Shown here in pieces: positions 1 through 64,000 of a DNA stretch of 64,000 nt. The number at the start of each line of letters is the position of its first letter. Within the stretch, counting starts at the first letter, position 1. The stretch is taken from the NCBI GenBank assembly GCA_032249735.1, contig JAVVHA010000001.1, positions 70,041-134,040 on the forward strand, read 5' to 3'. Position numbers and translations under genes: made by a program. The DNA is from Dehalococcoidia bacterium (GTDB lineage Bacteria > Chloroflexota > Dehalococcoidia > SM23-28-2 > HRBIN24). A model generated the notes under the pieces. The model worked only from the letters and a program-made list of their open reading frames with translations, made no database searches and was not told where the DNA came from.

Positions 1-2
1 AG

Positions 3-407
3 TTGCTCACCCTGGCCTCCATAGTGGAAAGGGAAACGTCTGTAGCCGAGGAGAGGCCCATAATCGCCCAGGTATTCCTGAGGCGGCTAGAGCTGGGCAT
101 CCCTCTGGAGGCTGATCCCACCGTCCAATATGCTGTGGCCCAGCTCCCGGGGAGCGTGGAGCGTTACGGCTACTGGAAGAGGTCCCTCACCCTGGAAGAC
201 TTAAGGGTCTCGTCCCCCTATAATACGTATCTGGTGGTTGGGCTACCCCCGGGGCCCATAGCCAGCCCTAGCCTGGACTCCATCTGGGCTGTCGTCAGGC
301 CTTCTGAGACCGATTATCTGTTCTTTGTCGCCAGGCCCGATGGCACCCATGCCTTCGCTAGGACTTGGGATGAGCATGTGCGCAACGTCCAGCGCTATGG
401 TCAGTGA
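3..407 (+). CDS. mltG: Endolytic murein transglycosylase MltG/YceG, C-terminal fragment (5' end outside the window)
   Basis: The translation ends with a YceG-family C-terminal pattern (NTYLVVGLPPGPIASPSLDSI ... DYLFFVARPDGTHAFARTWDEHVRNV). The ORF runs from the window edge. Confidence 0.75.
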   Translation: MLTLASIVERETSVAEERPIIAQVFLRRLELGIPLEADPTVQYAVAQLPGSVERYGYWKRSLTLEDLRVSSPYNTYLVVGLPPGPIASPSLDSIWAVVRPSETDYLFFVARPDGTHAFARTWDEHVRNVQRYGQ

Positions 408-416
408 GGAGGGAAC

Positions 417-1283
417 GTGAAGCTAGTAGGCGTCATCGGGTATCCCCTAGGCCACAGCCTATCGCCCATCTTCCAGCAGGCGGCCTTCGATGCCTTGGGC
501 CTGGAAGTGCGCTATGAACGGTGGGAGACGCCGCCCCATCGTCTCGGGGAGGTGGTAGCATCTTTACGCCTTCCTGACCGGCTGGGGGCCAATGTAACGG
601 TCCCCCATAAGGAGGCCGTCATAGAGCTGCTGGACGAACTGGACCGCACAGCTCGGGAGGCTGGGGCGGTGAACACCATCGTCCACCGCGATGGCCGACT
701 GGTGGGCTATAACACCGATGTGGCCGGCTTCCTGAGGGCCCTTCAAGAGGCCGGGTTCCAGGCCCAGGGCGCAAGGGCGCTGGTGCTAGGGGCTGGTGGA
801 GGGGCAAGAGCCGTGGCCTTGGCCCTGGTCCAGCAACAGGCGGCCATGGTGGTGATTGCCAACCGCACATATCACCGGGCCTTCCGCCTGGCCGAGGCCC
901 TTCGCCCTCTGGCCCGACGCACGGTGGTGCGCTCTATCCCCCTTACTTACTCAGCCCTCCAAGATGCCGGCCCCGTATGGGACCTCATCGTCAACTGTAC
1001 CACCCTGGGCATGCCGGGCACACCAGAGGCCGATAAGTCGCCCCTGCCGCCAGAGCTCATCCCCGGGCAGGCTTTCGTGTTCGACCTGGTCTACGGTCCT
1101 CAGCCCACCCCCCTGGTGCGCATGGCGTGGGAGCGGGGGGCAAGGGCCGTGGATGGCCTGGCCATGCTGGTCTATCAGGGGGCTGAGTCCTTCGCCCTCT
1201 GGACGGGGCTGCAGCCCCCCCTGGAGGTGATGATGGAGGCCGCCCGCAGGGCCCTGGCCTCCGCCTCGCAAGGGGGTGGGTAA
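417..1283 (+). CDS. aroE: Shikimate dehydrogenase
   Basis: GTG start. Motifs GYPLGHSLSPIFQ, NVTVPHKE and GYNTD are present, plus a GAGGGARAVA Rossmann segment. It sits in an aro operon. Confidence 0.88.
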   Translation: MKLVGVIGYPLGHSLSPIFQQAAFDALGLEVRYERWETPPHRLGEVVASLRLPDRLGANVTVPHKEAVIELLDELDRTAREAGAVNTIVHRDGRLVGYNTDVAGFLRALQEAGFQAQGARALVLGAGGGARAVALALVQQQAAMVVIANRTYHRAFRLAEALRPLARRTVVRSIPLTYSALQDAGPVWDLIVNCTTLGMPGTPEADKSPLPPELIPGQAFVFDLVYGPQPTPLVRMAWERGARAVDGLAMLVYQGAESFALWTGLQPPLEVMMEAARRALASASQGGG

Positions 1284-1286
1284 GGG

Positions 1287-1898
1287 ATGGAGTGGGCGCT
1301 ACTGGGCCTCAGCATCGTCTTCCTCTTCATCTCCTGGGTCATCGTTCAGGGGACGCGTGCCCAGCTGGCGTACCGACGGGCCATCGCCGCTGGCGACCTG
1401 GACGTCTTGCGCCAGGTGGTTCAGGAGGCCTTAGAGCAGTGGCGGACCATGAAGCGGCCCCGCGATGTACCGCCTCCTGTGTGGCGGGGAATACAAGGCA
1501 TGGAGCTGGTATCCCTAGATACCGACCATATCCGGGTACGTCTGCTAGCCGAGGGGGAATTCCAGATGATAGATGGGGAGTGGCGGGAGGTGCGTAACCC
1601 TCTAGAGCAGGGGATGTCCCTCACCGCTAAGGCTTTAGAGATGCTCCTATACGACATCCCCAACGTACGCCTGCCCTGGGCACAGGTGGACATTTACACG
1701 CCCTACCGCGACCAGACCGGGCGACCTCAGTTGCGCTGCATCCTGAGCACGGCTGCCCACCGGGAGGCGGCCCGCCGGGTGGACTGGGACACCTGGACCC
1801 CCAAACAGATCGTTGACCACTTTGGAGGCCGTTACCGCCTGGGCCCCGAGGGCGAGCCCCTGGCCGTAGAGGCCCTGATGGCGGTTGGCGGGAGGTAG
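1287..1898 (+). CDS. Hypothetical protein with an N-terminal TM anchor, embedded in the aro operon
   Basis: It has a hydrophobic N-terminus (LLGLSIVFLFISWVIV) and a coding-like composition. It is tightly packed between aroE and aroC with 3-4 nt spacers. No motif was recognised. Confidence 0.5.
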   Translation: MEWALLGLSIVFLFISWVIVQGTRAQLAYRRAIAAGDLDVLRQVVQEALEQWRTMKRPRDVPPPVWRGIQGMELVSLDTDHIRVRLLAEGEFQMIDGEWREVRNPLEQGMSLTAKALEMLLYDIPNVRLPWAQVDIYTPYRDQTGRPQLRCILSTAAHREAARRVDWDTWTPKQIVDHFGGRYRLGPEGEPLAVEALMAVGGR

Positions 1899-1901
1899 AG
1901 G

Positions 1902-3083
1902 ATGACTTCCCTTCGCTTCCTCACGGCTGGCGAGTCCCATGGCCAGGGCCTGGTGGTCATCCTGGAGGGGATGCCTGCCGGGCTCCCCCTCACCTCTGAT
2001 GACCTGGATGTCGATCTACGCCGCCGCCAGCTGGGGTATGGCCGCAGCCGACGTCAGGAACTGGAGCAGGACCACGCCGAGATCCTAGCTGGCGTCCGTC
2101 ACGGGCGCACATTGGGGAGCCCCATATCGGTCCTCATCCGCAACCGGGTGTGGGAGGAGTGGCGGGATGTGATGCGGGTGGAGCCAGGGGCGGAGGTGGG
2201 CAAGCCCGTTACTAGGCTGCGTCCCGGCCACGCTGACCTGGTGGGGGCCATGAAGTATGGGTTCGACGATGTGCGCAACGTGTTGGAGCGGGCCTCGGCG
2301 CGGGAGACAGCGGCCCGGGTGGCCGTAGGGGCCATCTGCCGTCGGCTGCTGGCGGAGTTGGGTATCTCGGTCCACAGCCACACAGTGGCCATCGGCCCTG
2401 TCGTCGCTCCCGCCCGCGACGGCGAGCCCGATTGGGTAGCGGTGGAGGCCTCCCCTGTGCGCTGCGCTGACCCTGAGACTTCCCAGCGTATGGTGCAGGC
2501 CATAGAGGCTGCCAAGGAGGCAGGAGACACCCTAGGTGGGGTGTTCGAAGTGTGGGCTACGGGCGTGCCCATGGGCCTCGGCTCATATGTCCACTGGGAC
2601 CGCAAGCTGGACGGACGTTTGGCCCAGGCCATCATGAGCATCAATGCCGTCAAGGGTGTGGAGATAGGGGGCGGGTTCGCCCTGGCCCACCTGCCAGGCT
2701 CCCAGGCCCACGACCTCATCCTTCCTCCTGATGACTGGGAGGGACAGCCGTGGCGGCGGGCCACCAATCGCGCTGGTGGCCTAGAGGGCGGCGTTACCAA
2801 TGGCCAGCCCATCGTGGTGCGAGGGGCCATCAAGCCCATCGCTACCCTCCCTCGTCCCTTGCCTTCGGTAGACCTACGCACTGGCCAGACGGTGGAGGCC
2901 CATTACGAGCGTTCGGATATCTGCGTTGTGCCTGCGGCGGGGGTCATCGCTGAGGCCATGGTGTGCTTTGTCCTGGCCCAAGCGGTGTTGGAGAAGTTTG
3001 GAGGCGACTCTTTGGAGGAGGTTCAGCGTAACTATCGGGCCTATGTTCAGACCATAGGGCTCCGGGGCCATCGCGGAGGATGA
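1902..3083 (+). CDS. aroC: Chorismate synthase
   Basis: The N-terminus LRFLTAGESHGQGL, the RPGHAD motif and the SARETAARVA motif are all present. It overlaps the next gene by ATGA. Confidence 0.92.
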   Translation: MTSLRFLTAGESHGQGLVVILEGMPAGLPLTSDDLDVDLRRRQLGYGRSRRQELEQDHAEILAGVRHGRTLGSPISVLIRNRVWEEWRDVMRVEPGAEVGKPVTRLRPGHADLVGAMKYGFDDVRNVLERASARETAARVAVGAICRRLLAELGISVHSHTVAIGPVVAPARDGEPDWVAVEASPVRCADPETSQRMVQAIEAAKEAGDTLGGVFEVWATGVPMGLGSYVHWDRKLDGRLAQAIMSINAVKGVEIGGGFALAHLPGSQAHDLILPPDDWEGQPWRRATNRAGGLEGGVTNGQPIVVRGAIKPIATLPRPLPSVDLRTGQTVEAHYERSDICVVPAAGVIAEAMVCFVLAQAVLEKFGGDSLEEVQRNYRAYVQTIGLRGHRGG

Positions 3084-4738
3084 AAAGGCCGGAACGCATC
3101 TTCCTTATTGGGTTTTCGGGCACTGGCAAGAGCTGTGTGGCCCATCTGGCCGCGCAGATGCTGGGCTGGGAGACCCTGGACACCGATGCCATGGTGGAAG
3201 AGGAGGCGGGACTGCCCATCCCCCAGATCTTCCGTCGCTGGGGCGAGGCCTGGTTCCGGGAAGCGGAGGCCAGGGCCTTAGGCCGTGCCGCAGCCCGTCG
3301 GAGGGTGGTGGTGGCCACAGGTGGCGGCATCGTCCTCCGGCCCCAGAACCGCCAGCTGATGGCCCGACAGGGGTTTGTGGTCTGTCTGGAGGCCCGCCCC
3401 CAGACCATCCTAGCCCGCCTGCAAGGAGGGGAGGCGCCTGAGCGCCCCCTCCTGCAGGGGAGGGATCCCCTGCGGCGCATCATGGCCCTCAAGGCCCGCC
3501 GACAGCACCTGTACGCTTTGGCTGACCACACCATCCACACCGACCGCCTATCGCCCGAGGAGGTGGCCAGGGAAGTAGTGCGCGCCTGGCGTCGTTTCTC
3601 GGCTGGTGTTGAGGGAGGAGGGGAGCGCCTTGCCCCCGAGGCCCTCTTCGCTGGCGCGGCGTGCGTGGTAAGCATATCCTCGGGCCCCTACCCAGTCTAC
3701 GTGGGCTGGGACCTCCTGGACCGGCTGGGGGAGCTGGTGGCTGGCCTCGGGGGGCGCGTCTTCTTGGTGAGCGATGAGACGGTGTTCCGCCTTCACGGCC
3801 AGAGGGCCATAGCCTCCCTGGAAAGGGCGAACCTGCCGACAGTAGCCACCACTGTTCCTCCAGGCGAGGAGAGCAAGGACATGGCTATGGCTACTCGTCT
3901 CCTGGACTGGTTGGTGGCGCACCGGGCAGAGCGAGGGGATGTGATGGTGGCCTTGGGGGGTGGCATGGTCACCGACCTGGCGGGCTTCGTGGCCGCCATC
4001 TATGCCCGCGGCATGCCACTGGTGCATGCTCCCACCACCCTCCTGGCCATGGTAGACGCGGCCATCGGGGGCAAGGTGGCCGTCAACCACCCAAAGGCCA
4101 AGAACATGGTGGGGGCCTTCCATCATCCGGCGGTGGTGGTCTCCGACCTCTCTACCCTGACCACCTTATCTCCTCGCGAGGTAGCCACGGGCTGGGCAGA
4201 GACCATTAAGCACGGCCTCGTTGCTGACCCTGGGCTGCTGGACCTGCTGGAGGACCGGGCAGAGGCGCTGTTGGCCCTGGAGAAGGAGGCTATCACCGAG
4301 ACGGTGGCCCGCTCTGCCGCTGTCAAGGCCATGGTGGTGGCCGAGGACGAGCGGGAGGAGTCGGGGCGGCGGGCCATCCTCAATTATGGTCATACCGTGG
4401 GCCATGCCCTGGAGGCGGCCACTGGCTATTCCCGCCTCTACCATGGGGAAGCCGTATCCGTAGGCATGATGGCTGCCGCCCATCTCGGCCTGCGCCTGGG
4501 CCTCACCCCTCCCCATCTTTTACATCGCCAACGGCGCCTCCTTGAGCGGTTCCGCCTCCCCACCAGTGTGGGGGGCGTGGCCAAGGAAGCCCTGTGGCAG
4601 GCGCTCGCCCTGGACAAGAAGGTGCAGCACGGGCGTTTGCGCTGGGTGCTCCTTAAGGACGTCGGCCGCCCCGTGGTCACCAGCGATGTGCCATTGCCCC
4701 TGGTAGAAGAGGCGCTAGACTCGGTGCTGAGCCCCTGA
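3080..4738 (+). CDS. aroK/aroB: Bifunctional shikimate kinase / 3-dehydroquinate synthase (AroK-AroB fusion)
   Basis: The N-terminal ~170 aa carry a P-loop GFSGTGKS and a shikimate kinase fold. A Gly-rich linker joins the C-terminal ~360 aa, which have DHQS motifs ([27 protein letters not shown]). The frame is open throughout. Confidence 0.85.
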
Positions 4739-4752
4739 AAGCGGTAGCTGCG

Positions 4753-5037
4753 GTGGAGGGGAAGGCGGCCCTCAGGGCCATCGTCCGAGGCCGGGTCCAG
4801 GGCGTGGGGTTCCGCGACTTCGTTTGGCGTCGAGCCCGGTTCCTGGGGCTGGTGGGCTACGTGCGGAACCTCCCCGATGGCCGCTCGGTGGAGGTGGTGG
4901 CCGAGGGGCAGCGGGACGACCTGGAGCAGCTCCTGGAGTTCCTGCGCTCGGGCCCCCCGGCTGCCCGTGTAGAGCAGGTGGATGTGGAGTGGGGAGAGGC
5001 CACCGACCGCTTCCAGCGGTTCGTCATCCTGGCCTAG
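4753..5037 (+). CDS. acyP: Acylphosphatase
   Basis: 94 aa. [14 protein letters not shown] and [18 protein letters not shown] are acylphosphatase signatures. GTG start. Confidence 0.8.
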
Positions 5038-5207
5038 CTGGGCCGTCGCACGCGGATGCTCACCTCTTGGGCGTTCTCCGCTCCCTTGAGGGTGCTCACC
5101 ATGCCCAAGATGGTGGAGGCTAGGATCTGGCGCACGAAGGGGGCCAGAGATAGGGGGCGGCCGTCCACCACCAGCTCCACCTCTGGGTCACGCTCCTCCT
5201 GGGACAA
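5037..5207 (-). CDS. Small hypothetical protein (~57 aa), apparently translationally coupled to moeA
   Basis: A GGAGGGG Shine-Dalgarno sits immediately after the moeA stop codon, followed 5 nt later by TTG. The frame is open to a TAG that shares the CTAG with the acyP stop. The translation [57 protein letters not shown] has a plausible small alpha/beta composition. It is absent from the ORF track because it is under 60 aa. Confidence 0.35.
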
Positions 5208-5219
5208 TGCTTCCCCTCC

Positions 5220-6533
5220 TCACGCGCTTAGCTGTTGGGCGACGAAGCCTGGCTCAGTGCCCCACTCCTCCCCGTGGCTCCAGTCGAGCATAATCACCTC
5301 TATCTCCTCGCCAGGCTCCACGATGCGCTTTTGCGGCGGGATGAAGGTCACGCCGTTGGCCCGCGCCAGAGAGGTGAGGATGCCGGAGCCCTGGGGCCCG
5401 GTGAGGCGCGCATAATATCGCCCATCTCTCTTGGTGACGATACAACGGGCCAGGAAGACCCGGTCATCGGTGCGCGTGTCGATGCGCTCCTCGGCGATGG
5501 CCCGCACATGGGGACGTGACCAGTCCTTCTTACCCATCATCTTCATAAGGGCCGGCCGACCGAAGAGCTCGAAGACGAGGAGGGCGCTGACGGGGTTGCC
5601 AGGCAGACCGAGATGGGGCACTCGCCTCTCCTTGCGCCAGAACCAGCCGAAGGCCAGGGGCTTGCCAGGCTTCATGGCCACCGTCCAGAAGTCGATCTCG
5701 CCTTCCTCCGCTAGCACCTCCTTTACCACGTCGTAATAGCCGCGCGAGATGCCAGCGGAGGTCACCACCAAATCGGCGTCCATGGCGCGCTGGATCTTGG
5801 CCCGCAGGGCGGAGACGTTGTCCCGGGCGATGCCCAGCACCCGTGGGATGCCCCCATATCTGCGCACCAAGGCTGCCACCCCATAGGCGTTGCTGTCGTA
5901 TACCTGGGTTGGGCCCTTGGAGCGCCCCGGGCGTACCACTTCATCGCCCGTGGAGATGATAGCTACCACCGGCCGTCTGATGACGCGGGCCCGGTCCCGC
6001 CCCAGGGCTGCCAGGACAGCTATTTCGGAGGCCCGGAGGATAGTGCCTGCCCTTAACACCACCTCACCCCGCCGGATGTCCTCGCCGGCCCGTCGCACGT
6101 TGGCCCCCGCTGCCACCTCCTTGAAGATACGTATATGGCCGCGGCGGAGGCGGCGGGCCCGAGAAGGGGCATCTCTGAAGGCCTCATCGGTATCCTCGAA
6201 GGGCACAACGGCATCGGCTCCAGGAGGGATGGGGGCCCCCGTCATGATGCGAACGGCCTCTTTCTCCCTCACCTCCCCTGGGAAGGAGTATCCCGCTGCC
6301 ACCTCGCCTATCACCGTCAGCTGCACAGGACGGTCGGGCGCTGCCCCTATGGTATCTACGGCCCGCACAGCGTAGCCGTCCATAGCCGAGTTGTCGATGG
6401 GGGGGACATCTAGAGGAGAGATGACGTCCTCAGCTAGGACCTGGCCCAAGGCCTCTACGATGGGCCTCTCCTCCGCCTCTAGGGGCTCTACGCAGTCCAG
6501 GATGCGCTGGAGAGCCTCCTCAACGCTGATCAT
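5220..6533 (-). CDS. moeA: Molybdopterin molybdenumtransferase
   Basis: The MoeA N-terminus (SVEEALQRIL) is present, and the domain order through the C-terminal EIEVIMLDW beta-barrel is complete. It has a ~20 aa C-terminal tail. Confidence 0.85.
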   Translation of the reverse strand: MISVEEALQRILDCVEPLEAEERPIVEALGQVLAEDVISPLDVPPIDNSAMDGYAVRAVDTIGAAPDRPVQLTVIGEVAAGYSFPGEVREKEAVRIMTGAPIPPGADAVVPFEDTDEAFRDAPSRARRLRRGHIRIFKEVAAGANVRRAGEDIRRGEVVLRAGTILRASEIAVLAALGRDRARVIRRPVVAIISTGDEVVRPGRSKGPTQVYDSNAYGVAALVRRYGGIPRVLGIARDNVSALRAKIQRAMDADLVVTSAGISRGYYDVVKEVLAEEGEIDFWTVAMKPGKPLAFGWFWRKERRVPHLGLPGNPVSALLVFELFGRPALMKMMGKKDWSRPHVRAIAEERIDTRTDDRVFLARCIVTKRDGRYYARLTGPQGSGILTSLARANGVTFIPPQKRIVEPGEEIEVIMLDWSHGEEWGTEPGFVAQQLSA

Positions 6534-6540
6534 GGCCTTC

Positions 6541-6795
6541 TTAGGTGCTGAGCCTCACCACTAGGCAGGTGGTGGTGCGCTGCACGCCGTCCACCTGCTG
6601 TATGCCCTCCGTTACTGCCCTGCCCAACCTGTCCAGGTCATCGGCTTCCAGGAGGGCGATGACGTCGAAGGGGCCGGTGACGGCGTCCACCGAGATGACC
6701 CGTGCCTCGGCCAGGTTCAGCTTCTGCACCCCCTCCGCCACACTCCTGGCCTTGCCCACCGCTGCCTCGATGAGGACATAAGCACGCATGGCCAT
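6541..6795 (-). CDS. Stand-alone Lrp/AsnC-type ligand-binding (RAM) domain protein
   Basis: 84 aa. The pattern AYVLIEAAVGKARSVAEGVQKL...ARVISVDAVTGPFDVIALLEADDLDRLGRAV matches the AsnC-type RAM fold. It has no HTH. Confidence 0.6.
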   Translation of the reverse strand: MAMRAYVLIEAAVGKARSVAEGVQKLNLAEARVISVDAVTGPFDVIALLEADDLDRLGRAVTEGIQQVDGVQRTTTCLVVRLST

Positions 6796-6915
6796 CGCTT
6801 CTCCTCCTTTTTGGGCCTGGCTATGGTCATCTTACCTCCTAGACATGGGCTGTCAAGCAGCGGCTCAGTTGACCTTAGGCGTGTGGATGGGGATAATGGC
6901 GCTGCGGCCGGTGCC

Positions 6916-7959
6916 ATGTCCTCTCTGCGCGAGCTGGAGGAGATAGAGTCCCAGGCCCGCTCAGCGCTGCTGGCGGCTGAGGATGAGGCCCAGCTGGACG
7001 CTTGGTGGCAGGCCTTCTTGGGGCGTAAGGGCCGCTTGACGCAGGTGCTGCGGGGGCTAGCCTCTCTGCCGTTGGAGGAGCGACGCCTGCTGGGATCCCA
7101 CGCTAACCGCCTCAAAGAGGAGTTGCAAGCGGCCTATCAAGAACGGCGGCAGCGCTTGCAGGAGGAGTCGCTGGCCCGCGCCCTGGCCGCCAGCCGGGTG
7201 GACGTCAGCCTGCCAGGCCGGCCCCTGCCCGTGGGGCGTTTGCACCCCATCACCCAGACCCTGAGGGATGTGCTGGATTGCTTCCGCTCCCTAGGCTTCC
7301 AGGTGGTGGAGGGGCCGGAGGTGGAGTGGGATTACTACAACTTCGAGGCCCTCCTCATTCCCAAGGACCACCCGGCACGGGACCTGTGGGCTACCCTGTG
7401 GATAGACTATCGGCGCAATGGCGAGATGCCTATGCTCTTGCGCACCCATACTAGCCCCAATCAGATACGGTATATGGAGACCCACTCGCCCCCCATCCGC
7501 ATCGTCTCCCCCGGCAAGTGTTATCGGTATGAGGCCACCGACCCCACCCACGAATGGATGCTCACCCAGGTGGAGGTGCTGGCCGTGGACGAGGGCCTGG
7601 GCATGGCCGACCTGAAGGGCACTCTGGCCGAGTTCGCACGCCGCATCTTCGGGCCCGAGCGTCGCGTCCGCTTCCGCTGCGAGTACTATCCCTTCGTGGA
7701 GCCGGGGATGGACGTGCTCATCGACTGTTTCCAGTGCGGCGGTGTTGGGTGTCGCATCTGTGGCCATACGGGCTGGCTGGAGATCCTGGGCTCTGGTATG
7801 GTTCACCCCCAGATCCTGGCCAACGTGGGCTACGACCCGGAGCGGTACACCGGTTTCGCTGCCGGCCTGGGCATCGAGCGCATCGCTATGATCCGTTACG
7901 GCATCGACGATATCCGCCTCTTCTACCAGAACGACCTCCGCTTCCTCGAGCAGTTTTAG
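6916..7959 (+). CDS. pheS: Phenylalanine--tRNA ligase alpha subunit
   Basis: It has a class II aaRS core (FRCEYYPFVEPGMDV, GWLEILGSGMVHP). The start was chosen at an internal ATG (MSSLRELEEIE) to give the usual ~347 aa. The ORF track's upstream extension from 6811 is probably non-coding. Confidence 0.88.
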   Translation: MSSLRELEEIESQARSALLAAEDEAQLDAWWQAFLGRKGRLTQVLRGLASLPLEERRLLGSHANRLKEELQAAYQERRQRLQEESLARALAASRVDVSLPGRPLPVGRLHPITQTLRDVLDCFRSLGFQVVEGPEVEWDYYNFEALLIPKDHPARDLWATLWIDYRRNGEMPMLLRTHTSPNQIRYMETHSPPIRIVSPGKCYRYEATDPTHEWMLTQVEVLAVDEGLGMADLKGTLAEFARRIFGPERRVRFRCEYYPFVEPGMDVLIDCFQCGGVGCRICGHTGWLEILGSGMVHPQILANVGYDPERYTGFAAGLGIERIAMIRYGIDDIRLFYQNDLRFLEQF

Positions 7960-7977
7960 TATTAGTAGGAGGAGGAG

Positions 7978-10377
7978 ATGCGCATACCGCTCAGCTGGCT
8001 TCAGGAATTCGTGGACATAACGGTGCCGCTGGAGGAGCTGGCCCACCGTCTCACCGATGCTGGCCTGGAGGTGGCAGCCATCGAGCGCACGGGGGATTGG
8101 CGTCATGTTTATGTGGGGCAAGTGGTGGGCCTGCAGACTCATCCTAACGCCGAGCGTCTCCACCTAGCGACGGTAGACTTGGGGGACAGGCGAGTGCAGG
8201 TGGTGTGCGGAGCGCCCAACGTGGCCCTGGGCCAGAAGGTGCCCTTGGCCCTGGAGGGCGCTGAGGTCATCCATCCCCAAACAGGCGAGCTGGTGCCTGT
8301 CCGTCGTGCTGTCATTAGGGGGGTGGAATCGGCCGGCATGATATGCTCAGAGCGGGAGCTGGGCATCTCCGATGACCACTCGGGCATCATGGTCCTGCCC
8401 CAGGACGCCCCCGTGGGGCTCCCCCTTTCCCGGTACTTAGGGGAGACGGTGCTGGAGCTGGAGGTTCGTCCCCACCGACCTGATGCCCTCTCCGTCTTGG
8501 GGGTGGCGAGGGAGGTGGCGGCCCTGACGGGGCAAAGGATAAGGGAACCACCCATGGAGTACGAGGAGGCGGGAGCGCCCATCAAGGGACGCATCGCCGT
8601 GGAGATCGCCGACCCTGAGCTCTGCCCCCGGTACGTGGCTGGCCTGGTGGAGGGCGTGCGGGTGGGCCCCTCCCCATCCTGGATGCAGAACCGGCTGCGG
8701 GCGGCTGGCCTGCGCCCCATCAACAATGTGGTGGATGTGACTAACTATGTCATGCTGGAGATGGGCCAACCCCTGCACGCCTTTGACCTCCATAAGCTTA
8801 TGGAGCAGCGCATTGTGGTGCGCCGCGCTGCCGAGGGCGAAACCCTGGAGCTGCTGGACGGTCGTTTGGCCTCCCTCACCCCGGAGATGTTGGTCATCGC
8901 CGATGCCCAGCGGCCGGTGGCTGTAGCCGGGGTCATGGGCGGGGCTAACTCGGAGGTGGACCCCTCCACCACTGCCATTCTGCTGGAATCGGCCAACTTC
9001 CATGGGCCCAGTATTCGACGCACAGCACAAGCCCTGAAGGTGCGCACTGAGGCCTCTCTGCGGTTCGAAAAGGGTCTTAGCAGGCACCTGCCCCTGTACG
9101 CTGCCCGCCGGGCCATGCACCTTCTCCTGAGACTGTGTGGAGGGCAGGCTGCCACGGGGCTGCTAGACGTCTTCCCGGGCAAGACGAAGGAGCCTCGCAT
9201 AACCGTCAGCCGCCGTCGCTTGGCCACCGTGCTGGGGCTCGACCTGCCGCCGGCACAGGTGCGTCAGAGCCTCTCATCCCTGGGGTTCTCCTGCCGCTGG
9301 ATGCCGCCCGATACTTACGTGGTGCGGGTGCCCTATTGGCGCAGCGACGTGCGCATCCCGGAGGATGTGGCCGAAGAGGTGGCCCGCGTCCTGAGCTACG
9401 AGCGCCTGCCTACGGCACCTCCCCGTGGCACCATCCCCCCGGCCGAGGCCCAGCCTTTGCGGGACTTCCGGGAACGAGCGCGCGATGCCTTGGCGGCTGC
9501 CGGCCTCCAGGAGGTCATCACCTATCCTCTCCTAGATAAGGAGTCGTTGACCCAAACCCTTTCGCCACAGGAGATGGCCACCCACCCGCCCCTAAGGGTG
9601 GCCAACCCTATGAGCCGGGAGCTGGAGTACCTGCGCACTACCTTACGCCCAGGGCTCTTGCGGGTCCTCGCCCGTAACCTGCGTGTGCGCCTCTCCCTGC
9701 CCGGCTTCTTCGAGGTGGGGAGGGTCTTCCTGCCCCGGGCCGACGACCTCCCACGGGAGGTGGAGATGGCTGCCATCGTCATGGGTGGGATGCGTTGCGA
9801 CCGCTGGGGCCGCCCCAGCGACGAGCCGGTGGACCTGTTCGATCTCAAGGGGGCATTGGAGGCAGCCCTCGACCGGCTGGGCATAAGGGCCCGCTATCGC
9901 CCCACCTCCCACCCTATCTTCCTTGAAGGGCAGACGGCTGCCATCTTGGTGGGGGGAGAGGTGGTGGGGCTCCTAGGCCTTGTCCATCCGCGGGTGGCTG
10001 GCCATTTCCAGGTGGAGGGGAGGGCTTTCCTGGCGGAGCTGGACCTGGAGCGGCTCCTTCCCTTCGCGCAGGCTGTCCGCCGCTATAGGCCCTTCTCACG
10101 CTTCCCGCCGGTGCGGGAGGACTTAGCTATCATCGTCGACGACGGCGTCCCCGCCCAGGAGGCCCAGACCATCATCGAGGAGTCGCCCTTGGTGACCACT
10201 GCTCAGCTGTTCGATGTGTACACGGGGCCGCCGGTGCCGCCGGGCAAGAAGTCCCTGGCCTTCGCCATTACCTATCAGAGTCTAGACCATACCCCCACTG
10301 ATGAGGAGGTGGCAGCAGAGCGGGCGCGCATCGTGGCCCGCTTGCGGGAGGCCTTGGGGGCTGTCCTTAGGGGCTAG
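7978..10377 (+). CDS. pheT: Phenylalanine--tRNA ligase beta subunit
   Basis: 799 aa. It has the N-terminal [13 protein letters not shown], tRNA-binding, B3/4 and B5 segments. A GGAGGAG RBS is present. Confidence 0.9.
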
Positions 10378-10735
10378 AACTAGCTAGTGCTGCTCTCGCC
10401 TTTTCCACCAGCTGGGCAAACGCCTGGGGCTCCCTCACCGCTAGATCAGCTAGCACCTTGCGGTCTAGCTCGATGCCGGCCCGCCGAAGACCATCGATGA
10501 ATCGACGATAGGGCAAGCCATGCAGACGGGCGGCGGCGTTGATGCGGGCGATCCAGAGGCGGCGGAATTGGCCCTTACGGTCCCGCCGGTGCTCGTAGGC
10601 ATAATACAGGGCGTGGATAAGGGACTCGCGCGCCCTCTTGTAGGAGCGGCTGCGCGCCCCCACATGCCCCTTCACTTGGGCCAAGACCTTCTTGTGACGG
10701 CGCCGCTTGGTGACTCCTCTCTTCACCCTGGCCAC
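10367..10735 (-). CDS. rplT: 50S ribosomal protein L20
   Basis: The sequence [23 protein letters not shown] ... [10 protein letters not shown] is canonical L20. Confidence 0.93.
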
Positions 10736-10751
10736 GACATTACCCTCCTCA

Positions 10752-10964
10752 TTACAAATAGGGCATCAGGCGCCGCAGCCGTCGGGCGTCTGCCTTGCTC
10801 ACCGGCAGCTTCTGGGAGATCTGGCGTAGGGTGGCAGGCCGCTTCTTCCGGTGCAGGTGGCTAGCATGCCCCTTGCGCCGGAGGATCTTACCCGTCCCGG
10901 TGACATGAAACCGGTCCTTAGCGCCAGAATGGGTCTTAAGCTTATACTTCTTGAGCTTAGACAA
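10752..10964 (-). CDS. rpmI: 50S ribosomal protein L35
   Basis: [31 protein letters not shown] is canonical L35. 70 aa. Confidence 0.9.
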
Positions 10965-11526
10965 GGCTCTTTCCTGCCTCCTTCTGCTGTTGCCTCTGGG
11001 CTATTCCACGCTTGTCGGGGCCCAGGATCATGCTTAGGAACTGTCCCTCCAGGGTAGGTGGCCTCTCCACCACCGCTATGCCCTGTAAAAGCTCCTTGAC
11101 TAAGTCCAGGAGCTGGTAACCCCGTTCGGTGTGCTCCATCTCTCGGCCGCGGCGGAAGCGTACCGCCACCCGCACCTTGGCTCCGTCCATCAGCAACCTC
11201 TCCACGTTACGCACCTTGAAATCCAGGTCGTGGCGGCCGATGTTGGGCCGCAGCCGCACCTCATGTAGCTCTCCGGCGTGACGGTGCTTCCGCGCCTCCC
11301 TTTCCTTTTTCTCCTGCTTGTACTTCCACTTGCCGTAGTCCAGTATGCGGCATACGGGAGGGGTAGCGCTAGGGTCTACTTCCACCAGGTCCAGGCCTAG
11401 CTCCCTGGCCATGGCCAGGGCGGCCCGCAGAGGGACAACGCCCCTGTTTTTGCCCTCGTGGTCGATGAGGAGCACCTCCCGGGCCCGTATCCGCTCGTTA
11501 ACTGGAAGGTCCTTAGGTATAGCCAT
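10957..11526 (-). CDS. infC: Translation initiation factor IF-3
   Basis: It has the IF-3 N- and C-domain patterns (VLLIDHEGKNRGVV, RLRPNIGRHDLDFKVRN). It overlaps rpmI by 8 nt. Confidence 0.9.
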   Translation of the reverse strand: MAIPKDLPVNERIRAREVLLIDHEGKNRGVVPLRAALAMARELGLDLVEVDPSATPPVCRILDYGKWKYKQEKKEREARKHRHAGELHEVRLRPNIGRHDLDFKVRNVERLLMDGAKVRVAVRFRRGREMEHTERGYQLLDLVKELLQGIAVVERPPTLEGQFLSMILGPDKRGIAQRQQQKEAGKSLV

Positions 11527-11585
11527 CCCCCCTTTTTAATGGAGCTTCGGGCCGACTATACCACAAATGTGGCAGGGTCTACAAG

Positions 11586-12113
11586 CTAGGATAGGCGCAG
11601 CAGGGCCTGTCCCGCCTCCACCCTTTGGCCCTCCCTCACGTATATCTCCTGCACCATGCCGCCACGCTTGGCCCGTAGCTCATTGTTCATTTTCATAGAC
11701 TCGATGACTAGCAGCACATCCCCCTCGTGGACCACGCTGCCCTTGTCCACCTTTATCTCCACCACAATGCCACCGATGGGGGAGAGCACCAGCCACTGGT
11801 CGGCCTCTGCCCCTTGCCAGGCCCCGGCCGTACGTGGCGCGGGGGGCCTAAAGCCGCGGGCTGGGCGCACGGAGATGGCGTACCGGTGAAAGCCGATGGT
11901 GATCTCGAAGCCGCCTGCCCGCTCCTCCACGAAGGCCTCAATGGGGCGGCCATCCACCTCCATCAGGTAGAGAGATGGTGGGCCCACCTGCTCCACCCGC
12001 ACGTTATGGCAGCGGCCACCTAAGGTCACCTGCCACAGCCGTTCGCTTCTGGTGACCTCCACCTCCTGCACATCGTCACCCAGGTATACTAGGAACTTCT
12101 CGCCCATCGCCAC
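11586..12113 (-). CDS. Biotin carboxyl carrier-type protein (biotin/lipoyl attachment domain)
   Basis: The C-terminal domain carries the biotinylation motif ESMKM (EAMKM-type) in VLLVIESMKMNNEL. The N-terminal ~80 aa are an extra domain. It overlaps the upstream biotin carboxylase. Confidence 0.75.
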   Translation of the reverse strand: MAMGEKFLVYLGDDVQEVEVTRSERLWQVTLGGRCHNVRVEQVGPPSLYLMEVDGRPIEAFVEERAGGFEITIGFHRYAISVRPARGFRPPAPRTAGAWQGAEADQWLVLSPIGGIVVEIKVDKGSVVHEGDVLLVIESMKMNNELRAKRGGMVQEIYVREGQRVEAGQALLRLS

Positions 12114-13597
12114 ATCTCACGGAAGCCTTGGCGACTAGTTTTTCCCCGCAGCCGCCATCCAGCCAGGGTGTGGCCAGGGCGCAAGGCTGCCCGCCGCCCC
12201 CCTGCCAGGATGGCGGCCAACATTATGGCCATCTGTTCGTCCCCTTCCTCCTGGACGGGCGTGGGCCGGCGTTTCGCCACATAGGACGTATCCAGGCTGC
12301 CCGCGATGAAGTGGGGGTCATCCATCACCTGCAGGTGGAAGGGGATGTTGGTACTGATGCCCACCACCTTGAACTCCCTAAGGGCCCGCCGCATGCGGGC
12401 GATGGCCTCCTGGCGGTGGCGTCCCCAGGTGATGACCTTGGCTAGCAAGGGGTCATAATGATAAGTCACCTCCATGCCCTCATAGATGGCGCTGTCCACC
12501 CTCACCCCTGGGCCGCCAGGAAGGCTTAACAGGGTCACCGTGCCCGCTGAAGGTAGGAAATCGTTGAACGGATCCTCGGCGGAGACGCGGCACTCGATGG
12601 CCCACCCCCTGATGTGCACATCCTCTTGGCGATATGGGAGACGCTCCCCAGCGGCCACCAGGATCTGGTCGGCCACTAGGTCCACGCCAGTGACCATCTC
12701 CGTGACGGGATGCTCCACCTGCAGGCGGGTGTTCATCTCCAAGAAGTATATGTTCCCCTCCTGGTCCACAAGGAACTCTAGGGTGCCAACACTGCGGTAT
12801 CCGATGGAGGAGACAGCTCTCCTCGCCAGCTCCACGAGGCGCTGGCGCTGCTCGGGGCTCACGGCGGTGGAAGGGGCCTCCTCGATCATCTTCTGGTGGC
12901 GCCTCTGGATGGAGCACTCCCTCTCCCCTAGGGCTACCACGTTGCCGTGGGCATCGGCGATGACCTGCACCTCAATATGGCGCACGGGCTCCAGGAACTT
13001 CTCTAGGTAGAGGGTCCCGCTGCCGAACGCAGAGGCGGCCTCTCGCCGGGCCAGCTCCAGGGCTGTAGGCAACTCCTCAGGCCGCAGAACGGTGCGCATG
13101 CCCTTGCCGCCACCGCCAGCGGCCGCCTTGACCATGATGGGAAAGCCGATGCGGGTGGCCGCCTCCGTGGCTTCTTCCGCGGTCATCAGCTCCCCCGTGC
13201 CTGGGATGACGGGGATGCCAGCCTCTCTCATGAGCTGGCGGGCCTGGATCTTGTCCCCCATGGCCCGGATGATGTGGGGTGGGGGCCCCACAAAAGTGAT
13301 GCCCGCCTCCTGGCACGCCTGGGCGAACCCAGGGTTTTCAGAGAGGAAGCCATACCCAGGATGCACAGCGTCGGCCCCCACGGCCTTGGCGATCTCGATG
13401 ATGCGAGGGACGTTAAGATAGCTCTCCCGGGCAGGAGCGGGCCCCACGAGATAGGCCTCATCGGCGTGACGCACATGCAGGGCGTTGCGGTCCACCTCCG
13501 AATATATGGCTACGGAGCGTATGCCTAGCTCCCGGCAGGCTCGCACCACCCGCAGGGCGATCTCGCCTCGGTTGGCCACCAGCAGCTTCCTGAACAT
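12089..13597 (-). CDS. accC: Biotin carboxylase (acetyl-CoA/pyruvate carboxylase biotin carboxylase subunit)
   Basis: 502 aa. It has the MFRKLLVANRGEIALRVVRAC N-terminus, an ATP-grasp core and a biotin carboxylase C-domain. The partner carboxyltransferase is not in the window, so the substrate is unresolved. Confidence 0.85.
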   Translation of the reverse strand: MFRKLLVANRGEIALRVVRACRELGIRSVAIYSEVDRNALHVRHADEAYLVGPAPARESYLNVPRIIEIAKAVGADAVHPGYGFLSENPGFAQACQEAGITFVGPPPHIIRAMGDKIQARQLMREAGIPVIPGTGELMTAEEATEAATRIGFPIMVKAAAGGGGKGMRTVLRPEELPTALELARREAASAFGSGTLYLEKFLEPVRHIEVQVIADAHGNVVALGERECSIQRRHQKMIEEAPSTAVSPEQRQRLVELARRAVSSIGYRSVGTLEFLVDQEGNIYFLEMNTRLQVEHPVTEMVTGVDLVADQILVAAGERLPYRQEDVHIRGWAIECRVSAEDPFNDFLPSAGTVTLLSLPGGPGVRVDSAIYEGMEVTYHYDPLLAKVITWGRHRQEAIARMRRALREFKVVGISTNIPFHLQVMDDPHFIAGSLDTSYVAKRRPTPVQEEGDEQMAIMLAAILAGGRRAALRPGHTLAGWRLRGKTSRQGFREMWRWARSS

Positions 13598-13652
13598 AGC
13601 TATACGCTCTATAAGCTTGCCCTATGGGGCGGCTTTGGGCAAGGGACATGGC

Positions 13653-15401
13653 CTAGCGATGCGCCGCCACCTCATCCTGCACACGGCGGATAAAGTCCTC
13701 TAGGGGCACACTGCCCAGGTCCTGGCCGGTGCGCAGGCGTACGGCGACGGCGCCCGCTCGGGCCTCCCTGTCCCCCACGATGAGCATATAGGGGACCTTC
13801 TGCAGCTGGGCATCGCGGATCTTGGCCTGCATACGCTCGGGACGGGCATCTACCTCCACCCGCAGCCCTGCCTGCCGCAGGCGAGAGGCCACCTGCTGAG
13901 CGTATTCCTGGTGGCGGTCGGCTATGGGGATGACCACCGCTTGCACGGGGGCCAGCCACAAGGGAAAGGCGCCGCCGTAATGCTCGATGAGGACGCCCAG
14001 GAACCGCTCCATGGAGCCGAGCATGGCCCGGTGGACCATGTAGGGCCGCTGGCGAGCGCCATCGGAGGCCACATAGGTCAGGTCAAACCTCTCGGGGAGG
14101 TTGAAATCGAACTGGATGGTGGTGCACTGCCACTCCCGCCCCAACACGTCCACCAGCTTCACGTCGATCTTGGGGCCGTAGAAGACGGCGCCGCCCACGT
14201 CCACCTCATAGGGCAGGCCACGCGCCTCGATGACCCGCCGCAGGACCGTCTGCGCCATCTCCCAGTCCTCCTGGGAACCGGCATAGCTGCCCTCTTGGTC
14301 CCTCACCGCCAGGTACACCCTGAAGTCCCTGAAACCGAAAGCGTCGAAGAACAGGAGCATGAAGTCCAGGCAGGCCTCCACCTCACCCTCCACCTGGTCG
14401 GGGCGGCAGAAGATATGGGCATCATCCTGGGTGAATCCCCTTACGCGGAGAAGGCCGTGGAGGACGCCCGAACGCTCGTAGCGGTAAACGGTGCCCAGCT
14501 CCGCTAGGCGGATGGGGAGCTCCCGGTAGCTGCGCACCCGCGACTTGTAGATCTGAATGTGGAAGGGGCAGTTCATAGGCTTCAGGTAATAGAGCTGGCC
14601 GTCTATATCCATTGGCGGGTACATGTTCTCGGCGTAGAAGTCTAGATGGCCTGAGGTCTGCCAGAGGGAGGCCTTGCCAATATGGGGGGTATAGACTAGC
14701 TCATATCCCCGGCGGTAGTGCTCTTGCCGCCAGAAGTCCTCGATGATGGCCCGCACGCGGGCCCCCTTGGGATGCCAGAATACGAGCCCCGGGCCATATT
14801 CCTCGTGGAAGCTGAAGAGATCCAGCTCTCGCCCCAAACGCCGGTGATCGCGGCGCTGGGCCTCCTCCAGGCGGTGTAGGTACTGCCCTAGCTCCTCCTG
14901 GGTCTCAAACAGGGCGCCATAGATGCGCTGGAGCATGGGCCGCCTCTCATCGCCCCGCCAGTAGGCACCAGCTACCGAGAGGAGCTTGAAGGCCCCCACT
15001 TGGCCCGTGCGCTCTACATGGGGACCCTGACACAGATCCACAAAGTCCCCATGTCGGTACAGGCTCACCCGCTCCCCCTCGATCTCCTCGATGAGCTCCA
15101 GCTTGTAGGGCTGGTGGGCGAAGAGGCGACGCGCTTCTTCTTTGGGGATCTCCTCTCGGATGAAGGGGACGTTAGAGGCAATGCGGTGCTGCATAAGGGC
15201 CTCGATCTTGGGCAGGTCTTCCGGGGTGAGGGGGCGCGGCAGCTCGAAGTCGTAATAGAAACCGGTGTCGATGGGCGGCCCAATGCCCAGCTTGGCATCG
15301 GGGAAGAGCTTCAGGACGGCCTCGGCCATGATGTGCGCCGCCGAGTGGCGCATGCGCACCAGCCGCTCCTCCTTGGGCAATGCCTCCAGCTGCTCGGCCA
15401 T
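13653..15401 (-). CDS. thrS: Threonine--tRNA ligase, lacking an N-terminal TGS domain
   Basis: It has an editing-domain HSAAH motif ~20 aa after a GGAAGG-preceded ATG at 15401. The class II core and anticodon-binding domain are present. The ORF track's longer start at 15500 adds only a low-complexity 33 aa. Confidence 0.85.
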   Translation of the reverse strand: MAEQLEALPKEERLVRMRHSAAHIMAEAVLKLFPDAKLGIGPPIDTGFYYDFELPRPLTPEDLPKIEALMQHRIASNVPFIREEIPKEEARRLFAHQPYKLELIEEIEGERVSLYRHGDFVDLCQGPHVERTGQVGAFKLLSVAGAYWRGDERRPMLQRIYGALFETQEELGQYLHRLEEAQRRDHRRLGRELDLFSFHEEYGPGLVFWHPKGARVRAIIEDFWRQEHYRRGYELVYTPHIGKASLWQTSGHLDFYAENMYPPMDIDGQLYYLKPMNCPFHIQIYKSRVRSYRELPIRLAELGTVYRYERSGVLHGLLRVRGFTQDDAHIFCRPDQVEGEVEACLDFMLLFFDAFGFRDFRVYLAVRDQEGSYAGSQEDWEMAQTVLRRVIEARGLPYEVDVGGAVFYGPKIDVKLVDVLGREWQCTTIQFDFNLPERFDLTYVASDGARQRPYMVHRAMLGSMERFLGVLIEHYGGAFPLWLAPVQAVVIPIADRHQEYAQQVASRLRQAGLRVEVDARPERMQAKIRDAQLQKVPYMLIVGDREARAGAVAVRLRTGQDLGSVPLEDFIRRVQDEVAAHR

Positions 15402-15403
15402 GG

Positions 15404-15643
15404 CTACCTTCCCAGGAGGCGCCGCATCAGGTAGCGATGCCACATGAATAGGCCCAGGGCTATTAGGGCGAGAGCCGCCAGGACCCCCGTAAGTACCCAC
15501 CGCCCCTGCGCCAGGGCCAAGGCGCCGAAGGCGATAGCCCCGACTAACATCGCAAGCGGGGGCCCCCCTAGGAGCAGTCGGAGGGCCCGCACGCTGGGCG
15601 GCTCACCACCTGTTGGAGCCATCTCCCTCGTCGCATAATTCAA
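15404..15643 (-). CDS. Small hypothetical membrane protein (2 predicted TM helices)
   Basis: 79 aa, with two hydrophobic helices. It ends 3 nt before the preferred thrS start. It may be real or a leader ORF. Confidence 0.35.
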   Translation of the reverse strand: MNYATREMAPTGGEPPSVRALRLLLGGPPLAMLVGAIAFGALALAQGRWVLTGVLAALALIALGLFMWHRYLMRRLLGR

Positions 15644-15692
15644 AGGGGTCGGGCCTTCCCACCCGGGCCCCCGCCGTTCTCCTCGCCTCTCG

Positions 15693-15770
15693 TGGTGGGC
15701 GGTAGAGGACTCGAACCTCTGACCTCAGCGATGTCAACGCTGCGCTCTGCCCACTGAGCTAACCGCCCAC
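15693..15770 (-). tRNA. tRNA-Val (anticodon GAC)
   Basis: The reverse complement GTGGGCGGTTAGCTCAGTGGGCAGAGCGCAGCGTTGACATCGCTGAGGTCAGAGGTTCGAGTCCTCTACCGCCCACCA folds as a cloverleaf. It has GTTCGAG in the T-loop, a UUGACAU anticodon loop and an encoded CCA. Confidence 0.9.
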
Positions 15771-15804
15771 CCATCTGGGATGTTAACAATGGCTTCTGAG
15801 GCGG

Positions 15805-16269
15805 TCAAGCGGGGCCACTTCCCCCCGCCATATCCTGGCGGTAGGCTTCCAGGGCGTGCCGCACCCGCTCATCGCTCAGGGACAAGATGGCTGCGGCGTA
15901 GAGGGCGGCGTTGCGGGCACCGTCGATCCCTACGCAGGCCACCGGCACCCCTGGCGGCATCTGGGATATGGACAGGAGGGAATCCAATCCCCCCAGCGAC
16001 GACCGGGCCAGGGGGAGGCCAATGACGGGCAAAGTGGTGTGGGCGGCGATGGCTCCCGGCAGGTGGGCGGCCAGGCCGGCAGCGGCGATGATGACCTTCA
16101 CCCCCCGCGCCCGGGCCTCCCGGGCGAACTGCCGCACCCGGTCCGGCGTGCGGTGGGCAGACATAACGTGTACCTCGTGGCCGATGCCCAAGCGCTCCAG
16201 GATGCGCTGGGCCTCCTCCACCGCCGGCAAATCGCTCTGGGAGCCCACCACGATGGCTACCTCAGCCAT
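15805..16269 (-). CDS. purE: N5-carboxyaminoimidazole ribonucleotide mutase
   Basis: The sequences VAIVVGSQSDLPAVEEA and AHRTPDR ... IAAAGLAAHLPG are canonical class I PurE. Confidence 0.9.
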   Translation of the reverse strand: MAEVAIVVGSQSDLPAVEEAQRILERLGIGHEVHVMSAHRTPDRVRQFAREARARGVKVIIAAAGLAAHLPGAIAAHTTLPVIGLPLARSSLGGLDSLLSISQMPPGVPVACVGIDGARNAALYAAAILSLSDERVRHALEAYRQDMAGGSGPA

Positions 16270-17560
16270 CCCATACCTCCCCTGTGATAGCCCCCTGGGC
16301 AGGGGCGGCGATATCCTTCCGGTAGTGGCAGCGGGAGAAGTGGATATGCTGCACCGCCCGGTAGGCCTGGGCGCGGGCCTCGGCTATGGTGGGGGCTATG
16401 GCCACCACCGTCAGGACCCGACCGCCAGCGGTGAGCACGGTTCGCCCATCATCGGCAAGGCGGGTGCCAGCATGGAACACCAGCACCCCCTCCTCTGTCT
16501 GCCCCAACCCATAGATGGGGAACCCAGTACGGTACTCATCGGGGTAGCCGCCAGAGGCCATCACCACACCTACACAGGCGTGGGTGCTCCAGTCCACTCG
16601 CGCCTCATGCAGGCGTCCCTGGGCCACTGCCCAACATATCTCCAGGAGGTCGCCCTGCAGCCGTGGCAGCACCACCTGGGCCTCCGGGTCGCCAAAGCGA
16701 CAGTTGAACTCCAGCACCATGGGGCCGCGCCGGGTAACCATAAGGCCCGGGTAGAGGACACCTCGGTAGTCGATGCCCTCGCTGGCCAGGGCTGCGACTG
16801 TGGCCTCGGTTACCTCCTGGTTGATGCGTCTCTCGGTAGCCTCGTCCAGCCAGTAGGCGGGGGAGTAGGCTCCCATGCCGCCGGTATTGGGGCCCTGGTC
16901 ACCGTCCAGCAGTCTCTTATAATCGCACGCCATAGGCATGGGGACCACCGTGCGGCCATCGGTGAAGGCCTGGGCCGACACCTCCCTCCCCTCCAGCCGC
17001 TCCTCGATGACCACTCTGCGGCCGGCGGGGCCTAGGGCCTCATCCCTCATCAGGCGTTGGACGACCTGCAAGGCCTCCTCCTTGCTTTCGCACACGAAGG
17101 ACCCCTTCCCCCCTGCTAGCCCATCAGCCTTCACCACTGGCGGGCTTGCCAGGGCCTCCACGTAGCCCTTGGCGTCCCGCCAATCATCGAACACGGCGAA
17201 GGGAGGGTGCGGTATGCCATGCCGGGCACATAGCTCTCGCGCCCACGCCTTGGACGCCTCGATACGTGCTCCCTCCGCGCGGGGCCCGAAGACGGCGATG
17301 CCCAGTGCTTCCAAGCGGTCGGCCAGCCCTCGCGCCAATGGCTCCTCTGGCCCCACCACCACCAGCTCCACCGCGTTCTCCTTAGCCGCCTGCACCAAGG
17401 CGTCTATGTCGTTAGCCCTGATGTCCAGGTTGTGGGCGAGCTGGGCGGTGCCAGCGTTGCCGGGGGCCACCAGTAGCTCCCCCAGGCTGGGTGACTGACG
17501 CAGCTTCCAGGCGAGGGCGTGTTCCCGGGCCCCGCCTCCCACCACCATGACCCGCCTCAT
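16262..17560 (-). CDS. purD: Phosphoribosylamine--glycine ligase
   Basis: It has the MRVMVVGGGAREHALAWKL N-terminus and an ATP-grasp core. It overlaps purE. Confidence 0.9.
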   Translation of the reverse strand: MRRVMVVGGGAREHALAWKLRQSPSLGELLVAPGNAGTAQLAHNLDIRANDIDALVQAAKENAVELVVVGPEEPLARGLADRLEALGIAVFGPRAEGARIEASKAWARELCARHGIPHPPFAVFDDWRDAKGYVEALASPPVVKADGLAGGKGSFVCESKEEALQVVQRLMRDEALGPAGRRVVIEERLEGREVSAQAFTDGRTVVPMPMACDYKRLLDGDQGPNTGGMGAYSPAYWLDEATERRINQEVTEATVAALASEGIDYRGVLYPGLMVTRRGPMVLEFNCRFGDPEAQVVLPRLQGDLLEICWAVAQGRLHEARVDWSTHACVGVVMASGGYPDEYRTGFPIYGLGQTEEGVLVFHAGTRLADDGRTVLTAGGRVLTVVAIAPTIAEARAQAYRAVQHIHFSRCHYRKDIAAPAQGAITGEVWDG

Positions 17561-18087
17561 GGAGCCTTGTGCACCTGGGCGTCCACAGGGATGGGGTTAG
17601 TAAGGGAGTAGATGGCTGGGCAACGGGCCAGCGCCTCCTGCCTTACCTCCTCCAGGGCCTCCGCATCGGCATCGGCGTCCACCTCCAGGCGGAAGACCAC
17701 CTGGCGGACGATGGGGGCCTCGGAGACGCCGAAAACCCTGCCAAAGTCCAGATGGCATTCGCCTTGGGCTTGCAGGCGCCGCACCTGGATGCCACGGGCG
17801 GAGGCGGCGGTGACGAAGGTAGCGGTGAAGCACGAGAGAACGCCCAACACGCAAAGGTGCAGGGGGCCCGGCCGCCTCCCCTTTCCCCCCATGAATGTGG
17901 GGGAATCGAGCTCCAGCCTCAGCTCCCCCTGCTCGTACTTGGCCACTGCCGTCATCTGGGGGAGAGAAGGGTCAGTGCGCCACTCCAGCTCGCCACGGTT
18001 TACCCGCTGGCCCCGCGTCGGCTCCTTGCTTATGGCCTCTGCCTCGCGAGCGATGGCGTCCAAGTCCACGTTGTTGACTATGGCCAT
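17557..18087 (-). CDS. OsmC/Ohr family peroxiredoxin-like protein
   Basis: The start was chosen at an AGGAGG-preceded ATG (MAIVNNVDLD). Both conserved Cys regions (LCVLGVLSCF, ARCPAIYSL) are present. Confidence 0.7.
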   Translation of the reverse strand: MAIVNNVDLDAIAREAEAISKEPTRGQRVNRGELEWRTDPSLPQMTAVAKYEQGELRLELDSPTFMGGKGRRPGPLHLCVLGVLSCFTATFVTAASARGIQVRRLQAQGECHLDFGRVFGVSEAPIVRQVVFRLEVDADADAEALEEVRQEALARCPAIYSLTNPIPVDAQVHKAP

Positions 18088-18109
18088 GCCTGCACCTCCT
18101 AATGGCGGA

Positions 18110-18463
18110 TCATAGACCACCACGGGAACGGTGTCCATGCTTGGGCAGGCCCAATGCGATGACGTCCCTGTGGGCGGCATCTAGGAAGCGGCCCACCGTC
18201 TGTCGGTCCAGAGAGGTGGGCAGGCGGACCCATCGCCCGAAGGGCACACCTGGGCGCAGATAGAAGGGCTCGCCCCCCAGCTCCAGGGCCTGCTGATGCT
18301 CAGGCCCCATGAGGCGGGCCACCACCCGCCCCTGGGCATCGATGAAGGCAAACATGCGGCCGTTGCTGGCAAAGAGGCATTGGGCCCCAAACATGGGATA
18401 TACGGTAGTGCCTTGGGGCAGGGGTATGGTGGCCTTGGCGTCCTGGCCCTGGGGTCTGCCCAT
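18110..18463 (-). CDS. TfoX N-terminal-domain-like protein (tentative)
   Basis: The motif MFGAQCLFASNGRMFAFIDAQGRVVARL resembles the TfoX/Sxy N-domain core (MFGGxGL..DGkMFA). Confidence 0.4.
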   Translation of the reverse strand: MGRPQGQDAKATIPLPQGTTVYPMFGAQCLFASNGRMFAFIDAQGRVVARLMGPEHQQALELGGEPFYLRPGVPFGRWVRLPTSLDRQTVGRFLDAAHRDVIALGLPKHGHRSRGGL

Positions 18464-18464
18464 C

Positions 18465-20141
18465 TCACTCCCACTCGATGGTCCCTGGGGGCTTGGAGGT
18501 GATGTCGTACACGACGCGGTTGACCCCCGGCACTTCGTTGACGATGCGGCTGGATATGCGGGCCAGCACCTGGTATGGTAGCCGGGCCCAGTCGGCAGTC
18601 ATAGCGTCCTGGGCTTCCACCGCTCGCACCGCCACCACATAACCATAGGTTCGGGCGTCGCCCATCACCCCCACCGAGCGGATGCCCGTGAGGACAGCGA
18701 ACGACTGCCACAGATGACGGTAGAGGCCTGCTCGCTTGATCTCGTCCATGACGATCCAGTCGCAGGCCCGCAGGATCTCCAGCTTCTCCGGCGTCACCTC
18801 CCCTACGATGCGCACGGCCAATCCCGGCCCCGGGAAGGGATGACGGTACACGATCTCCTCCGGCAGCCCCAGCTCCAGCCCCACCCGCCGCACCTCGTCC
18901 TTGAAGAGGTAACGCAAAGGCTCCAGCAGACGGAAGGACATGCGTTGAGGGAGGCCTCCCACATTGTGGTGGGTCTTGATCTTGGCTGTGGGCCCCAGGC
19001 CAGCGGCGCTCTCGATGACGTCTGGGTAGGTGGTGCCTTGGGCCATGAACTGGAAATCCCCCAACTTCTTGGCCTCCTCCTCGAAGACGGTGATGAAGGT
19101 CTCGCCGATGACCTTGCGCTTCTCCTCGGGGTCCGTCACCCCCCGTAAGCGGGAGAGGAATACGTCCCTGGCGTCCACATACACCAGGGGGATGCCCAGG
19201 TGGCGGCGGAAGGTGTCCTGCACCCGCTCCGGCTCCTCCCGCCGCAACAGGCCGTTGTTGATAAAGACACAAGTCAGCTGGTCGCCTACCGCCCGATGTA
19301 CCAGGGTGGCTGTCACCGCTGAGTCTACACCGCCCGATAGCGCACACAGCACCCTACCGCCGCCTACGGTGTGCCTTATCTCCTCAATGGCCTGGGCCAC
19401 GAAGTTGCGGGGCGTCCAATCTCCCCGGCAGCCACACACGCGGTAGAGGAAATTGCGGATGATCTCCTTGCCCAGTGGGGTGTGGGCCACCTCGGGATGG
19501 AACTGGAGGCCAAAGAGACGGCCATCATCGGCCATGGCGGCCGTGGGGGAGTTGTCGGAGTGAGCCAGGACGCGGAAGCCAGGGGGCAGACGCACCACTT
19601 GGTCGCTGTGGGACATCCAGACGGGGAAGGAGGGGGGCAGGTCGGCTAGGAGAGGTGAGGCCGGGTCGTCTACGTACAACATGGCATGGCCATACTCCCG
19701 CCGCTCCGACGGCGCTACCTCTCCCCCCAGATGGTGGGCCAGAAGCTGCATGCCGTAGCAGATGCCCAGAACAGGCAGGCCAGACGATAGAACATAGTCG
19801 GGCAGCTGGGGGGCCCCTGGCTCATACACAGAAGCAGGGCCTCCCGACAGGACGATCCCCTTAGGCCTTAGATGAGCCACCTCTTCCCACCGCCGCTCGG
19901 GGGAGACCAGCTCACAGTAAACGTTGCACTCGCGGATGGCCCGGGCAATAAGCATGCTATACTGGGAACCGAAGTCGACGATGATGATGGCTTCCGTTGG
20001 CCGGGGGCCCTCTTGGGCCAAGGGCTGGATGGACGCTCCACGGCGTTGGCCAGCGATCTCCAAATACGTGGCTACTTCTAAGTCGTCCGAGGTGACCACT
20101 CGGTGACTCGATGATGCGGCGTCGCCTAGCTGGGCGTCCAT
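18465..20141 (-). CDS. guaA: GMP synthase (glutamine-hydrolysing)
   Basis: It has a class I GATase domain ([11 protein letters not shown]), the ATP-PPase SGGVDS motif and a C-terminal dimerisation domain. The ORF carries a ~40 aa N-terminal extension, so the real start may be internal. Confidence 0.88.
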
Positions 20142-20223
20142 CTTTGCTTTATATGATAGGGCATCGGCCGTTCAATCGTCAACGGATAAGACCTGTTACC
20201 ACTTTTCCCTATGGAGGTGACCT

Positions 20224-22575
20224 TTGCTAGGACGTGCGTGGCGCTATGGGGCATTGGTGGCGGCAGCTGTCTTGGGGGTGGGAGTCCTCCTAGTAAGGGC
20301 TACCCACCCACGGCGAGCGGGCAAGATGCGTCTGCCTGGCCTGACTCACGCAGTAGAGGTCCTGCGTGACCGTTGGGGGGTGCCCCACATCTACGCTGAA
20401 AGCCTTTGGGATCTCTTCTTAGCCCTAGGGTTTGTGCAGGCCCAGGACCGCCTCTGGCAGATGGATTTCCACCGCCGTCTCGCCACGGGGACGCTGGCCG
20501 AGATATTAGGGGAGAAGGCCCTACCCTTAGACCGCCTGGTGCGGCGAGTGGGCATACACCGGGCAGCGGCCCGGGAGTGGGAAGGGTTGGAGGGGGAGGA
20601 GAGGCATCTGCTGGAGGCCTATGCCGCTGGCGTCAACGCTTACATCGCCTCCGGGCCCCCGCCTCTGGAGAGCATCCTCCTGCGTTACCGAATCCGCCCC
20701 TGGTCCCCCGCCGATAGCATAGCTTGGGCCCGGTTCATGGCTTGGTCCCTCTCGGGCAACTGGGACCAAGAGCTAGTACGCCTCTGGATCATAGAAAGGT
20801 TTGGCGCGGAGACGATGGCCGAACTGGAGCCCACCTATCCTCCTGGCAAGCCAGTGGTTGTGCCTCCAGGGGCCACCTCCACCGGCCCAGGCCCAGGCTT
20901 GGGAGACGACTATTCTCTCCCCTTGGCTGGGCATCCCATGAGCAACAACTGGGTGGTGGATGGCCACAAGTCGGCCACGGGGCGCCCCCTGCTGGCCAAC
21001 GACCCCCATCTGGCCCTCGTCATGCCCTCTTTATGGTATGAGGTGCACCTGGAGTCGCCAGAGCTGCGGGTGGCGGGGGTCAGCTTGCCTGGCCTGCCGG
21101 CCATCATCATTGGTCACAACCAGCGAATAGCATGGGGCGTAACGGCAGCCATGGCCGACCAGGACGACCTATACCTTGAGGAGTTGGATCCCCATCACCC
21201 AACGCGGTACCGGTGGAAGGACGGTTGGGAGGAGGGCCAGCTGCTGCGGGAGGAGATACGGGTGCGGGGCAGGGGTCAGCCCGTCGTAGAGGAGGTCCTG
21301 GTGACCCGACATGGCCCCATCATCACCCCCTGCATCAGCGGGGAGGAGAGGCCCCTGGCCCTACGCAGCGTGTGCATCGAGGAGATCCCGTTCGCCAAAG
21401 GCATCATGGGTATTATGCGGGCCCAGTCGTGGGAGGAGTTCCGGCAGGCCCTTTTTTATTGGCCGGCCCCGGCCCTCAACTTCGTCTATGCCGACGTAGA
21501 CGGCAACATAGGCTACCAATTGGCCGGCTCCATCCCCAGGCGTCGCCGGGGCCATGGCATCGTCCCCATTCCTGGGTGGACGGGAGAATTCGAGTGGGAG
21601 GGGTTCGTCCCCTTCCAGGAGCTCCCGTGGGCCCTTAACCCGCCCACTCACTGGATCGCCAGCGCCAACAACCAGGTGGCCCTCGCCGATTACCCCCACT
21701 TCCTCTCCGCCACCTATGCCGATAGCCCTCGCATCGAGCGCATAGTCCAGATGCTGGGCGAGAAGGAACGCATCTCAGTGGCCGACTGCCAGCGCATGCA
21801 GAACGACCTCCTGTCCCTACCGGGGCAGGAGCTGGTGCGGCGTATCCTCTCCTTGCGCCCCACCGACCCCTGGTGTCAGCGGGCCCAGTCCTTCCTTAAG
21901 GTCTGGGACGGCACTCTGGCTGCCGACAGCGTGGCAGCAGCCATAGTGGAGGTCTGTTTCGTACACCTGGTTCGTAAGGCCCTGGAGGAGAAGGTGGGGG
22001 CCTGGGCGGACTTTCTGTTGGGGAAGCCTGTCCACCCCATCCGTGAGGGGCCCGCCTTCTTCATGGGGGCGGCCTCCTGGCTCTTGCGCAAGATGGAAGA
22101 GCGGCCCGACTGGTTCCGCGACCGCACGTGGCAGGAGGTCATGACGGAGGCCCTAAAGGAGGCCACCGAGGAGCTGCGCCGCCGCCTAGGCGACGACATG
22201 TCCCGCTGGCAGTGGGGCCGCCTCCACCGTCAGGCCTTTCGCCATCCCCTGGGGCAAATGCAGGCCCTGGCCCCCCTCTTCAACCGGGGTCCCTATCCCA
22301 TAGGAGGAGACATGAACACAGTGGCCCAATCGGCCTTCATCCCGCACCGCGGGTATGATGCTACAAGCTTCGCCGTCTCATGGCGCATGATCGTCGACCT
22401 GGCCGACTTCAACCGCAGCTTGGGAGTCCTTCCCGGTGGGCAGTGGGGGCAACCTGGCAGCCGCCACTACGCCGACCAGTTGCCGCTCTGGCTGCGGGGT
22501 GAGTACCACCCCATGCTTTGGGATCGCCAGGCGGTGGAGGGTAATGTGGAGTCCCGGCTGGTGCTGGAGCCCTAA
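20224..22575 (+). CDS. Penicillin acylase family protein (Ntn-hydrolase; possible AHL/penicillin amidase)
   Basis: 783 aa. It has an N-terminal TM/signal segment, a conserved autoproteolytic SNNW nucleophile site (GHPMSNNWVVDG) and typical alpha/beta subunit regions. Confidence 0.82.
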   Translation: MLGRAWRYGALVAAAVLGVGVLLVRATHPRRAGKMRLPGLTHAVEVLRDRWGVPHIYAESLWDLFLALGFVQAQDRLWQMDFHRRLATGTLAEILGEKALPLDRLVRRVGIHRAAAREWEGLEGEERHLLEAYAAGVNAYIASGPPPLESILLRYRIRPWSPADSIAWARFMAWSLSGNWDQELVRLWIIERFGAETMAELEPTYPPGKPVVVPPGATSTGPGPGLGDDYSLPLAGHPMSNNWVVDGHKSATGRPLLANDPHLALVMPSLWYEVHLESPELRVAGVSLPGLPAIIIGHNQRIAWGVTAAMADQDDLYLEELDPHHPTRYRWKDGWEEGQLLREEIRVRGRGQPVVEEVLVTRHGPIITPCISGEERPLALRSVCIEEIPFAKGIMGIMRAQSWEEFRQALFYWPAPALNFVYADVDGNIGYQLAGSIPRRRRGHGIVPIPGWTGEFEWEGFVPFQELPWALNPPTHWIASANNQVALADYPHFLSATYADSPRIERIVQMLGEKERISVADCQRMQNDLLSLPGQELVRRILSLRPTDPWCQRAQSFLKVWDGTLAADSVAAAIVEVCFVHLVRKALEEKVGAWADFLLGKPVHPIREGPAFFMGAASWLLRKMEERPDWFRDRTWQEVMTEALKEATEELRRRLGDDMSRWQWGRLHRQAFRHPLGQMQALAPLFNRGPYPIGGDMNTVAQSAFIPHRGYDATSFAVSWRMIVDLADFNRSLGVLPGGQWGQPGSRHYADQLPLWLRGEYHPMLWDRQAVEGNVESRLVLEP

Positions 22576-22594
22576 ATCCGGTGGGAGGGTGACG

Positions 22595-23773
22595 ATGAAG
22601 ACAGTGCGCGACATAGATGTACGCGGTAAGCGAGTGCTGGTGCGGGTCGATTTCAACGTCCCCTTGGACCGAGAGAAGGGAGAGGTTCTGAGCGACAGCC
22701 GCATCCGGGCCGCCATCCCCACCATCCGCCATCTGCAGGAGCAGGGGTCACGCGTCATCCTCTGCTCCCATCTGGGGCGCCCCAAGGGCCGCGATCCCTC
22801 CTTCAGCCTGGCGCCTGTAGCCAAACGCCTCTCCCAGCTCATAGGGCAGGAGGTGAAAATAACCTCGTGCTGCGTGGGGCGGGAAGTGGAGGAGGCAGTG
22901 CAGGCCCTAGCGCCAGGCCAGGTCATCCTTCTGGAGAACACTCGCTTCCATGGCGAGGAGGAGGCCAACGACCCCAACTACGCAAGGGCCTTGGCCTCCT
23001 TAGCGGACGTTTTCGTCAACGATGCGTTCGCCGCCGCCCACCGGGCCCACGCCTCCACCGCCGGGGTAGCGGCCTATTTGCCGGCGGTGGCCGGGCTGTT
23101 GATGGAGCGGGAGGTGCGCTTCCTCACTCAGGCCCTCGACCCCGAGCGTCCCTTTGCCTTGGTGCTGGGCGGGGCCAAGGTGAGTACCAAGGTGGGGGTC
23201 ATCCGCCGCCTGCTGCCCAAGTGCGACCGTCTCCTCATCGGCGGGGCCATGGCCAACACCTTCTTGAAGGCGGAAGGTTACAACATCGGCGCATCTGCGG
23301 TGGAGGACGACTACCTGGACGAGGCCCATCGCATCATGGAGGAGGCCAGGGACTACAAGGTCCAGCTCCTGCTGCCTGCCGACGTAGTGGTGGCCGAGGA
23401 GCCGAAGGCGGGGGCACGTTCCGCCTGCGTCTCGGTGCGGGACGTGCCAAAAGGATGGTACATCGTCGATATAGGCGATATGACGGCCGAGGCTTACGTC
23501 CGCGCCCTGGTGGGGGCGCGAACAGTGGTGTGGAATGGGCCTATGGGGATGGCGGAGGTAGAGGCCTTCGCCGCTGGCTCGCGGCGCATCGCCCAAGCTA
23601 TCGCACAGCTGCGGGACGCCACTACCATAGCTGGCGGTGGGGAGACGGAGGCCATCATTGAGGCCCTGGGGTTGACGCCCATGTTCACCCACGTCTCCAC
23701 AGGCGGTGGGGCTACCCTGGAGTTCCTGGAGGGTAAAGAGTTGCCTGGCATCGCTGCCCTTATGGACCCATGA
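22595..23773 (+). CDS. pgk: Phosphoglycerate kinase
   Basis: The start was chosen at an ATG with a GGGAGGG RBS (MKTVRDIDVRGKRVLVRVDFNVP). The ORF track's upstream extension overlaps the acylase. Confidence 0.9.
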   Translation: MKTVRDIDVRGKRVLVRVDFNVPLDREKGEVLSDSRIRAAIPTIRHLQEQGSRVILCSHLGRPKGRDPSFSLAPVAKRLSQLIGQEVKITSCCVGREVEEAVQALAPGQVILLENTRFHGEEEANDPNYARALASLADVFVNDAFAAAHRAHASTAGVAAYLPAVAGLLMEREVRFLTQALDPERPFALVLGGAKVSTKVGVIRRLLPKCDRLLIGGAMANTFLKAEGYNIGASAVEDDYLDEAHRIMEEARDYKVQLLLPADVVVAEEPKAGARSACVSVRDVPKGWYIVDIGDMTAEAYVRALVGARTVVWNGPMGMAEVEAFAAGSRRIAQAIAQLRDATTIAGGGETEAIIEALGLTPMFTHVSTGGGATLEFLEGKELPGIAALMDP

Positions 23774-23812
23774 GGCGTGCCCCTGACGGCTGAAGGACGC
23801 CTCCTTTCTTCC
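23773..23812 (+). terminator. Candidate intrinsic terminator after pgk (weak)
   Basis: An inverted repeat GAGGCGT...ACGCCTC is followed by CTTTCTTCC. The loop is long (~17 nt), so this is weak. Confidence 0.3.
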
Positions 23813-23847
23813 CGCGTCTTAGAAATGCTAGCATAGGGCATAGGGCC

Positions 23848-25050
23848 GTGGATCTGGAGCTGCTTAAGGAGCTGACCATAGAGGCCGATACCAAGATCGT
23901 GTTGGTGGTGCTGGATGGGCTGGGGGGGCTCCCTCACCCGGAGACGGGGCGCACGGAGCTGGAGACGGCCTCTGTGCCTAACCTGGACCAGCTGGCCAAG
24001 GAGGGCATGTGTGGCCTCACGGTGCCTGTGGCGCCAGGCATCACTCCAGGTAGTGGTCCTGGGCACTTGGCCCTCTTCGGTTATGACCCTTTGCGTTACC
24101 AGGTGGGGAGGGGCGTTCTGGAAGCCCTGGGCATCGATTTCGAGCTCCAGCCAGGGGATGTGGCCGCCAGGGGCAACTTCTGCACCGTGGACGAGGGCGG
24201 CACCATCACCGACCGCCGTGCCGGCCGCATCTCCACCGAACGGTGCGCCCAGCTGGTGGAGAAGCTACGGGGCATACAAGCGGAAGGGGTACAGGCGCTA
24301 GTGGAGCCGGTGCGGGAGCATCGCTTCCTACTAGTCCTGCGAGGGGAAGGCCTTTCCCACCAGGTGGCCGATACGGACCCTCAACGGGAGGGCTTACCCC
24401 CTCTGCCACCGCGGGCCACTGCCCCTGAGGGGGAACGCACAGCCCGGGCGGTGAGGCGGTTCGTGGCGGAGGCCGCTCGCCGCCTGCAGGGGGAGGCAGA
24501 GGCCAACATGGTACTTCTGCGAGGTTTCTCTTCTTGCCCTCGGTGGCCTACCATGCGTGAGGTGTTCAAACTGAGGGCGGCGGCTATCGCCTATTATCCC
24601 ATGTACCGGGGTCTTGGCAAGCTGGTGGGTATGGAGCCCCTCCCCTCCGGCCCCAGGTTGGAGGACGCCATCGCCTCTTTGCGGGAGAACTGGAGCCGCT
24701 TCGATTTCTTCTTCCTCCATTACAAGGCCACCGACACAGCTGGCGAAGACGGGGACTTCCAGAGGAAAGTCCAGGCGTTAGAGGCCGCTGACCGGGCCAT
24801 CCCTGCCCTCGTGGAGCTGGAGCCCGATGTGCTGGTGGTGACGGGGGATCACTCGACGCCGGCAGTGATGGCCTCCCACTCGTGGCACCCGGTGCCCTTC
24901 GTGATGCGGGCCCGCTGGGCCCGGGCCGATGGGTGCCAGGCCTTCAATGAGGTCGCCCTCCGCCAGGGGAGCCTGGGCGTCTTCCCGGCGGTGGAGGTCA
25001 TGCCCTTGGCCCTGGCCCACGCCCGGCGACTGAAGAAGTTCGGGGCGTGA
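23848..25050 (+). CDS. apgM: 2,3-bisphosphoglycerate-independent phosphoglycerate mutase, archaeal type
   Basis: The N-terminal block KIVLVVLDGLGG ... TPNLD and a metalloenzyme-superfamily core match the ~400-aa ApgM family. GTG start. Confidence 0.82.
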   Translation: MDLELLKELTIEADTKIVLVVLDGLGGLPHPETGRTELETASVPNLDQLAKEGMCGLTVPVAPGITPGSGPGHLALFGYDPLRYQVGRGVLEALGIDFELQPGDVAARGNFCTVDEGGTITDRRAGRISTERCAQLVEKLRGIQAEGVQALVEPVREHRFLLVLRGEGLSHQVADTDPQREGLPPLPPRATAPEGERTARAVRRFVAEAARRLQGEAEANMVLLRGFSSCPRWPTMREVFKLRAAAIAYYPMYRGLGKLVGMEPLPSGPRLEDAIASLRENWSRFDFFFLHYKATDTAGEDGDFQRKVQALEAADRAIPALVELEPDVLVVTGDHSTPAVMASHSWHPVPFVMRARWARADGCQAFNEVALRQGSLGVFPAVEVMPLALAHARRLKKFGA

Positions 25051-25051
25051 G

Positions 25052-25816
25052 ATGCGCAAGCTGCTGGTGGCTGGTAACTGGAAGTGCCACCTGCGCCAGG
25101 AGTCGGCTCGCTCCCTGGCCTTGGCCATACGCCAAGGCCTGCCGCCTCTTGACGGGGTTGAGGTGGCCCTCTGCCCGGCCTTCGTGCATATCCCAGTGGT
25201 GAAGGAGGTGCTTTGGGGCTCGCCCATCCTTCTGGGGGCCCAAGATGTGCACTGGGAGGACGACGTGGCCGCCACTGGGGAGGTGGGGCCCCGCATGCTG
25301 GCCGAATGGGTCCACATGGTCATCATCGGCCATTCCGAAAGGCGCCGCATATTCGGTGAATCGGATGAGGTGATCAATAGGAAGGTGGTGGCGGCCCTTT
25401 CCGCCGGCCTGCGCCCCATCCTGTGCGTGGGGGAGACGTTGGAAGAGCGGCACCGCGGCGAAACAGAGGCCGTGTTGCGGAGGCAGGTTTGGGCAGGCCT
25501 GCGGGGCGCCCCCTTACCTCGGGGGTTTGTCATGGCCTATGAGCCCGTCTGGGCCATAGGCACAGGCGTCCCCGCCTCTGGGGACCAGGCGCAGGAGGCA
25601 GCCTCCTTCATCCGGGCCCAGGTGAGGGAGATGCACGGGGAGGAAGTGGCCTCCTCGCTTCTTATCCTCTACGGGGGCAGCGTATCCTCCGATAACATAG
25701 CCGAGTTCGCCCGTCAGCCAGACATCGACGGTGCTCTGGTGGGCGGTGCTAGCCTTCGGGCCGAGTCCTTCCTGGGCATCGTGCGGGGGGCAGCAGTGGC
25801 CAAAGGGGTAGCATGA
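25052..25816 (+). CDS. tpiA: Triosephosphate isomerase
   Basis: AGNWKCH, IGHSERR and YEPVWAIGTG are present. Confidence 0.92.
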   Translation: MRKLLVAGNWKCHLRQESARSLALAIRQGLPPLDGVEVALCPAFVHIPVVKEVLWGSPILLGAQDVHWEDDVAATGEVGPRMLAEWVHMVIIGHSERRRIFGESDEVINRKVVAALSAGLRPILCVGETLEERHRGETEAVLRRQVWAGLRGAPLPRGFVMAYEPVWAIGTGVPASGDQAQEAASFIRAQVREMHGEEVASSLLILYGGSVSSDNIAEFARQPDIDGALVGGASLRAESFLGIVRGAAVAKGVA

Positions 25817-26763
25817 GGCAGCTAGTGGCCATCGTTGGGCCCACAGCCACCGGCAAGACGGCCCTGGGCATCCATCTGGCCCGTCACTTCCAGGGGGAGG
25901 TGGTGAACGCCGACTCTCGTCAAGTCTACAGACATATGGACATCGGCACCGCCAAGCCCACCCCCCAGGAGCAAGCCCAGGTGCCCCACCATCTGCTGGA
26001 CGTGGTGGACCCTGATGAGCCCTTTAGCCTGGGCCAGTGGCTGGAGCTGGCCAGGGCAGCTTTGGCCGACATCTGGGCGCGCGGCAAAATACCCTTCTTG
26101 GTAGGGGGCACGGGCCAATACGTTTGGGCCCTCCTGGAGGGGTGGACAGTGCCCAAGGTGCCTCCCCAGCCCCAGTGGCGGGAGGAGATGGCAGCGTGGG
26201 CAGCCCAGCATGGCCCCCAGGCCCTCCACCGGGAGCTGGCCCTACGCGACCCAGAGGCAGCCCGCCTCATCGACCCGCGCAACGTGCGAAGGGTTATAAG
26301 AGCCCTAGAGGTCATCCGCTCCACGGGGAGCCCCTTTAGCCAATTTCGACGCAAGGAAGGCCCGGGCTTCTCTTACCTCTGCATCGGGCTTTGGCTGCCC
26401 CGGGAGGAGCTCTACCGACGCATCGACCAGCGAGTGGACCAGATGATAGCCTCAGGGCTAGTGGACGAGGTGAGGCGCTTGTTGGCCATGGGATACTCCT
26501 GTCGCCTTCCATCCATGAGCGGCATCGGGTATAAGGAGATCTGTCGTCATCTGGCGGGGGAGATAGATCTGGCTACAGCGGTAGCTCGCATCAAGTGGGA
26601 GACCCACCGGCTGGTGCGCCACCAGGAGAACTGGTTCCGCCGCACCGACCCCCGCATCCACTGGCTACGGGCCGACGACCCTAACCTCTCTGAAAAGGCG
26701 AAGGACCTGGTGGCCGCCTTCCTCCTGGGGACCAAGGAGGCTGTAGGACCATGCGCTTCGTGA
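25813..26763 (+). CDS. miaA: tRNA dimethylallyltransferase
   Basis: It has a P-loop GPTATGKT and the motif ADSRQVYRHMDIGTAKPT. It overlaps tpiA by 4 nt. Confidence 0.9.
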   Translation: MRQLVAIVGPTATGKTALGIHLARHFQGEVVNADSRQVYRHMDIGTAKPTPQEQAQVPHHLLDVVDPDEPFSLGQWLELARAALADIWARGKIPFLVGGTGQYVWALLEGWTVPKVPPQPQWREEMAAWAAQHGPQALHRELALRDPEAARLIDPRNVRRVIRALEVIRSTGSPFSQFRRKEGPGFSYLCIGLWLPREELYRRIDQRVDQMIASGLVDEVRRLLAMGYSCRLPSMSGIGYKEICRHLAGEIDLATAVARIKWETHRLVRHQENWFRRTDPRIHWLRADDPNLSEKAKDLVAAFLLGTKEAVGPCAS

Positions 26764-27605
26764 AGATGCAAGGCACAGGTAACGATTTCCTGCTCCTGGA
26801 GGCCCAGGGCGATGACCATGACTGGCCAGCCCTGGCCCGCGCCATGTGCCACCGTCATCTGGGAGTGGGAGCCGATGGCCTTCTCCTGGTCATGCCCTCC
26901 CAAGAGGCCCAAGTGCGCATGCGCATCTTCAACCCCGACGGCTCCGAGGCGGAGATGTGCGGCAACGGCGTCCGTTGCTTGGCCCGCTATGCCTTAGACC
27001 GGGGCCTGGCCCAGCTCCAGGACGGGGCCATCGTGGTGGAGACCATGGCCGGGCTTGTCACCGTCTGGCCGACAGGCGAGGGCATGCGGGTGGGCATGGG
27101 GATTCCCCGTCTGCGACCTGAGGAGGTGCCAGTGGCAGTGGAGATGGACCCACCTCTGCTGGATGTGCCCCTCGCCGCTGCCGGCCGTCAGCTGCACCTC
27201 GCTTGCCTCTCCATGGGGAATCCTCATGCTGTCCTCCTGGTGGAAGAGCCTGTGGAGGACTTCCCGTTGGCGGAGGTGGGCCCACAGGTAGAGCACCACC
27301 CCCTCTTCCCCCAGCGGGTAAACCTGGAGGTGGCCCGTGTGAGGGATCGTCACCACATGGACGTGCGGGTATGGGAACGGGGGGTGGGGGAGACCCTCTC
27401 CTGCGGCACTGGGGCCACCGCCGCCGTGGTGGCTGCCCACCTCCGCGGCCTGGTGGACCACAAGGTGGAAGTGCGCTTGCCCGGCGGCCTTCTCTGGGTG
27501 GAATGGGACGGCAGGGGAGAGGCATATCTGGCCGGCCCAGTGGATTATATTTGTGAGGGGTACTGGCTAGGATCCTCGTTCCCTAAGGCTGGTGGAAGGA
27601 GGTAG
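26751..27605 (+). CDS. dapF: Diaminopimelate epimerase
   Basis: It has the MQGTGNDF N-terminus and both catalytic Cys regions (CGNG, CGTG). Confidence 0.9.
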   Translation: MRFVKMQGTGNDFLLLEAQGDDHDWPALARAMCHRHLGVGADGLLLVMPSQEAQVRMRIFNPDGSEAEMCGNGVRCLARYALDRGLAQLQDGAIVVETMAGLVTVWPTGEGMRVGMGIPRLRPEEVPVAVEMDPPLLDVPLAAAGRQLHLACLSMGNPHAVLLVEEPVEDFPLAEVGPQVEHHPLFPQRVNLEVARVRDRHHMDVRVWERGVGETLSCGTGATAAVVAAHLRGLVDHKVEVRLPGGLLWVEWDGRGEAYLAGPVDYICEGYWLGSSFPKAGGRR

Positions 27606-27608
27606 GAC

Positions 27609-27980
27609 ATGGTCAGGCTCATCTACTGCCTGCGGCGCAAGGAGGGCATGTCCCTCCAGGAGTTCCAGCGATACTGGCGCGAAGTGCATGGCCCCTTGGT
27701 GGAGAAACACGCCCAGGCCCTGCGCATCCGCCGCTACATTCAGGTCCACACGCTCGACACCCCCTTCAACCAAGCCTTGGGCCGCCAGCGGGGCTGCCAG
27801 GTGGAGCCGTACGACGGCGTGGCCGAGCTGTGGTGGGACAGCCTGGATGACTTCCAGGCCGCTGTCCAGACGGAAGAAGGTAGGGAGGCCGCTCGCCAAC
27901 TGGCCGAGGACGAGGCCCGCTTTATAGACGTGGCCCGCTCCACCATATTCCTCGCCCAGGAGAACGCCGTCATCCCCTGA
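27609..27980 (+). CDS. EthD-family / dimeric alpha-beta barrel protein (tentative)
   Basis: 123 aa. The N-terminal pattern [30 protein letters not shown] is typical of EthD-like proteins. It sits between dapF and dapL. Confidence 0.45.
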
Positions 27981-27981
27981 G

Positions 27982-29163
27982 GTGACAGAGGTGAGGCTTT
28001 CTCAGCGCCTAGAAAAGCTACCTCCTTACCTCTTCGTGGAGATAAGCCGCAAGATCGCCGAGAAGCGGGCCCAGGGTGTCAGGGTTATCTCCTTCGCCAT
28101 TGGCGACCCTGATATCCCGACGCCTCCTCACATCATAGAGGCGCTGCGGGAGGCGGCCTTGGACCCCTCTAACCATCGGTATCCTGAGACGGAGGGGCTG
28201 CCGGAGCTGCGGCGGGCTATTGCTGCCTGGTACCGCAGGCGCTTCGGTGTGGACCTGAACCCCGAGGAGGAGGTCTTGCCCCTCATCGGCTCCAAAGAGG
28301 GCATCGGGCATGTGGCCCTCTGCCTCATCGACCCTGGGGACGTGGCCCTGGTGCCGGACCCCGCCTATCCCGTCTATGCCATGGGCACTGTCATAGCCGG
28401 TGGCCAGCCTTATTATCTCCCCTTACGAGAGGAGAACGATTTCCTGCCCGACCTCACCCAGGTGCCGGAGGAGGTGGCCCGGCGGGCTAAAGTCCTCTGG
28501 ATCAACTATCCCAACAACCCCACAGGGGCAGTGGCCGACCTGGCCTTCTTCCGGGAAGTGGTGGCCTTCGCCCGTCGCTACGACCTGGTCGTCTGTCACG
28601 ACGCCCCTTATACGGAGGTGGCCTTCGACGGCTATCGGCCCCCTAGCTTCTTAGAGGTGCCCGGGGCCAAGGAAGTGGGCATCGAGTTCCACTCCTTCAG
28701 CAAGTCCTACAACATGACGGGTTGGCGCATCGGGATGGCGGTGGGTAACGCCCGCCTCATCCGGGCGCTGCGGGACGTCAAGTCCAACCTAGACTCTGGC
28801 ATTCCACAGGCCATCCAGAGGATGGCCATCGCTGCCCTGGAGGGGCCCCAGGAGTGCATCGAGGAACATAACCGCATCTACCGGGCGCGGCGGGACCGGC
28901 TGGTGGAGGCCTTGCGGCGGTTGGGGTTGCGGGTGCGGCCTAGCCTCGCCTCCTTATACCTATGGGCGCGGGTCCCTGAGGGGGAGACGTCGGTGGGATT
29001 TGCCGAGCGGTTGTTGGAGGAGGCGGCAGTGGTGGTCACCCCGGGGGTGGGCTACGGGCCCAGTGGCGAGGGCTACGTCCGCCTCTCCCTCACCATCCCC
29101 GATGATGACCTAGAGGAGGGGTTGAGGCGGCTAGAGGCCCTAGTTCGCGGCCGCACGCCCTGA
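27982..29163 (+). CDS. dapL: LL-diaminopimelate aminotransferase (DapL-type class I aminotransferase)
   Basis: It has the PLP-lysine region [14 protein letters not shown], the LPPYLF N-terminal motif and a length of ~393 aa. It is adjacent to dapF. Confidence 0.75.
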
Positions 29164-29273
29164 AAGAGCTGGGCCCCCTCGCCAGGGTATACTAGAAGGT
29201 GAGGACAGGAGGCAGGTAAGAGGCCATCGCCAGAGGGACCTACGAGACAGCTCGGCCACCTGAACGGGCTCTA

Positions 29274-30407
29274 TTGGTGGGTGTGGCCCTTAAGCGCCCC
29301 CGCCAACCTGGGATTCTCGATGTGGAAAGCTCGTTAGAGGAATTGGCCCTTCTGGCCCATACGGCTGGCGCCCGGGTGGTGGGCAAAGTCTTCCAGAAGC
29401 TAGACACCCCTAACCCCACCTATTACATCGGCCCTGGCAAACTGCAGGAGATCGCCTCCCTGCGTCCCTCCCTGCAGTACAGCATGGTCATCTTCGACGA
29501 CGAGCTGACTCCTAGCCAGCAGAGGAACCTGGAGCGGGCCCTAGGGGTGAAGGTCATCGACCGCACAGCCCTCATCTTGGACATCTTCGCCCAGCATGCC
29601 CGCACGCGGGAGGGCCGGCTGCAGGTGGAGCTGGCCCAGCACCAGTACCTCCTGCCTCGCTTGCGAGGTCAATGGCCGCACTTAGAGCGGCTGGGCGGCG
29701 GCATCGGCACCCGTGGCCCGGGGGAGACGCAGCTGGAGATGGACCGCCGCCTGGTGAAGCGCCGTATCCAGCAGCTAGAGCGGGAGCTGGCGAAGGTGCG
29801 GCAGCACCGGGCCCTCTACCGACGCCGGCGGAGCCGCGAAGGGCTGCCGGTGGTATCTCTGGTGGGCTATACCAATGCCGGCAAGAGCACCATTATGCGT
29901 GCCCTCTCAGGGGCGGACGTGGTGGTGGCTGACCAGCTCTTCGCCACCCTCGACCCCCTCACCCGGCGTGTCCGCCTGCCAGGTGGTGGCTGGTTCCTTC
30001 TGACTGACACGGTGGGGTTCATCAACAAGCTTCCTCCCCAGGTGGTGGCCGCCTTCCGCGCTACCCTCGAGGAGCTGGCGGAGGCCGACCTCCTCCTCCA
30101 CGTCATCGACATTACCCATCCTAACGCTGCTGAGCAGGCGGAGACGGTGGAGAGGACGCTGGCCGAGCTAGGCCTGGCCGCCAAGCCTCGCATCGCCGTC
30201 CTCAATAAGGTGGACCGTCTCATGGGGGGCGACGGTAGGGCCGTGTGGAACGAGGACGAGGTACACCAGCTCCTGCCCTATGTGCGACAGTGGCAGCCTC
30301 GGGCGGTGCTAGTCTCGGCGTTGAGGCGCTGGGGCCTGGACGAGCTCTTGCGCCAGATCGAGGAGGCCTTGGCCCAGGTGCGCCAGGAGAAGGCCAAGAC
30401 GGCCTAG
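29274..30407 (+). CDS. hflX: GTPase HflX
   Basis: It has the HflX N-domain, the G1 motif GYTNAGKST and DTVGF. Confidence 0.88.
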   Translation: MVGVALKRPRQPGILDVESSLEELALLAHTAGARVVGKVFQKLDTPNPTYYIGPGKLQEIASLRPSLQYSMVIFDDELTPSQQRNLERALGVKVIDRTALILDIFAQHARTREGRLQVELAQHQYLLPRLRGQWPHLERLGGGIGTRGPGETQLEMDRRLVKRRIQQLERELAKVRQHRALYRRRRSREGLPVVSLVGYTNAGKSTIMRALSGADVVVADQLFATLDPLTRRVRLPGGGWFLLTDTVGFINKLPPQVVAAFRATLEELAEADLLLHVIDITHPNAAEQAETVERTLAELGLAAKPRIAVLNKVDRLMGGDGRAVWNEDEVHQLLPYVRQWQPRAVLVSALRRWGLDELLRQIEEALAQVRQEKAKTA

Positions 30408-30748
30408 GTTAGCTCCACCCACTTATCGGCCCAGCGCTGAATGGCCTCCACCACCTCCTGCAGCTCCCTTCCCTTCCTGGTCAACTCATAGTGGACCAGC
30501 AGAGGGGTGACGGAGACCACCTTCTTGCGCACGATGTCCTCCGCCTCTAGCTCCTTAAGGCGCTGGGAGAGGAGCCGATCGCTGATGTTGCCGATGTAGT
30601 CACGGATCTCGGAGAACCGCCGCGGCCCCTTCATGAGGGCGCGGATGACCAGGGGCGTCCACCTCTTGCCCAATACGCGGGCCGCCCGCGCGTATCGTGG
30701 GCAAGGATATTCTAGCTGTATAGGTTGCCGCCGTGCCTTCATCTCCAC
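30404..30748 (-). CDS. HxlR-family transcriptional regulator
   Basis: 114 aa with a winged HTH (LGKRWTPLVIRALMKGPRRFSEI). It is divergent from a DoxX gene, which is the classic arrangement. Confidence 0.8.
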   Translation of the reverse strand: MEMKARRQPIQLEYPCPRYARAARVLGKRWTPLVIRALMKGPRRFSEIRDYIGNISDRLLSQRLKELEAEDIVRKKVVSVTPLLVHYELTRKGRELQEVVEAIQRWADKWVELT

Positions 30749-30852
30749 TAAATTGTAGCTACATCTCTCCGCCTCGGCAAGGGAGGTTGCTTCATCTCTA
30801 CTGGTTTGTTATGTTATTGCATGAGCTAGCAAATCAAAAGAGGAGGTCTGCC

Positions 30853-31269
30853 ATGGACGGAGTCCTCTTGGCGGGGCGCATTCTCACTGCCATCCTGTTC
30901 GTCCTCAGTGGCATAAATCACTTTGCGCAGCGACAGGCTATGAGCCAGTATACGGCCCACATGGGTGTGCCCATGGCCGAGCTGGCGGTGTTGGGCTCCG
31001 GCGCCTACATAGTGGCTGTGGGGCTGCTTTATGCCCTGGGAGTTTGGCCAGACCTGATGGCCCTTCTCTTGGCCGCCTTCTTAGTGCCGGTGGCTCTCAT
31101 CATGCACCGCTTCTGGGCCATCTCAGACCCCGCAATGAGGGCCACCCAGATGGCCCACTTCCTTAAGAACATCGCCTTAGCGGGTGCAGCTCTGGTGGCC
31201 TTTGCTTTCTTTCAGCAGTTCGGGACGGAGGTGGGGTTGACCATCACCGATCCTTTGTTCGGGGGCTAA
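30853..31269 (+). CDS. DoxX-family membrane protein
   Basis: The start was chosen at a GAGGAGG-preceded ATG (MDGVLLAGRILTAILFVLSG). It has 4 TM helices and is ~138 aa. Confidence 0.75.
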   Translation: MDGVLLAGRILTAILFVLSGINHFAQRQAMSQYTAHMGVPMAELAVLGSGAYIVAVGLLYALGVWPDLMALLLAAFLVPVALIMHRFWAISDPAMRATQMAHFLKNIALAGAALVAFAFFQQFGTEVGLTITDPLFGG

Positions 31270-31333
31270 TTATCGACGCGTCAGCCCAGTGTCTGTCGAT
31301 GGTCTAACCATCATCGATCCCTTGTTGGGGGGG
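31235..31333 (+). repeat. Degenerate direct repeat of the DoxX gene 3' end (~31 bp, ~84% identity), copies 35 bp apart
   Basis: Copy 1 is GGTTGACCATCACCGATCCTTTGTTCGGGGGC (31235-31266, encodes LTITDPLFGG*). Copy 2 is GGTCTAACCATCATCGATCCCTTGTTGGGGGGG (31301-31333, would encode LTIIDPLLGG). Confidence 0.7.
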
Positions 31334-31768
31334 CATAGTGCTCACGGGGCATCTCCTCTAGGGTTTCCTTGACCTGGTCAAAGCCCTTGAGGCGCCTCTC
31401 CTCCCATCTCCCCTCCTGCCTCTCGGCCTCCAGCTAAAGGAGCTCGGCGCAATCGAGTATGCCTTGAGCCTCATAGGGGAGCACACGTCTGCCACCTGCG
31501 CTCCCCCACGAGGCGATTAGAGAATTGATAGACGCGAAAGGGGGTGAAATACGCTTGACCCCTTGCCTCAGGGCTTGCAGCTAGACGCGTTCGCGTCAAT
31601 CGAACCAAGCTGAGGTTGAAAGCCGTGCTCGCAGCACCACCCCCTCGTTGTGAGAAGCGCCTCAGGGGAGGAGAGTTAAAGTGGGAGCAGGGTTCGGGGG
31701 GCGACATCTGCGGCCCTCTCAATGGCTGAAGGCCAGGGCAGGGGCTAGCCTCCAGCCTCGCCGCGCCC

Positions 31769-32191
31769 CTAGGATGGCTGATATCTGCCCACCGAGAACG
31801 CCAGGATCATGGGTATGTCAACGGCACCCACCGCCAGCGTCGCGATGAGAAAGGCGAGCTGGCGAGCCGGCAGCTCGTTATAGACGAACACGAACATCAG
31901 CAGCGCGGCGATGAGCCCGTAAGCCACGAGGGTCCAGCCGCCCACCGTGAAGAAGGGGCGCCAGGCGAAGTCGCGGGCCCGGGCCAGCGCGACGACGTTG
32001 ACCACCACAGCCGCCGCGGCAACGCTCAGCAGGCCGATAGCAGGCGCAAGGGGCGGCTCATTGGGCAGCGAGGCGGAGAGGTAGCTCACCCCCGAGATGG
32101 CGAGCCCCAGGGCCAACGCCCCTACCAAAGCTACCGGTGGCAGCTTTCGTTCCGGGCCGACGTCCCCTGCCGTCCGCCCGACCTCGCTCAT
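31769..32191 (-). CDS. Hypothetical polytopic membrane protein (140 aa)
   Basis: It has ~4 hydrophobic helices. Its start overlaps the stop of the upstream membrane protein by ATGA. Confidence 0.5.
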   Translation of the reverse strand: MSEVGRTAGDVGPERKLPPVALVGALALGLAISGVSYLSASLPNEPPLAPAIGLLSVAAAAVVVNVVALARARDFAWRPFFTVGGWTLVAYGLIAALLMFVFVYNELPARQLAFLIATLAVGAVDIPMILAFSVGRYQPS

Positions 32192-32802
32192 GACGCCAGC
32201 CTCGCCATGATGATCAGCGTCGCCACCTGCATGACCCCGAGGACGCCTGCACTGTACACGAACCGTCGCATTAGCCGCTCGATGAGCTCCCCGTTCGGCT
32301 CAGGCTTGCGCATCTCAAACAGCACCGCTAGATTGGTTGGCTCGTTCACTCCCAGGGCGACCATCGTCATTACACCCACGACGGCGAACGACGCCAACAC
32401 CCACGCGTGGTGCGGATGAGCGGAGTAGATGGTGCCCAGCTTGACAGCGAGCTGGAAGCCCGCCACCAGCGTGACGGTGACTACCGTCGGCATGATCAGG
32501 GACATCTGGGGCATGAGACGGGAGGTGAGCTCAAGCCTCGCCTGCATCGACATCCGCCCCAAAAGGGGGCCAATCACCAGGCCGAAGAACAGGTCGATGA
32601 TGGTCCATGCCGCCCCGAAGGCCACGTGAGCGAACTCGAGGGCCCATAGCCAGCCGCCCACAACCGCGGTGAGGAGGAAAGCCAGCGCCACCCCAACGAA
32701 CGGCAACCCGGCTAGTGGCACAATGGTGCGGGGCGGTCGTGCCAGTTCCCAAACGGCATGACCCGGCGGGATCGCAGCTGGCTCGGGCGTAGCATCTGTC
32801 AT
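32188..32802 (-). CDS. Hypothetical polytopic membrane protein (204 aa)
   Basis: It has ~5 hydrophobic helices and is first in a two-gene operon. A clean sigma70-like promoter lies directly upstream. Confidence 0.5.
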   Translation of the reverse strand: MTDATPEPAAIPPGHAVWELARPPRTIVPLAGLPFVGVALAFLLTAVVGGWLWALEFAHVAFGAAWTIIDLFFGLVIGPLLGRMSMQARLELTSRLMPQMSLIMPTVVTVTLVAGFQLAVKLGTIYSAHPHHAWVLASFAVVGVMTMVALGVNEPTNLAVLFEMRKPEPNGELIERLMRRFVYSAGVLGVMQVATLIIMARLAS

Positions 32803-32817
32803 GATAGTATTGACGGT

Positions 32818-32846
32818 ATGTTACGACTGATAGCGGACCTTGTCAA
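32818..32846 (-). promoter_or_regulatory. Candidate sigma70-type promoter TTGACA-17-TAACAT for the membrane-protein operon
   Basis: On the minus strand the sequence reads TTGACAaggtccgctatcagtcgTAACAT, and the -10 element ends 15 nt before the ATG at 32802. No SD is visible, so the transcript may be near-leaderless. The region is AT-rich and flanked by a TTGAC...GTCAA inverted repeat. Confidence 0.35.
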
Positions 32847-32901
32847 TAAGTAGCGAGACTGTTTCTTTGTTCAAGTGACCTGAGGTGGCGTCTGCGGAGG
32901 C

Positions 32902-33447
32902 TTAGTCCCCCAGGAGGGTGGTGTAGCCGAGGGCGATGACCTCTTCCACGTACTGGGAACGCCAGCCAGGGTTGGGTATGCGATAGCCGTGTTCCCGGAA
33001 CCAGCGGTGGAGCTTAAGGTACTGTTCCTCAAGATAGCGTCGCCAGGAGTCCTCCTCGCTGAAGAGCTCCGGATCCACCTCCTCCAGCCTTTTGTCCGCC
33101 TCCTCGGGGTCGATGTCCAGGTCCTCTTTCCAGTATTCGGCTAGGTACTCCAGGGACTCCTCCAGCTGGCGCCGGCATTCCTCCAGGATGGCCACCATCA
33201 TGCCGTGCTTGTCCACCTTGCGCCCGCGCAGGCGGACGTCCTTGGCGCATTCGGCGCACAGGGTCACCAGCTTACGGGCCTCACAGTACTCGTCTTTGCG
33301 ACATCCTTCACATAACGGGGCCCAATGGGCCGCCTCGGGCGCCCGCAAATACCCGACATAGATCTCGTCGGCGAGGGCGCCACACCTGGGGCAGCTGACC
33401 TTCTCGGCTAATATCTCGTTAATGGCCCGCTGCCAGTCGATATGCAT
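32902..33447 (-). CDS. Hypothetical Cys-rich protein (zinc-ribbon-like N-terminus, acidic helical C-terminus)
   Basis: 181 aa. The N-terminal 75 aa contain four CxxC pairs (CPRC, CEGC, CAEC) plus single Cys residues. The C-terminal half is acidic with predicted helices. Confidence 0.5.
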   Translation of the reverse strand: MHIDWQRAINEILAEKVSCPRCGALADEIYVGYLRAPEAAHWAPLCEGCRKDEYCEARKLVTLCAECAKDVRLRGRKVDKHGMMVAILEECRRQLEESLEYLAEYWKEDLDIDPEEADKRLEEVDPELFSEEDSWRRYLEEQYLKLHRWFREHGYRIPNPGWRSQYVEEVIALGYTTLLGD

Positions 33448-33508
33448 AGCTCCTCATTCATAATACCATGGGCGTATCATCGCCCTGTCAACCGCCGCCT
33501 TTTGCCCG

Positions 33509-34936
33509 CTAGCCCTTTGGGGCGTCCAAGGTGGGCCAGTGGTGGGCCCAAGGGCGGGCTTGCTCGTAGGCGTAGGCTGCCTGCAGCACCAGGTCCTCGC
33601 GCAACCTGGGCCCGACGATCTGGAGGCCCACTGGCAGGCCGGCATCGGTGAAACCGGCGCGGACGGTGGCCGCAGGGTGGCCCGTGAAGTTGAAGGGATA
33701 GGTGAAGGGGATGTACGCCATAGGGTTCTCCACCGGCTGGCCGGCTATCTCCATGCTGAGACGCCCATGGGCATCTATGGCCTCTGTGGCCGTGGTGGGG
33801 GTGAGGAGCAGGTGGTACCTCTCAAATAGGTGCCAGAGACGGTTGACCCACTCAGCCCGCAGTCGCTGGGCCCAGGCGTACCGCTCCACGTTCACCTCCA
33901 AGGCCCTCTCGGTCATGGCCAGGAAGCCGCGGCCGAACTCATGCCTGTGTTGCGGGAGCTTATCGGCGATGCGGGCCCACGTCTCACCAGCCTCCACCGT
34001 GGCCCACGCAGCGGCTGGGTCGGGGAAGGTCTCCTCCAGCTCCTCTACCTCCCACCCCAGCGACTGAAAGACACGGGCCGCTGCCTCCGCCTCCCGCAAC
34101 ACGTCGGGCTGAACCCTCGCATAACCCAGGGTGGGGCTCCAGGCCACCCGCAGCCGAGGCAACGGCCGCTCCAGACACTCGACATAAGAAATGCCTGGGT
34201 GAGGCAGGGACTTGGGGTCTGCCGGGTGGTCGCCCACCACACAGTCCAGATATAGGGCGGCATCGCGCACGGTGCGGGTGATGGGGCCATAGCAGACCAT
34301 ATCGCCCCATGGGAGCATATCGGTGGGGCCTAAAGGTATGCGGCCGAACTGGGGCTTGATGCCGAAGCAGCCGGTGTAGGCAGCGGGGATGCGGATGGAG
34401 CCTCCGGCGTCCGAGGCGGTAGCCAGGGGCACCATCCCTGCAGCGATGGCCGCTGCCGCGCCGCCGCTGGAGCCCCCGGGGGTCCTCTCCAGATTCCAGG
34501 GGTTACGGGTGGCGCCGAAGAGGAGGTTGCGGCAGAAGAAGGTATAGCCGAACTCGGGGACGTTGGTCTTCCCCACCACTATGGCCCCAGCCCTCTTGAG
34601 CCGCTCCACCTGCACTGAGTCCCTGGAAGGCCAGTTGTCCTTAAAGGGGACGGAACCATAGGTGGTAGGGAGCCCCGCGGCATCCTCCAAGTCCTTTACG
34701 CCGAGGGGAAGGCCGGCCAAAGGCCCCACCTCCTCCCCCCGGGCTATGCGCTCGGCCATCTGGCGCGCCTCTTGCAGCGCCTCCTCCGCCCTGAGACTTA
34801 CAAAGGCGTTAATCACCGGGTTCACTTCCTGGATGTGCCGCAGACACGCCTCCATAAGCTCCACTGGCGAAAGCTCCTTCCGCCGGACAAGGGAAGCCAG
34901 CTCATAGGCGGACATGAAGTTAAGGTCCTGGGCCAT
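33509..34936 (-). CDS. Amidase-signature family amidase
   Basis: It has the GGSSGG amidase signature ([16 protein letters not shown]), a catalytic Ser in GGSIRIP and Lys in LGVKD. Confidence 0.85.
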
Positions 34937-35447
34937 GGCGTCCTCCTTGACATAACTCCTCAGAATACCATCCTGACTGTCCCGGGGCCTCCTCCACCCC
35001 TACGGCCAGGCGGCGCAAGGGGAGGTGAGGTGGCAACGAGGCCTTCAGCTCCCAGGTCAGCCACTGGGCTAACCTCTCGGCGGTGGTATTGTCGATGGGG
35101 AGGGGGAGGCAGTCCTCCTTGGGCAAGAGGTACTGGCGGCCCCCGACCTGAAGGCGATAGGCGTCACCCGTCTCCTCCACCTGCAGGAGTGGGCTTCCCA
35201 TGGGCAACAGGAACCGGTGATGAAGACGGCGACAGAGGGCAGCAGCCAAGCCCCGTAGCTGGCGGAAGTCCATGACCCACCCCTCAGGCGCCAGGTCCCC
35301 CCATACCTCCACCACCAGGCGGTAGTTGTGGCCATGCAGGGGTTCCACCTCCTGGGGCGATACGGTGAAGTGGGCAGCGGCAAACCACAGCTCCGCCCCC
35401 TCTACCACCACCCTAAAGGCAGGGCCATTATACTTCGCACTATGCAC
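34920..35447 (-). CDS. 6-pyruvoyl-tetrahydropterin synthase-like protein (QueD/PTPS family)
   Basis: AAHFTVSP ... PLHGHNY is a canonical PTPS motif. It overlaps the downstream amidase by 17 nt. Confidence 0.7.
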   Translation of the reverse strand: MHSAKYNGPAFRVVVEGAELWFAAAHFTVSPQEVEPLHGHNYRLVVEVWGDLAPEGWVMDFRQLRGLAAALCRRLHHRFLLPMGSPLLQVEETGDAYRLQVGGRQYLLPKEDCLPLPIDNTTAERLAQWLTWELKASLPPHLPLRRLAVGVEEAPGQSGWYSEELCQGGRHGPGP

Positions 35448-35535
35448 CTTATGTCTCTTCCTCCGTGCGCATGCCCGGCGCCGCTGGTGAGCGCCGGGGG
35501 CTATTACCGTGTGGCAACATCTTAAGGGTGGCCAC

Positions 35536-35595
35536 GGGCCGGGGTCAATATGGGCATCTGCTTGACAAGGTGGCGGCCCCGGCCTATTTTTTCTC
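35536..35595 (+). terminator. Terminator-like hairpin plus U-tract inside the 5' leader of the DUF4389-like gene (possible attenuator)
   Basis: GGGCCGGGG pairs with CCCCGGCC across a ~30-nt loop, followed by TATTTTTTCTCC on the + strand. It is ~70 nt upstream of the start codon. Two TTGACA hexamers lie nearby. Confidence 0.3.
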
Positions 35596-35667
35596 CAGTG
35601 CCAGTGGTTGACAAATGGCTACCCTCTTATGCCCAAGGTGCCATAACGAGAAAGAGGAGGGGGCGAA

Positions 35668-36246
35668 ATGAGCGGTGCTGGCCAAGCCTATCCGTTGGTG
35701 TTCGATGTGGAATACCCCGAGCGCCTGTCACGCCTGCTCATCTTTGTCAAGTGGCTCCTGGCCCTGCCCCACTGGATCATCCTCTATGGCCTAGGGGTGC
35801 TAGTGGGGGCCATCACCTTCGTGGCCTGGTTTGCCATCCTGTTCACAGGCCGCTATCCCAGGGAACTTTTCGACCTAGTGGTGAAATCCTGGCGGTGGCA
35901 GGCCAACGTCGCTGCCTACGTGGGCCTGATGCGCGATGAGTATCCGCCCTTCTCCTGGGAGGAGGGGCGCTACCCGGTCAGGTTCCAGGTGGAGTATCCA
36001 GAGCGGCTCTCACGGCTCCTCATCTTTGTCAAGTGGCTCCTGGCCCTGCCCCACTATATTGTCCTCTTCCTCTTAGGGCTGGTGGCCTATCTGGCGTGGA
36101 TTGTGGCCTGGTGGGCCATCCTCATCACAGGCCGCTTCCCACGGGCCCTTTTCGACTTCCTGGTGGGGCTAGGGCGCTGGAACTGGCGTGTGCAGGCCTA
36201 CACCAACCTGCTGCGCGACGAATATCCCCCCTTTAGCCTGCGCTGA
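35668..36246 (+). CDS. DUF4389-like membrane protein with internal tandem duplication (tentative family assignment)
   Basis: It has two ~90-aa repeats, each with EYPERLSRLLIFVKWLLALPH[WY]I and two TM helices. An identical 35-bp DNA segment occurs in both halves. Confidence 0.55.
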   Translation: MSGAGQAYPLVFDVEYPERLSRLLIFVKWLLALPHWIILYGLGVLVGAITFVAWFAILFTGRYPRELFDLVVKSWRWQANVAAYVGLMRDEYPPFSWEEGRYPVRFQVEYPERLSRLLIFVKWLLALPHYIVLFLLGLVAYLAWIVAWWAILITGRFPRALFDFLVGLGRWNWRVQAYTNLLRDEYPPFSLR

Positions 36247-36373
36247 GTCCGTCGCCGCCTCCCATGCCCCGGCAGGCCTCGACCCAGCCCACGCCCTGCG
36301 AAAGCCCCCTTGACAGATGGTTTTTCGCCTCCCATCATGTGGCTGAGCATCTCTCAAGGGAAGGATCTATCCG

Positions 36374-38134
36374 TTGGGGGTGACAGAGATGACGGAACCC
36401 AGCAGCTACTGGCAGCGTTTCTGGCAGCGTAGGCTCAGCCGTCGTGCCCTCATGAAGGGCATGCTCCTGGCTGGTGGGGCAGCGGCTGCCTCGCTAGGGG
36501 TGGCCTGTGAGGAAGAGAAGGCCCCAGCCACTCCATCCCCTGCGGCCGTGCGCACCCCGGTGCCCCCCAAGCCCGGCGGCACCGTACGCGCCCCGCTGGT
36601 GGGCCTTTCCTCCGCCAACCCACCCACCTTGGACAACTATAAGGAGCTAACTTACCTAGCCAAGATCCCAGCTGCTTGGCACTACTCTCGGCTCCTCAAG
36701 TACAAGGCTGGGCCGGACATCGACCTATTCGACTACAGCCAGGTGGAGGGTGACCTGGCCGAGAGGTGGGAGATCCCGGAGCCCACGGTGCTCATCTTCC
36801 ACCTGCGGCCCAACATACGCTTCCACAACAAGCCGCCTCTCAACGGCCGCCCCCTGACCCGCGACGACATCCTCTTCTCCGCCCAGCGCATGTCCCAGGA
36901 GTCCCCCGACAGGGGGAACTGGCTAGCCTTCGTGGACCGGGTGGAGGCCCCCGACGACCGCACCGTGCGCATCATCCTCAAGGGGCCCTACGCCCCCGCC
37001 CTCACCATGCTGGCCAACCCAGAGCTCTTCTGGATCCAGCCCAAGGAGATCAAGGAGGCCAACCTGCAGGAGAACCCCATCGGCACCGGGCCCTTCATCT
37101 TCGAGGGGTTCGAGAAGGACGTGGCCATCAGGTGGCGCAAGAACCCCGACTACTACATCCCCAACCGCCCCTTTGTGGACCGGTGGGAGGCCTCGGTGGT
37201 GGGCGACCCGTCCACCATCATCGCCAACCTCAAGACCAAGACCTTCCCCTTTGCTTTGCTGGCGGCGGCCGTCTTCCCCACGGCCCAGGCGGAGCTCCCG
37301 GGCTTCACCTTCACCTTCTCTAAGAACGCGGTGCCCACCTTAATCTACTTCAACTTCGACCTACAGCCGTGGGGGGACGAGCGGGTCAGGCAGGCCTTCT
37401 CCCTGGCCATGGACCGGGAAGGGATGCTCAAGGCGCTGGACCCCACAGGGAAGGGGGGCTATCACTCGGCCATATCCCAACTGCCTCCGTGGTGGCTAGA
37501 CCCCAAGTCGCCTGATTTCGGGCCCAACGCCAGGTACTTCCAGCGCAACGTCGCCGAGGCCAAGAGGCTCCTGGAGGCCGCCGGCTACCCCAACGGCCTG
37601 GACGTCAAGATGTACTATTCGCCCGTATATGGTGCGGCCTTCAACCAGATGGTGGAGCTGGTGGCGGCCACGGTGAAAGATGCCGGCTTCCGGGTGACCC
37701 TGGTGCCCCAGGAGTACGCTGCCTACCTGAGCACCACCTTCCGGGGCAACATCCGCGACGGCATCGCCACTGGGCCCCTTATGGGCTCGCCGGTGGACCC
37801 GGAGCACATCTTCTCCACTGTCTACCACCCCAATAGCCCACGCCACAACTGGGGTGGCACGGGACCTGGCTCCATCGCCCAGGACAAGACCCTGCTGGAC
37901 ATGTTCGATAAGCAGAGGACGGAGCTGGACCTGCAGCGTCGCATCGCCTTGGTACACGACATTCAGCGGTACTTGGCGCAGAAGATGTATTTGGTGCCCC
38001 ATGTGGCCCCTGCTGGCGTATCTGGGTACTGGGCGGACATGGTGGGCTGGGGGGAGAAAGACGTCTGGTTCAGCAAGGGGGGCTATGCTTGGACGGCGGA
38101 GGTGGGGATCCACCTGTGGCTTAAGGGCGCGTAA
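36374..38134 (+). CDS. ABC transporter substrate-binding protein, peptide/nickel (family 5) type, Tat-lipoprotein
   Basis: It has a twin-arginine signal (RRLSRRALMKG) and a lipobox-like LGVAC. The DppA/OppA-like body is ~586 aa. Confidence 0.82.
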   Translation: MGVTEMTEPSSYWQRFWQRRLSRRALMKGMLLAGGAAAASLGVACEEEKAPATPSPAAVRTPVPPKPGGTVRAPLVGLSSANPPTLDNYKELTYLAKIPAAWHYSRLLKYKAGPDIDLFDYSQVEGDLAERWEIPEPTVLIFHLRPNIRFHNKPPLNGRPLTRDDILFSAQRMSQESPDRGNWLAFVDRVEAPDDRTVRIILKGPYAPALTMLANPELFWIQPKEIKEANLQENPIGTGPFIFEGFEKDVAIRWRKNPDYYIPNRPFVDRWEASVVGDPSTIIANLKTKTFPFALLAAAVFPTAQAELPGFTFTFSKNAVPTLIYFNFDLQPWGDERVRQAFSLAMDREGMLKALDPTGKGGYHSAISQLPPWWLDPKSPDFGPNARYFQRNVAEAKRLLEAAGYPNGLDVKMYYSPVYGAAFNQMVELVAATVKDAGFRVTLVPQEYAAYLSTTFRGNIRDGIATGPLMGSPVDPEHIFSTVYHPNSPRHNWGGTGPGSIAQDKTLLDMFDKQRTELDLQRRIALVHDIQRYLAQKMYLVPHVAPAGVSGYWADMVGWGEKDVWFSKGGYAWTAEVGIHLWLKGA

Positions 38135-38158
38135 GGCGGGGGAAGGCTGGCTGAGGCC

Positions 38159-39112
38159 ATGACCGCCTATGTCATCCGGCGGCTGCTGTTGATCTTCCCC
38201 ACCCTGCTGGGGGTGACGCTCCTGGTGGCCGCCATCCTGCGCCTCTTGCCGGGGGATGTGGTGGACATCATGGTCAGCGAGTCGGCCGGGGCCATCGACC
38301 CCCAGCAACTGCGCCATGAGCTGGGCCTAGACCGCGGGTTCCTGCAGTTTTACTGGGACTGGCTCACGGACATCTTACGGGGCGACTTCGGCAAGACGTT
38401 CCGGGGCGGACGTCCCATCGTCGATGAGCTGCGGGACCGGTTCCCAGTGACGCTGGAGCTAGGCCTCTTCGCCCTGCTCATCAGCGCCCTGGTGGCCATA
38501 CCCATCGGGGTGGTGGCAGCCATCAGGCAGGACACCATCCTGGACTACATCAGTCGCAGCTTTGCCATCGGGGCCCTGGCGCTGCCCACCTTCTGGATCG
38601 CCACCTTGGCAGTGGTGTTCGCCCCGCGCTTCTTTGGCAAGTCCTTCCCCCTGTTCTATACGCCCTTTTGGGAGAACCCGTGGGCTAACATCCAGCACGT
38701 ATGGGCGCCGGCCCTCATCCTGGGGCTCGCCGGGGCTGGCCCCCTTATGCGCCTGACGCGCAGCCAGATGCTGGAGGTCTTGCGCCAGGACTACATCCGC
38801 ACCGCTTGGTCCAAGGGGCTGCGGGAGCGGGTGGTGGTGCTGCGGCACGCCTTGAAGAATGCCATGATCCCTGTGGTCACCTTCCTGGGGCTGTCGATCC
38901 CTGCCCTTGTGGGCGGATCGGTGGTGATGGAGTCCATCTTCGTGTTGCCGGGGATGGGGCAGTTCCTGATGCGCTCTCTCCTGGAGAGGGAGTATCTGGC
39001 TGTCCTAGCCATAAACCTCTTGGTGGCTGTGGTGGTGGTCTTCGCCAACCTGGCCATCGACATCACTTATGCCTACTTGGACCCACGAGTTCGCTTTGGG
39101 GGGGAGCATTAG
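38159..39112 (+). CDS. ABC transporter permease (DppB/OppB-like)
   Basis: It has the MTAYVIRRLLLIFPTLLGVT N-terminus and a 6-TM BPD_transp_1 pattern. Confidence 0.88.
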   Translation: MTAYVIRRLLLIFPTLLGVTLLVAAILRLLPGDVVDIMVSESAGAIDPQQLRHELGLDRGFLQFYWDWLTDILRGDFGKTFRGGRPIVDELRDRFPVTLELGLFALLISALVAIPIGVVAAIRQDTILDYISRSFAIGALALPTFWIATLAVVFAPRFFGKSFPLFYTPFWENPWANIQHVWAPALILGLAGAGPLMRLTRSQMLEVLRQDYIRTAWSKGLRERVVVLRHALKNAMIPVVTFLGLSIPALVGGSVVMESIFVLPGMGQFLMRSLLEREYLAVLAINLLVAVVVVFANLAIDITYAYLDPRVRFGGEH

Positions 39113-39115
39113 GTC

Positions 39116-40081
39116 GTGGCTGTAGAGCAGAGGGCCCTGGGCTACCGGACCGTGGGGCAGCGGGTGGCGGCGCCCCTGGGGGTGATGGTGCGCGGATTAT
39201 GGCGATTTGCCCTGCGCAAGCCCCTGGGGGCCTTTGGGGCGCTGGTCCTCCTCATGGTGGTGGCGATGGCCATCTTTGCTCCCTGGATCGCGCGATATCC
39301 TTATGACGAGTTGCACCTTTCGGACATCCTCAAAGGCCCCAGCCTCAAGTACTTCTTTGGGACCGATCAGAACGGGCGGGACATATTCAGCCGTATCGTG
39401 TATGGCGCCCAGGTGACGGCGGTGGTGGGCCTGGGGTCGGTGGCCCTTAGCGCCATTATCTCTGGAGTGGTGGGCATCGTTAGTGGCTACCTAGGCGGGC
39501 GGGTGGACACCATCTTGCAGAGGGTGGTAGACGTGTGGATGTCCTTCCCGGCCCTATACCTGCTGTTGACCTTTGCTGCCATCCTGGGGACGGCTGGCGG
39601 TGGCGTGCTGGGCATTGGCCGTGGGCCCGACTGGGGCCCCAACATCAAAGGCATGAGTCTCATCATCACCCTGGGCATCATACTGGCCGGTGGATCATCG
39701 CGGGTGGTGCGTTCGGCGGTGCTGGCCATAAAGGCCCAGCCATTCGTGGAGGCGGCGCGGGTGACAGGCGCTGGCCCCCTGTATATTATGTTGAGGCACA
39801 TCCTGCCCAACGTCCTTCCGGTCATCATCGTGTTGGCCACGCTGCAGTTGGGCGTCGCTGTGCTGGCAGAGGCCACGGTGAGCTTTTTGGGCTTCGGCAT
39901 TCCTCCCCCCTTCCCCAGTTGGGGGCAGATGCTGGCCGGGCGGGCTCGCGAGCTAGGGCCCCATTACCCCTGGATCGTTCTGGCCCCTGGGGCGGCCATC
40001 TTTCTCACCGTCTATGCCTTCAACATGCTAGGGGATGCCCTGCGTGACCTACTGGACCCCCGCCTGCGGGGCATGCGCTGA
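39116..40081 (+). CDS. ABC transporter permease (DppC/OppC-like)
   Basis: It has the FFGTDQNGRDIFSRIVYGAQ motif and 6 TM helices. Confidence 0.88.
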   Translation: MAVEQRALGYRTVGQRVAAPLGVMVRGLWRFALRKPLGAFGALVLLMVVAMAIFAPWIARYPYDELHLSDILKGPSLKYFFGTDQNGRDIFSRIVYGAQVTAVVGLGSVALSAIISGVVGIVSGYLGGRVDTILQRVVDVWMSFPALYLLLTFAAILGTAGGGVLGIGRGPDWGPNIKGMSLIITLGIILAGGSSRVVRSAVLAIKAQPFVEAARVTGAGPLYIMLRHILPNVLPVIIVLATLQLGVAVLAEATVSFLGFGIPPPFPSWGQMLAGRARELGPHYPWIVLAPGAAIFLTVYAFNMLGDALRDLLDPRLRGMR

Positions 40082-40126
40082 TGCCTGGGGCGTCTGTTTT
40101 GTGTTAGACTTGATATAGCCTGCATT

Positions 40127-41401
40127 ATGGACAGGTGGACGTCTGGGCAGCCCTTTTCCGAACCGTTTCCCGACGGCGATAGGAGATGGCCCCTCTGGCT
40201 GCCGGCTCTAGCCTTGGTGGCTGGTCTTGTGTTTCTTGCCGGCGCCCTAGGCTTCTGGCTGGGGCAACGTGGGGAGACCTCTCCTACGCGGCAGCAGACT
40301 CCCGCTGCCACCGCTGACTTCGGCATCCTCCAGGAGGTGTTCCAGCTGCTCAAAACATACTATGTAGACCCGGAGAAGGTAACCCCAGAGCTGCTGCGCC
40401 AGGGGGCCATCCAGGGCATGCTGGCCGCCCTGGGTGACCCCCATACAACATACATCGACCCTCAGAGTCACTCCCTGAGTATCGATATCGTAACTGGCAC
40501 CTTCGAGGGCATCGGGGCCCGCGTCGACAAGGACCCCATCACCGGCAACATCGTCATCGCCACTACCTTTCGGGGGGCGCCGGCGGAGCGGGCTGGCCTG
40601 AGGCCTGGCGATGTCATATTGGCCGTGGATGGCCAGTCCACTACTGGCTGGACGCTTACGGAGGCCGTTCGTCGCATAAGGGGCGCTAAGGGTACACCCG
40701 TGACCCTCAAGGTCCAGCATCGGGACGGCACCATAGAGGACATCACCATCATCCGGGAGACCATCGTGGTGCCCACCGTAACTTGGGAACCTGCCCAAGA
40801 CGACCAGGGGAAGCCCGTGCCCCAGGTGGCCATCGTCCGTCTGGACCAGTTCACCCAGCACACGGTGCCCGACCTACGCGAGGCGCTGGAGCAGATCAAA
40901 GGGCAGGGCTACAAGGCCATCATCCTTGACCTGCGCCACAACCCGGGCGGCTCTCTGGACGCCACCATCCGGGTGGCCGACATGTTCTTGGACCGGGGCA
41001 TCATTCTTCAGCAGGTGGAGCGGGGCGGCCAGAGGCAGGTGGTGGAGGCCCGCCGCGGTGGCGAAGGGGTGGATATGCCCATGGTGGTGCTGGTGGGGCC
41101 TGGCTCGGCCAGCGGCGCCGAGCTTCTAGCCAGCGCCTTGCAGGACAATGGCCGCGCCATCCTCATCGGCGAGAGAACCTTCGGCAAAGCCACCGTCAAC
41201 CAGCTGCACGAACTGTCCGATGGCGGTGCCCTCTACGTCACCGTAGGGCGATGGCTCACACCTAAGGGGGTCCCTATCGAAGGGGTGGGGGTGGAGCCCG
41301 ATATCCCTGTGGACGGCATGACGGAGGCCCTAGCCCAGGGCCGCGACCTAGCCATGCCCATCGCCATCCAGCACGTCCGCCAGCTCCTGGCGCGGCAATA
41401 G
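40127..41401 (+). CDS. ctpA: Carboxyl-terminal processing protease (S41 family)
   Basis: It has an N-terminal TM segment, a PDZ-like region and the S41 motif ILDLRHNPGGSL. Confidence 0.85.
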   Translation: MDRWTSGQPFSEPFPDGDRRWPLWLPALALVAGLVFLAGALGFWLGQRGETSPTRQQTPAATADFGILQEVFQLLKTYYVDPEKVTPELLRQGAIQGMLAALGDPHTTYIDPQSHSLSIDIVTGTFEGIGARVDKDPITGNIVIATTFRGAPAERAGLRPGDVILAVDGQSTTGWTLTEAVRRIRGAKGTPVTLKVQHRDGTIEDITIIRETIVVPTVTWEPAQDDQGKPVPQVAIVRLDQFTQHTVPDLREALEQIKGQGYKAIILDLRHNPGGSLDATIRVADMFLDRGIILQQVERGGQRQVVEARRGGEGVDMPMVVLVGPGSASGAELLASALQDNGRAILIGERTFGKATVNQLHELSDGGALYVTVGRWLTPKGVPIEGVGVEPDIPVDGMTEALAQGRDLAMPIAIQHVRQLLARQ

Positions 41402-41403
41402 CC

Positions 41404-41865
41404 ATGCCCGAAAAAGAAGAGAAGACCATCACCTTCAACCGGAAGGCCCTGCACGACTATCACATCCTCAAGACCATGGAGGCGGGCATCGAGCTGAAGG
41501 GCACGGAGGTGAAGTCCATCCGCGACGGACGGGTGAACATCCGCGACGCCTATGTGCGTCCGGAGGGCGGGGAGATGTGGCTAGTGGGAGCCCACATCGC
41601 CCACTACCCCCCAGCGGGCCGCTTCCAACACGACCCATATCGTAAGCGCCGCCTCCTCCTCCACCGTAGGCAGATAAGGGAGCTGGTCCAGGCCCTGCGG
41701 GGCGAAGGGATGACCATCGTGCCTCTGCGCATCTACTTCCGCGGCGGGAGGGCCAAGGTGGAGATCGCCCTGGCCAAGGGCAAGCGGCAGTACGATAAGC
41801 GGGCGGCGCTGGCCCGGCGGGAAGCCGAGCGGCGCATGCGGGAGGCCCTGCGCCGCTTGGCCTAA
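41404..41865 (+). CDS. smpB: SsrA-binding protein
   Basis: The sequence FNRKALHDYHILKTMEAGIELKGTEVKSIRDGRVNIRDAYV is canonical SmpB. Confidence 0.92.
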   Translation: MPEKEEKTITFNRKALHDYHILKTMEAGIELKGTEVKSIRDGRVNIRDAYVRPEGGEMWLVGAHIAHYPPAGRFQHDPYRKRRLLLHRRQIRELVQALRGEGMTIVPLRIYFRGGRAKVEIALAKGKRQYDKRAALARREAERRMREALRRLA

Positions 41866-41886
41866 GGATGGTATAATACAAGGCGC

Positions 41887-42228
41887 GGGGACGAGTGGGT
41901 TCGACAGGGAAGGTCGGGCCCGGACAGCAGGCCGAGGTCGCCGCAGGCCTCGTTAAACAGGCGGCAAAAAGTAACTGGCGAGCGCGAGCTTGCCCTTGCC
42001 GCCTAAGGTTTAGGCGGCACGTCGCCCTGGCCTCCCCCCTGGGGGTCGGGAGCGGCGCCAGAGACCAGGGGTGCAGCCTCCTGGCGCCACCGAGGGGGGC
42101 CTAAGAGGAGGTGGCTGGCCCGTCGGCACGCAGCCGACGGCGGTACGGCGGGCGAGAAGTAAGCGTCGGCTATGCCTGTAGGTGGTCCGGGTGGGTCTTC
42201 GCCTGGACGAGGGGTTCGACTCCCCTCC
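41887..42228 (+). ncRNA. ssrA: tmRNA (SsrA), predicted tag ending GERELALAA
   Basis: The 5' GGGGACGAGUGGGUUCGACAGG pairs with the 3' CGUCUCCACCA acceptor. The T-arm is GGGGUUCGACUCCCC. The internal ORF reads ...GGC GAG CGC GAG CUU GCC CUU GCC GCC UAA. It is followed by a T8 run and lies immediately downstream of smpB. Confidence 0.85.
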
Positions 42229-42244
42229 GTCTCCACCATTTTTT

Positions 42245-43492
42245 TTATTTGCGCCGTGTCATAACTCCCAGGGCCATAAAGGATAGCCCTGCTAGCCCGT
42301 AGGCCCCGATGAACATCATGAGGGCGGCGTCATAGCCACCTGTAGCATCGTAGAGCCAGCCAGTAAGGTAGGGGCCCACTACCTGCCCTAGGCTGGAGAA
42401 AAGCCCCGAAGCACCAAGGATGGCCCCGAAGTGGGCCATGCCGAAGAAACGGCTTAAAAGGAGAGGTTCCAGTAGCGGCCCCGCACCCTGGGCGGAGGCC
42501 CACATGGGTACAAACACCACCAGCATGGGCACAGAGGTGGAGATAAGCGCCAAGGTCACCGCTATCATCTGTAACAATGTAGCCGCCAGTGCCAGCCTCA
42601 GAGGGGGAATACGGTCCCCTACCCAGCCCATGGAGATACGCAGGGTGGTATACAGCCCCGTGTTAGCGGACATGATGGCCGCTGCCCCCTCTGCCGAGAT
42701 GCCCCGCCACCGGAAGAAGGGGACAGCATGCACAAGGAAAGAGAGCATAGACATATACGATAGGAACATGGCTCCCACAATGCACCAAAACGCAGGCGTC
42801 CTCACTGCCTCGGCCAAGGTATAGTCATTCTTATCGGGGCTCTCGCCCCTACTCCACACCGTGGCCACCTGCGGCTCCTCCACCCCCATGGACTGGGGAG
42901 ACTCCTTGATAACCAGGAGGACCACAGGCAAAAAGTACGCCAGCTGCACGATGCCCGAAATGAAAAACGCTTGCCGCCATCCCCACCGCTCTATCAGGAA
43001 GGTGATAAGGGGAGTAAAGATGAACCCGCCAACGCCGAACCCGGCGTTGGCGATGCTCATGGCCAAGCCCCGTCGCCACCGGAACCAGCGGGAAACGAGG
43101 GTCTGGACGGGGAGATAGAACATCCAGGCTCGAAACAGGGCCCCTATCCCATACAACAGATACAGGTGCCACAAGGTCTTCACCCATGGCAAAAGGAAGA
43201 AAGTGGCCGAGTTGCCCAGCACGCCCATCAACATGGCCCCCCGCACCCCGTGCCGGTCCACCCACCAGCCCACCAGGGGCCCCATAAGGCCAGAGACCAG
43301 CCACACCACACTTACCGCCCCAGAGACCTGAGAACGGGTCCAGCCGAACTCCTCCTCCAGTGGCGCAAAAAAGAGCCCGAAGGCCCAGAAGGAGATACCG
43401 GAGGACACAGCCAAGGCGCCTGCCCCGGCGGCCACCACCCACCAACCGTAGTAGGTAGGCCAGGCCCAGCGCAAAGCGAGCGCTCGCCTCAT
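42245..43492 (-). CDS. MFS transporter
   Basis: ~12 TM helices. The start was chosen at MRRALALRWAW. The ORF track's 96-aa low-complexity N-extension runs into the riboswitch region and is rejected. Confidence 0.78.
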   Translation of the reverse strand: MRRALALRWAWPTYYGWWVVAAGAGALAVSSGISFWAFGLFFAPLEEEFGWTRSQVSGAVSVVWLVSGLMGPLVGWWVDRHGVRGAMLMGVLGNSATFFLLPWVKTLWHLYLLYGIGALFRAWMFYLPVQTLVSRWFRWRRGLAMSIANAGFGVGGFIFTPLITFLIERWGWRQAFFISGIVQLAYFLPVVLLVIKESPQSMGVEEPQVATVWSRGESPDKNDYTLAEAVRTPAFWCIVGAMFLSYMSMLSFLVHAVPFFRWRGISAEGAAAIMSANTGLYTTLRISMGWVGDRIPPLRLALAATLLQMIAVTLALISTSVPMLVVFVPMWASAQGAGPLLEPLLLSRFFGMAHFGAILGASGLFSSLGQVVGPYLTGWLYDATGGYDAALMMFIGAYGLAGLSFMALGVMTRRK

Positions 43493-43611
43493 GACATGCG
43501 TAAACCATGCTATCACGGCCCTTACCCTCCACCAACCCTTGACAGGCCTCCTGCGCCATGCTATATAGAAGGGCAAACCGAATATGGCGTCTCCCGGGTG
43601 CCCGCGAGGGC

Positions 43612-43745
43612 TTAATAGGGAAGTGGGGCTAGAAACCCCCGCGGCCGCGCCACTGTAGCAGGGAGCCCCGGCAGAGGCCACTGTCCCCGCAGGGATGGGA
43701 AGGCGCCGAGGGCGGTGAACTGCGAGCCAGGAGACCTGCCCGGGA
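43612..43745 (+). ncRNA. Cobalamin (AdoCbl) riboswitch
   Basis: It has AGGGAAG, GUGGGGCUAGAAACCCC, two GCCACUG motifs and a B12 box GAGCCAGGAGACCUGCC (43724-43740). It lies upstream of a btuFCD-like operon. Confidence 0.7.
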
Positions 43746-43783
43746 GAGGGGTTGCCCCCTCCTCGCGTCGGGGAGGGCACCCA

Positions 43784-43812
43784 GGGCGGGCTACCCTCGC
43801 CCTTGTTTGCCC
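43784..43812 (+). terminator. Candidate expression-platform terminator of the cobalamin riboswitch
   Basis: The GGGCGGGcuacCCUCGCCC hairpin is followed by TTGTTTG. Confidence 0.3.
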
Positions 43813-43992
43813 TCTGCTGGCGGCGCCGTAGTGTGAGAGGGGCGGGGAGTAGCCTGATATTTTGCGGCCAAGGCCGTTCTGCCTCCCCGCATCCTCATCT
43901 GCGACGTGCGCTGTCAGCACCTTTGGCCTTTGGGGCGTCGCAGGGGGCCCCTTATCCCTGCCTGGGGGACGCAATAGTGGAGGTGTTATGCC

Positions 43993-44961
43993 ATGCGATG
44001 GCCCCTAAGGCGCTCCTTAGTGCCCCTTGTTATACTCGTGCTGGCCCTTCTCACCGCAGCTTGTGGAGAGGAAGCACGGCCTACCCCCTCGCCTACAGCC
44101 GCCACCCCCAGCCCTGTGGCCACATTCCCCGTCACCATCACCGATAGCCTGGGGCGGCAGGTTAACATCCCCGCGCCTCCCCAGCGCATCGTCTCCCTAT
44201 CGCCCAGGGATACGGAGATCCTCTTCGCATTGGGGCTGGGGCCATGGGTGGTGGCGGTGGACAACCTTTCTGACTACCCGCCGGAGGTGGAGGCCAAGCC
44301 CAGAGTGGGCAGTGCCTTCACCGGGCTAAACGTGGAAGCCATAGCAGCACAGCGACCGGACCTCATCATCTCGCCCCCTACCCGCGTCGTCCCCTCATCG
44401 TTGGAGCCCTTAGGCGTTCCCATTCTCGCCCTGGATGAGCCCAAGGACATCGAGGGCACCTACCAGCTCATCCGCACCATCGGCCGGGCGACGGGCCGTG
44501 TTAAAGAGGCAGAGGATGTGGTGGCCCGTATGCGCAAGGGCTTCGAGGAGATCGAGCGCAAGGTCATGGAGGCCCGCCTGCCACGGCCCAAGGTCTTCTT
44601 CGAGATCGATGGGACGGACCCAGGGCGCCCCTGGACAGCCGGGCCCGGATCCTTCATCGACAGCCTCATCTCCCTGGCAGGGGGCGACAACGTGGCTGGC
44701 AAAGGTCCTAGCGCCTACTTCCAGATGAGCACAGAGGAGATCGTGCGCCAGGCTCCAGACATCATCATCCTAGGCGATGCCGAATTCGTCAGCGCCAAGG
44801 AGGTGGCCATGAGGCCAGGCTGGAAGGATATCCCTGCCGTGCAAAAAGGCGCCATCTACCCCATCGATGCCGACCTGGTCTCCCGCGCTGGGCCCCGACT
44901 GGTCGAAGGGGCGCGGGCCATCGCCGCCATCTTGCACCCGCAGTTGTTCCAGGAGCGATAG
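43993..44961 (+). CDS. btuF: ABC transporter substrate-binding lipoprotein, cobalamin/siderophore (BtuF-like) type
   Basis: It has a lipoprotein signal (LLTAAC) and a periplasmic-binding-protein type 2 pattern (PQRIVSLSPRDTEILFALGL). It lies downstream of the B12 riboswitch. Confidence 0.8.
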   Translation: MRWPLRRSLVPLVILVLALLTAACGEEARPTPSPTAATPSPVATFPVTITDSLGRQVNIPAPPQRIVSLSPRDTEILFALGLGPWVVAVDNLSDYPPEVEAKPRVGSAFTGLNVEAIAAQRPDLIISPPTRVVPSSLEPLGVPILALDEPKDIEGTYQLIRTIGRATGRVKEAEDVVARMRKGFEEIERKVMEARLPRPKVFFEIDGTDPGRPWTAGPGSFIDSLISLAGGDNVAGKGPSAYFQMSTEEIVRQAPDIIILGDAEFVSAKEVAMRPGWKDIPAVQKGAIYPIDADLVSRAGPRLVEGARAIAAILHPQLFQER

Positions 44962-44963
44962 CC

Positions 44964-45998
44964 GTGCGGGGCCGTTTCGCCCTTCTGGCGCTCTCGACAG
45001 CCCTCATGGCCGCCCTAGCTGTGGGGACGGCGCTGGGCAGCGCGGGCATTGGGCCCCGTGGCGTTTTGGCAGTATTGATCGACCGCCTCACCCCCTTGCC
45101 CCCACCCTGGCAGGTGGAGCGGTGGCAAGAGACGGTGGTCATGGACCTGCGGCTGCCGCGGGTGGTAGGAGGTGCCTTGGTAGGGGCGGCTTTGGCCTTG
45201 GCTGGGGCCCTGTTCCAATCGCTTCTGCGCAACCCTTTGGCCGATCCTTATGTCATCGGGACATCGGCGGGGGCCGCCCTGGGAGCCACCATCTCCCTCA
45301 TCTTCCCGTTGCGCCTCTCCCTGTGGGGATTCGGTGCCATCTCGATGGCTGCCTTCGCTGGGGCGTTGTTGGCGGTGCTCCTGGTCTATAACCTAGCGCG
45401 GATATCGGGAGAGGCTTCGGTGGTATCCTTGCTGCTGGCGGGGCTGGCCGTCAGCTCCATCTTGGCGGCGGCCATGGTCCTCCTGCTGGTGACGGTGGGC
45501 GAGCTACAAGTGCGGCTCCCTCAACTCTTTACCTTCCTGATGGGTGGGATCACCGTCAACAGATGGGCACAGCTGGCTCTAGTGGCCGTCCTGCTGGCGC
45601 TAGGGCTTATGGCTGCCCTAGCCCTCTCGCCCTACTTGAACGCCTTCGCCCTGGGGGAAGAGGGCGCCGCGGCCGTGGGGGTGGAAGTGGAGAGGACCAA
45701 GGCCATGGTCCTGGCCCTGGGTTCGCTGCTGACAGCAGCCGCAGTGACGGTGGGAGGCCTTATTGGGTTTGTGGGCCTTATGGTGCCTCACGCCGTACGT
45801 CTGGTTCTGGGGGCGGATGCCCGCCTGCTCCTGCCCTGCGCCGCCCTGGCAGGAGCTTCCTTCCTGGTGCTGGCCGATCTTGGGGCGCGCACCCTTCTGG
45901 CGCCGGGGGAGATACCGGTGGGGGTCATCACTGGGCTGGTGGGAGGGCCCTTCTTCCTCTACCTGCTGCGGCGATACCAGAGGGGGTATGCCCTGTGA
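44964..45998 (+). CDS. btuC: FecCD-family ABC permease (BtuC-like)
   Basis: It has 9-10 TM helices and typical FecCD motifs (DPYVIGTSAGAALGA). Confidence 0.85.
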   Translation: MRGRFALLALSTALMAALAVGTALGSAGIGPRGVLAVLIDRLTPLPPPWQVERWQETVVMDLRLPRVVGGALVGAALALAGALFQSLLRNPLADPYVIGTSAGAALGATISLIFPLRLSLWGFGAISMAAFAGALLAVLLVYNLARISGEASVVSLLLAGLAVSSILAAAMVLLLVTVGELQVRLPQLFTFLMGGITVNRWAQLALVAVLLALGLMAALALSPYLNAFALGEEGAAAVGVEVERTKAMVLALGSLLTAAAVTVGGLIGFVGLMVPHAVRLVLGADARLLLPCAALAGASFLVLADLGARTLLAPGEIPVGVITGLVGGPFFLYLLRRYQRGYAL

Positions 45999-46792
45999 GG
46001 GCCGTCTTGGCGCTGGAGCACGTATCGTTTGGCTACCACAGGGGGCGATGCGTCCTCCAAGACGTCTCTTTACAGGTGGCACCAGGGGAGGTGTTGGCAC
46101 TGGTGGGGCCCAACGGGGTGGGGAAGAGCACCCTGCTACGCCTAATGGCGGGCCTGCGCCGGCCGTGGGAAGGACAACTCCTGCTAGCGGGACGGGACAT
46201 GGCCCTTATGTCGCGGCGGGAGGTGGCCCGCATGGTGGCCGTGGTTCCGCAGGAGGTACACATGCCCTTCCCCTTCACCGTGCGCCAGGTGGTAGAGCTG
46301 GGACGTACACCTTATGTCAAGCCATTCGCCTTAGGGGGAGATCATAGAGACAGGACGGCTGTGGAGCGAGCCTTGGCCTTGTTGGGCCTCGAGGGGATGG
46401 CCCATCGCCCCTTTGTGGAGCTGAGCGGAGGGGAGAGACGTCGGGTCATCATCGCCATGGCCCTGGCCCAGGAGCCGCAACTGCTCCTTTTAGACGAGCC
46501 CACGGCTCATCTGGACATCGGCCACCAGGTGGAGGTCATGGGGCTCCTATCACGCCTTGCCTACGAGGGCCTTGCCGTAGTGGCCGCCCTCCACGATTTA
46601 AACCTGGCCCTCCGGTTTGCCCACCGCGTGGCTCTCCTTCACCGCGGTCGCTTGCTGGCCCAGGGGCCCCCAGAGGAGGTTCTGCGCCCCCACCTCGTCT
46701 CGGAGGTATACGGCATTCCTCTTCGCTTACTGCGCCAGGACGGGCAGCAGGTCATGGTTTGGGACGCCCCTTACGGCGTCCCCAGACAGTAG
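45995..46792 (+). CDS. btuD: ABC transporter ATP-binding protein (BtuD/FepC-like)
   Basis: The start was chosen at a GTG overlapping the btuC stop (GTGA). It has Walker A GPNGVGKST, the signature LSGGERRRV and Walker B LLLLDEPT. The ORF track's longer frame from 45563 is rejected. Confidence 0.85.
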   Translation: MRAVLALEHVSFGYHRGRCVLQDVSLQVAPGEVLALVGPNGVGKSTLLRLMAGLRRPWEGQLLLAGRDMALMSRREVARMVAVVPQEVHMPFPFTVRQVVELGRTPYVKPFALGGDHRDRTAVERALALLGLEGMAHRPFVELSGGERRRVIIAMALAQEPQLLLLDEPTAHLDIGHQVEVMGLLSRLAYEGLAVVAALHDLNLALRFAHRVALLHRGRLLAQGPPEEVLRPHLVSEVYGIPLRLLRQDGQQVMVWDAPYGVPRQ

Positions 46793-46859
46793 AGCTTGAG
46801 CATCATTTAGACTAGACGCTTGAGAGCCGTTAGGCTATCCTCTTCACGGGGAGTTAGCC

Positions 46860-47558
46860 ATGCATGCCGAGTCCCGTTCAGGCAGCAAGGTCTCATCCAC
46901 CATAGAGGACTATCTCCAGGCCATTTATAGCATGGAGATGGAGGGGGAGACGGTCATCTCCGCCCGCCTGGCGCGGCGGATGCGCGTCTCGGCCCCCACG
47001 GCCTGGGCCACCGTCCAGCGCATGGCCCGCGATGGGCTGGTGACCCTCAACGAGAAGAGGGCCATAACCCTGACTGATAAGGGGAGGGCGCTAGCGGAGG
47101 AGATCGTCCGTCGGCATAGGTTGGCGGAGCGTTTCCTTATGGACATCCTGGGTCTTGGGTGGGCCGAATGCCATGAAGAGGCCCATCGCTTTGAGCACGC
47201 CTTATCGCCCAGGTTAGAGGAGCGCATTGTGGCCTTGTTAGGTAACCCCACTCACTGCCCCCATGGCAGCCCCATCCCCGGAAGCGGCGGCACCCTGGAC
47301 CCTCACCTCATCCCCCTAGCCTCCCTCCAGGTGGGCGACGAGGCGGTGGTGGGCTTCATATCGGAGGAGCTGGAGGAGGACATGGAGTTGTTGCGCTACT
47401 TGGAGCGGGGCCGCATCATGCCAGGCCGCCGCCTACGGGTGCGGGAGCTGGTAAAGGCCAGCGACCTCCTGGTGGTAGAAAGCGATGGCCAGGCCGTCCC
47501 CCTGGGCTTGAAGGTGGCCCAGAGGATAAAGGTACAGCCCCTCAGGCCAGGTAGTTGA
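46860..47558 (+). CDS. DtxR-family metal-dependent transcriptional regulator with C-terminal FeoA/SH3-like domain
   Basis: It has the HTH region EDYLQAIYSME...ARLARRMRVSAPTAWATVQRMARDGLV and metal-site residues (CHEEAHRFEH). 232 aa. Confidence 0.85.
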   Translation: MHAESRSGSKVSSTIEDYLQAIYSMEMEGETVISARLARRMRVSAPTAWATVQRMARDGLVTLNEKRAITLTDKGRALAEEIVRRHRLAERFLMDILGLGWAECHEEAHRFEHALSPRLEERIVALLGNPTHCPHGSPIPGSGGTLDPHLIPLASLQVGDEAVVGFISEELEEDMELLRYLERGRIMPGRRLRVRELVKASDLLVVESDGQAVPLGLKVAQRIKVQPLRPGS

Positions 47559-47670
47559 CGGGGGGGAAGGGGGGTGCTAAACTCTGCATTCGTCGAGACA
47601 ACCAGAGAGGGTCGATGCCTTGCCGGCTGTGAGGCTCGGCCCTTTCTGTGTGTGAAATCGGCGTGGGCCT

Positions 47671-47871
47671 ATGCGCCAGCTCTGGTTCCGATGGGGCTTC
47701 GTGCCCGGCTTCGGGCTTTATGCCCGCACCTTCTGGCGCATGCCCCGCCTCCAGGAGTACATAGAGGCCCTGGAGGAGTATAAGCGGGAGCTGCAGGAGG
47801 AGCTGCGGGCAGTGGAGGAGGAGCTGGCGCTGCTGCGCCGCGCCCAAGAGGGGGAGAGAAAGGGCGACTAG
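47671..47871 (+). CDS. Small coiled-coil protein, DUF5320-like (tentative)
   Basis: 66 aa with an aromatic/Gly N-terminus (WFRWGFVPGFG) and an acidic coiled coil (LEEYKRELQEELRAVEEELALL). This resembles DUF5320-type small proteins. Confidence 0.4.
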   Translation: MRQLWFRWGFVPGFGLYARTFWRMPRLQEYIEALEEYKRELQEELRAVEEELALLRRAQEGERKGD

Positions 47872-47889
47872 GAGCTTTGGAAGGCACCG

Positions 47890-48876
47890 ATGCTCACCAC
47901 GGTCGTTGGGCACTACCCTAAGATCCCCAACCGGCCACGGCCAGCCCGCCTGCGCCTGGCCATCGCCCGCTATGAACGAGGTGAGATAACCGCCCAGGAG
48001 TTGGCGCGGGTGCAGGACGAGGTGACTATTGAAGTGATCCAGGAGCAGGTGGAGGCGGGGATAGACATCATCACCGATGGCCAGATCCGCTGGGAGGACG
48101 ACCAGACCTACATCGCCCGCGGCCTCACGGGCTTCGCCATCGACGGCCTTGTGCGCTATCTGGACACTAACACCTATTTCCGGCAGCCGGTGGTGGTGGG
48201 GGAGGTGCGCTGGCAGGGCCCCATCCTAGTGGACGATTACCGCTTCGCCGTCCAGCATAGTCCGCGCCCAGTCAAGGCGGTCATCACCGGCCCCTACACC
48301 TTGGCCCTCCTCTCCAAGGACCAGCACTACGGTCATCGGGCCAAGCTAGTGATGGCCCTGGCCCAGGCCCTGGCCCAAGAGGCCAAAGCCCTGGAGGAGG
48401 CGGGAGCCCCCATCATCCAGCTGAGCGAGCCCATGATCCTATGGCATCCTGAGGACTGGGACCTCTTTGCCCAGGCCGTGGCCACGGTAGTGGCGGGGCT
48501 GAAGTGCGAGACAGCCCTCTACACCTGGTTCGGCAGCGTGGAGGCCATATACCCCAGGCTTCTGACCCTGCCTGTGACCACCATCGGCATCGATCTAGTC
48601 AGCAAGCCCATCAACTGGCAGGTCATCGGCCAGTACCCCTTCCCAGCGGACAAGAACCTCGCCGCGGGCATCGTGGACGGGCGCAACACGAGGCTGGAGG
48701 CAGTGGAGGAGCTAGTGGCGGCCGTTAGGCATTTGGCGCGCATCTGCCCGCCGCAGCGTCTATACCTGAACCCCAGCTGTGGCCTGGAATATCTGCCGCG
48801 GGAGGTGGCCCAGGCCAAACTGCGACGGCTGGTGGAGGGCGCCAAGGCCGCCCAACAGGCCCTGGAGGTGGCATGA
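47890..48876 (+). CDS. MetE-like protein (cobalamin-independent methionine synthase family), no zinc-binding H-x-C motif found
   Basis: The N-terminus is MetE-like (VVGHYPKIPNR). It has the UROD/MetE (beta/alpha)8 pattern and ends ...NPSCGLEYLP. No H-x-C zinc motif was found by eye. Confidence 0.72.
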   Translation: MLTTVVGHYPKIPNRPRPARLRLAIARYERGEITAQELARVQDEVTIEVIQEQVEAGIDIITDGQIRWEDDQTYIARGLTGFAIDGLVRYLDTNTYFRQPVVVGEVRWQGPILVDDYRFAVQHSPRPVKAVITGPYTLALLSKDQHYGHRAKLVMALAQALAQEAKALEEAGAPIIQLSEPMILWHPEDWDLFAQAVATVVAGLKCETALYTWFGSVEAIYPRLLTLPVTTIGIDLVSKPINWQVIGQYPFPADKNLAAGIVDGRNTRLEAVEELVAAVRHLARICPPQRLYLNPSCGLEYLPREVAQAKLRRLVEGAKAAQQALEVA

Positions 48877-48877
48877 G

Positions 48878-49858
48878 ATGGCCCTGACCACCTCAGCCGT
48901 CGGCTCCTACCCCAAGCCAGACTACCTGGTCCAGGCCCGCAACGCCTATGCCCGGGGTAAGATAAGCCGCCAGGAGCTGGGGGAGCTGGAGAAGAAGGCC
49001 ACCGCCTTCTGGATCCGCATCCAAGAAGAGGTAGGGCTAGATGTGCTGGTGCACGGAGAGATGGAGCGCGGGGACATGGTGGCCTACTTCGCCGAGCTCA
49101 TGCCCCAAAGCATGAAGATAGGGGGACTGGTGCGCTCATACGGCAACCGCTATTACCACAAGCCCATCATCGTGGACAAGCTGCGCTGGCCAGGCCCTAT
49201 GACGGTGGAGATGTGGCAATACGCCCAGTCCCTCACCAACCGCCCCGTCAAGGGCATGCTCACCGGCCCTTATACCATGGTGGAATGGTCCTTCGATGAA
49301 TACTATCCCTCGCGGCGGGAGGCGGTCATGGATATGGCCCGCGTCCTGCGGGAGGAGGTAAAGGCCCTGGTGGCTGCCGGGTGTCGATATATCCAGATCG
49401 ATGAGCCGGCTATCCACACCCGCCCAGAGGAGGACTTCGACCTGGCGGTGGAGGCCTTTCAACTAGTAGTAAAGGACATAGACGCCATCTTCCACACCCA
49501 CATCTGCTATGGCGAGGTGGAGAAGATCTATCCCCAGATGCTGCGCCTGCCGGTGCGCCAGATCCATCTGGCCCTCAAAAACACCGACTTCGAATACCTG
49601 AAGCTGCTGCAGCAGCACCCATGGGACCCCGAAAAGGAGTTGGGGGCGGGGGTGGTGGACGTGCACGTGCGGCGCGTGGAAGAGCCCGAGGAGGTGGCCC
49701 AGGGCATCCGCCAGGTGCTGCAGTATGTGCCCCCGGAGCGGGTCTGGGTCCTGCCCGACTGCGGGCTCAAGACGCGCACCGTGGAAGAGGCCCAAGCGAA
49801 GCTTAAGGCCATGGTGGACGGAGTCCGCCTGGTGAAACGGGAGTTGGGACTATTGTAA
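48878..49858 (+). CDS. metE: Methionine synthase II (cobalamin-independent) catalytic-domain protein
   Basis: The zinc ligand motifs HTHICYGE and VLPDCGLKTR are present, and the N-terminus is SAVGSYPKPDY. It is translationally coupled to the preceding paralog (TGAGATG). Confidence 0.8.
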   Translation: MALTTSAVGSYPKPDYLVQARNAYARGKISRQELGELEKKATAFWIRIQEEVGLDVLVHGEMERGDMVAYFAELMPQSMKIGGLVRSYGNRYYHKPIIVDKLRWPGPMTVEMWQYAQSLTNRPVKGMLTGPYTMVEWSFDEYYPSRREAVMDMARVLREEVKALVAAGCRYIQIDEPAIHTRPEEDFDLAVEAFQLVVKDIDAIFHTHICYGEVEKIYPQMLRLPVRQIHLALKNTDFEYLKLLQQHPWDPEKELGAGVVDVHVRRVEEPEEVAQGIRQVLQYVPPERVWVLPDCGLKTRTVEEAQAKLKAMVDGVRLVKRELGLL

Positions 49859-49865
49859 GGGAGCC

Positions 49866-50273
49866 ATGGAGACGATGGCGTCGGTCGCCCATCGCCAATT
49901 GGCGGAGACGGGGCAGGTGCTGGGAAGGCACGTCCTGTGCGAGTTCTGGGAATGCAACCGGGACGTCCTCAACTCGCGGCGTGTCCTGGTCACCGCTTTG
50001 CGGCGGGCGGTCAAGGCCGCTGGTGGCACTCTCCTGGGCATCAAGTCCCATGCCTTCAAGCCCCACGGGGTGTCTGCTGTGGCCCTGTTGGGCGAGTCCC
50101 ACATGTCCATCCACACGTGGCCCGAGCTGGGATATGCCGCCGTAGACGTCTTCACCTGTGGCGCCACCATGGATCCATACCGGGCGGTGGACCTCCTCAG
50201 CCGTGTCCTGCGTGCCGCCAGGGCTGTGGTCAGGGAGGTGCCACGTGGCCCCGGGGTGGTGCAAGATGGGTGA
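49866..50273 (+). CDS. speH: S-adenosylmethionine decarboxylase proenzyme (class 1B)
   Basis: The self-processing site motif LLGESHMSIHTWPE is present. ~135 aa. Confidence 0.85.
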   Translation: METMASVAHRQLAETGQVLGRHVLCEFWECNRDVLNSRRVLVTALRRAVKAAGGTLLGIKSHAFKPHGVSAVALLGESHMSIHTWPELGYAAVDVFTCGATMDPYRAVDLLSRVLRAARAVVREVPRGPGVVQDG

Positions 50274-51153
50274 ACTACCCCAGGAACCCTTCTGGTACAC
50301 CGAGCCCCTGCCCCCTTATTGGGACGAGAACCTTAGGACGCAGATGCGCGTCCTACGGGTCCTTCACCAGGAAAGGAGCCAGTACCAGCAGATCCAGGTA
50401 TTCGACCTGGGCAGCTTCGGCAAGGCCCTCCTCCTAGATGGCATTATCCAAGCGGCCGAGGCCGACGAGTTCATCTATCACGAGATGGTGGCCCTGCTGC
50501 CATGCCTCCTCCATCGCCGTCCCCGTCAGGCCCTCATCGTGGGAGGCGGCGATGGTGGTGCCCTCTATCAGGCCCTGCGCCCACCCACCATGCGCAAGGT
50601 GGTGATGGTGGAGCTGGATGAGCGGGTCATCCAGGTGTGCCGAGAGCTGCTGCCTTCCATCTCCAAGGGGGCTTTCGACGATCCTCGGGCCCGGGTCATC
50701 ATCGGCGATGGCATGGAGTGGGTGAAGCGGTTCCGCCGTCAGTTTGATGTGGCCATCGTGGACCTGACGGACCCCACCTACGACGGGCCAGCCAACCCCC
50801 TCTATAGCACCCCTTTCTTCGCCGACGTGGCAGCGGCTCTGCGCCCTGGCGGCATCCTGAGCGTCCAGAGCGGCTCCCTCACCTTCCAACCAGACTGGGT
50901 GCGCCACCTCATAGGGCAGCTGCGTCCTGTATTCTCGCACGTCCGCCTTCATACGGCGGTGGTGCCGGCCTTTCAGGCCGGGCTTTTCGCTTTCCTTATC
51001 GCCTCCCAGAGGCCCCTCCCTCTGCCGTCACGGCGGGCGTTTGAGGCCCGGGTGTCCCGCCTGGCCGACCCTCCACGCTACCTCAGCTACGAGGTGTTAA
51101 GGGCATCGGCAGCCATACCCCCGTACTTGGCGCAGAAGTTAGGCCTCCAATAG
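50266..51153 (+). CDS. speE: Polyamine aminopropyltransferase (spermidine synthase)
   Basis: The start was chosen at an ATG overlapping the speH stop. The motifs ALIVGGGDGGA and VDLTDP are present. Confidence 0.85.
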   Translation: MGELPQEPFWYTEPLPPYWDENLRTQMRVLRVLHQERSQYQQIQVFDLGSFGKALLLDGIIQAAEADEFIYHEMVALLPCLLHRRPRQALIVGGGDGGALYQALRPPTMRKVVMVELDERVIQVCRELLPSISKGAFDDPRARVIIGDGMEWVKRFRRQFDVAIVDLTDPTYDGPANPLYSTPFFADVAAALRPGGILSVQSGSLTFQPDWVRHLIGQLRPVFSHVRLHTAVVPAFQAGLFAFLIASQRPLPLPSRRAFEARVSRLADPPRYLSYEVLRASAAIPPYLAQKLGLQ

Positions 51154-51223
51154 CGCTTGCCTTTCGCCCTAGCCCGTGCTAGATTAGAGGTGACGCTCTG
51201 AGCCCGCTCTGGACGAAGGGCAG

Positions 51224-52666
51224 ATGCCTAGCGATTTAGAGACCATCTTTCACCCGCGCTCAGTAGCTGTCGTCGGCATATCTCCTCCGGAGCGCACTGA
51301 GAGGGGCTTTGGCATGGCCGCCCTGGGCTTCCTCATGGGGCTTTTGGAGATGGGGTTCCCCACCATATATCCCGTCAACCCCAAGTATGAGGAGGTAGCG
51401 GGGCTCAGGTGCTATCCCAGTCTGCTGGACATCGAGGGGCCCGTGGACCATGTCATCTCCAGTGTGCCAGCGCATGTGGTGCCCCAGCTGGTGGAGCAGT
51501 GCATCGCCAAAGGCGTGCGGTCCATCCACTTCTTCACCGCTGGTTTCCGGGAGACGGGGGAGGATGATAGGGCGGCCTTAGAAGAGGCGGTGGTGCGGCG
51601 GGCCAAGGAGGCAGGGATACGCATCTTTGGCCCTAACTGCATGGGGCTGTACGTGCCCAAGGCCAGGCTCTCCTTCTCCCCCCAGTTCCCCAAGGAGCCG
51701 GGGCCAGTGGCCTTCATCTCCCAGAGCGGCGGCCATGCCATGGACATGGTGATAAGTGGTGCAGTGCGGGGCCTCCGCTTCTCCAAGGTGGTGAGCTATG
51801 GCAACGCTGCCGATGTGGACGAGTCGGAGCTGCTGGAGTACTTGGCCACTGACGTGGAGTCGGAGATCGTGTGTGCCTATATCGAAGGGGTGAAGGACGG
51901 CAGGCGTTTCCTCTCCGCCCTCAAGAAGGTAGGTGTCGCCAAGCCCACCATTGTCCTCAAGGGAGGGAGGACGGGGGCGGGCAGCCGGGCTACCCTCTCT
52001 CACACCGCCAGCCTAGCAGGGTCCTTGGCTGTCTTCGATGCCGCCCTCAAACAGGCAGGGGCCATTAGGGTCAACACCGTGGATGAGCTTGTGGACGTGG
52101 CCATCGCCTTTCGGTTCATGAAGGCGCCTGAGGGATCGCGGGTGGCCGTGGTGGGGCCGGGAGGGGGCATGAGCGTCATGGCTGCCGATGAGCTAGCGGA
52201 GGCTGGGCTGGAGCTCCCTGAGCTACCCCGTCATACGCAAGAAGATCTGCGCCGGTTCACCCCCGTGGCAGGCACCAGCGTCCGCAACCCCGTAGATACG
52301 GTAGCCATCTGGGATACCCAGGCGTTAGAGGATACATTGCGCATCGTCGGGTCGGCGGAAAATGTGGACCTGGTCATATTGCATCTGGGGTTCGCGTTCA
52401 CGTCCCCGCCCCAGGGCCAGCAGCCATGGGAGCCCCCTGTGCCACCAGATGCCTGGGCGGAGGCCATCGTCAGGGCCCGCCAGGCATGTGGCAAACCCAT
52501 GGCCGTCGTCATCCGCTGGCGGTATGCGCCAGAGATCCTGCAGATGGCCCTGGCCCTGACAGAGGCGTGCTGGCGGCGGGAGATAGCGGTCTATTTCAGC
52601 CTATCCAGCGCTGTGCAGGCCGTGGCCAAGATGGTAGCCTGGCGCCGCATGTGGGAGGAGCGGTGA
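51224..52666 (+). CDS. CoA-binding acyl-CoA synthetase (NDP-forming) alpha-like protein
   Basis: It has an N-terminal CoA-binding Rossmann region (SVAVVGISP ... GPNCMGL) and succinyl-CoA-synthetase-like flavodoxin domains. No ATP-grasp half is present in this ORF. Confidence 0.65.
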   Translation: MPSDLETIFHPRSVAVVGISPPERTERGFGMAALGFLMGLLEMGFPTIYPVNPKYEEVAGLRCYPSLLDIEGPVDHVISSVPAHVVPQLVEQCIAKGVRSIHFFTAGFRETGEDDRAALEEAVVRRAKEAGIRIFGPNCMGLYVPKARLSFSPQFPKEPGPVAFISQSGGHAMDMVISGAVRGLRFSKVVSYGNAADVDESELLEYLATDVESEIVCAYIEGVKDGRRFLSALKKVGVAKPTIVLKGGRTGAGSRATLSHTASLAGSLAVFDAALKQAGAIRVNTVDELVDVAIAFRFMKAPEGSRVAVVGPGGGMSVMAADELAEAGLELPELPRHTQEDLRRFTPVAGTSVRNPVDTVAIWDTQALEDTLRIVGSAENVDLVILHLGFAFTSPPQGQQPWEPPVPPDAWAEAIVRARQACGKPMAVVIRWRYAPEILQMALALTEACWRREIAVYFSLSSAVQAVAKMVAWRRMWEER

Positions 52667-53358
52667 GGACGTCCTTACGCCTTGTGCACACGTCCGATCT
52701 GCACCTGGGCATCGATGGCCGGCGTGCCGGGGAGGGGCTAGCCCCCCTGGAGGCGGTGGCGGAGGCGGTGGCCAAAACGGGCGCCCATCTGCTTCTCCTT
52801 TGTGGCGACATCTTCGATAGCAACAGGGTGTCTGACCAAGTCATTCGTGACGCCCTTGGCCTCCTGGGCCAGATAGGTGTGCCATCCATCATCCTGCCGG
52901 GCAACCACGACTGCCACGGCCATGGCTCCGTATACCTGCGGGCGGAGACCATGGGCCTACCCCCACAGGTGCACGTCCTGAGCCCACAACGTCAGCAGGT
53001 GGTTCTCCCAGAGTTGGACGTATCCGTCTGGGGCCGGCCCCACGTTGACTATCGGGACCTGCGCCCCCTGCATCATCCGCCGTCCAGAGGCGGGCAGAGG
53101 TGGCACATCGCCCTCGCCCATGGGCACCTGGTGCGGCAGTCGTGGGACCTGGAGCGTAGCTATCTCATCTTTCCTCAGGAAATAGCCGAGAGTGGCGCCC
53201 ACTACGTGGCCCTGGGCCATTGGGAGCTCCCTTACGACGCCTCGGCTGGCACTGTGGTGGCTGCCTATTCGGGCTCGCCCCAGATGGCCCGCCAGGTCTT
53301 GGTGGTGGAGCTGGACCATCAGGTGCGGGTGCGGCGCCATCCGTTAGGGCAGGGCTAG
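52663..53358 (+). CDS. Metallophosphoesterase (calcineurin-like)
   Basis: The start was chosen at a GTG overlapping the previous stop. It has VHTSDLHLG, GDIFDS and LPGNHD motifs. Confidence 0.7.
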   Translation: MRTSLRLVHTSDLHLGIDGRRAGEGLAPLEAVAEAVAKTGAHLLLLCGDIFDSNRVSDQVIRDALGLLGQIGVPSIILPGNHDCHGHGSVYLRAETMGLPPQVHVLSPQRQQVVLPELDVSVWGRPHVDYRDLRPLHHPPSRGGQRWHIALAHGHLVRQSWDLERSYLIFPQEIAESGAHYVALGHWELPYDASAGTVVAAYSGSPQMARQVLVVELDHQVRVRRHPLGQG

Positions 53359-55004
53359 CGTCGCCCGAATTGGCGGGCCAGGGCCTCGGCACTTATTTGC
53401 ACCATGGTGGGACGACCGTGGGGACACGTGTGGGGCGCCTGGGCCTCCTCCAGGCGGCGAATGAGCTCCCGCATCTCGTCTATGGAGAGGGCCTGCCCCG
53501 CCCTCACGGCAGCATGACAGGCGATGGCGGCGGCCACCTTGTCGGGGGCGCTCCCTCCTCCCTCCAGCCGGTCCAGCAGGGACCGCAGTGCGCTCTCCAC
53601 GTCCCCGCCCACCAAACCCTGGGGCACCGCCCGCACTAGATAGCACCTATCGCCCAGGTGCTCTATCTCCAGGCCATAGGCAGCCAGCTCCTGACCCCAG
53701 CGCCGCAGGACGGCTTCCTCAGCGGTGGAAAGCTCCACCGTCAGGGGTTGCAGAAGGGGCTGGGAGGCCATCTGCCGGCTGGCTCGCCTTGCCACCAGCT
53801 CCTCATACAAAACGCGCTCGTGGGCGGCGTGCTGGTCGATGAGGTACATGCCATCGGGGCCCTCAGCCACGATGTAGAGGCTGGCCACCTGTCCCACCAC
53901 TCTTAAGATAGGGAGGGCCCGGGTTAGGGGCTGCTGCGACCCCACAACGGCTGCTGAGGTTCTCCACTGCGACCCCCCTCCCCTCCCAGGCTGGGAGATA
54001 GAGATAGATGGGGCGGGAGCCTGGGAGAGGAGGACAGCCCGCACCGCCCTCACTAAGGCCGAAGCCACCTTGGCCTCATCACGGAAGCGGACCTGGGCCT
54101 TGGTGGGGTGGACGTTGACGTCCACCTCCTCTGGGGCCAGCCATAGGTGGACGACAGCTATGGGGTAGCGACCACTGGGCAGGAGGCCGTGGTAGGCCTC
54201 CTCCAACACGTGGGGGAGACGCCGGTCGTGCACCCAACGGCCGTTCACGAAGAAGCTCACATGCGTCCTGTTACCCCGGTGTAAGGACGGGGGCGAAACG
54301 AGCCCTTCAACTCTTATGCCCTGATATTCGCCCTCCACCTCTAACAGGGCAGCGGCCACCTCAGGGCCATAGACGGCGCTCACCGCGTCCCTCAGGCAGC
54401 CTGATCCTGTGCTCTGCAGCTGGCGGCGCCCGTCCACCGTCAGGGAAAAGGATACGTGTGGATAAGCTAGGGCATAGTGGGCTACCACCTGGGCCGCTGC
54501 CTGGGCCTCAGCGGAGGCTGAGCGTAGGAACTTACGTCGTGCTGGCTGGCCCTGGAAGAGGCGGTGCACCGTCACCTCGGTGCCGGGGCCCATGCCCCGC
54601 CAACCCCTGCCCACCACTATCCCCTCACGAGCCCGCACCCATGCCCCCCTTGTCGCATGAGGGGGGCGGCTGGCCAAGACCAGCTCCGACACAGCGGCGA
54701 TGGCCGCCAAGGCCTCCCCCCGAAACCCTAAGGTGGCGATGTGCTCTAGGTCAGCCAATGTGCGCACCTTGCTGGTGGCGTGGCGGGCAAGGGCCAGCTC
54801 CAGGTCCTCCGGCTCTATGCCGCAGCCGTTGTCTACCACCCTGATCATCTGCAAGCCACCACCCACCATCTCCACGCTCACCCTGGACGCCCCGGCATCC
54901 AGGGCATTCTCCACCAGCTCCTTCACCACCGAGGCTGGGCGCTCCACCACTTCGCCCGCCGCTATATGGGCCACCACCTCGGGGGGAAGAGGCGATATCC
55001 TCAC
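53355..55004 (-). CDS. mutL: DNA mismatch repair protein MutL
   Basis: It has a GHKL ATPase N-terminus (VVKELVENALDAGA) and a C-terminal dimerisation domain. Confidence 0.9.
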   Translation of the reverse strand: MRISPLPPEVVAHIAAGEVVERPASVVKELVENALDAGASRVSVEMVGGGLQMIRVVDNGCGIEPEDLELALARHATSKVRTLADLEHIATLGFRGEALAAIAAVSELVLASRPPHATRGAWVRAREGIVVGRGWRGMGPGTEVTVHRLFQGQPARRKFLRSASAEAQAAAQVVAHYALAYPHVSFSLTVDGRRQLQSTGSGCLRDAVSAVYGPEVAAALLEVEGEYQGIRVEGLVSPPSLHRGNRTHVSFFVNGRWVHDRRLPHVLEEAYHGLLPSGRYPIAVVHLWLAPEEVDVNVHPTKAQVRFRDEAKVASALVRAVRAVLLSQAPAPSISISQPGRGGGSQWRTSAAVVGSQQPLTRALPILRVVGQVASLYIVAEGPDGMYLIDQHAAHERVLYEELVARRASRQMASQPLLQPLTVELSTAEEAVLRRWGQELAAYGLEIEHLGDRCYLVRAVPQGLVGGDVESALRSLLDRLEGGGSAPDKVAAAIACHAAVRAGQALSIDEMRELIRRLEEAQAPHTCPHGRPTMVQISAEALARQFGRR

Positions 55005-57610
55005 GCCCCACCTCCGGCGATGGCACGGCGCGCCCTCTCCCGCAGCTCATAGAGTTTGGTGAGGGCCTGTAAAGGGGTCATGGCATCCAGTTCCAGGGAG
55101 GCCAGCTCGTGGGCCACCTCCGTGCCCGGCGCCATCAGAGGAAGTTGCAAGCCATGCGAGGGTCGCCGCGGCCGGCGGTCGCGGGCGGCCTCCAGCTCCT
55201 CCAGGAGCTGCTGGGCCCTGGCCACCACGGCCCGCGGAAGGCCAGCCAGCTGGGCCACCTGCACCCCATAGGAGCGGTCGGCACCGCCAGGCACGATGCG
55301 GTAGAGGAACACGATGCGCCCGTCCTCCTCAGCCACTGCCACATTATAGTTGCGCACCCGCGGCAGGAAGGACGCCAGCTCCGTCAGCTCGTGGTAATGG
55401 GTGGCGAAGAGGGTCTTGGCGGCCACTTGTGGCTCGTTGTGCAGAAACTCCACCACCGCCCTGGCGATGGCCAGCCCATCGAAAGTGGAGGTGCCACGCC
55501 CTATCTCGTCGAACAGGAGGAGGGACCTGGGGGTGGCATTATGGAGGATGGCTGCCGTCTCCACCATCTCCACCATGAACGTGGAGCGCCCAGCGGCGAT
55601 GTCGTCCATGGCCCCGATGCGGGTAAAGATGCGGTCTACCACGCCGATGTGAGCCTCGCGGGCGGGGACGAAGCTGCCCACCTGGGCCATGAGGACAATG
55701 AGGGCCACCTGACGTAGGTAGGTGGACTTGCCCGCCATGTTGGGCCCTGTGAGGACGATGATCTGGGCCTCATCGTTAGAGAGGTCGGTGTCATTGGGGA
55801 CGAAGCGGCCCTCCCCCAAGACGCGCTCCACCACTGGGTGTCTGCCGTCCTTGATATAGATGCGGTTGGCCTGATCCACATGGGGGCGGACATAGCCATA
55901 GCAAGCAGCAGCCTCTGCCAGAGCGCAGTAGACGTCCACCTCTGCCACCACCGCCATCGTCTCAAGAATATGGGGGGCCTCGGCGGCCACCTGGGCGCAC
56001 ACCTGCCCGAAGATCTCCCTCTCCAATTCCAGTTGGCGCTCCCTGGCCTGCAGGATCTTGTATTCCAGCTCCTTAAGCTCTGGGGTGATGAATCGCTCAG
56101 CCCCCACAAGGGTCTGTCGGCGCTCATACCGGGGAGGGACCAGATGGAGGTTGGCTTTGGAGACCTCCAGGTAGTAGCCGAAGACCCGGTTGAACCCCAG
56201 CTTCAGGGTACGGATGCCCGTCTCCTCCCTTTCCCGCTGCTCCAATTGGGCCAACAGCTGGCGGGCGTCCCGCGCCAGGGTCCGCACCTCGTCCAGCTCC
56301 TGGGAGAAGCCGGGGCGGATGACCTCTCCCTCCTCGAGATGGGGAGGAGGGTCGTCTACCAGGGCCTGGGCCAGGAGATGGGCCACCTGATGACAGGGGC
56401 GCAGGCGGGCGATGAAGTCCTCCAACAAGGGACGAAGGCCGGGGGGCAGCCGCCCCAGGCCGCAGTCCAGGGCCTCCCGCAGGTCGGGGACGGCCTCCAG
56501 GGCACGAGCTAAGGCCACCAGGTCCCGCGGGGTGGCGCGGCCGGCCGCCACCCGCCCCAATATGCGCTCCACATCCGGAAAGCGGTCCAAGGCCCGGGCT
56601 ACACGTCCCCGGCGCACGGCAGAGCTATAAAATAACTCCACGCCATCCTGGCGGCGCCGGATGGCCTCCACATCCAGCAGCGGTTGGCCCAGCCACCGCC
56701 GTAACAGCCTGGCCCCCATGGGCGTGCGCGTCAAGTCCAGAACGGAGACAAGGGATGGCCCTCCCTCGCCGCTTAGGGGCCGGAAGATCTCCAGGTTGCG
56801 CCGGGTGGTGGAGTCTAGGAGCATGAACGATGACGGGTTATACATGCGCAGGCGCCCCAGATTGCGAAGGGCAGCAGGGGCGTTCTCCTCCACGTATCGC
56901 AGGAGGGCAGCGGCCGCCAAGGCCGCCAGCTCCTTCCCTACCAGGCCCAAAGCGTCCAGGCCCGGGGCCTGGAAGTGCTGGAGGAGTCGTTGGACGCCCT
57001 CTTCATCCACGATGGCCTTGGGCAGGGTAGTGATGGCGCATGGGGCCTCTCCCTGCCATCCTTCGGGGGCCAGCAGCTCCGCAGGCCGTAGCCGCTCTAG
57101 CTCCCCCGTCAGCATGGGAAGGGGCAGCTGAGTGCAGGCGAACTCCCCGGTGGAGATGTCGGCATAAGCTAGGCCTGCCTCCTCACCCGCCTGGACAACG
57201 GCAGCCAGGTAGTTGTTGACCCGCCCATCCAACATGGCCTCCTCCACCACCGTACCAGGGGTGGTGACCCGCACCACGTCTCGGGCCAGGAGCCGCTTCC
57301 CCTTGCCGGGGGTCTCCGTCTGCTCGCAGATAGCCACCTTATAGCCTTTGGCAATAAGGCGGGCCACATACCCCTCCAGAGCGTGATGGGGGATGCCAGC
57401 CATGGGCACCCTCTTGCCTTTGCCCACAGGGCGGCTGGTGAGGGCAAGGCCCAGCTCCCTGGCCACCACCTGAGCATCGTCATCAAACGCTTCATAGAAG
57501 TCGCCGAGGCGGAAGAGGAGGACAGCGTGAGGATAGCGCAGCTTCAACGCCAGGTACTGGCGGCGCATGGGTGTATCCACATGAGGGCCCTTCATGGCTT
57601 CTGGCGCCAA
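55001..57610 (-). CDS. mutS: DNA mismatch repair protein MutS
   Basis: 869 aa with Walker A GPNMAGKST and the MutS domains I-V pattern. It overlaps mutL by 4 nt. Confidence 0.92.
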   Translation of the reverse strand: MAPEAMKGPHVDTPMRRQYLALKLRYPHAVLLFRLGDFYEAFDDDAQVVARELGLALTSRPVGKGKRVPMAGIPHHALEGYVARLIAKGYKVAICEQTETPGKGKRLLARDVVRVTTPGTVVEEAMLDGRVNNYLAAVVQAGEEAGLAYADISTGEFACTQLPLPMLTGELERLRPAELLAPEGWQGEAPCAITTLPKAIVDEEGVQRLLQHFQAPGLDALGLVGKELAALAAAALLRYVEENAPAALRNLGRLRMYNPSSFMLLDSTTRRNLEIFRPLSGEGGPSLVSVLDLTRTPMGARLLRRWLGQPLLDVEAIRRRQDGVELFYSSAVRRGRVARALDRFPDVERILGRVAAGRATPRDLVALARALEAVPDLREALDCGLGRLPPGLRPLLEDFIARLRPCHQVAHLLAQALVDDPPPHLEEGEVIRPGFSQELDEVRTLARDARQLLAQLEQREREETGIRTLKLGFNRVFGYYLEVSKANLHLVPPRYERRQTLVGAERFITPELKELEYKILQARERQLELEREIFGQVCAQVAAEAPHILETMAVVAEVDVYCALAEAAACYGYVRPHVDQANRIYIKDGRHPVVERVLGEGRFVPNDTDLSNDEAQIIVLTGPNMAGKSTYLRQVALIVLMAQVGSFVPAREAHIGVVDRIFTRIGAMDDIAAGRSTFMVEMVETAAILHNATPRSLLLFDEIGRGTSTFDGLAIARAVVEFLHNEPQVAAKTLFATHYHELTELASFLPRVRNYNVAVAEEDGRIVFLYRIVPGGADRSYGVQVAQLAGLPRAVVARAQQLLEELEAARDRRPRRPSHGLQLPLMAPGTEVAHELASLELDAMTPLQALTKLYELRERARRAIAGGGA

Positions 57611-57731
57611 TTATATCCAAGCGGCCAGGTCGGGTGGCCACTTGCCATTTATCGGGTCATAGGTCCCGTCGTCGCGGCTTTCGCCCTGTTACAGAGCCTC
57701 GGGGCTTCGGGTCGATTCCTAGGGATACGCC

Positions 57732-59684
57732 ATGCGGGTCTCCTGGCGCGCCCTTCTTGTGCTGGCTTTCATCGCCTCTCTGGTGTTAGGCGAGGGAGAA
57801 GCCATAAGGGGCCCTGTCCACAGGGCCCAGGGAGGCCGCACGGTGGCCTCCCAGGGCATGGCCACGGAGCCCACAGGGTATCTCAGCCTCCTTCAAGCAG
57901 ACCTTCCCTTGCTACCTGACTTCATCCTCACCGAGGCCTTACAGCCACAGCAGGTGAATAACGTCACACCTCTCTTGCGGGGAGGGGAAGGGGTGAAGGT
58001 GGGCATCATCGACTCGTTTGCTGGCTTCCAGCGCCTCCTGGGGACGGAGCTACCCCCACCGGAAAGGGTCGTCTACCGCTCCTTCACCCCCTCCCCTGGC
58101 GCCACAGCCCACGGCACGGCGGTGGCCGAGATCATCCACGATCTGGCTCCGATGGCCACCCTATATCTGGCGGAGGCTACCACCGTAGCTGAGGTGGCCC
58201 AGGCCGTGGACTGGCTCATCTCCCAGGGGGTGCACATTATCAACATGTCCCTTAACGCCCCCTTTGCCCCACCGAGCGACGGGCGGGGTTTGGATGCCAT
58301 CACCGTAGAGAAGGCAGCTGCCCATGGCATCTTGTGGGTCAACTCCGCCGGGAATTATGGCAATAAGCATTGGCGCGGGCCATGGCGCGACCCCGATGGT
58401 GACCTGGTCTTGGACTTCCGGGACGGTCTGGAGGCCAACATCATGAAGGTACCCCAGGAGGCGTCCTTCATGGTGGTACTGCGATGGGAAAACCCCTGGC
58501 CCGGGGCCTGTGACGACTACGACCTGACGGTTCAGTGGATAGACCCCACATTGGGGACACAGGTGCGGACCTCTGAGGCCCCCCAGGACTGTAGCTCATC
58601 GTCCCAGCCCCTGGAGATGGTGAGCAGCAAGGCTACCACGGTCGATGGCCGCCTGTTCATCTCTGTGCGCCGCCGACCCACGGCCCGGCCCGTGACCTTG
58701 GAGCTGTTCGTCATGGGGGGTGTCTTGGAGGAGAACACCCCTCAGGCCAGCGTGGCGCCTCCCGCCGATAGCGCCAAGGGTCTGGCGGTGGGTGCCGCCC
58801 CCTATTACGACCTGGGCCACATCCATCCCTATAGCGCGCGAGGCCCGGGAGCCCAGGGGGTGCTGAAGCCCGACTTCGTAGGGCCTGACACCGTCTCCAC
58901 CGCCACCTTTGGCCCTTATGGCTTCGCCGGAACCTCGGCAGCTGCTGCCCACATTGCCGGTCTGGCGGCGGTCATCAAGGGCGCGCGGCCCCAATGGGGC
59001 CCCCAGGAGATAAGGGAAGCCCTCAAGGCCTGGGCATGGGACATGGGCCCCTTGGGCCCCGACACCGACTTCGGCTACGGGTCTATCGACCCAACTGAGG
59101 TGGCCCGTGGGGTCCTCGGCCCACCCCTGCCCCCTGCCCCCGCCACCGTGGAGCCCTACGATGACCAGCTGGTGCAGGTGAGCTGGCAGGCCCGGCCAGA
59201 GGCCACCCACTACCTCTTCTGCCTGGACCTCCGGGCCGACTTCAGTAGCCCTTATGCCTCCTGCCGAAAGGTCGGTGTGGGCACCACCGCCCTCCTGGTG
59301 GAGGTGCCCAAGGTGGACCAGGTGCCATACTACTTCCGCGTCCACGCCTGCAACGAGAACGTGTGCTCCGATGCCGCACCCGCCGGGGGGGTTGTACGCC
59401 GCATCCAGGGAGGGGCGTTGGGCTGGGACTATTATTTCACGGCCTATCAAAGGGATGGGATGACGGTGGCTGCGGTGCGCAGCCTACGCCCCTTGCCCAG
59501 CACCATCCGCCTTTACCGCGGGCTGGTGGGGGCCTATCCTTGGTTCTCCTTGGAGATGGAATGCCCACAGGTGCCGCCAGGAGGGGTCTGCCGCGGAATC
59601 TGGCCGGCCAGCTCCATAGCCAGCGCTGTGCAATCGCTGGCGCCTTGGTGGGATCTGAGCTCTGCCCTTATCGTGGGGCCCTAG
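57732..59684 (+). CDS. Secreted S8-family (subtilisin-like) serine peptidase with C-terminal extension
   Basis: It has a signal peptide and the catalytic triad regions D (VGIIDS), H (HGTAVAE) and S (GTSAAAAH). The C-terminal ~200 aa are an extra beta-rich domain. Confidence 0.85.
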   Translation: MRVSWRALLVLAFIASLVLGEGEAIRGPVHRAQGGRTVASQGMATEPTGYLSLLQADLPLLPDFILTEALQPQQVNNVTPLLRGGEGVKVGIIDSFAGFQRLLGTELPPPERVVYRSFTPSPGATAHGTAVAEIIHDLAPMATLYLAEATTVAEVAQAVDWLISQGVHIINMSLNAPFAPPSDGRGLDAITVEKAAAHGILWVNSAGNYGNKHWRGPWRDPDGDLVLDFRDGLEANIMKVPQEASFMVVLRWENPWPGACDDYDLTVQWIDPTLGTQVRTSEAPQDCSSSSQPLEMVSSKATTVDGRLFISVRRRPTARPVTLELFVMGGVLEENTPQASVAPPADSAKGLAVGAAPYYDLGHIHPYSARGPGAQGVLKPDFVGPDTVSTATFGPYGFAGTSAAAAHIAGLAAVIKGARPQWGPQEIREALKAWAWDMGPLGPDTDFGYGSIDPTEVARGVLGPPLPPAPATVEPYDDQLVQVSWQARPEATHYLFCLDLRADFSSPYASCRKVGVGTTALLVEVPKVDQVPYYFRVHACNENVCSDAAPAGGVVRRIQGGALGWDYYFTAYQRDGMTVAAVRSLRPLPSTIRLYRGLVGAYPWFSLEMECPQVPPGGVCRGIWPASSIASAVQSLAPWWDLSSALIVGP

Positions 59685-61582
59685 AAGGCGTCCACCACCT
59701 GCACAGCGGCAGGCGCCACCTCCCGACAGGCGTCACACTTGATGCACAGGGCCTGCTCAATGCGATAGCGCCCGTCTTCGCGCACGACGGCCCCCGTAGG
59801 GCACACATGGGCGGCCTCTGCTAGCTCGGGGGCCTGCTCTACTATCTCATAGCGCACTAGGCCCCTGCACACACGGGCCGGGCATCGCCGTCCCAATAGG
59901 TGAGCATCCAGCTCTTCGCGAAAGAGCCCTAAGAGGGACATGATGACGGTGGGGGCAGCCTGGCCATGGGCGCAGTTGGAGTAACGCATGGTGGAGGCCA
60001 AGAGTTGCATCAGCTCCACGTCCTGGGGGCGTCCCCCTCCCTGGGCGATACGGCGCAAGATCTCCAAAAGCCGGCGGGTGCCAGCAAAGCAGGTGGTGCA
60101 GCGGCCACAGGACTCATCCTCGGCGAACCACTCGAAGTATATGGCCAGGTCCACGACACAAGTGGAATCGTCCATGACCACCAGGCCGCCTGAACCCATG
60201 AGCATGCCCATCTCCCGGAAGGGCTCGGGCTCCAAGGGGAGCCCATCCCCAGCCATGATGCGAGAGGCAGGTACCACCCCTGAGAGGGGCCCTCCCGGCT
60301 GCACCGCCTTCAGGCGCCTGCCCTCGGGCACGCCCCCGCCTGCCACCAGGATCACGTCCCGTAGGGGGGTCCCCAAAGGCACCTCCAACACTCCTCCTCG
60401 CCTGATGTTGCCGGAGAGGCTGAACATCTTGGTTCCCTTGTTACGCTCCGTCCCCACGGAGGCATACCACGCGGCACCGTGGCGCAGAATAAGGGGAACG
60501 TTGGCATAGGACTCCACGTTGTTGACATTAGTGGGCATGCCAAACACGCCCGCCTGCGCCGGGTATGGCGGGCGGATCTTGGGCATCCCCCGCATGCCCT
60601 CGATGGAGGCGATAAGGCCCGTCTCCTCGCCGCAGACATAGCTCCCCGCCCCCCGCACCACCTCCAGCTCCAACTCCAGAGGCGAGCCTAGGATGCCCCG
60701 GCCCAAAAGCCCCATCCTCCGGGCATCCTCTATAGCCTCCTGCATGCGTTGGACAGCTAGGGGGTATTCATCGCGGATATAGATGTAGCCGTAGGAAGCA
60801 CCTGTGGCCCAGGCAGCGATGGCCATCCCCTCGATGATGAGGTGGGGGTCACCTTCCAGCAGATTACGGTTGACGAAGGAGCCAGGGTCGCCCTCATCGG
60901 CGTTGCAGATGAGGTATTTAGGGGTGACGCGGGCCTGGCGCAAGAAGTCCCACTTGCGCCCCGTAGGGAAGGCGGCTCCTCCCCGCCCCCACAGCCCGGC
61001 ATCCAACACCTCCTTTATGACCTCCTCCGGCGTCATGTCCAGAGCGCGGGCCAGGCCCTCATACCCCCCGCGGGCGATGTAGTGCTCAGCGTTGGCGGGC
61101 TCGATAATGCCCACGTTGGCCATAAGACGCCGCACCTGCAGCCGCATCCAATCGGTCTCCTGCAAGAGGGGAAGGCTGGCCATGGCGGTGCCGTGGTAAG
61201 CCGACGGAGGGACCCCTTCTTCAGGGATCATCCCCAGGGCGAGCTCAGGCAGGGCCTTCTGGGGGCCCAGGACAGCTTCCAGGAGCCGAGGCACGTCCTG
61301 GGCCAGCACGGGCCCATAGAGAACACGCGGATAGCCCGGGAGATGGACGTCCACCACAGGGTCGGCGAAGCAAAGGCCAGGGCACCCCACCTCCAGCACT
61401 AAAGCCTCCTCACCCCGTCGTGCCACTTCCTCTCTTATGGCAGCCAAAGTCTCGTCCGCCCCTGCGGCTTTTGAGCAGGTGGCCACCGCCACGCGGAAGA
61501 TGGGAATGGAAGGCTCGACGAGGAGGCGCCACCGCTCCTCGGCTGCCTGGCGAAGGGGGCGATAGGCGTCTAGGGCTGTCAT
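59681..61582 (-). CDS. NuoF-like NAD(H)-binding flavoprotein with N-terminal thioredoxin-like [2Fe-2S] domain and C-terminal 2x[4Fe-4S] ferredoxin domain (HydB/HoxF/FdhB-type)
   Basis: The FMN/NAD site GAGSYVCGEETGLIASIEG, the 4Fe-4S motif ESCGRCTTC and a C-terminal CxxCxxC ferredoxin tail are present. The start was chosen at MTALDAYRPL, where it abuts the nuoE-like stop. Confidence 0.8.
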   Translation of the reverse strand: MTALDAYRPLRQAAEERWRLLVEPSIPIFRVAVATCSKAAGADETLAAIREEVARRGEEALVLEVGCPGLCFADPVVDVHLPGYPRVLYGPVLAQDVPRLLEAVLGPQKALPELALGMIPEEGVPPSAYHGTAMASLPLLQETDWMRLQVRRLMANVGIIEPANAEHYIARGGYEGLARALDMTPEEVIKEVLDAGLWGRGGAAFPTGRKWDFLRQARVTPKYLICNADEGDPGSFVNRNLLEGDPHLIIEGMAIAAWATGASYGYIYIRDEYPLAVQRMQEAIEDARRMGLLGRGILGSPLELELEVVRGAGSYVCGEETGLIASIEGMRGMPKIRPPYPAQAGVFGMPTNVNNVESYANVPLILRHGAAWYASVGTERNKGTKMFSLSGNIRRGGVLEVPLGTPLRDVILVAGGGVPEGRRLKAVQPGGPLSGVVPASRIMAGDGLPLEPEPFREMGMLMGSGGLVVMDDSTCVVDLAIYFEWFAEDESCGRCTTCFAGTRRLLEILRRIAQGGGRPQDVELMQLLASTMRYSNCAHGQAAPTVIMSLLGLFREELDAHLLGRRCPARVCRGLVRYEIVEQAPELAEAAHVCPTGAVVREDGRYRIEQALCIKCDACREVAPAAVQVVDAF

Positions 61583-62112
61583 CAGGGCTGCCCCCCCTCC
61601 TTGAGACGACGGGCCAGACGCACCGCCTCGGCTACAGTCAGGGGCCCGATGTAACGCCCCCCCACCCGCACCAGGGGCGCCAGGTGACATGTGCCATCGC
61701 ACTGGACTAGGCGGAGGCCTACGGCCCTATCGAGGGTGGAGCTATTCATGGCACAGCCCAACACCGCCTCTAGGGCTGCGCGGATGTTCCGTCCGCCTTT
61801 CAGGAGACAGGCAGGCCCACTGCACCACTGGACCTCTACCTTAGGGGGCGGCTCTGTGCGGATCTCTGAGTAGAAGGAGATGACACCATAGATAGCCGCT
61901 GGGGTCGTCTGGAAGTGGGCGGCGAGCAAAGGTATGGCCTGCGGTGGCACATAGCCCATCTCCTCCTGGACACGATGTAGAGCGTCTAAGAGGTGGACCT
62001 CGCTTGGCCGCAACCCGGCCAGGAGGTGACGAACCCGGGCCTGGACATCGGCCCCTTCAGCGGTCACCTCCACTGGCCGAAACCTGGAGGCATGGCGCGA
62101 TGTTAGGGACAT
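61582..62112 (-). CDS. NuoE-like [2Fe-2S] thioredoxin-like ferredoxin subunit
   Basis: It has the Cys motif CSGPAC ... CDGTC. The start was chosen at MSLTSRH, which has an AAGGA RBS. Confidence 0.75.
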   Translation of the reverse strand: MSLTSRHASRFRPVEVTAEGADVQARVRHLLAGLRPSEVHLLDALHRVQEEMGYVPPQAIPLLAAHFQTTPAAIYGVISFYSEIRTEPPPKVEVQWCSGPACLLKGGRNIRAALEAVLGCAMNSSTLDRAVGLRLVQCDGTCHLAPLVRVGGRYIGPLTVAEAVRLARRLKEGGQP

Positions 62113-62137
62113 CCTTACGTCCGCATTGTAATGGTCG

Positions 62138-63475
62138 TCATCGCCCTCGGGCAAGGGGAGTGGTCACGGCCAGATCCTCATGGACCAGCGCGGCCACCGT
62201 TTCGCCTAGACGGACGCTGTAGTTCTGCCCCCGGTCCTCGGGGAATATCTGGGACATGTTGGCCAGGTAGAGGCCCGGGACGGGGGTGCGATGGGGCGGG
62301 ATCCTGCCGGCGTTGGCCACGGTGAAGACAGGCTGGGCATGGCGGCCATAGAACACCCACCGGCCCTCCACCCATGATGCGTCCAACTGAGGCTGTATGC
62401 GCCGCAGAGATGGCAAGTACAAGTCCCACAGCTCCTCCTCCCCCATGGACATCAACGGCGAGTCCGGCGAGAGGTAGTTGCTTATGTAAAGCACATGTAG
62501 GCCGCCGTAGTTCTCCTTGCTCACTAGGTTGGTGTGTTCGATGAGGGCCAGGAAGGGGAAGGAGCGGTCGCTGATGGCCAGCCAGTAGTATGGCGTTACA
62601 GGGCGGCGCAGGGCCAGGACCATGCACAGGGCATCCTGGTAAGGGATGCCGCGGCAAAAGGAGAGGTAGTCTTCGGGGAGCATGGGCACCAGGCGCAGGA
62701 AGACCTCGTTGGCCACCGTCGCCACGATGGCATCGAAGGGGCCCCACCTCTCCCCCTTGGCCTCCAGGGCTACAGCCCTGCCCTCCTCCACTACCACGCG
62801 TTGCACGGGGGTGGCGGCGTGGAGCTGCCCCCCTAGGGCGCGGATGCGGGCCACCAGCTCGTCCACCACCAGGCCGAAGGACCCCAATAGGTAGCCCAAC
62901 ACCTCCCGCCAGGCCCCCAAGCGCCTGGAGGAGAAGCGGAGGCGGATCTTATTCCACAGCCAGGCCATCACCACCTCGTCGCCCATCTCGCCGAACTTGC
63001 CATAGAAGAGGGGCCCCCACACCACTTGCCAGCTGCGCGGCCCAGCAAAGCGGCTCACCCACTCCCTGGCCGTTACCCCCATGAAAGGCGCCATGTCCGT
63101 TTTGCGCCGCAGGTACAGGCCCATAAGCCCCAACCTTATCCTCTCCAGCGGGGGGAGGGGGGAAAAGCGTAGCAGGTCCAGCGGGGTCACGAATGGGTAT
63201 ATGCGCTCCTGCGAATAGATACCCACTGAGGAGGGACGCCACACCAAACGGCTTCCCAGCCCCAGCTCTCCTATGAGGGATATCATGGCGGTATCGGTGG
63301 TGAAGATATGGTGGTAGAAGCATTCGAGGCGCTCCCCTCCCACCTGGAAGGTGCGCACCAAGCCTCCCCATTGAGGAGCGGATTCGAAGACATCTACCTG
63401 GTGTCCTTTTTGCAGCAAGCGGTAGGCGGCCGTAAGCCCCGCTATCCCCCCGCCGATGATGGCCACCTTGCCCAC
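62138..63475 (-). CDS. FAD/NAD(P)-binding oxidoreductase (amine-oxidase / phytoene-desaturase-like fold)
   Basis: It has a Rossmann dinucleotide motif VAIIGGGIAGLTAAYRL. The start was chosen at a GTG with a GGAGGTGG RBS. The ORF track's Gly/Arg-rich N-extension is rejected. Confidence 0.6.
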   Translation of the reverse strand: MGKVAIIGGGIAGLTAAYRLLQKGHQVDVFESAPQWGGLVRTFQVGGERLECFYHHIFTTDTAMISLIGELGLGSRLVWRPSSVGIYSQERIYPFVTPLDLLRFSPLPPLERIRLGLMGLYLRRKTDMAPFMGVTAREWVSRFAGPRSWQVVWGPLFYGKFGEMGDEVVMAWLWNKIRLRFSSRRLGAWREVLGYLLGSFGLVVDELVARIRALGGQLHAATPVQRVVVEEGRAVALEAKGERWGPFDAIVATVANEVFLRLVPMLPEDYLSFCRGIPYQDALCMVLALRRPVTPYYWLAISDRSFPFLALIEHTNLVSKENYGGLHVLYISNYLSPDSPLMSMGEEELWDLYLPSLRRIQPQLDASWVEGRWVFYGRHAQPVFTVANAGRIPPHRTPVPGLYLANMSQIFPEDRGQNYSVRLGETVAALVHEDLAVTTPLARGR

Positions 63476-63996
63476 TACTTGGCCACCTCCGCCGGCTGCC
63501 GCGCCATCGCCCGCAAGGGGACCTGCAGCAGCCACAGGAACACCAGCCCCACCACGATGACGGGCACTAGCAGGAGCCCATGGAGAGCCACAGCATACGC
63601 CGACGCCACCCCTCTGGCCACCCCTGCCCCTACCATCACCTGCTGCGAGGCCCACTCAAAAGGCCCCACGCCCCCAGCGCTGGAGGGCACAGCGATGGCC
63701 AGATTGGCTGCGCCCGTCAACACTAGGAACGTGGCGAATCCCCCCTGGATGCCGAAGCCCCACCCCACCACGAAGTACATGGTTGCCTCCAAGGCCCAGG
63801 CCACGCCCCCTGTAGCCATCACCCCCACAAGGGCCCACGGCGACCGCAACGCCATGAGCCCGTCCAGAAAGGCATCCGCCAGCTGCAGCACCTTGCCTTG
63901 CCACGGCGTAGGCAAGGGCTGGCAAAGGGCTTTTATCGCTTTCTCTGCTGCATCTCTCTTCATCATGGCGACCACGAGGATCAGGAAGGCCACCAC
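63475..63996 (-). CDS. Polytopic membrane protein (flippase-like UPF0104-type TM domain, tentative); N-terminus may extend beyond the window
   Basis: It has ~5 hydrophobic helices and abuts or overlaps the oxidoreductase start. Confidence 0.4.
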   Translation of the reverse strand: MVAFLILVVAMMKRDAAEKAIKALCQPLPTPWQGKVLQLADAFLDGLMALRSPWALVGVMATGGVAWALEATMYFVVGWGFGIQGGFATFLVLTGAANLAIAVPSSAGGVGPFEWASQQVMVGAGVARGVASAYAVALHGLLLVPVIVVGLVFLWLLQVPLRAMARQPAEVAK

Positions 63997-64000
63997 AAAG

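Follow-up and report, generated by a model that had tools for sequence, protein, structure and literature searches.

The 3' end of the DoxX gene recurs, in diverged form, a few dozen bases downstream in the 64,000-nucleotide stretch of Dehalococcoidia DNA analysed here (hereafter the window), and the question that this locus raises is what kind of event wrote the second copy. A sequence-only reading had taken the pair for the scar of site-specific integration into a gene end. Here we report that comparison with relatives places a strain-specific insertion elsewhere than between the two copies, and we argue that the locus is probably an IS256-family insertion in the last DoxX codons, now dead, in which the second copy is a templated patch of the DoxX end.

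DoxX and its repeated end

The gene and the two copies of its end lie as follows.

30853–31269, plus strand: DoxX gene, 138 aa (Pfam PF07681, E 2.1e-10)
31233–31265, plus strand: copy 1 (J1), composed of GGGG, a 24-nt core TTGACCATCACCGATCCTTTGTTC (31237–31260) and GGGGG, the last being the insert's first bases
31301–31333, plus strand: copy 2 (J2), composed of GG, a 24-nt core TCTAACCATCATCGATCCCTTGTT (31303–31326) and GGGGGGG; apparent DoxX-end patch in the IS terminal repeat

That the DoxX end recurs nearby in diverged form was borne out: a repeat search aligned 31240–31265 (ACCATCACCGATCCTTTGTTCGGGGG) with 31307–31332 (ACCATCATCGATCCCTTGTTGGGGGG) at 23 of 26 positions (88%), with a start-to-start spacing of 67 and no such match expected by chance. 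Over a longer 30-nt span (31237–31266 against 31304–31333) 25 of 30 positions are identical (83%), and a degenerate 20-nt pattern searched with at most three mismatches has just two sites in the 64 kb, against 0.00 expected (100 shuffles). In place of the 35 bp of the sequence-only reading, 37 nt (31267–31303) separate the 30-nt copies as delimited here, and the second copy would encode LTIIDPLLGG as described there, when read in the +1 frame relative to DoxX. Along the DNA the order is copy 1, CTAA, about 34 nt, copy 2 and CATAG, and G-runs bracket the core at both places, as GGGG-core-GGGGG in DoxX and the tip of the insert and as GG-core-GGGGGGG in the split run discussed below. A 67-nt tandem duplication was ruled out, as the sequences beyond the two copies are unrelated. 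The repeat locus matches in seven independent assemblies, with 0–5 mismatches per 0.9–1.8 kb, and no intact gene is present in 31270–31768.

The GLTxTDPLF motif is kept across the DoxX family, P134, L135 and F136 being invariant in an alignment of 17 sequences. Searching the genomes of GTDB species with the DoxX protein gave identities of at most 53% and no closer relative. Compared with a sister species (30853–31260 against contig L025), DoxX is 87% identical at the DNA level and HflX, HxlR and a neighbouring 181-aa gene are 91–92% identical; within the species (against contig L043), 6 of 407 nt differ in DoxX and 1 of 546 in the 181-aa gene. The divergent intergenic region between HxlR and DoxX carries, at 30737–30809, 20-nt direct repeats (CTTCATCTCCACTAAATTGT and CTTCATCTCTACTGGTTTGT) set 53 nt apart, which are probably operator or promoter repeats.

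Empty sites and the boundaries of the insert

Relatives were found by way of DoxX homologues and their contigs, and by scanning metagenomes with the 181-aa protein encoded next door. A 258-kb JGI contig of the same species (L043) has the empty site: it aligns to 27293–31259 (99.29%) and to 32865–35773 (99.14%), the two BLAST blocks share 7 nt, and the window is longer by a net 1612 bp, so that the window carries a 1604-bp insert flanked by an 8-bp repeat.

31253–31260, no strand assigned: left 8-bp direct repeat CTTTGTTC, target-site-duplication-like, at the overlap of the empty-site alignment blocks
31261–32864, minus strand: insert of 1604 bp, strain-specific, IS256-family-derived, with two passenger genes; absent from L043 and from sister-species contigs L025–L028/L044
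32865–32872, plus strand: right 8-bp direct repeat CTTTGTTC, followed at 32873–32878 by the native DoxX tail AAG TGA, collinear with the empty sites of L043 and L025

The sister species, whose DoxX is 88% identical, is also empty at this site, its DoxX ending in ...CCTTGTTCAAGTGA and the stop of the convergent 181-aa gene lying 23 nt past that end. In L043 and the sister species alike DoxX ends ...CTTTGTT(T/C)AAGTGA, 23 nt ahead of the 181-aa gene, the ending in L043 being TTGTTTAAGTGA. Empty alleles carry a single copy of CTTTGTTC, and its 8 bp fit the 8–9-bp target-site duplication of the IS256 family; at the last position of the repeat L043 has T, not C. The AAG TGA tail and the ancestral 23-nt spacer are now at 32873–32901, before the 181-aa gene. 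The insert was found in at least 10 contigs, each time at the DoxX site.

Copy 1 matches the empty-site allele letter for letter up to 31259, and DoxX is native up to 31260; its last three codons, GGG GGC TAA (31261–31269), come from the insert, whose first nine bases, GGGGGCTAA, form the present end of the gene. The protein thus ends in ...DPLFGG*, against ...DPLFK* in the empty allele. Being bounded by the 8-bp repeat, the element runs 1.6 kb rightward of copy 1, and copy 2 lies within it, starting 41 nt from its left end.

Among more distant relatives (L029, L030 and L045–L055), the interval from HflX to the 181-aa gene is a hot spot of gene content. Variants include HxlR-DoxX with or without an FMN reductase gene, which overlaps the DoxX end by 8 nt, and DoxX is missing from L046–L050 and L054. 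Since these distant relatives have the FMN reductase gene between DoxX and the 181-aa gene, a remnant of it was sought in the non-coding stretch of the window, where tblastn gave no match. Four sister-species contigs (L025–L028) end about 300 bp past the 181-aa gene (about 7013–7283), where this species has an amidase gene; their final ORF resembles a transposase C-terminus (…YRLRGVVEGVFGALK…) and has no Pfam match.

A transposase remnant and its terminal repeat

The part of the insert nearest DoxX, and its far end, are divided as follows.

31261–31300, minus strand: outer terminal inverted repeat (IRR), holding the last transposase codons ...RQTLG*; the tip begins GG
31323–31541, minus strand: transposase gene 3'-end remnant, IS256 family (Transposase_mut), with one in-frame stop; located by tblastn
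31542–31707, no strand assigned: non-coding stretch without assignment; no tblastx, blastn or Rfam match
32803–32864, minus strand: right end of the insert, 62 nt, with a promoter-like TTGACA-17-TAACAT from 32846 to 32818 (scan score 10/12)

Codon-position GC on the minus strand at 31314–31433 is coding-like (0.70/0.42/0.75). An exhaustive HMMER (phmmer) search with a 40-aa fragment returned 22 matches, 21 of them transposase-fragment-like proteins at 57–71% identity, and one of these (P0256) matches PF00872 (Transposase_mut) at E 2.5e-47. By tblastn the remnant aligned over 42 aa at 60–71% identity, with E down to 7e-17, and a longer match of 75 aa (E 1.4e-10) covers 31541–31323. The remnant itself has no direct match in Pfam, only a C-terminal piece being present and the catalytic part absent, and a word-indexed protein search with the 40-aa fragment returned nothing, though the exhaustive search did match. 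Full-length relatives on Thermus thermophilus plasmids are annotated as "IS256 family transposase" or "IS256-like element ISTth4 family transposase", and a further close relative in the plasmid collection is on a Hydrogenophilus thermoluteolus plasmid. The unusually long non-coding stretch that had been pointed out beside the repeat holds no intact gene, as that reading had it; based on the HMMER and tblastn matches, these plasmid relatives and the IS256 traits described below, it is best described as a decayed IS256-family transposase 3' end with its terminal repeat.

The unassigned 31542–31707 has diverged by 2.5% between occupied strains, as other intergenic DNA has, and is possibly more decayed transposase sequence. 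A structured RNA was rejected for the non-coding stretch (fold z-score -0.52, no Rfam family), and no terminator-like site was predicted in 31270–31768. A patchwork of local DNA was rejected as well: when the stretch was compared by blastn and tblastx with the remaining window and with the loci fetched by then from outside the species, only noise came back. Four Logan contigs from three runs (L022, L033, L128, L130) break at 31404–31422, the most conserved part of the remnant, which suggests that other related IS copies are present in those communities.

The characteristic compared at the ends was the pair of imperfect inverted repeats, about 24–41 bp, that IS256 elements carry at both ends. 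Five reference IS copies end ...TATGCCCCCC GTACACAGAC...CACGACC (tip), with an unbroken C6/G6 run that abuts the final transposase codons and the terminal repeat; in the window the same run is split and DoxX-like sequence lies within it. MAFFT places one 32-nt gap relative to the window in all five references. When copy 2 (31301–31326) is removed, the left end aligns to the Thermus IRR with a local score of 41, reached by none of 3000 shuffles; with copy 2 kept, the score is 22, reached by 103 of 3000. Removal of 27–30 nt also restores a ...EHYAP(P)RQTLG* ending, against ...ERYAPRTQTLTHKS* in the family, with a small gain at the protein level (+7 BLOSUM units), so that it is the DNA-level alignment that carries the claim. 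As judged from these alignments, copy 2 interrupts the element's terminal repeat, as an apparent patch of about 26–32 nt beginning 41 nt from the tip. The outermost 8–12 nt of the left end are unlike the Thermus tips.

The right end may be the other IS end. It has no significant similarity to the Thermus IRLs and is not recognisable as an IS256 terminal repeat, and the one inverted match between left and right ends (11 of 13, with a 6–7-nt offset) has a p of about 0.04–0.08. Another small rearrangement of an IS256-type end was seen in the ISTth4 copy on T. thermophilus plasmid pTF24b (L132, about 937–954), where the element's own left terminal repeat is partly duplicated in tandem, the partial copy TATGTGTAAGGGTCCGTG lying directly outside the IS tip.

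Passenger membrane-protein genes

The remainder of the insert consists of two genes.

31769–32191, minus strand: p140, membrane protein; DNA homology to its 149-aa relatives runs on to 31708–31736
32188–32802, minus strand: p204, membrane protein of a very widespread family (3343 homologues)

Neither protein has a match in Pfam, NCBIfam or PDB. A p140-like gene is always found next to p204 homologues, in otherwise unrelated neighbourhoods, and DNA homology among such modules is limited to the two genes. Five other contexts share just these genes with the window (32804 to about 31708) and have no IS and no DoxX nearby, and a donor context for the module was not recovered from them. The exact p140 protein is known from the DoxX site only (10 contigs), and the unit did not turn up a second time. 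The TAG stop of p140 comes 8 codons ahead of the stop in the 149-aa homologues of L034 and L041 (window 31742–31771), and DNA homology to these goes on beyond it.

The p204-p140 module appears to fill the place of the lost part of the transposase and is predicted to be read from the promoter-like site in the right end. Since the insert reads towards DoxX with no predicted terminator between, an antisense effect on DoxX is possible. Between occupied strains p204 has diverged by 2.3% and the non-coding DNA by 2.5%, against 0.4–0.95% in the flanking genes.

Proposed origin of the second copy

The account that we consider probable, and prefer, is that an IS256-family element, of the kind with a Mutator-type DDE transposase, entered the last codons of DoxX and duplicated the 8-bp target CTTTGTTC. 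The DPLF end of the gene would have been kept, with the first bases of the element supplying GG and a stop, and the native AAGTGA tail would have moved 1.6 kb downstream. The element would be dead now, with about 75 recognisable C-terminal transposase codons and the adjacent terminal repeat left. We count the 8-bp direct repeat, which has the target-duplication length of the family, in favour of transposition; that route, the order of events and the template switch described next we infer from the arrangement of the locus, in which the empty sites, the 8-bp repeat, the transposase remnant and the break that copy 2 makes in the terminal repeat are observed.

On this account copy 2 would be a duplicate of the 24-nt core from the DoxX end, written into the G-run inside the terminal repeat. 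Because the references have nothing in this run, and the core is bracketed by G-runs in DoxX too, we read it as a templated patch, most likely made by a double template switch between G-runs. During replication or repair, a nascent strand at the internal G-run would anneal anew to the G-run preceding the DoxX core, extend through the core as far as the G-run of the tip and there switch back to the internal run. Homopolymer microhomology would then lie at both junctions, and the run would lengthen from 6 to 9 G, which is what the window has. For this model to hold, the element must have been sitting at a DoxX end at the time of patching.

The patch is not recent in appearance. Copy 2 has C, as does the sister-species DoxX, at two sites where DoxX of this species has T, together with about four further changes, so that an older DoxX allele seems to have been its template, with decay afterwards. 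It differs from copy 1 at 6–7 of about 27–33 positions, and the flanks of occupied and empty alleles have diverged by about 1%, which argues either for an old event followed by precise loss of the insert, or for a patch made elsewhere. Possibly the element is old and L043 lost the insert precisely, possibly the insert was exchanged between strains, and possibly the patch was made in another lineage. Precise excision between 8-bp repeats is known for IS256, and the T at the last repeat base in L043 is not predicted by simple deletion between the repeats. Some strains of the species carry the insert and others have none, a polymorphism that later precise loss, or exchange among strains, could explain.

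Alternative explanations

Had an integrase island entered the 3' end of DoxX and collapsed to a few dozen bases, copies 1 and 2 would be its attL and attR, and a duplicated gene 3' end beside strain-specific DNA would be left, as is the case here. We nevertheless regard this as highly improbable. The inserted DNA is that from 31261 to 32864, where the empty sites place it in answer to the question of an island between the copies, and it is bounded by the 8-bp repeat and not by the copies; the DNA between them, which had been suggested to be a collapsed or deleted element, is IS256-type terminal repeat (31261–31300); and the native DoxX tail lies at 32873–32878, not past copy 2. The chosen ORFs of at least 90 aa in the 64-kb window contained no integrase, excisionase, recombinase or intact transposase by Pfam scan, encoding instead functions in aromatic amino-acid and purine synthesis, tRNA synthetases, MutS/MutL, ABC transporters, SmpB and others, and the degenerate 20-nt pattern gave no third site in the 64 kb, what there is of a third copy being the 8 bp and the displaced stop at 32865–32878. 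What stands of the proposed integration scar is the insertion of a mobile element at precisely the 3' end of DoxX, with copy 2 internal to it, and the suggestion of a tiny local duplication came near to the likely events, which would be a local templated patch and not a tandem duplication. A patched element might instead have gained copy 2 at the DoxX end of a diverged lineage and arrived here by transposition or by recombination in the flanks, which we think unlikely. Copy 2 matches the sister-species DoxX end at 22 of 26 positions and copy 1 at 23 of 26, five of its seven differences are at third codon positions, as in the divergence of coding DNA, and the insert has diverged more between occupied strains (2.3% and 2.5%) than its flanks (0.4–0.95%). 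For such an origin, however, an element would have had to insert a second time at the very same nucleotide, or the import would have had to cross over so near the junction that no foreign flank was left; going outward from the insert, the first mismatch to the empty allele is met 72 nt away on the left side, and on the right side at the final base of the repeat, with the following one 525 nt beyond, and no donor lineage is present among about 130 fetched loci.

Two further explanations concern the unit as a whole. The 1.6 kb might not have transposed and might be foreign DNA, with an IS remnant by p204-p140, joined by illegitimate recombination at an 8-bp microhomology. The missing significance of any IS terminal repeat at the right end, the left tip unlike the reference tips and the occurrence of the unit in one place only are consistent with such joining; however, a repeat of exactly target-duplication length with an IS end exactly at the boundary is what transposition predicts, and a linear fragment joined at two illegitimate junctions makes no flanking repeat by itself, and we think this explanation quite improbable. 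Transposition of the whole unit we infer from two features, the 8-bp repeat and the IS end at the boundary, and put no more strongly because the right end is not recognisable, the left tip differs and p140 is known at one site. It is also conceivable, though we doubt it considerably, that the unit can still be mobilised, as a non-autonomous IS256-family cassette with the module in place of the transposase, and that it would move in trans and be lost precisely. Were this so, copy 2 would record the entry of target-flank DNA into an IS terminal repeat, and the locus would attest to mobilisation and precise loss in an uncultivated thermophilic Chloroflexota population.

An integron gene cassette was rejected: there is no IntI, and the junctions GTTCGGG and GTTCAAG do not fit GTTRRRY. 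An attC site was rejected too, the 3' non-coding part being IS remnant. No island adjoins the tRNA-Val and tmRNA genes of the window. The tmRNA gene (tag GERELALAA) comes immediately after smpB (41404–42238), with no mobile DNA at the tmRNA 3' end. Also in the window, a cobalamin riboswitch (43579–43757, 103.7 bits) lies upstream of a periplasmic-binding-protein/ABC transporter cluster and overlaps the longest ORF call of an opposite-strand MFS gene, whose true start is probably further in.

Comparison with known systems

A duplicated gene end can mislead, in that a DDE-transposon insertion with a local templated patch may be taken for site-specific integration. The locus also defines a strain-variable site, at which two membrane-protein genes are present or absent beside the HxlR-DoxX pair, and documents an IS256/ISTth4-like element in a Chloroflexota genome. 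The closest relatives in the plasmid collection, on Thermus and Hydrogenophilus plasmids, hint at IS exchange among thermophiles.

IS256-family elements make 8-bp target duplications and have imperfect terminal repeats and copy-out/paste-in transposition (PMC7780238). Like ISTth4 of T. thermophilus, ISCth4 and IS256, the insert has a remnant homologous to Mutator-type transposases (PF00872, by way of P0256), an inner terminal repeat that overlaps the C-terminal transposase codons and aligns to the Thermus copies, an 8-bp flanking duplication and a tip beginning GG. Unlike them, it is without about two thirds of the transposase gene and carries two unrelated membrane-protein genes instead, its length being 1604 bp against 1258–1282 bp in the Thermus copies; its second terminal repeat is not recognisable, and the surviving one has the target patch of roughly 26–32 nt.

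Mobile insertion cassettes and other passenger-carrying IS derivatives, such as MIC231 of the IS231 group, share with the insert passenger genes without a transposase, a target duplication and presence or absence between strains, and differ from it in that the insert has no recognised second IS end and one known location. Integrase islands in gene 3' ends likewise sit in the last codons, rebuild the end of the gene and displace the native end to the far junction; here, in contrast, the junction repeat is 8 bp, there is no integrase, and the 30-nt copy 2 is internal and has no role at the boundary.

Template switching or slippage at short repeats produces templated insertions, a class of microhomology-mediated replication error. 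Copy 2 resembles them as a short nearby sequence that was apparently copied, with both junctions in homopolymer runs, and is unlike them in that the template would be the flank of a transposable element and the recipient the terminal repeat of the same element, in an event reconstructed from its product. The locus is thus a known kind of element, an IS256-family insertion present as a dead, cargo-carrying derivative that is polymorphic within the species, with one small oddity, a patch of target flank apparently written into the terminal repeat.

Follow-up and report, generated by a model that had tools for sequence, protein, structure and literature searches.

Solitary fragments and scars of insertion sequences (ISs) are a general phenomenon at the synteny breakpoints of bacterial genomes. 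The intergenic spacer described here resembles such scars in that an intergenic region of excessive length harbors a truncated transposase pseudogene at the very point where the gene order changes relative to close relatives, and in that the end of a neighboring gene has been remodeled alongside. It differs in that about half of the scar, 263 nt, is traceable to neither the IS nor the neighboring genes. The transposase belongs to the IS256 / p-MULT 1 (Mutator-like transposase) family of ISs as defined previously (PMC3942029), whose elements are delimited at both ends by terminal inverted repeats (PMC3942029). The closest relative that we found is an intact IS of 1.25 kb carried by metagenome contig ERZ781397 NODE_62664 (L044). 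Its 36-nt imperfect terminal inverted repeats are located at 56-91 and 1275-1310 of the contig and begin with the tip GGTCGTGTCAAGA, which is common to ISTth4 of Thermus thermophilus.

The spacer lies within a 64-kb stretch of DNA, analyzed as a whole and hereafter called the window. It spans 31270-31768 (499 bp) between the DoxX gene (138 aa; 30853-31269, plus strand), recognized by a PF07681 match to the called gene, and a membrane ORF of 140 aa (31769-32191, minus strand), which overlaps the upstream 204-aa ORF by 4 nt. The initial annotation had described a gene-free region of ~440 bp starting at 31334 between convergent genes; the convergent arrangement is confirmed by the gene ends at 31269 (plus) and 31769 (minus), while the length and the left boundary had to be corrected. 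No gene is called within the spacer on ~15 public contigs carrying the locus. The 83-aa ORF reported there does exist (TTG start, 31471-31722, minus strand) but is not the sole one, as ORFs of 45 aa and 55 aa are also found. The overall GC content of the spacer is 61%, compared with a window mean of 64.8%, and the local AT-richness noted earlier is real though small, being confined to a patch at 31510-31560 with 49% GC, a content as low as which is reached by only 1.3% of 51-nt windows. The initial observation as a whole is thus partly confirmed.

The flanking genes have features of their own. The HxlR-DoxX block (30404-31269) contains 58.9% GC, in comparison with 64.8% in the window and 65-66% in the adjoining genes, which is compatible with acquisition or replacement via transfer. 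The divergent HxlR/DoxX promoter region harbors a 20-nt direct repeat, 80% identical and 53 nt apart (30737-30756 and 30790-30809), which is a candidate operator for an HxlR-type regulator and bears no relation to the GACGCG motifs discussed below. On the other side, the 204-aa ORF (32188-32802) is a local divergence hot spot or recombination tract: it differs by 2.3% between the window strain and the strain L010 (3.4% at third positions), compared with 0.4-1% in its neighbors.

A search of 5.8 billion proteins using the joined six-frame fragments of the spacer as query returned a single match, P0030 (E 1.7e-9), which is the 392-aa PF00872 (Mutator/IS256-family) transposase encoded by the IS on L044. 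By tblastn, residues 345-386 of P0030 align to 31445..31320 on the minus strand with 35 of 42 positions identical (83%). At the DNA level, 31323-31444 is identical to L044 1158-1279 at 112 of 122 positions (92%), and the similarity stops abruptly on both sides. Independently of this, blastn against plasmids showed that 31328-31444 is 72-73% identical to the 3' end of genes annotated as 'IS256-like element ISTth4 family transposase'; the 24 plasmids with this match comprise 23 from Thermus and one from Hydrogenophilus. Several more representatives of the family, like an HMM built from 101 of them, match this interval and no other. By protein and DNA similarity, the interval 31320-31445 on the minus strand is therefore a pseudogene fragment of ~125 bp that retains the last ~42 codons, i.e., the C-terminal end, of an ISTth4-like transposase. 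An in-frame TAG at 31434-31436 occupies the position where relatives have Tyr (TAC). In this family HMM, the fragment covers only positions 376-415 of 421. The weak alignment of one fragmentary representative (P0142) would carry the homology upstream to ~31505 via a GGxKV match; such an extension is possible but finds no support in the family HMM.

The fragment lacks the attributes of an intact IS256 element. In place of a PF00872 transposase of ~400 aa, it encodes ~42 codons interrupted by the TAG, and the DDE catalytic domain is absent. When both terminal repeats of L044 (IRR and IRL) were aligned to 31255-31330, the score stayed within the shuffle range, and no recognizable terminal inverted repeat was found there. 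A MAFFT alignment places GGTC at 31301-31304 opposite the IS tip. The left end of the IS was not found anywhere in the window, and without the ends no flanking target duplication can be defined. A metagenome scan for the parent IS using a conserved IS 26-mer returned only the spacer locus. Collinear partial similarity is thus combined with a disabling lesion, the TAG in place of Tyr, and, judged from its sequence, 31320-31445 is derived from the IS256 family and is not a functional member of it.

Compared with ISTth4, the fragment encodes LEAERQEGRWEERRLKGFDQVKETLEEM...YAP where the Thermus element encodes LESERQEGRWAERKLKGFSEVKEVLEKM...YAP, but it is reduced to about one-tenth of the ~400 codons and shows neither the terminal inverted repeat beginning with GGTCGTGTCAAGA in ISTth4 and L044 nor a target duplication. 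The host is not Thermus either, as the nearest named relative of the flanking genes is a Chloroflexi MAG. The IS on L044 is alike over the 122 bp of DNA and 42 aa of protein aligned above; it differs in being complete, with the 392-aa ORF and 36-nt terminal repeats, and its similarity to the window ends at L044 1158 and 1279.

To the left of the fragment, a second DoxX 3' end is preserved as a relic. The C-terminus of the present DoxX, GLTITDPLFGG (31227-31265, plus strand), contains copy 1 of a 26-nt repeat (31240-31265) and is taken to be the native tail because a distant homologue (L034) ends with ...GPAITDSLF. Beyond the stop codon, 31294-31333 on the same strand encodes DGLTIIDPLLGG and contains copy 2 (31307-31332); the repeat is found twice in the window compared with zero expected. 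The two tails (VGLTITDPLFGG* and DGLTIIDPLLGG...) are distinguished mainly by synonymous differences, GGG/GGT, TTG/CTA, CCT/CCC and GGC/GGG, along with two non-synonymous ones. As the differences are mostly synonymous, the second tail resembles the 3' terminus of a different DoxX allele or of a paralogue more than the product of a recent slip. This suggests that an older allele, of which the tail is still present, gave way to the present DoxX gene or to the entire HxlR-DoxX block. The locus shows that the 3' end of DoxX was rebuilt. Being the duplicated DoxX tail, the 26-nt repeat does not represent a target duplication of the IS.

The DoxX relic and the transposase fragment overlap in TGTTGGGGGG, a 10-nt microhomology at the distal end of the fragment. 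In the MAFFT alignment, TGTTGGGGGG is found both in the tail of DoxX (TGTTCGGGGG) and in the IS (L044, TGTTTGGGGGG). The overlap fits a microhomology-mediated deletion junction.

The right edge of the spacer, 31708-31768, consists of the old 3' end and the downstream sequence of the 140-aa gene on the minus strand, as detected by blastn and tblastn. The segment 31708-31763 is 80% identical to the contigs L013-L015 (blastn), and the 149-aa protein of L013 aligns from 32191 to 31751, through the present stop codon (tblastn). The 140-aa ORF stops nine codons earlier than its 149-aa orthologues and looks like the outcome of a recent premature stop or C-terminal truncation. In relatives whose 140-aa proteins are 83% identical, DUF72 and aldo-keto reductase genes are located downstream, the corresponding spacers are 61-183 bp long, and homology to the window ends at ~31708; more distant relatives have still other neighbors. 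These differing neighborhoods place the spacer on a lineage-specific synteny breakpoint. When orthologous spacers were sought via the 140-aa homologues, synteny was already gone at 83% identity and the spacer was found only in near-identical strains. No remnants of the downstream genes of the relatives (DUF72, aldo-keto reductase or others) were detected in the spacer, and a scan of a species-level genome collection for DoxX gave a best match of only 52% identity, which indicates that the collection lacks this species or genus.

The spacer is identical across nine contigs of one population. Assembly stops within or next to the IS fragment in six Logan contigs obtained from six different samples, at 31309 (L026), 31404 (L007, L009, L010 and L011) or 31422 (L024), while Megahit and JGI assemblies continue through. 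These contig breaks are attributed to a repeated element that breaks the de Bruijn graph. A structural variant at 31404 was rejected, as same-sample contigs from both sides overlap and match the window exactly. The IS fragment thus explains why short-read assemblies break at this spacer.

Taken together, we consider the spacer to be probably a scar without function, of an ordinary IS-associated type, at a synteny breakpoint specific to this lineage. In the order of events that we infer, an ISTth4-type IS256-family element, encoding its transposase on the minus strand, would have separated DoxX from the 204/140-aa operon. Deletions would then have taken ~1.1 kb, and with it the DDE catalytic domain and the two terminal repeats, the deletion end points being placed solely by comparison with relatives that are 92% and 72% identical. 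The distal deletion would have fused the IS interior to a DoxX gene tail via the shared TGTT(G/C)GGGGG. As the functional DoxX that now lies upstream has a tail of its own, which differs slightly, the old one would persist as a 26-40-nt 'repeat', and the remaining sequence of the spacer would evolve neutrally. Of the origins offered by the initial annotation, a decayed gene or element remnant is thereby borne out by the dead 3' piece of an IS256-family transposase. The proposal of an excised element holds insofar as a truncated IS sits at the breakpoint and the DoxX repeat is a relic tail joined to it, but not in the sense of excision proper, as there is no clean-excision footprint.

Variation between strains is consistent with neutral evolution of the spacer. 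The 98%-identical strain represented by L010 and L011 carries 5-8 SNPs and one indel over 365 nt of the spacer. This between-strain divergence of 2.2% plus the indel compares with ~1.2% at third codon positions of the neighboring genes and 2.3-4% in three other intergenic regions, and thus, in a comparison of 8 substitutions, there is no sign of purifying selection on the spacer.

The remaining 263 nt in the middle (31445-31707) have no traced source. No protein homologue was found in any of the six frames, either by Pfam on all fragments or in a second chimeric six-frame search of 31445-31726, and blastn gave no match to plasmid or phage DNA. There is no second copy in the 64-kb window, three scans of viral contigs returned nothing, and a tblastx comparison between the spacer and all other parts of the window yielded only low-complexity noise. 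This stretch contains the AT-richer patch, two of the three GACGCG sites and a hairpin at 31468-31514 with 21-nt arms and a 5-nt loop, in which the 17 Watson-Crick pairs are supplemented by three G.U pairs that can form solely on the minus strand. The hairpin is the sole one of its size in 64 kb, compared with 0.23 expected. In addition, a 45-nt direct repeat on the plus strand, 71% identical between its copies, connects the middle with the IS fragment: copy A (31412-31456) spans the proximal edge of the fragment, and copy B (31559-31603) holds the 14-nt GACGCG inverted repeat. Its local alignment score of 19.5 exceeds that of shuffled sequences (11.0 +/- 1.6) and was matched only by the best of 300 shuffles. 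We infer that the 263 nt, hairpin and GACGCG repeats included, are inert and were left behind by these same rearrangements. What speaks against the scar is that this stretch could be traced to no source and holds such an exceptional hairpin along with the GACGCG cluster, that the minus strand folds better than shuffles (see below), that the searches did not turn up the parent IS of this genome, and that the strain comparison comprises only the 8 substitutions.

These points bear on the other explanations of the spacer. The initial annotation had envisaged a small RNA gene, and if the minus strand at ~31350-31680 were transcribed into a structured non-coding RNA or, alternatively, as an extended 3' UTR of the 204/140-aa operon, the 21-bp hairpin and a GAT[AT]GACGCGAA helix would be the predicted elements of this transcript. 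The minus strand of 31345-31680 has a minimum free energy of -158.8 kcal/mol compared with -132 for shuffles (z -4.45), and the plus strand reaches z -3.4. The strand-specific G.U pairs of the hairpin agree with this orientation, and pairing is retained at three of the five predicted paired positions that carry a strain SNP (31473, 31656 and 31568), the SNP at 31473 converting a G.U pair of the hairpin into G-C. However, the other two SNPs break predicted pairs, z is only -2.3 for the 263-nt middle by itself (minus strand; plus strand, -1.1), and the long closing stem draws on transposase-fragment sequence, with an inverted-repeat score of 13.0 that is within the shuffle range. The covariance-model scan that had been suggested found no Rfam family in the spacer at gathering thresholds, at which the window yielded only the tmRNA (tag GERELALAA; 41887-42238), a cobalamin riboswitch (43579-43757) and tRNA-Val(GAC) (15693-15768) elsewhere. 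Even at E<=10, the best spacer hits were eukaryotic lncRNA or viral models with 15-18 bits against thresholds of 45-80. ARAGORN found nothing in the spacer, and neither did a scan for promoter and terminator consensus sequences. Since the substitution rate also looks neutral, a small RNA gene is unsupported; moreover, the nearest relatives lack the spacer. We therefore regard an RNA of this kind as unlikely. The more specific version, in which 31445-31707, alone or with the adjoining transposase remnant, would be a young, lineage-specific structured minus-strand RNA with the hairpin and that helix at its core, born from the IS scar downstream of the 204/140-aa membrane-protein operon, is quite unlikely. 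A further alternative is a non-autonomous MITE-like element at ~31384-31675, as the bounding 17-nt inverted repeats at 31384-31400 and 31652-31668 are 88% complementary (94% in L010), the length of ~290 bp is typical of a MITE, and there are many internal hairpins. Nevertheless, the inverted-repeat score does not exceed shuffle expectation and the left arm is part of a stretch of transposase coding sequence collinear with intact ISs. The candidate element occurs as a single copy in the 64-kb window, no more copies appeared in metagenome or viral scans, the one metagenome scan with the IS-fragment 26-mer having returned the spacer locus alone, and no target-site duplication was seen. A MITE is accordingly very unlikely.

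The palindromes that drew attention to the spacer were suggested as a possible docking site for a regulator. All three were placed correctly by the initial annotation, but the perfect 8-bp palindrome GACGCGTC (31275-31282), 6 nt past the DoxX stop codon, falls outside the interval that it had delimited. The others are the 14-nt inverted repeat GACGCGTTCGCGTC (31584-31597), of the 6-N2-6 type, and the half-site TAGACGCG at 31529-31536, which the motif scan also located at 31582-31589. Another inverted pair, GATAGACGCGAA and TTCGCGTCAATC (31527-31538 and 31590-31601), is separated by 51 nt and encloses GACGCGTTCGCGTC. If these inverted repeats were putative operators, for example of the adjacent HxlR-type regulator, their clustering would be accounted for: five GACGCG motifs within 330 bp occurred in none of 150 first-order Markov simulations (four occurred in 4%), and TAGACGCG, present twice in the spacer, is found three times in the window, compared with 0.8 expected. 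Conversely, GACGCG shows no overall enrichment in the window (31 found, 29.8 expected), perfect 8-bp palindromes such as GACGCGTC are commonplace (4.3 per kb), and 22 inverted repeats of the 6-N2-6 type are present in 64 kb. Both flanking genes terminate at the spacer, which leaves no promoter to control and contains no promoter consensus, and the HxlR/DoxX divergent promoter region (30749-30852) has different repeats. As GACGCGTTCGCGTC lies within copy B of the 45-nt duplication, its placement may stem from duplication and not from selection. A SNP breaks GACGCGTTCGCGTC in L010, so that the palindromes vary even within the species complex. A conserved function of the GACGCG palindromes is thus unsupported, as is the docking site, and we rate operators at this position as highly improbable. 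The spacer might instead encode a small protein such as the 83-aa ORF, whose frame is indeed open. Yet long chance ORFs are expected at 65% GC, its sequence is of low complexity, it is uncalled on all public contigs, and it has no homologue among 5.8 billion proteins or in Pfam; this explanation is extremely improbable.

The scar at the breakpoint thus remains the preferred explanation, and the interpretation offered by the initial annotation is partly supported. A mysterious-looking spacer of 0.5 kb with palindromes is accounted for by a truncated IS256-family element and a duplicated gene tail at a change of gene order. IS scars at breakpoints are of an ordinary kind; a new biological question would arise only if expression of the 263 nt were demonstrated. 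In annotations, 31320-31445 deserves a label as the pseudogene fragment of a transposase. The spacer testifies to a recent rearrangement in a lineage that is uncultured, Chloroflexi-like and probably thermophilic, and suggests that this lineage exchanges ISs with Thermus-type mobile elements.

Follow-up and report, generated by a model that had tools for sequence, protein, structure and literature searches.

The window, i.e. the whole stretch of 64,000 nucleotides that was analysed, carries two overlapping genes for membrane proteins, here called A and B, beside a gene for a Cys-rich protein, C. These three genes and an HxlR/DoxX pair lie within one 3-kb stretch. The question is what A and B do, and whether they work together with these neighbours. 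The A-B pair has no curated family model, and its annotation goes no further than 'hypothetical protein'.

Gene layout and control signals

Gene A (32188..32802, minus strand) encodes a membrane protein of 204 aa, and gene B (31769..32191, minus strand) encodes its 4-TM (transmembrane) partner protein of 140 aa. Both are open reading frames in the sequence. An ATGA at 32188..32191 (minus strand), read directly in the sequence, holds both the A stop codon and the B start codon. According to the hydropathy profiles, A has five hydrophobic (TM) segments and B has four. These features agree with the two overlapping polytopic membrane proteins described in the earlier note. The ATG of A is supported as the true start, since the N-termini of the homologues are conserved as M-T/A-D/E. 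A and B are real genes under constraint.

The two genes are translationally coupled through the ATGA overlap. The 4-nt overlap is found in 68 of the 80 orthologous loci, and four more loci show a 1-nt overlap. A GAGG sequence is located about 7 nt upstream of the B ATG. A homologue of B lies directly downstream of A in 83/85 loci.

The gap between C and A is 99 nt, and a sigma-70-like promoter motif is located in this gap. The motif scan detected TTGACA-17-TAACAT (32846..32818, minus strand), which matches the consensus at 10 of 12 positions; two sites of this type were found in the scanned 2.5-kb region, against 0.6 expected. It is plausible that this sequence is the promoter of A-B. The −10 hexamer ends 15 nt before the A ATG, and no Shine–Dalgarno sequence is present between them. 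From this distance the leader should be very short, approximately 8–9 nt for a transcription start about 7 nt beyond the −10 hexamer. A promoter of this sequence with almost no leader had already been noticed, and the site was found here. The promoter sequence is identical in the near-identical relative L099. In the Chloroflexi relatives L001 and L011, the corresponding sequences are TTGACA-17-TATAGT and TTGACA-17-TACACT, which lie about 70 nt ahead of the ATG; here a leader is present. No such promoter was found in L010. A palindromic TTGAC...GTCAA element had also been proposed at this position; its inverted repeat is only 5 nt long, the repeat search showed nothing of 12 nt or more at this site, and the GTCAA arm is changed to GTCCA in the closest relative, whose A is 97% identical.

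A 13-bp GC-rich hairpin (31724..31757, minus strand) begins 12 nt after the B stop codon, with a z-score of −3.3 in the RNA fold of 31440–31770 (minus strand). The hairpin has no U-tract, and the scan for consensus terminators found nothing. This hairpin may possibly serve as a terminator. In the 500-nt gene-free stretch downstream of B, Rfam gave only chance-level matches. No GC anomaly was observed across 28–37 kb, no relatives of A were found on IMG/VR viral contigs, and the PADLOC models for anti-phage defence gave no matches to A, B or C.

Conservation of A and B and probable superfamily placement of A

The search with A detected 3343 homologues at E ≤ 1e-3, and the best 120 of them show 56–97% identity. 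The identity across phyla is 56–70%, about 60%. Relatives are present in at least 583 species genomes of Solirubrobacterales, Acidimicrobiales, Dormibacterota and Chloroflexi. The 80 highest-ranking genome matches all come from MAGs. The AlphaFold2 model of A (pLDDT 87) has helices at 30–49, 52–83, 86–122, 132–165 and 171–203. A is thus confidently predicted to consist of one N-terminal TM helix (30–49) and a following four-helix TM bundle, and the hydropathy agrees with the four bundle helices. The K/R-rich loops (87–95 and 155–179) suggest an N-in topology.

The residues His59, Gly63, Trp66, Thr67, Arg89, Glu91, Gln117, His132, Glu163 and Arg180 are invariant in the close clade of 49 sequences. 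His59, Trp66, Thr67, Asp70, Arg89, Pro98, Pro105 and Pro155 are kept across the wider family, and the polar stripe of His59, Trp66, Thr67, Asp70 and Arg89 persists down to about 27% identity. Two cytoplasmic loop motifs, GRMSxPARxEF and EPxNxAVLFExRKPxPN...RLMRRF, are almost invariant.

The window A has no Pfam match even at E ≤ 1 and no NCBIfam match at threshold, and B has no match in Pfam, in NCBIfam at threshold or in the PDB. This agrees with the earlier statement that A and B have no recognisable motifs. The profile search of the A alignment against PDB sequences also gave nothing meaningful. Several relatives of A, among the 30 family members compared, match known profiles weakly. DUF4149 is matched by 12 members (best E 4e-6), and the matches with bit scores shown fall below its cut-off of 24.6 bits. 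DUF2269 is matched by five members, the best with E 3e-5 and 24.6 bits against a cut-off of 28, and the anthrone oxygenase profile (Anthrone_oxy) is matched by two (best E 4.9e-5). Neither the window A nor the best relatives reach the Pfam gathering threshold for DUF4149 or DUF2269. In three relatives, residues ~45–190 are aligned to positions ~3–147 of the 150-position DUF2269 profile in the same register. In-register, sub-threshold matches to DUF4149/DUF2269 were thus obtained from several divergent members, the pattern that we took as the sign of remote homology. These matches place A, as a remote branch, in the uncharacterised DUF4149/DUF2269/anthrone-oxygenase-like superfamily. As the window A itself has no Pfam match, the link comes from the sub-threshold matches of its distant relatives.

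CopD was tried as another family for A and rejected. The hhalign comparison of the A profile with Escherichia coli YebZ gave a probability of 0.2 and an E value of 0.34, a weak test because the template is a single sequence. No CopD Pfam matches are listed among the members of the A alignments A1 and A3.

B, the putative accessory subunit, is limited to the Actinomycetota/Chloroflexi/Dormibacterota clade of A. Only 29 homologues of B were detected in the word-indexed search. Its conserved residues are mostly aromatic or structural (Pro18, Pro19, Phe75, Trp77, Phe80, Trp86, Tyr91, Ala135 and Arg136). The B partner is absent from the P0339 loci, which contain distant relatives of A, and the B HMM gave no matches in 80 metagenome loci of the distant clade. 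No conserved neighbour of A was found in either set of loci. A and B were also considered as paralogues, and hhalign gave no detectable homology between them. A protein of 276 aa (P0004) was examined as a natural A-B fusion and rejected; it is a tandem partial duplication of A or a chimera.

The gene contexts of A-B, as judged from the called genes, differ in every lineage examined, and the clustering of neighbouring ORFs revealed no further conserved family. An MDR quinone-oxidoreductase appeared as a third, downstream gene in 25 of 81 loci; this cluster arose from single-linkage clustering and from ORFs in alternative frames, and was rejected. A true MDR dehydrogenase follows B at only two loci.

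Proposed function of the A-B pair

The gene coupling suggests that A and B form a physical complex. We consider the chance about even that the two proteins are subunits of a small self-contained membrane complex, with one face in the A bundle as a polar binding or passage site. In this proposal A, encoded behind its own putative promoter in a translationally coupled bicistron with B, would be the conserved core. The first bundle helix of A would present His59, Gly63, Trp66, Thr67, Asp70, Gly74 and Gly78 on one face, with His59 near the outer leaflet and Asp70 in the middle of the membrane. In the close clade the buried polar residues Gln117, Glu154, Asn157 and Gln192 would join this face. The His59/Asp70 face may line a narrow polar site within the bundle, and what this site may bind and pass is either a small lipophilic ligand or a small cation, namely a metal ion or a proton. 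The two conserved loops of A would control access from the cytoplasm, and B would either lend the complex stability or supply the rest of the site. This proposed transport or binding mechanism is derived from residue conservation and predicted topology.

A further-reaching possibility is that A-B is a previously unrecognised two-subunit membrane transporter or enzyme, acting for instance on a metal ion or on a lipophilic compound of the heme or quinone type. In that case the pair would be peculiar to soil Terrabacteria (Solirubrobacterales, Acidimicrobiales, Dormibacterota and Chloroflexi) and would give a first functional handle on the orphan DUF4149/DUF2269 (TMEM205-like) superfamily. We regard this as possible, but less likely than not.

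The first alternative, which we consider unlikely, is that A-B is a membrane redox protein or enzyme. His59 and His132 would bind heme or copper, and a lipophilic substrate such as a quinone, a tetrapyrrole or a polyketide-like compound would be oxidised or reduced, as by the membrane-bound anthrone oxygenases. HemJ and PuuD, presumably of the same clan, are further examples of such redox membrane proteins. The invariance of both His residues in the close clade, and their predicted positions near the same (outer) face, are consistent with this idea, as are the two distant relatives that match the anthrone oxygenase profile. In addition, a distant similarity between DUF2269 and the membrane domain of PuuD, a urate oxidase, has been reported (PMC4562309). 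However, His132 is replaced by Phe, Tyr or Trp in more distant relatives, which rules out bis-His ligation as the ancestral function. Moreover, no gene for a redox partner, a cytochrome c domain or cofactor biosynthesis is conserved nearby, and the structural matches are non-specific.

The second alternative, slightly less probable still, is that A-B has no catalytic or transport role and acts as an assembly factor or as a structural or scaffold part of the membrane. It might, for instance, serve a respiratory or cell-envelope complex in Terrabacteria. The lack of a conserved genomic partner fits a general housekeeping role, and the conserved residues of B are aromatic and structural, not polar. 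The TM2 face of A with Gly63, Thr67, Gly74 and Gly78 is a small-xxx-small helix-packing motif. On the other hand, near-invariant intramembrane residues (His59 and Asp70) and long cytoplasmic loop motifs kept across phyla are more typical of an active site or gate. At E ≤ 1e-3, 494 representative clusters match, yet not all members of these phyla have the pair, and this speaks against a core role in assembly.

Protein C, the neighbouring genes and known systems

Gene C (32902..33447, minus strand) adjoins A-B and is not part of the module. It encodes a protein of 181 aa upstream on the same strand, as previously described. The 272 homologues, from Chloroflexi/Dehalococcoidia, are nearly all exactly 181 aa. 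C was thought to contain four CxxC pairs in its first 75 residues. Three CxxC motifs (Cys19/Cys22, Cys46/Cys49 and Cys64/Cys67) were observed, together with Cys55 and Cys91. Cys19, Cys22, Cys49, Cys55, Cys64 and Cys67 are invariant, and Cys46 and Cys91 are kept in about 90% of the sequences. The AlphaFold2 model (pLDDT 84.7) shows a β-rich Cys domain followed by three helices, with β-strands predicted at 29–34, 59–63 and 75–78. The acidic helical tail is borne out: residues 80–181 contain 26 Asp/Glu against 13 Lys/Arg, and helices are predicted at 80–108, 126–152 and 161–172. The C-terminal three-helix bundle matches only generic bundles. C gave no match at threshold in Pfam or NCBIfam (the match to Pfam Zn_ribbon_3, E 0.062, is below it), and the profile search of its alignment against PDB sequences gave nothing meaningful. 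A PTPS-like gene always lies upstream of C, accompanied in some cases by an amidase gene. The suggested resemblance of C to zinc-binding anti-sigma factors is not borne out. The H-x3-C-x2-C (ZAS) motif is absent from C, no His is located four residues before any CxxC (His41, at x4, is not conserved), and no sigma factor gene is found near C in the window region or in the loci L006–L009.

The earlier note proposed that C, A and B may form an envelope/redox module with HxlR/DoxX, and named co-occurrence of the trio as a check. The three genes are not conserved together. None of about 85 A loci has C within ±6 kb, and none of four C loci has A within ±5 kb. In a tblastn comparison over about 99 loci, L099 was the one A-containing locus where C, HxlR or DoxX was found, and none of the C loci contained A or B. 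The gene order of the window is repeated only in L099, whose A is 97% identical. In HR25, another relative, P450, Rieske, MaoC and FMN_red genes occupy the position of A-B between C and HxlR. In the lineage of the window, A-B is the occupant of a variable slot between C and HxlR-HflX. The note named two findings that would speak against its grouping; the lack of co-conservation was found, and matches to well-characterised families were not. The A-B cassette is functionally independent of C and HxlR/DoxX.

A single envelope/redox-sensing module, with C as a zinc-binding anti-sigma-like protein or redox-sensing adaptor, is largely refuted and highly improbable: the genes lie close together, C, A and B share one strand both in the window and in L099, and the eight conserved Cys of C are compatible with two metal sites, but C and A/B never occur together in other lineages, other genes fill the slot in HR25, C has neither the ZAS motif nor a nearby sigma factor and keeps a PTPS-like neighbour, and A has its own putative promoter after C.

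The preferred reading of A-B is thus an autonomous, widespread and uncharacterised two-subunit membrane complex with a proposed mechanism. For now, A-B counts as a clearly delimited 'conserved hypothetical' pair and not as a surprising new system. If the proposal is true, a strictly coupled and strongly constrained membrane complex is present in hundreds of mostly uncultured soil lineages. Defining the complex would warrant a new family model each for A and B, and would open a tractable bacterial route into the orphan DUF4149/TMEM205-like superfamily. It would also remove a misleading guilt-by-association link to C and HxlR/DoxX.

C resembles the zinc-ribbon proteins and the ZAS anti-sigma factors such as RsrA in having paired CxxC motifs on short β-strands and eight conserved Cys. 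Unlike RsrA, it has no H-x3-C-x2-C motif and no adjacent sigma factor gene; unlike both groups, it is confined to Chloroflexi/Dehalococcoidia and syntenic with the PTPS-like gene. A resembles CopD (E. coli YebZ, copper handling), which we take to belong to the same Pfam clan as DUF4149 and DUF2269, in being a multi-TM helical membrane protein that carries a conserved His near the start of a TM helix, whereas A has no CopC-like partner or copper genes nearby. The anthrone oxygenase family (PF08592, formerly DUF1772) also consists of small 4-TM proteins. The matches of the two distant relatives of A to this profile are sub-threshold and partial (positions 5–89 of 106), and A-B is not surrounded by polyketide or other biosynthetic genes. 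The members of DUF4149 (PF13664; the family of human TMEM205) and DUF2269 (PF10027) are, like A, small membrane proteins with a four-TM bundle. TMEM205 is an orphan linked to platinum-drug resistance (PMC9333335), and DUF2269 is described as of unknown function (PMC4562309). A differs from both families in three features: in its clade it has an obligate, translationally coupled 4-TM partner, B, which itself belongs to no family; it has an extra N-terminal TM helix; and it carries long, strongly conserved cytoplasmic loop motifs.

The A-B gene pair and its distribution

Gene A (32188–32802, minus strand) and gene B (31769–32191, minus strand) encode membrane proteins of 204 and 140 aa with five and four transmembrane (TM) or hydrophobic segments, respectively. 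The tetranucleotide ATGA is common to the A stop codon and the B start codon, and GAGG is located about 7 nt upstream of the B ATG. Neither A nor B reached the threshold of a Pfam or NCBIfam family, and the description in the earlier note of two overlapping, ATGA-coupled membrane proteins with no recognizable motifs is confirmed. Of 80 loci, 68 show the 4-nt overlap and a further 4 overlap by 1 nt. Conserved translational coupling of this type is typical of subunits that are produced at a constant ratio, and we infer a physical interaction between A and B.

In a collection of 5.8 billion proteins, 3343 relatives of A were detected at E ≤ 1e-3. The best 120 are 56–97% identical to A and nearly all about 204 aa long, and the named sources of the best relatives are Chloroflexi, Acidimicrobiales, Solirubrobacterales and Dormibacterota. 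When 1.84 billion representatives were searched exhaustively with phmmer, 494 clusters matched at E ≤ 1e-3. With each species represented by a single genome, at least 583 genomes contain relatives of A; every one of the best 80 is a metagenome-assembled genome (MAG), and these are dominated by Solirubrobacterales and Acidimicrobiales and also including Gaiellales, Dormibacterota and three Chloroflexi. No viral copy of A was found. A 276-aa relative, P0004, on a 1051-nt JGI contig was rejected as an A-B fusion; it resembles two different A-type sequences joined by partial tandem duplication or by chimeric assembly.

Just 29 matches to B were obtained by word-indexed search. This apparent rarity is a sensitivity artefact of the search, because a B homologue is located directly downstream of A in 83 of the 85 fetched loci, and at least one of the two loci without B (L002) ends early at the contig end. 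The called-gene contexts of A-B are wholly different between lineages: SDH genes and a methyltransferase in one, peptidase M24 and DUF2231/ferric reductase in another, and glycosyl hydrolase and cupin, metallo-beta-lactamase and aquaporin, or S4 and MptA in others. No third gene travels with A-B in the lineage contexts examined; an MDR dehydrogenase that seemed to follow in 25 loci was traced to an artefact of clustering and is real in two loci only. PADLOC gave no match, and no GC anomaly was detected across the region. A-B is a conserved, autonomous two-gene cassette.

Hydropathy gives four hydrophobic segments for B, and its conserved positions are mainly proline, aromatic and small residues (P18, P19, P43, F75, W77, F80, W86, Y91, F102, A135 and R136). 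B has no relative in Pfam or PDB and no detectable homology to A. The partner gene is absent from the 24 contigs carrying P0339, a relative 33% identical to A, and the B HMM matched none of the 80 distant-clade metagenome loci. B is present solely alongside the close clade of A (Actinomycetota, Chloroflexi and Dormibacterota). The most likely reading is therefore that an older protein with one subunit gained B as an accessory subunit in this lineage.

Fold, conserved residues and possible mechanism

The AlphaFold2 model of A (49-sequence alignment, pLDDT 87, pTM 0.79) is confident and contains a TM helix (30–49) followed by four long helices (52–83, 86–122, 132–165 and 171–203). From hydropathy and the K/R distribution, A is predicted to have five TM segments and a cytoplasmic N terminus. 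By the positive-inside rule, the loops 83–95 and 161–180 would be cytoplasmic and the loop 123–131 outside. In the close clade, H59, G63, W66, T67, R89, E91, Q117, H132, E163 and R180 are invariant, D70 is nearly invariant, and the loop motifs GRMSxPARxEF and EPxNxAVLFExRKPxPN are invariant throughout. When the alignment is widened to full-length relatives that are as little as about 27% identical, D70, R89 and P98 are still invariant, and H59, W66, T67, P105 and P155 nearly so. In the helix 52–83, H59, G63, W66, T67, D70, G74 and G78 lie within about 120° of one face, as calculated from the sequence.

A combines a polar His/Thr/Asp stripe with highly conserved cytoplasmic loops, and A-B has no conserved soluble partner. 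A-B may form a small complex of about nine TM helices that would require no further dedicated component. The bundle of A would supply a narrow polar site, with H59 toward the outside and D70 mid-membrane, which Q117, E154, N157 and Q192 would join in the close clade. This site might bind and conduct a small cation or ligand with a gate on the cytoplasmic side, and B might stabilize the complex or complete the site. We regard this specific transport-type mechanism as doubtful, at perhaps one chance in four. A non-catalytic role in assembly or as a scaffold is an alternative for the same conserved pair. Another alternative is a redox protein in which H59 and H132, both invariant in the close clade, would bind heme or Cu; this reading is weakened by the loss of H132 in the distant relatives, which also lack E91.

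Neighbourhood and promoter

Gene C (32902–33447, minus strand; 181 aa) has eight cysteines (19, 22, 46, 49, 55, 64, 67 and 91), which form three CxxC motifs and two single residues. No ZAS (zinc-binding anti-sigma factor) motif was found in C, and no sigma factor gene was found near it in the window or in L006–L009. In four of four independent Chloroflexi/Dehalococcoidia contigs (L006–L009), C is located 3' of a PTPS-like gene, and up to two amidase genes intervene. This 6-pyruvoyl-tetrahydropterin synthase/QueD-like neighbour also accompanies C in the window (32902–35447). C is followed by P450, Rieske, MaoC and FMN_red in bacterium HR25 and by methyltransferases in the others. A and B are absent from these four contigs, and the only A locus that also contains C, HxlR and DoxX is L099, the near-identical closest relative. 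The segment from C to HxlR-HflX is a variable slot, which in the window's lineage happens to be filled by A-B. As the three genes do not co-occur outside the window and L099 and C shows neither ZAS motif nor sigma factor gene, the proposals of C as an anti-sigma or redox adaptor and of a three- or five-gene envelope/redox module with HxlR/DoxX are unsupported; the module is essentially refuted, and the A-B pair stands alone.

HxlR (30404–30748, minus strand) and DoxX (30733–31269, plus strand) are divergent. The true start of DoxX is probably a downstream Met, because the longest ORFs of the two genes share 16 nt at their 5' ends. The HR25 orthologue of HxlR adjoins an FMN_red gene in place of DoxX. 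The last 26 nt of DoxX (ACCATCACCGATCCTTTGTTCGGGGG, 31240–31265) recur with 88% identity 67 nt downstream, past the stop codon (31307–31332), which could be a duplication or recombination scar at the slot edge. About 500 nt between the convergent DoxX and B (31270–31768) are gene-free. The minus-strand RNA folds unusually well (z-score −3.3), with a 13-bp hairpin directly after the B stop codon and an imperfect hairpin at 31468–31514 (21-nt arms, 81% complementary); neither a T-tract terminator nor an Rfam family was found in this segment. It is 98–99% identical in L099, a relative too close to judge conservation. Elsewhere in the window, Rfam detected a tmRNA gene (41887–42238, 118 bits), a cobalamin riboswitch (43579–43757, 103.7 bits) and a tRNA (15696–15768) at the gathering threshold. 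A 192-aa membrane protein (35668–36246, plus strand) carries two DUF4389 domains in tandem, in which segments are repeated almost identically (YPERLSRLLIFVKWLLALPH is present twice); it is also found in L099 and near A in L084.

According to the consensus scan, TTGACA-17-TAACAT (32846..32818, minus strand) agrees at 10 of 12 positions, and the 2.5-kb region contains two promoter-like sites against 0.6 by chance. The site is a plausible A-B promoter. Its −10 hexamer ends 15 nt from the A ATG (spacer ACCGTCAATACTATC), so the mRNA leader would be only about 8–9 nt, and no Shine-Dalgarno sequence is present in ACCGTCAATACTATC. L099, in which the A protein has 97% identity, retains both hexamers. 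In the Chloroflexi relatives L001 and L011, a perfect TTGACA −35 with a 17-nt spacer is located some 70 nt 5' of the ATG, and a leader follows, which in L001 resembles a Shine-Dalgarno sequence; no such promoter was found in L010. Own-promoter expression thus seems general among the Chloroflexi copies, and the near-leaderless arrangement is confined to the window's lineage. The earlier note was mostly right on the pair and on the promoter with almost no leader. It erred in counting four CxxC pairs in C and in describing a palindromic TTGAC...GTCAA element, which is a 5-nt inverted repeat whose second arm reads GTCCA in L099. No repeats of 12 nt or longer are reported in the promoter region.

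Relation of A to known membrane families

The family signal for A comes from distant relatives only. Among 30 family members, below the gathering score in each case, 12 matched DUF4149 (best E 4e-6), 5 matched DUF2269 (best E 3e-5, 24.6 bits against a cut-off of 28, profile positions 3–147 of 150) and 2 matched Anthrone_oxy (best E 4.9e-5). P0339, the member nearest the DUF2269 threshold, is a solitary gene 3' of clpX-lon-hupB in MAGs (L096–L098, 4001–4594) and appears in 145 blocks of the protein collection. Because the sub-threshold matches agree with one another in register, we assign A to a distant branch, not covered by any family model, of a DUF4149/DUF2269-like four-helix membrane superfamily. 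CopD and HemJ are members of this clan; hhalign of A against E. coli YebZ (CopD) was negative, and we do not assign A to CopD or HemJ. The superfamily is itself an orphan in function: TMEM205 is classed among orphans (PMC9333335), and DUF2269 is described as a family of unknown function with distant similarity to the membrane domain of PuuD (PMC4562309).

The overall description, a two-subunit membrane complex with this superfamily placement, has about an even chance of being correct. What remains is a widespread, strongly constrained, uncharacterized two-subunit membrane complex, whose significance would be raised by a ligand or activity. Compared with the DUF4149/DUF2269-like superfamily, A adds a TM helix and an obligate partner, B.
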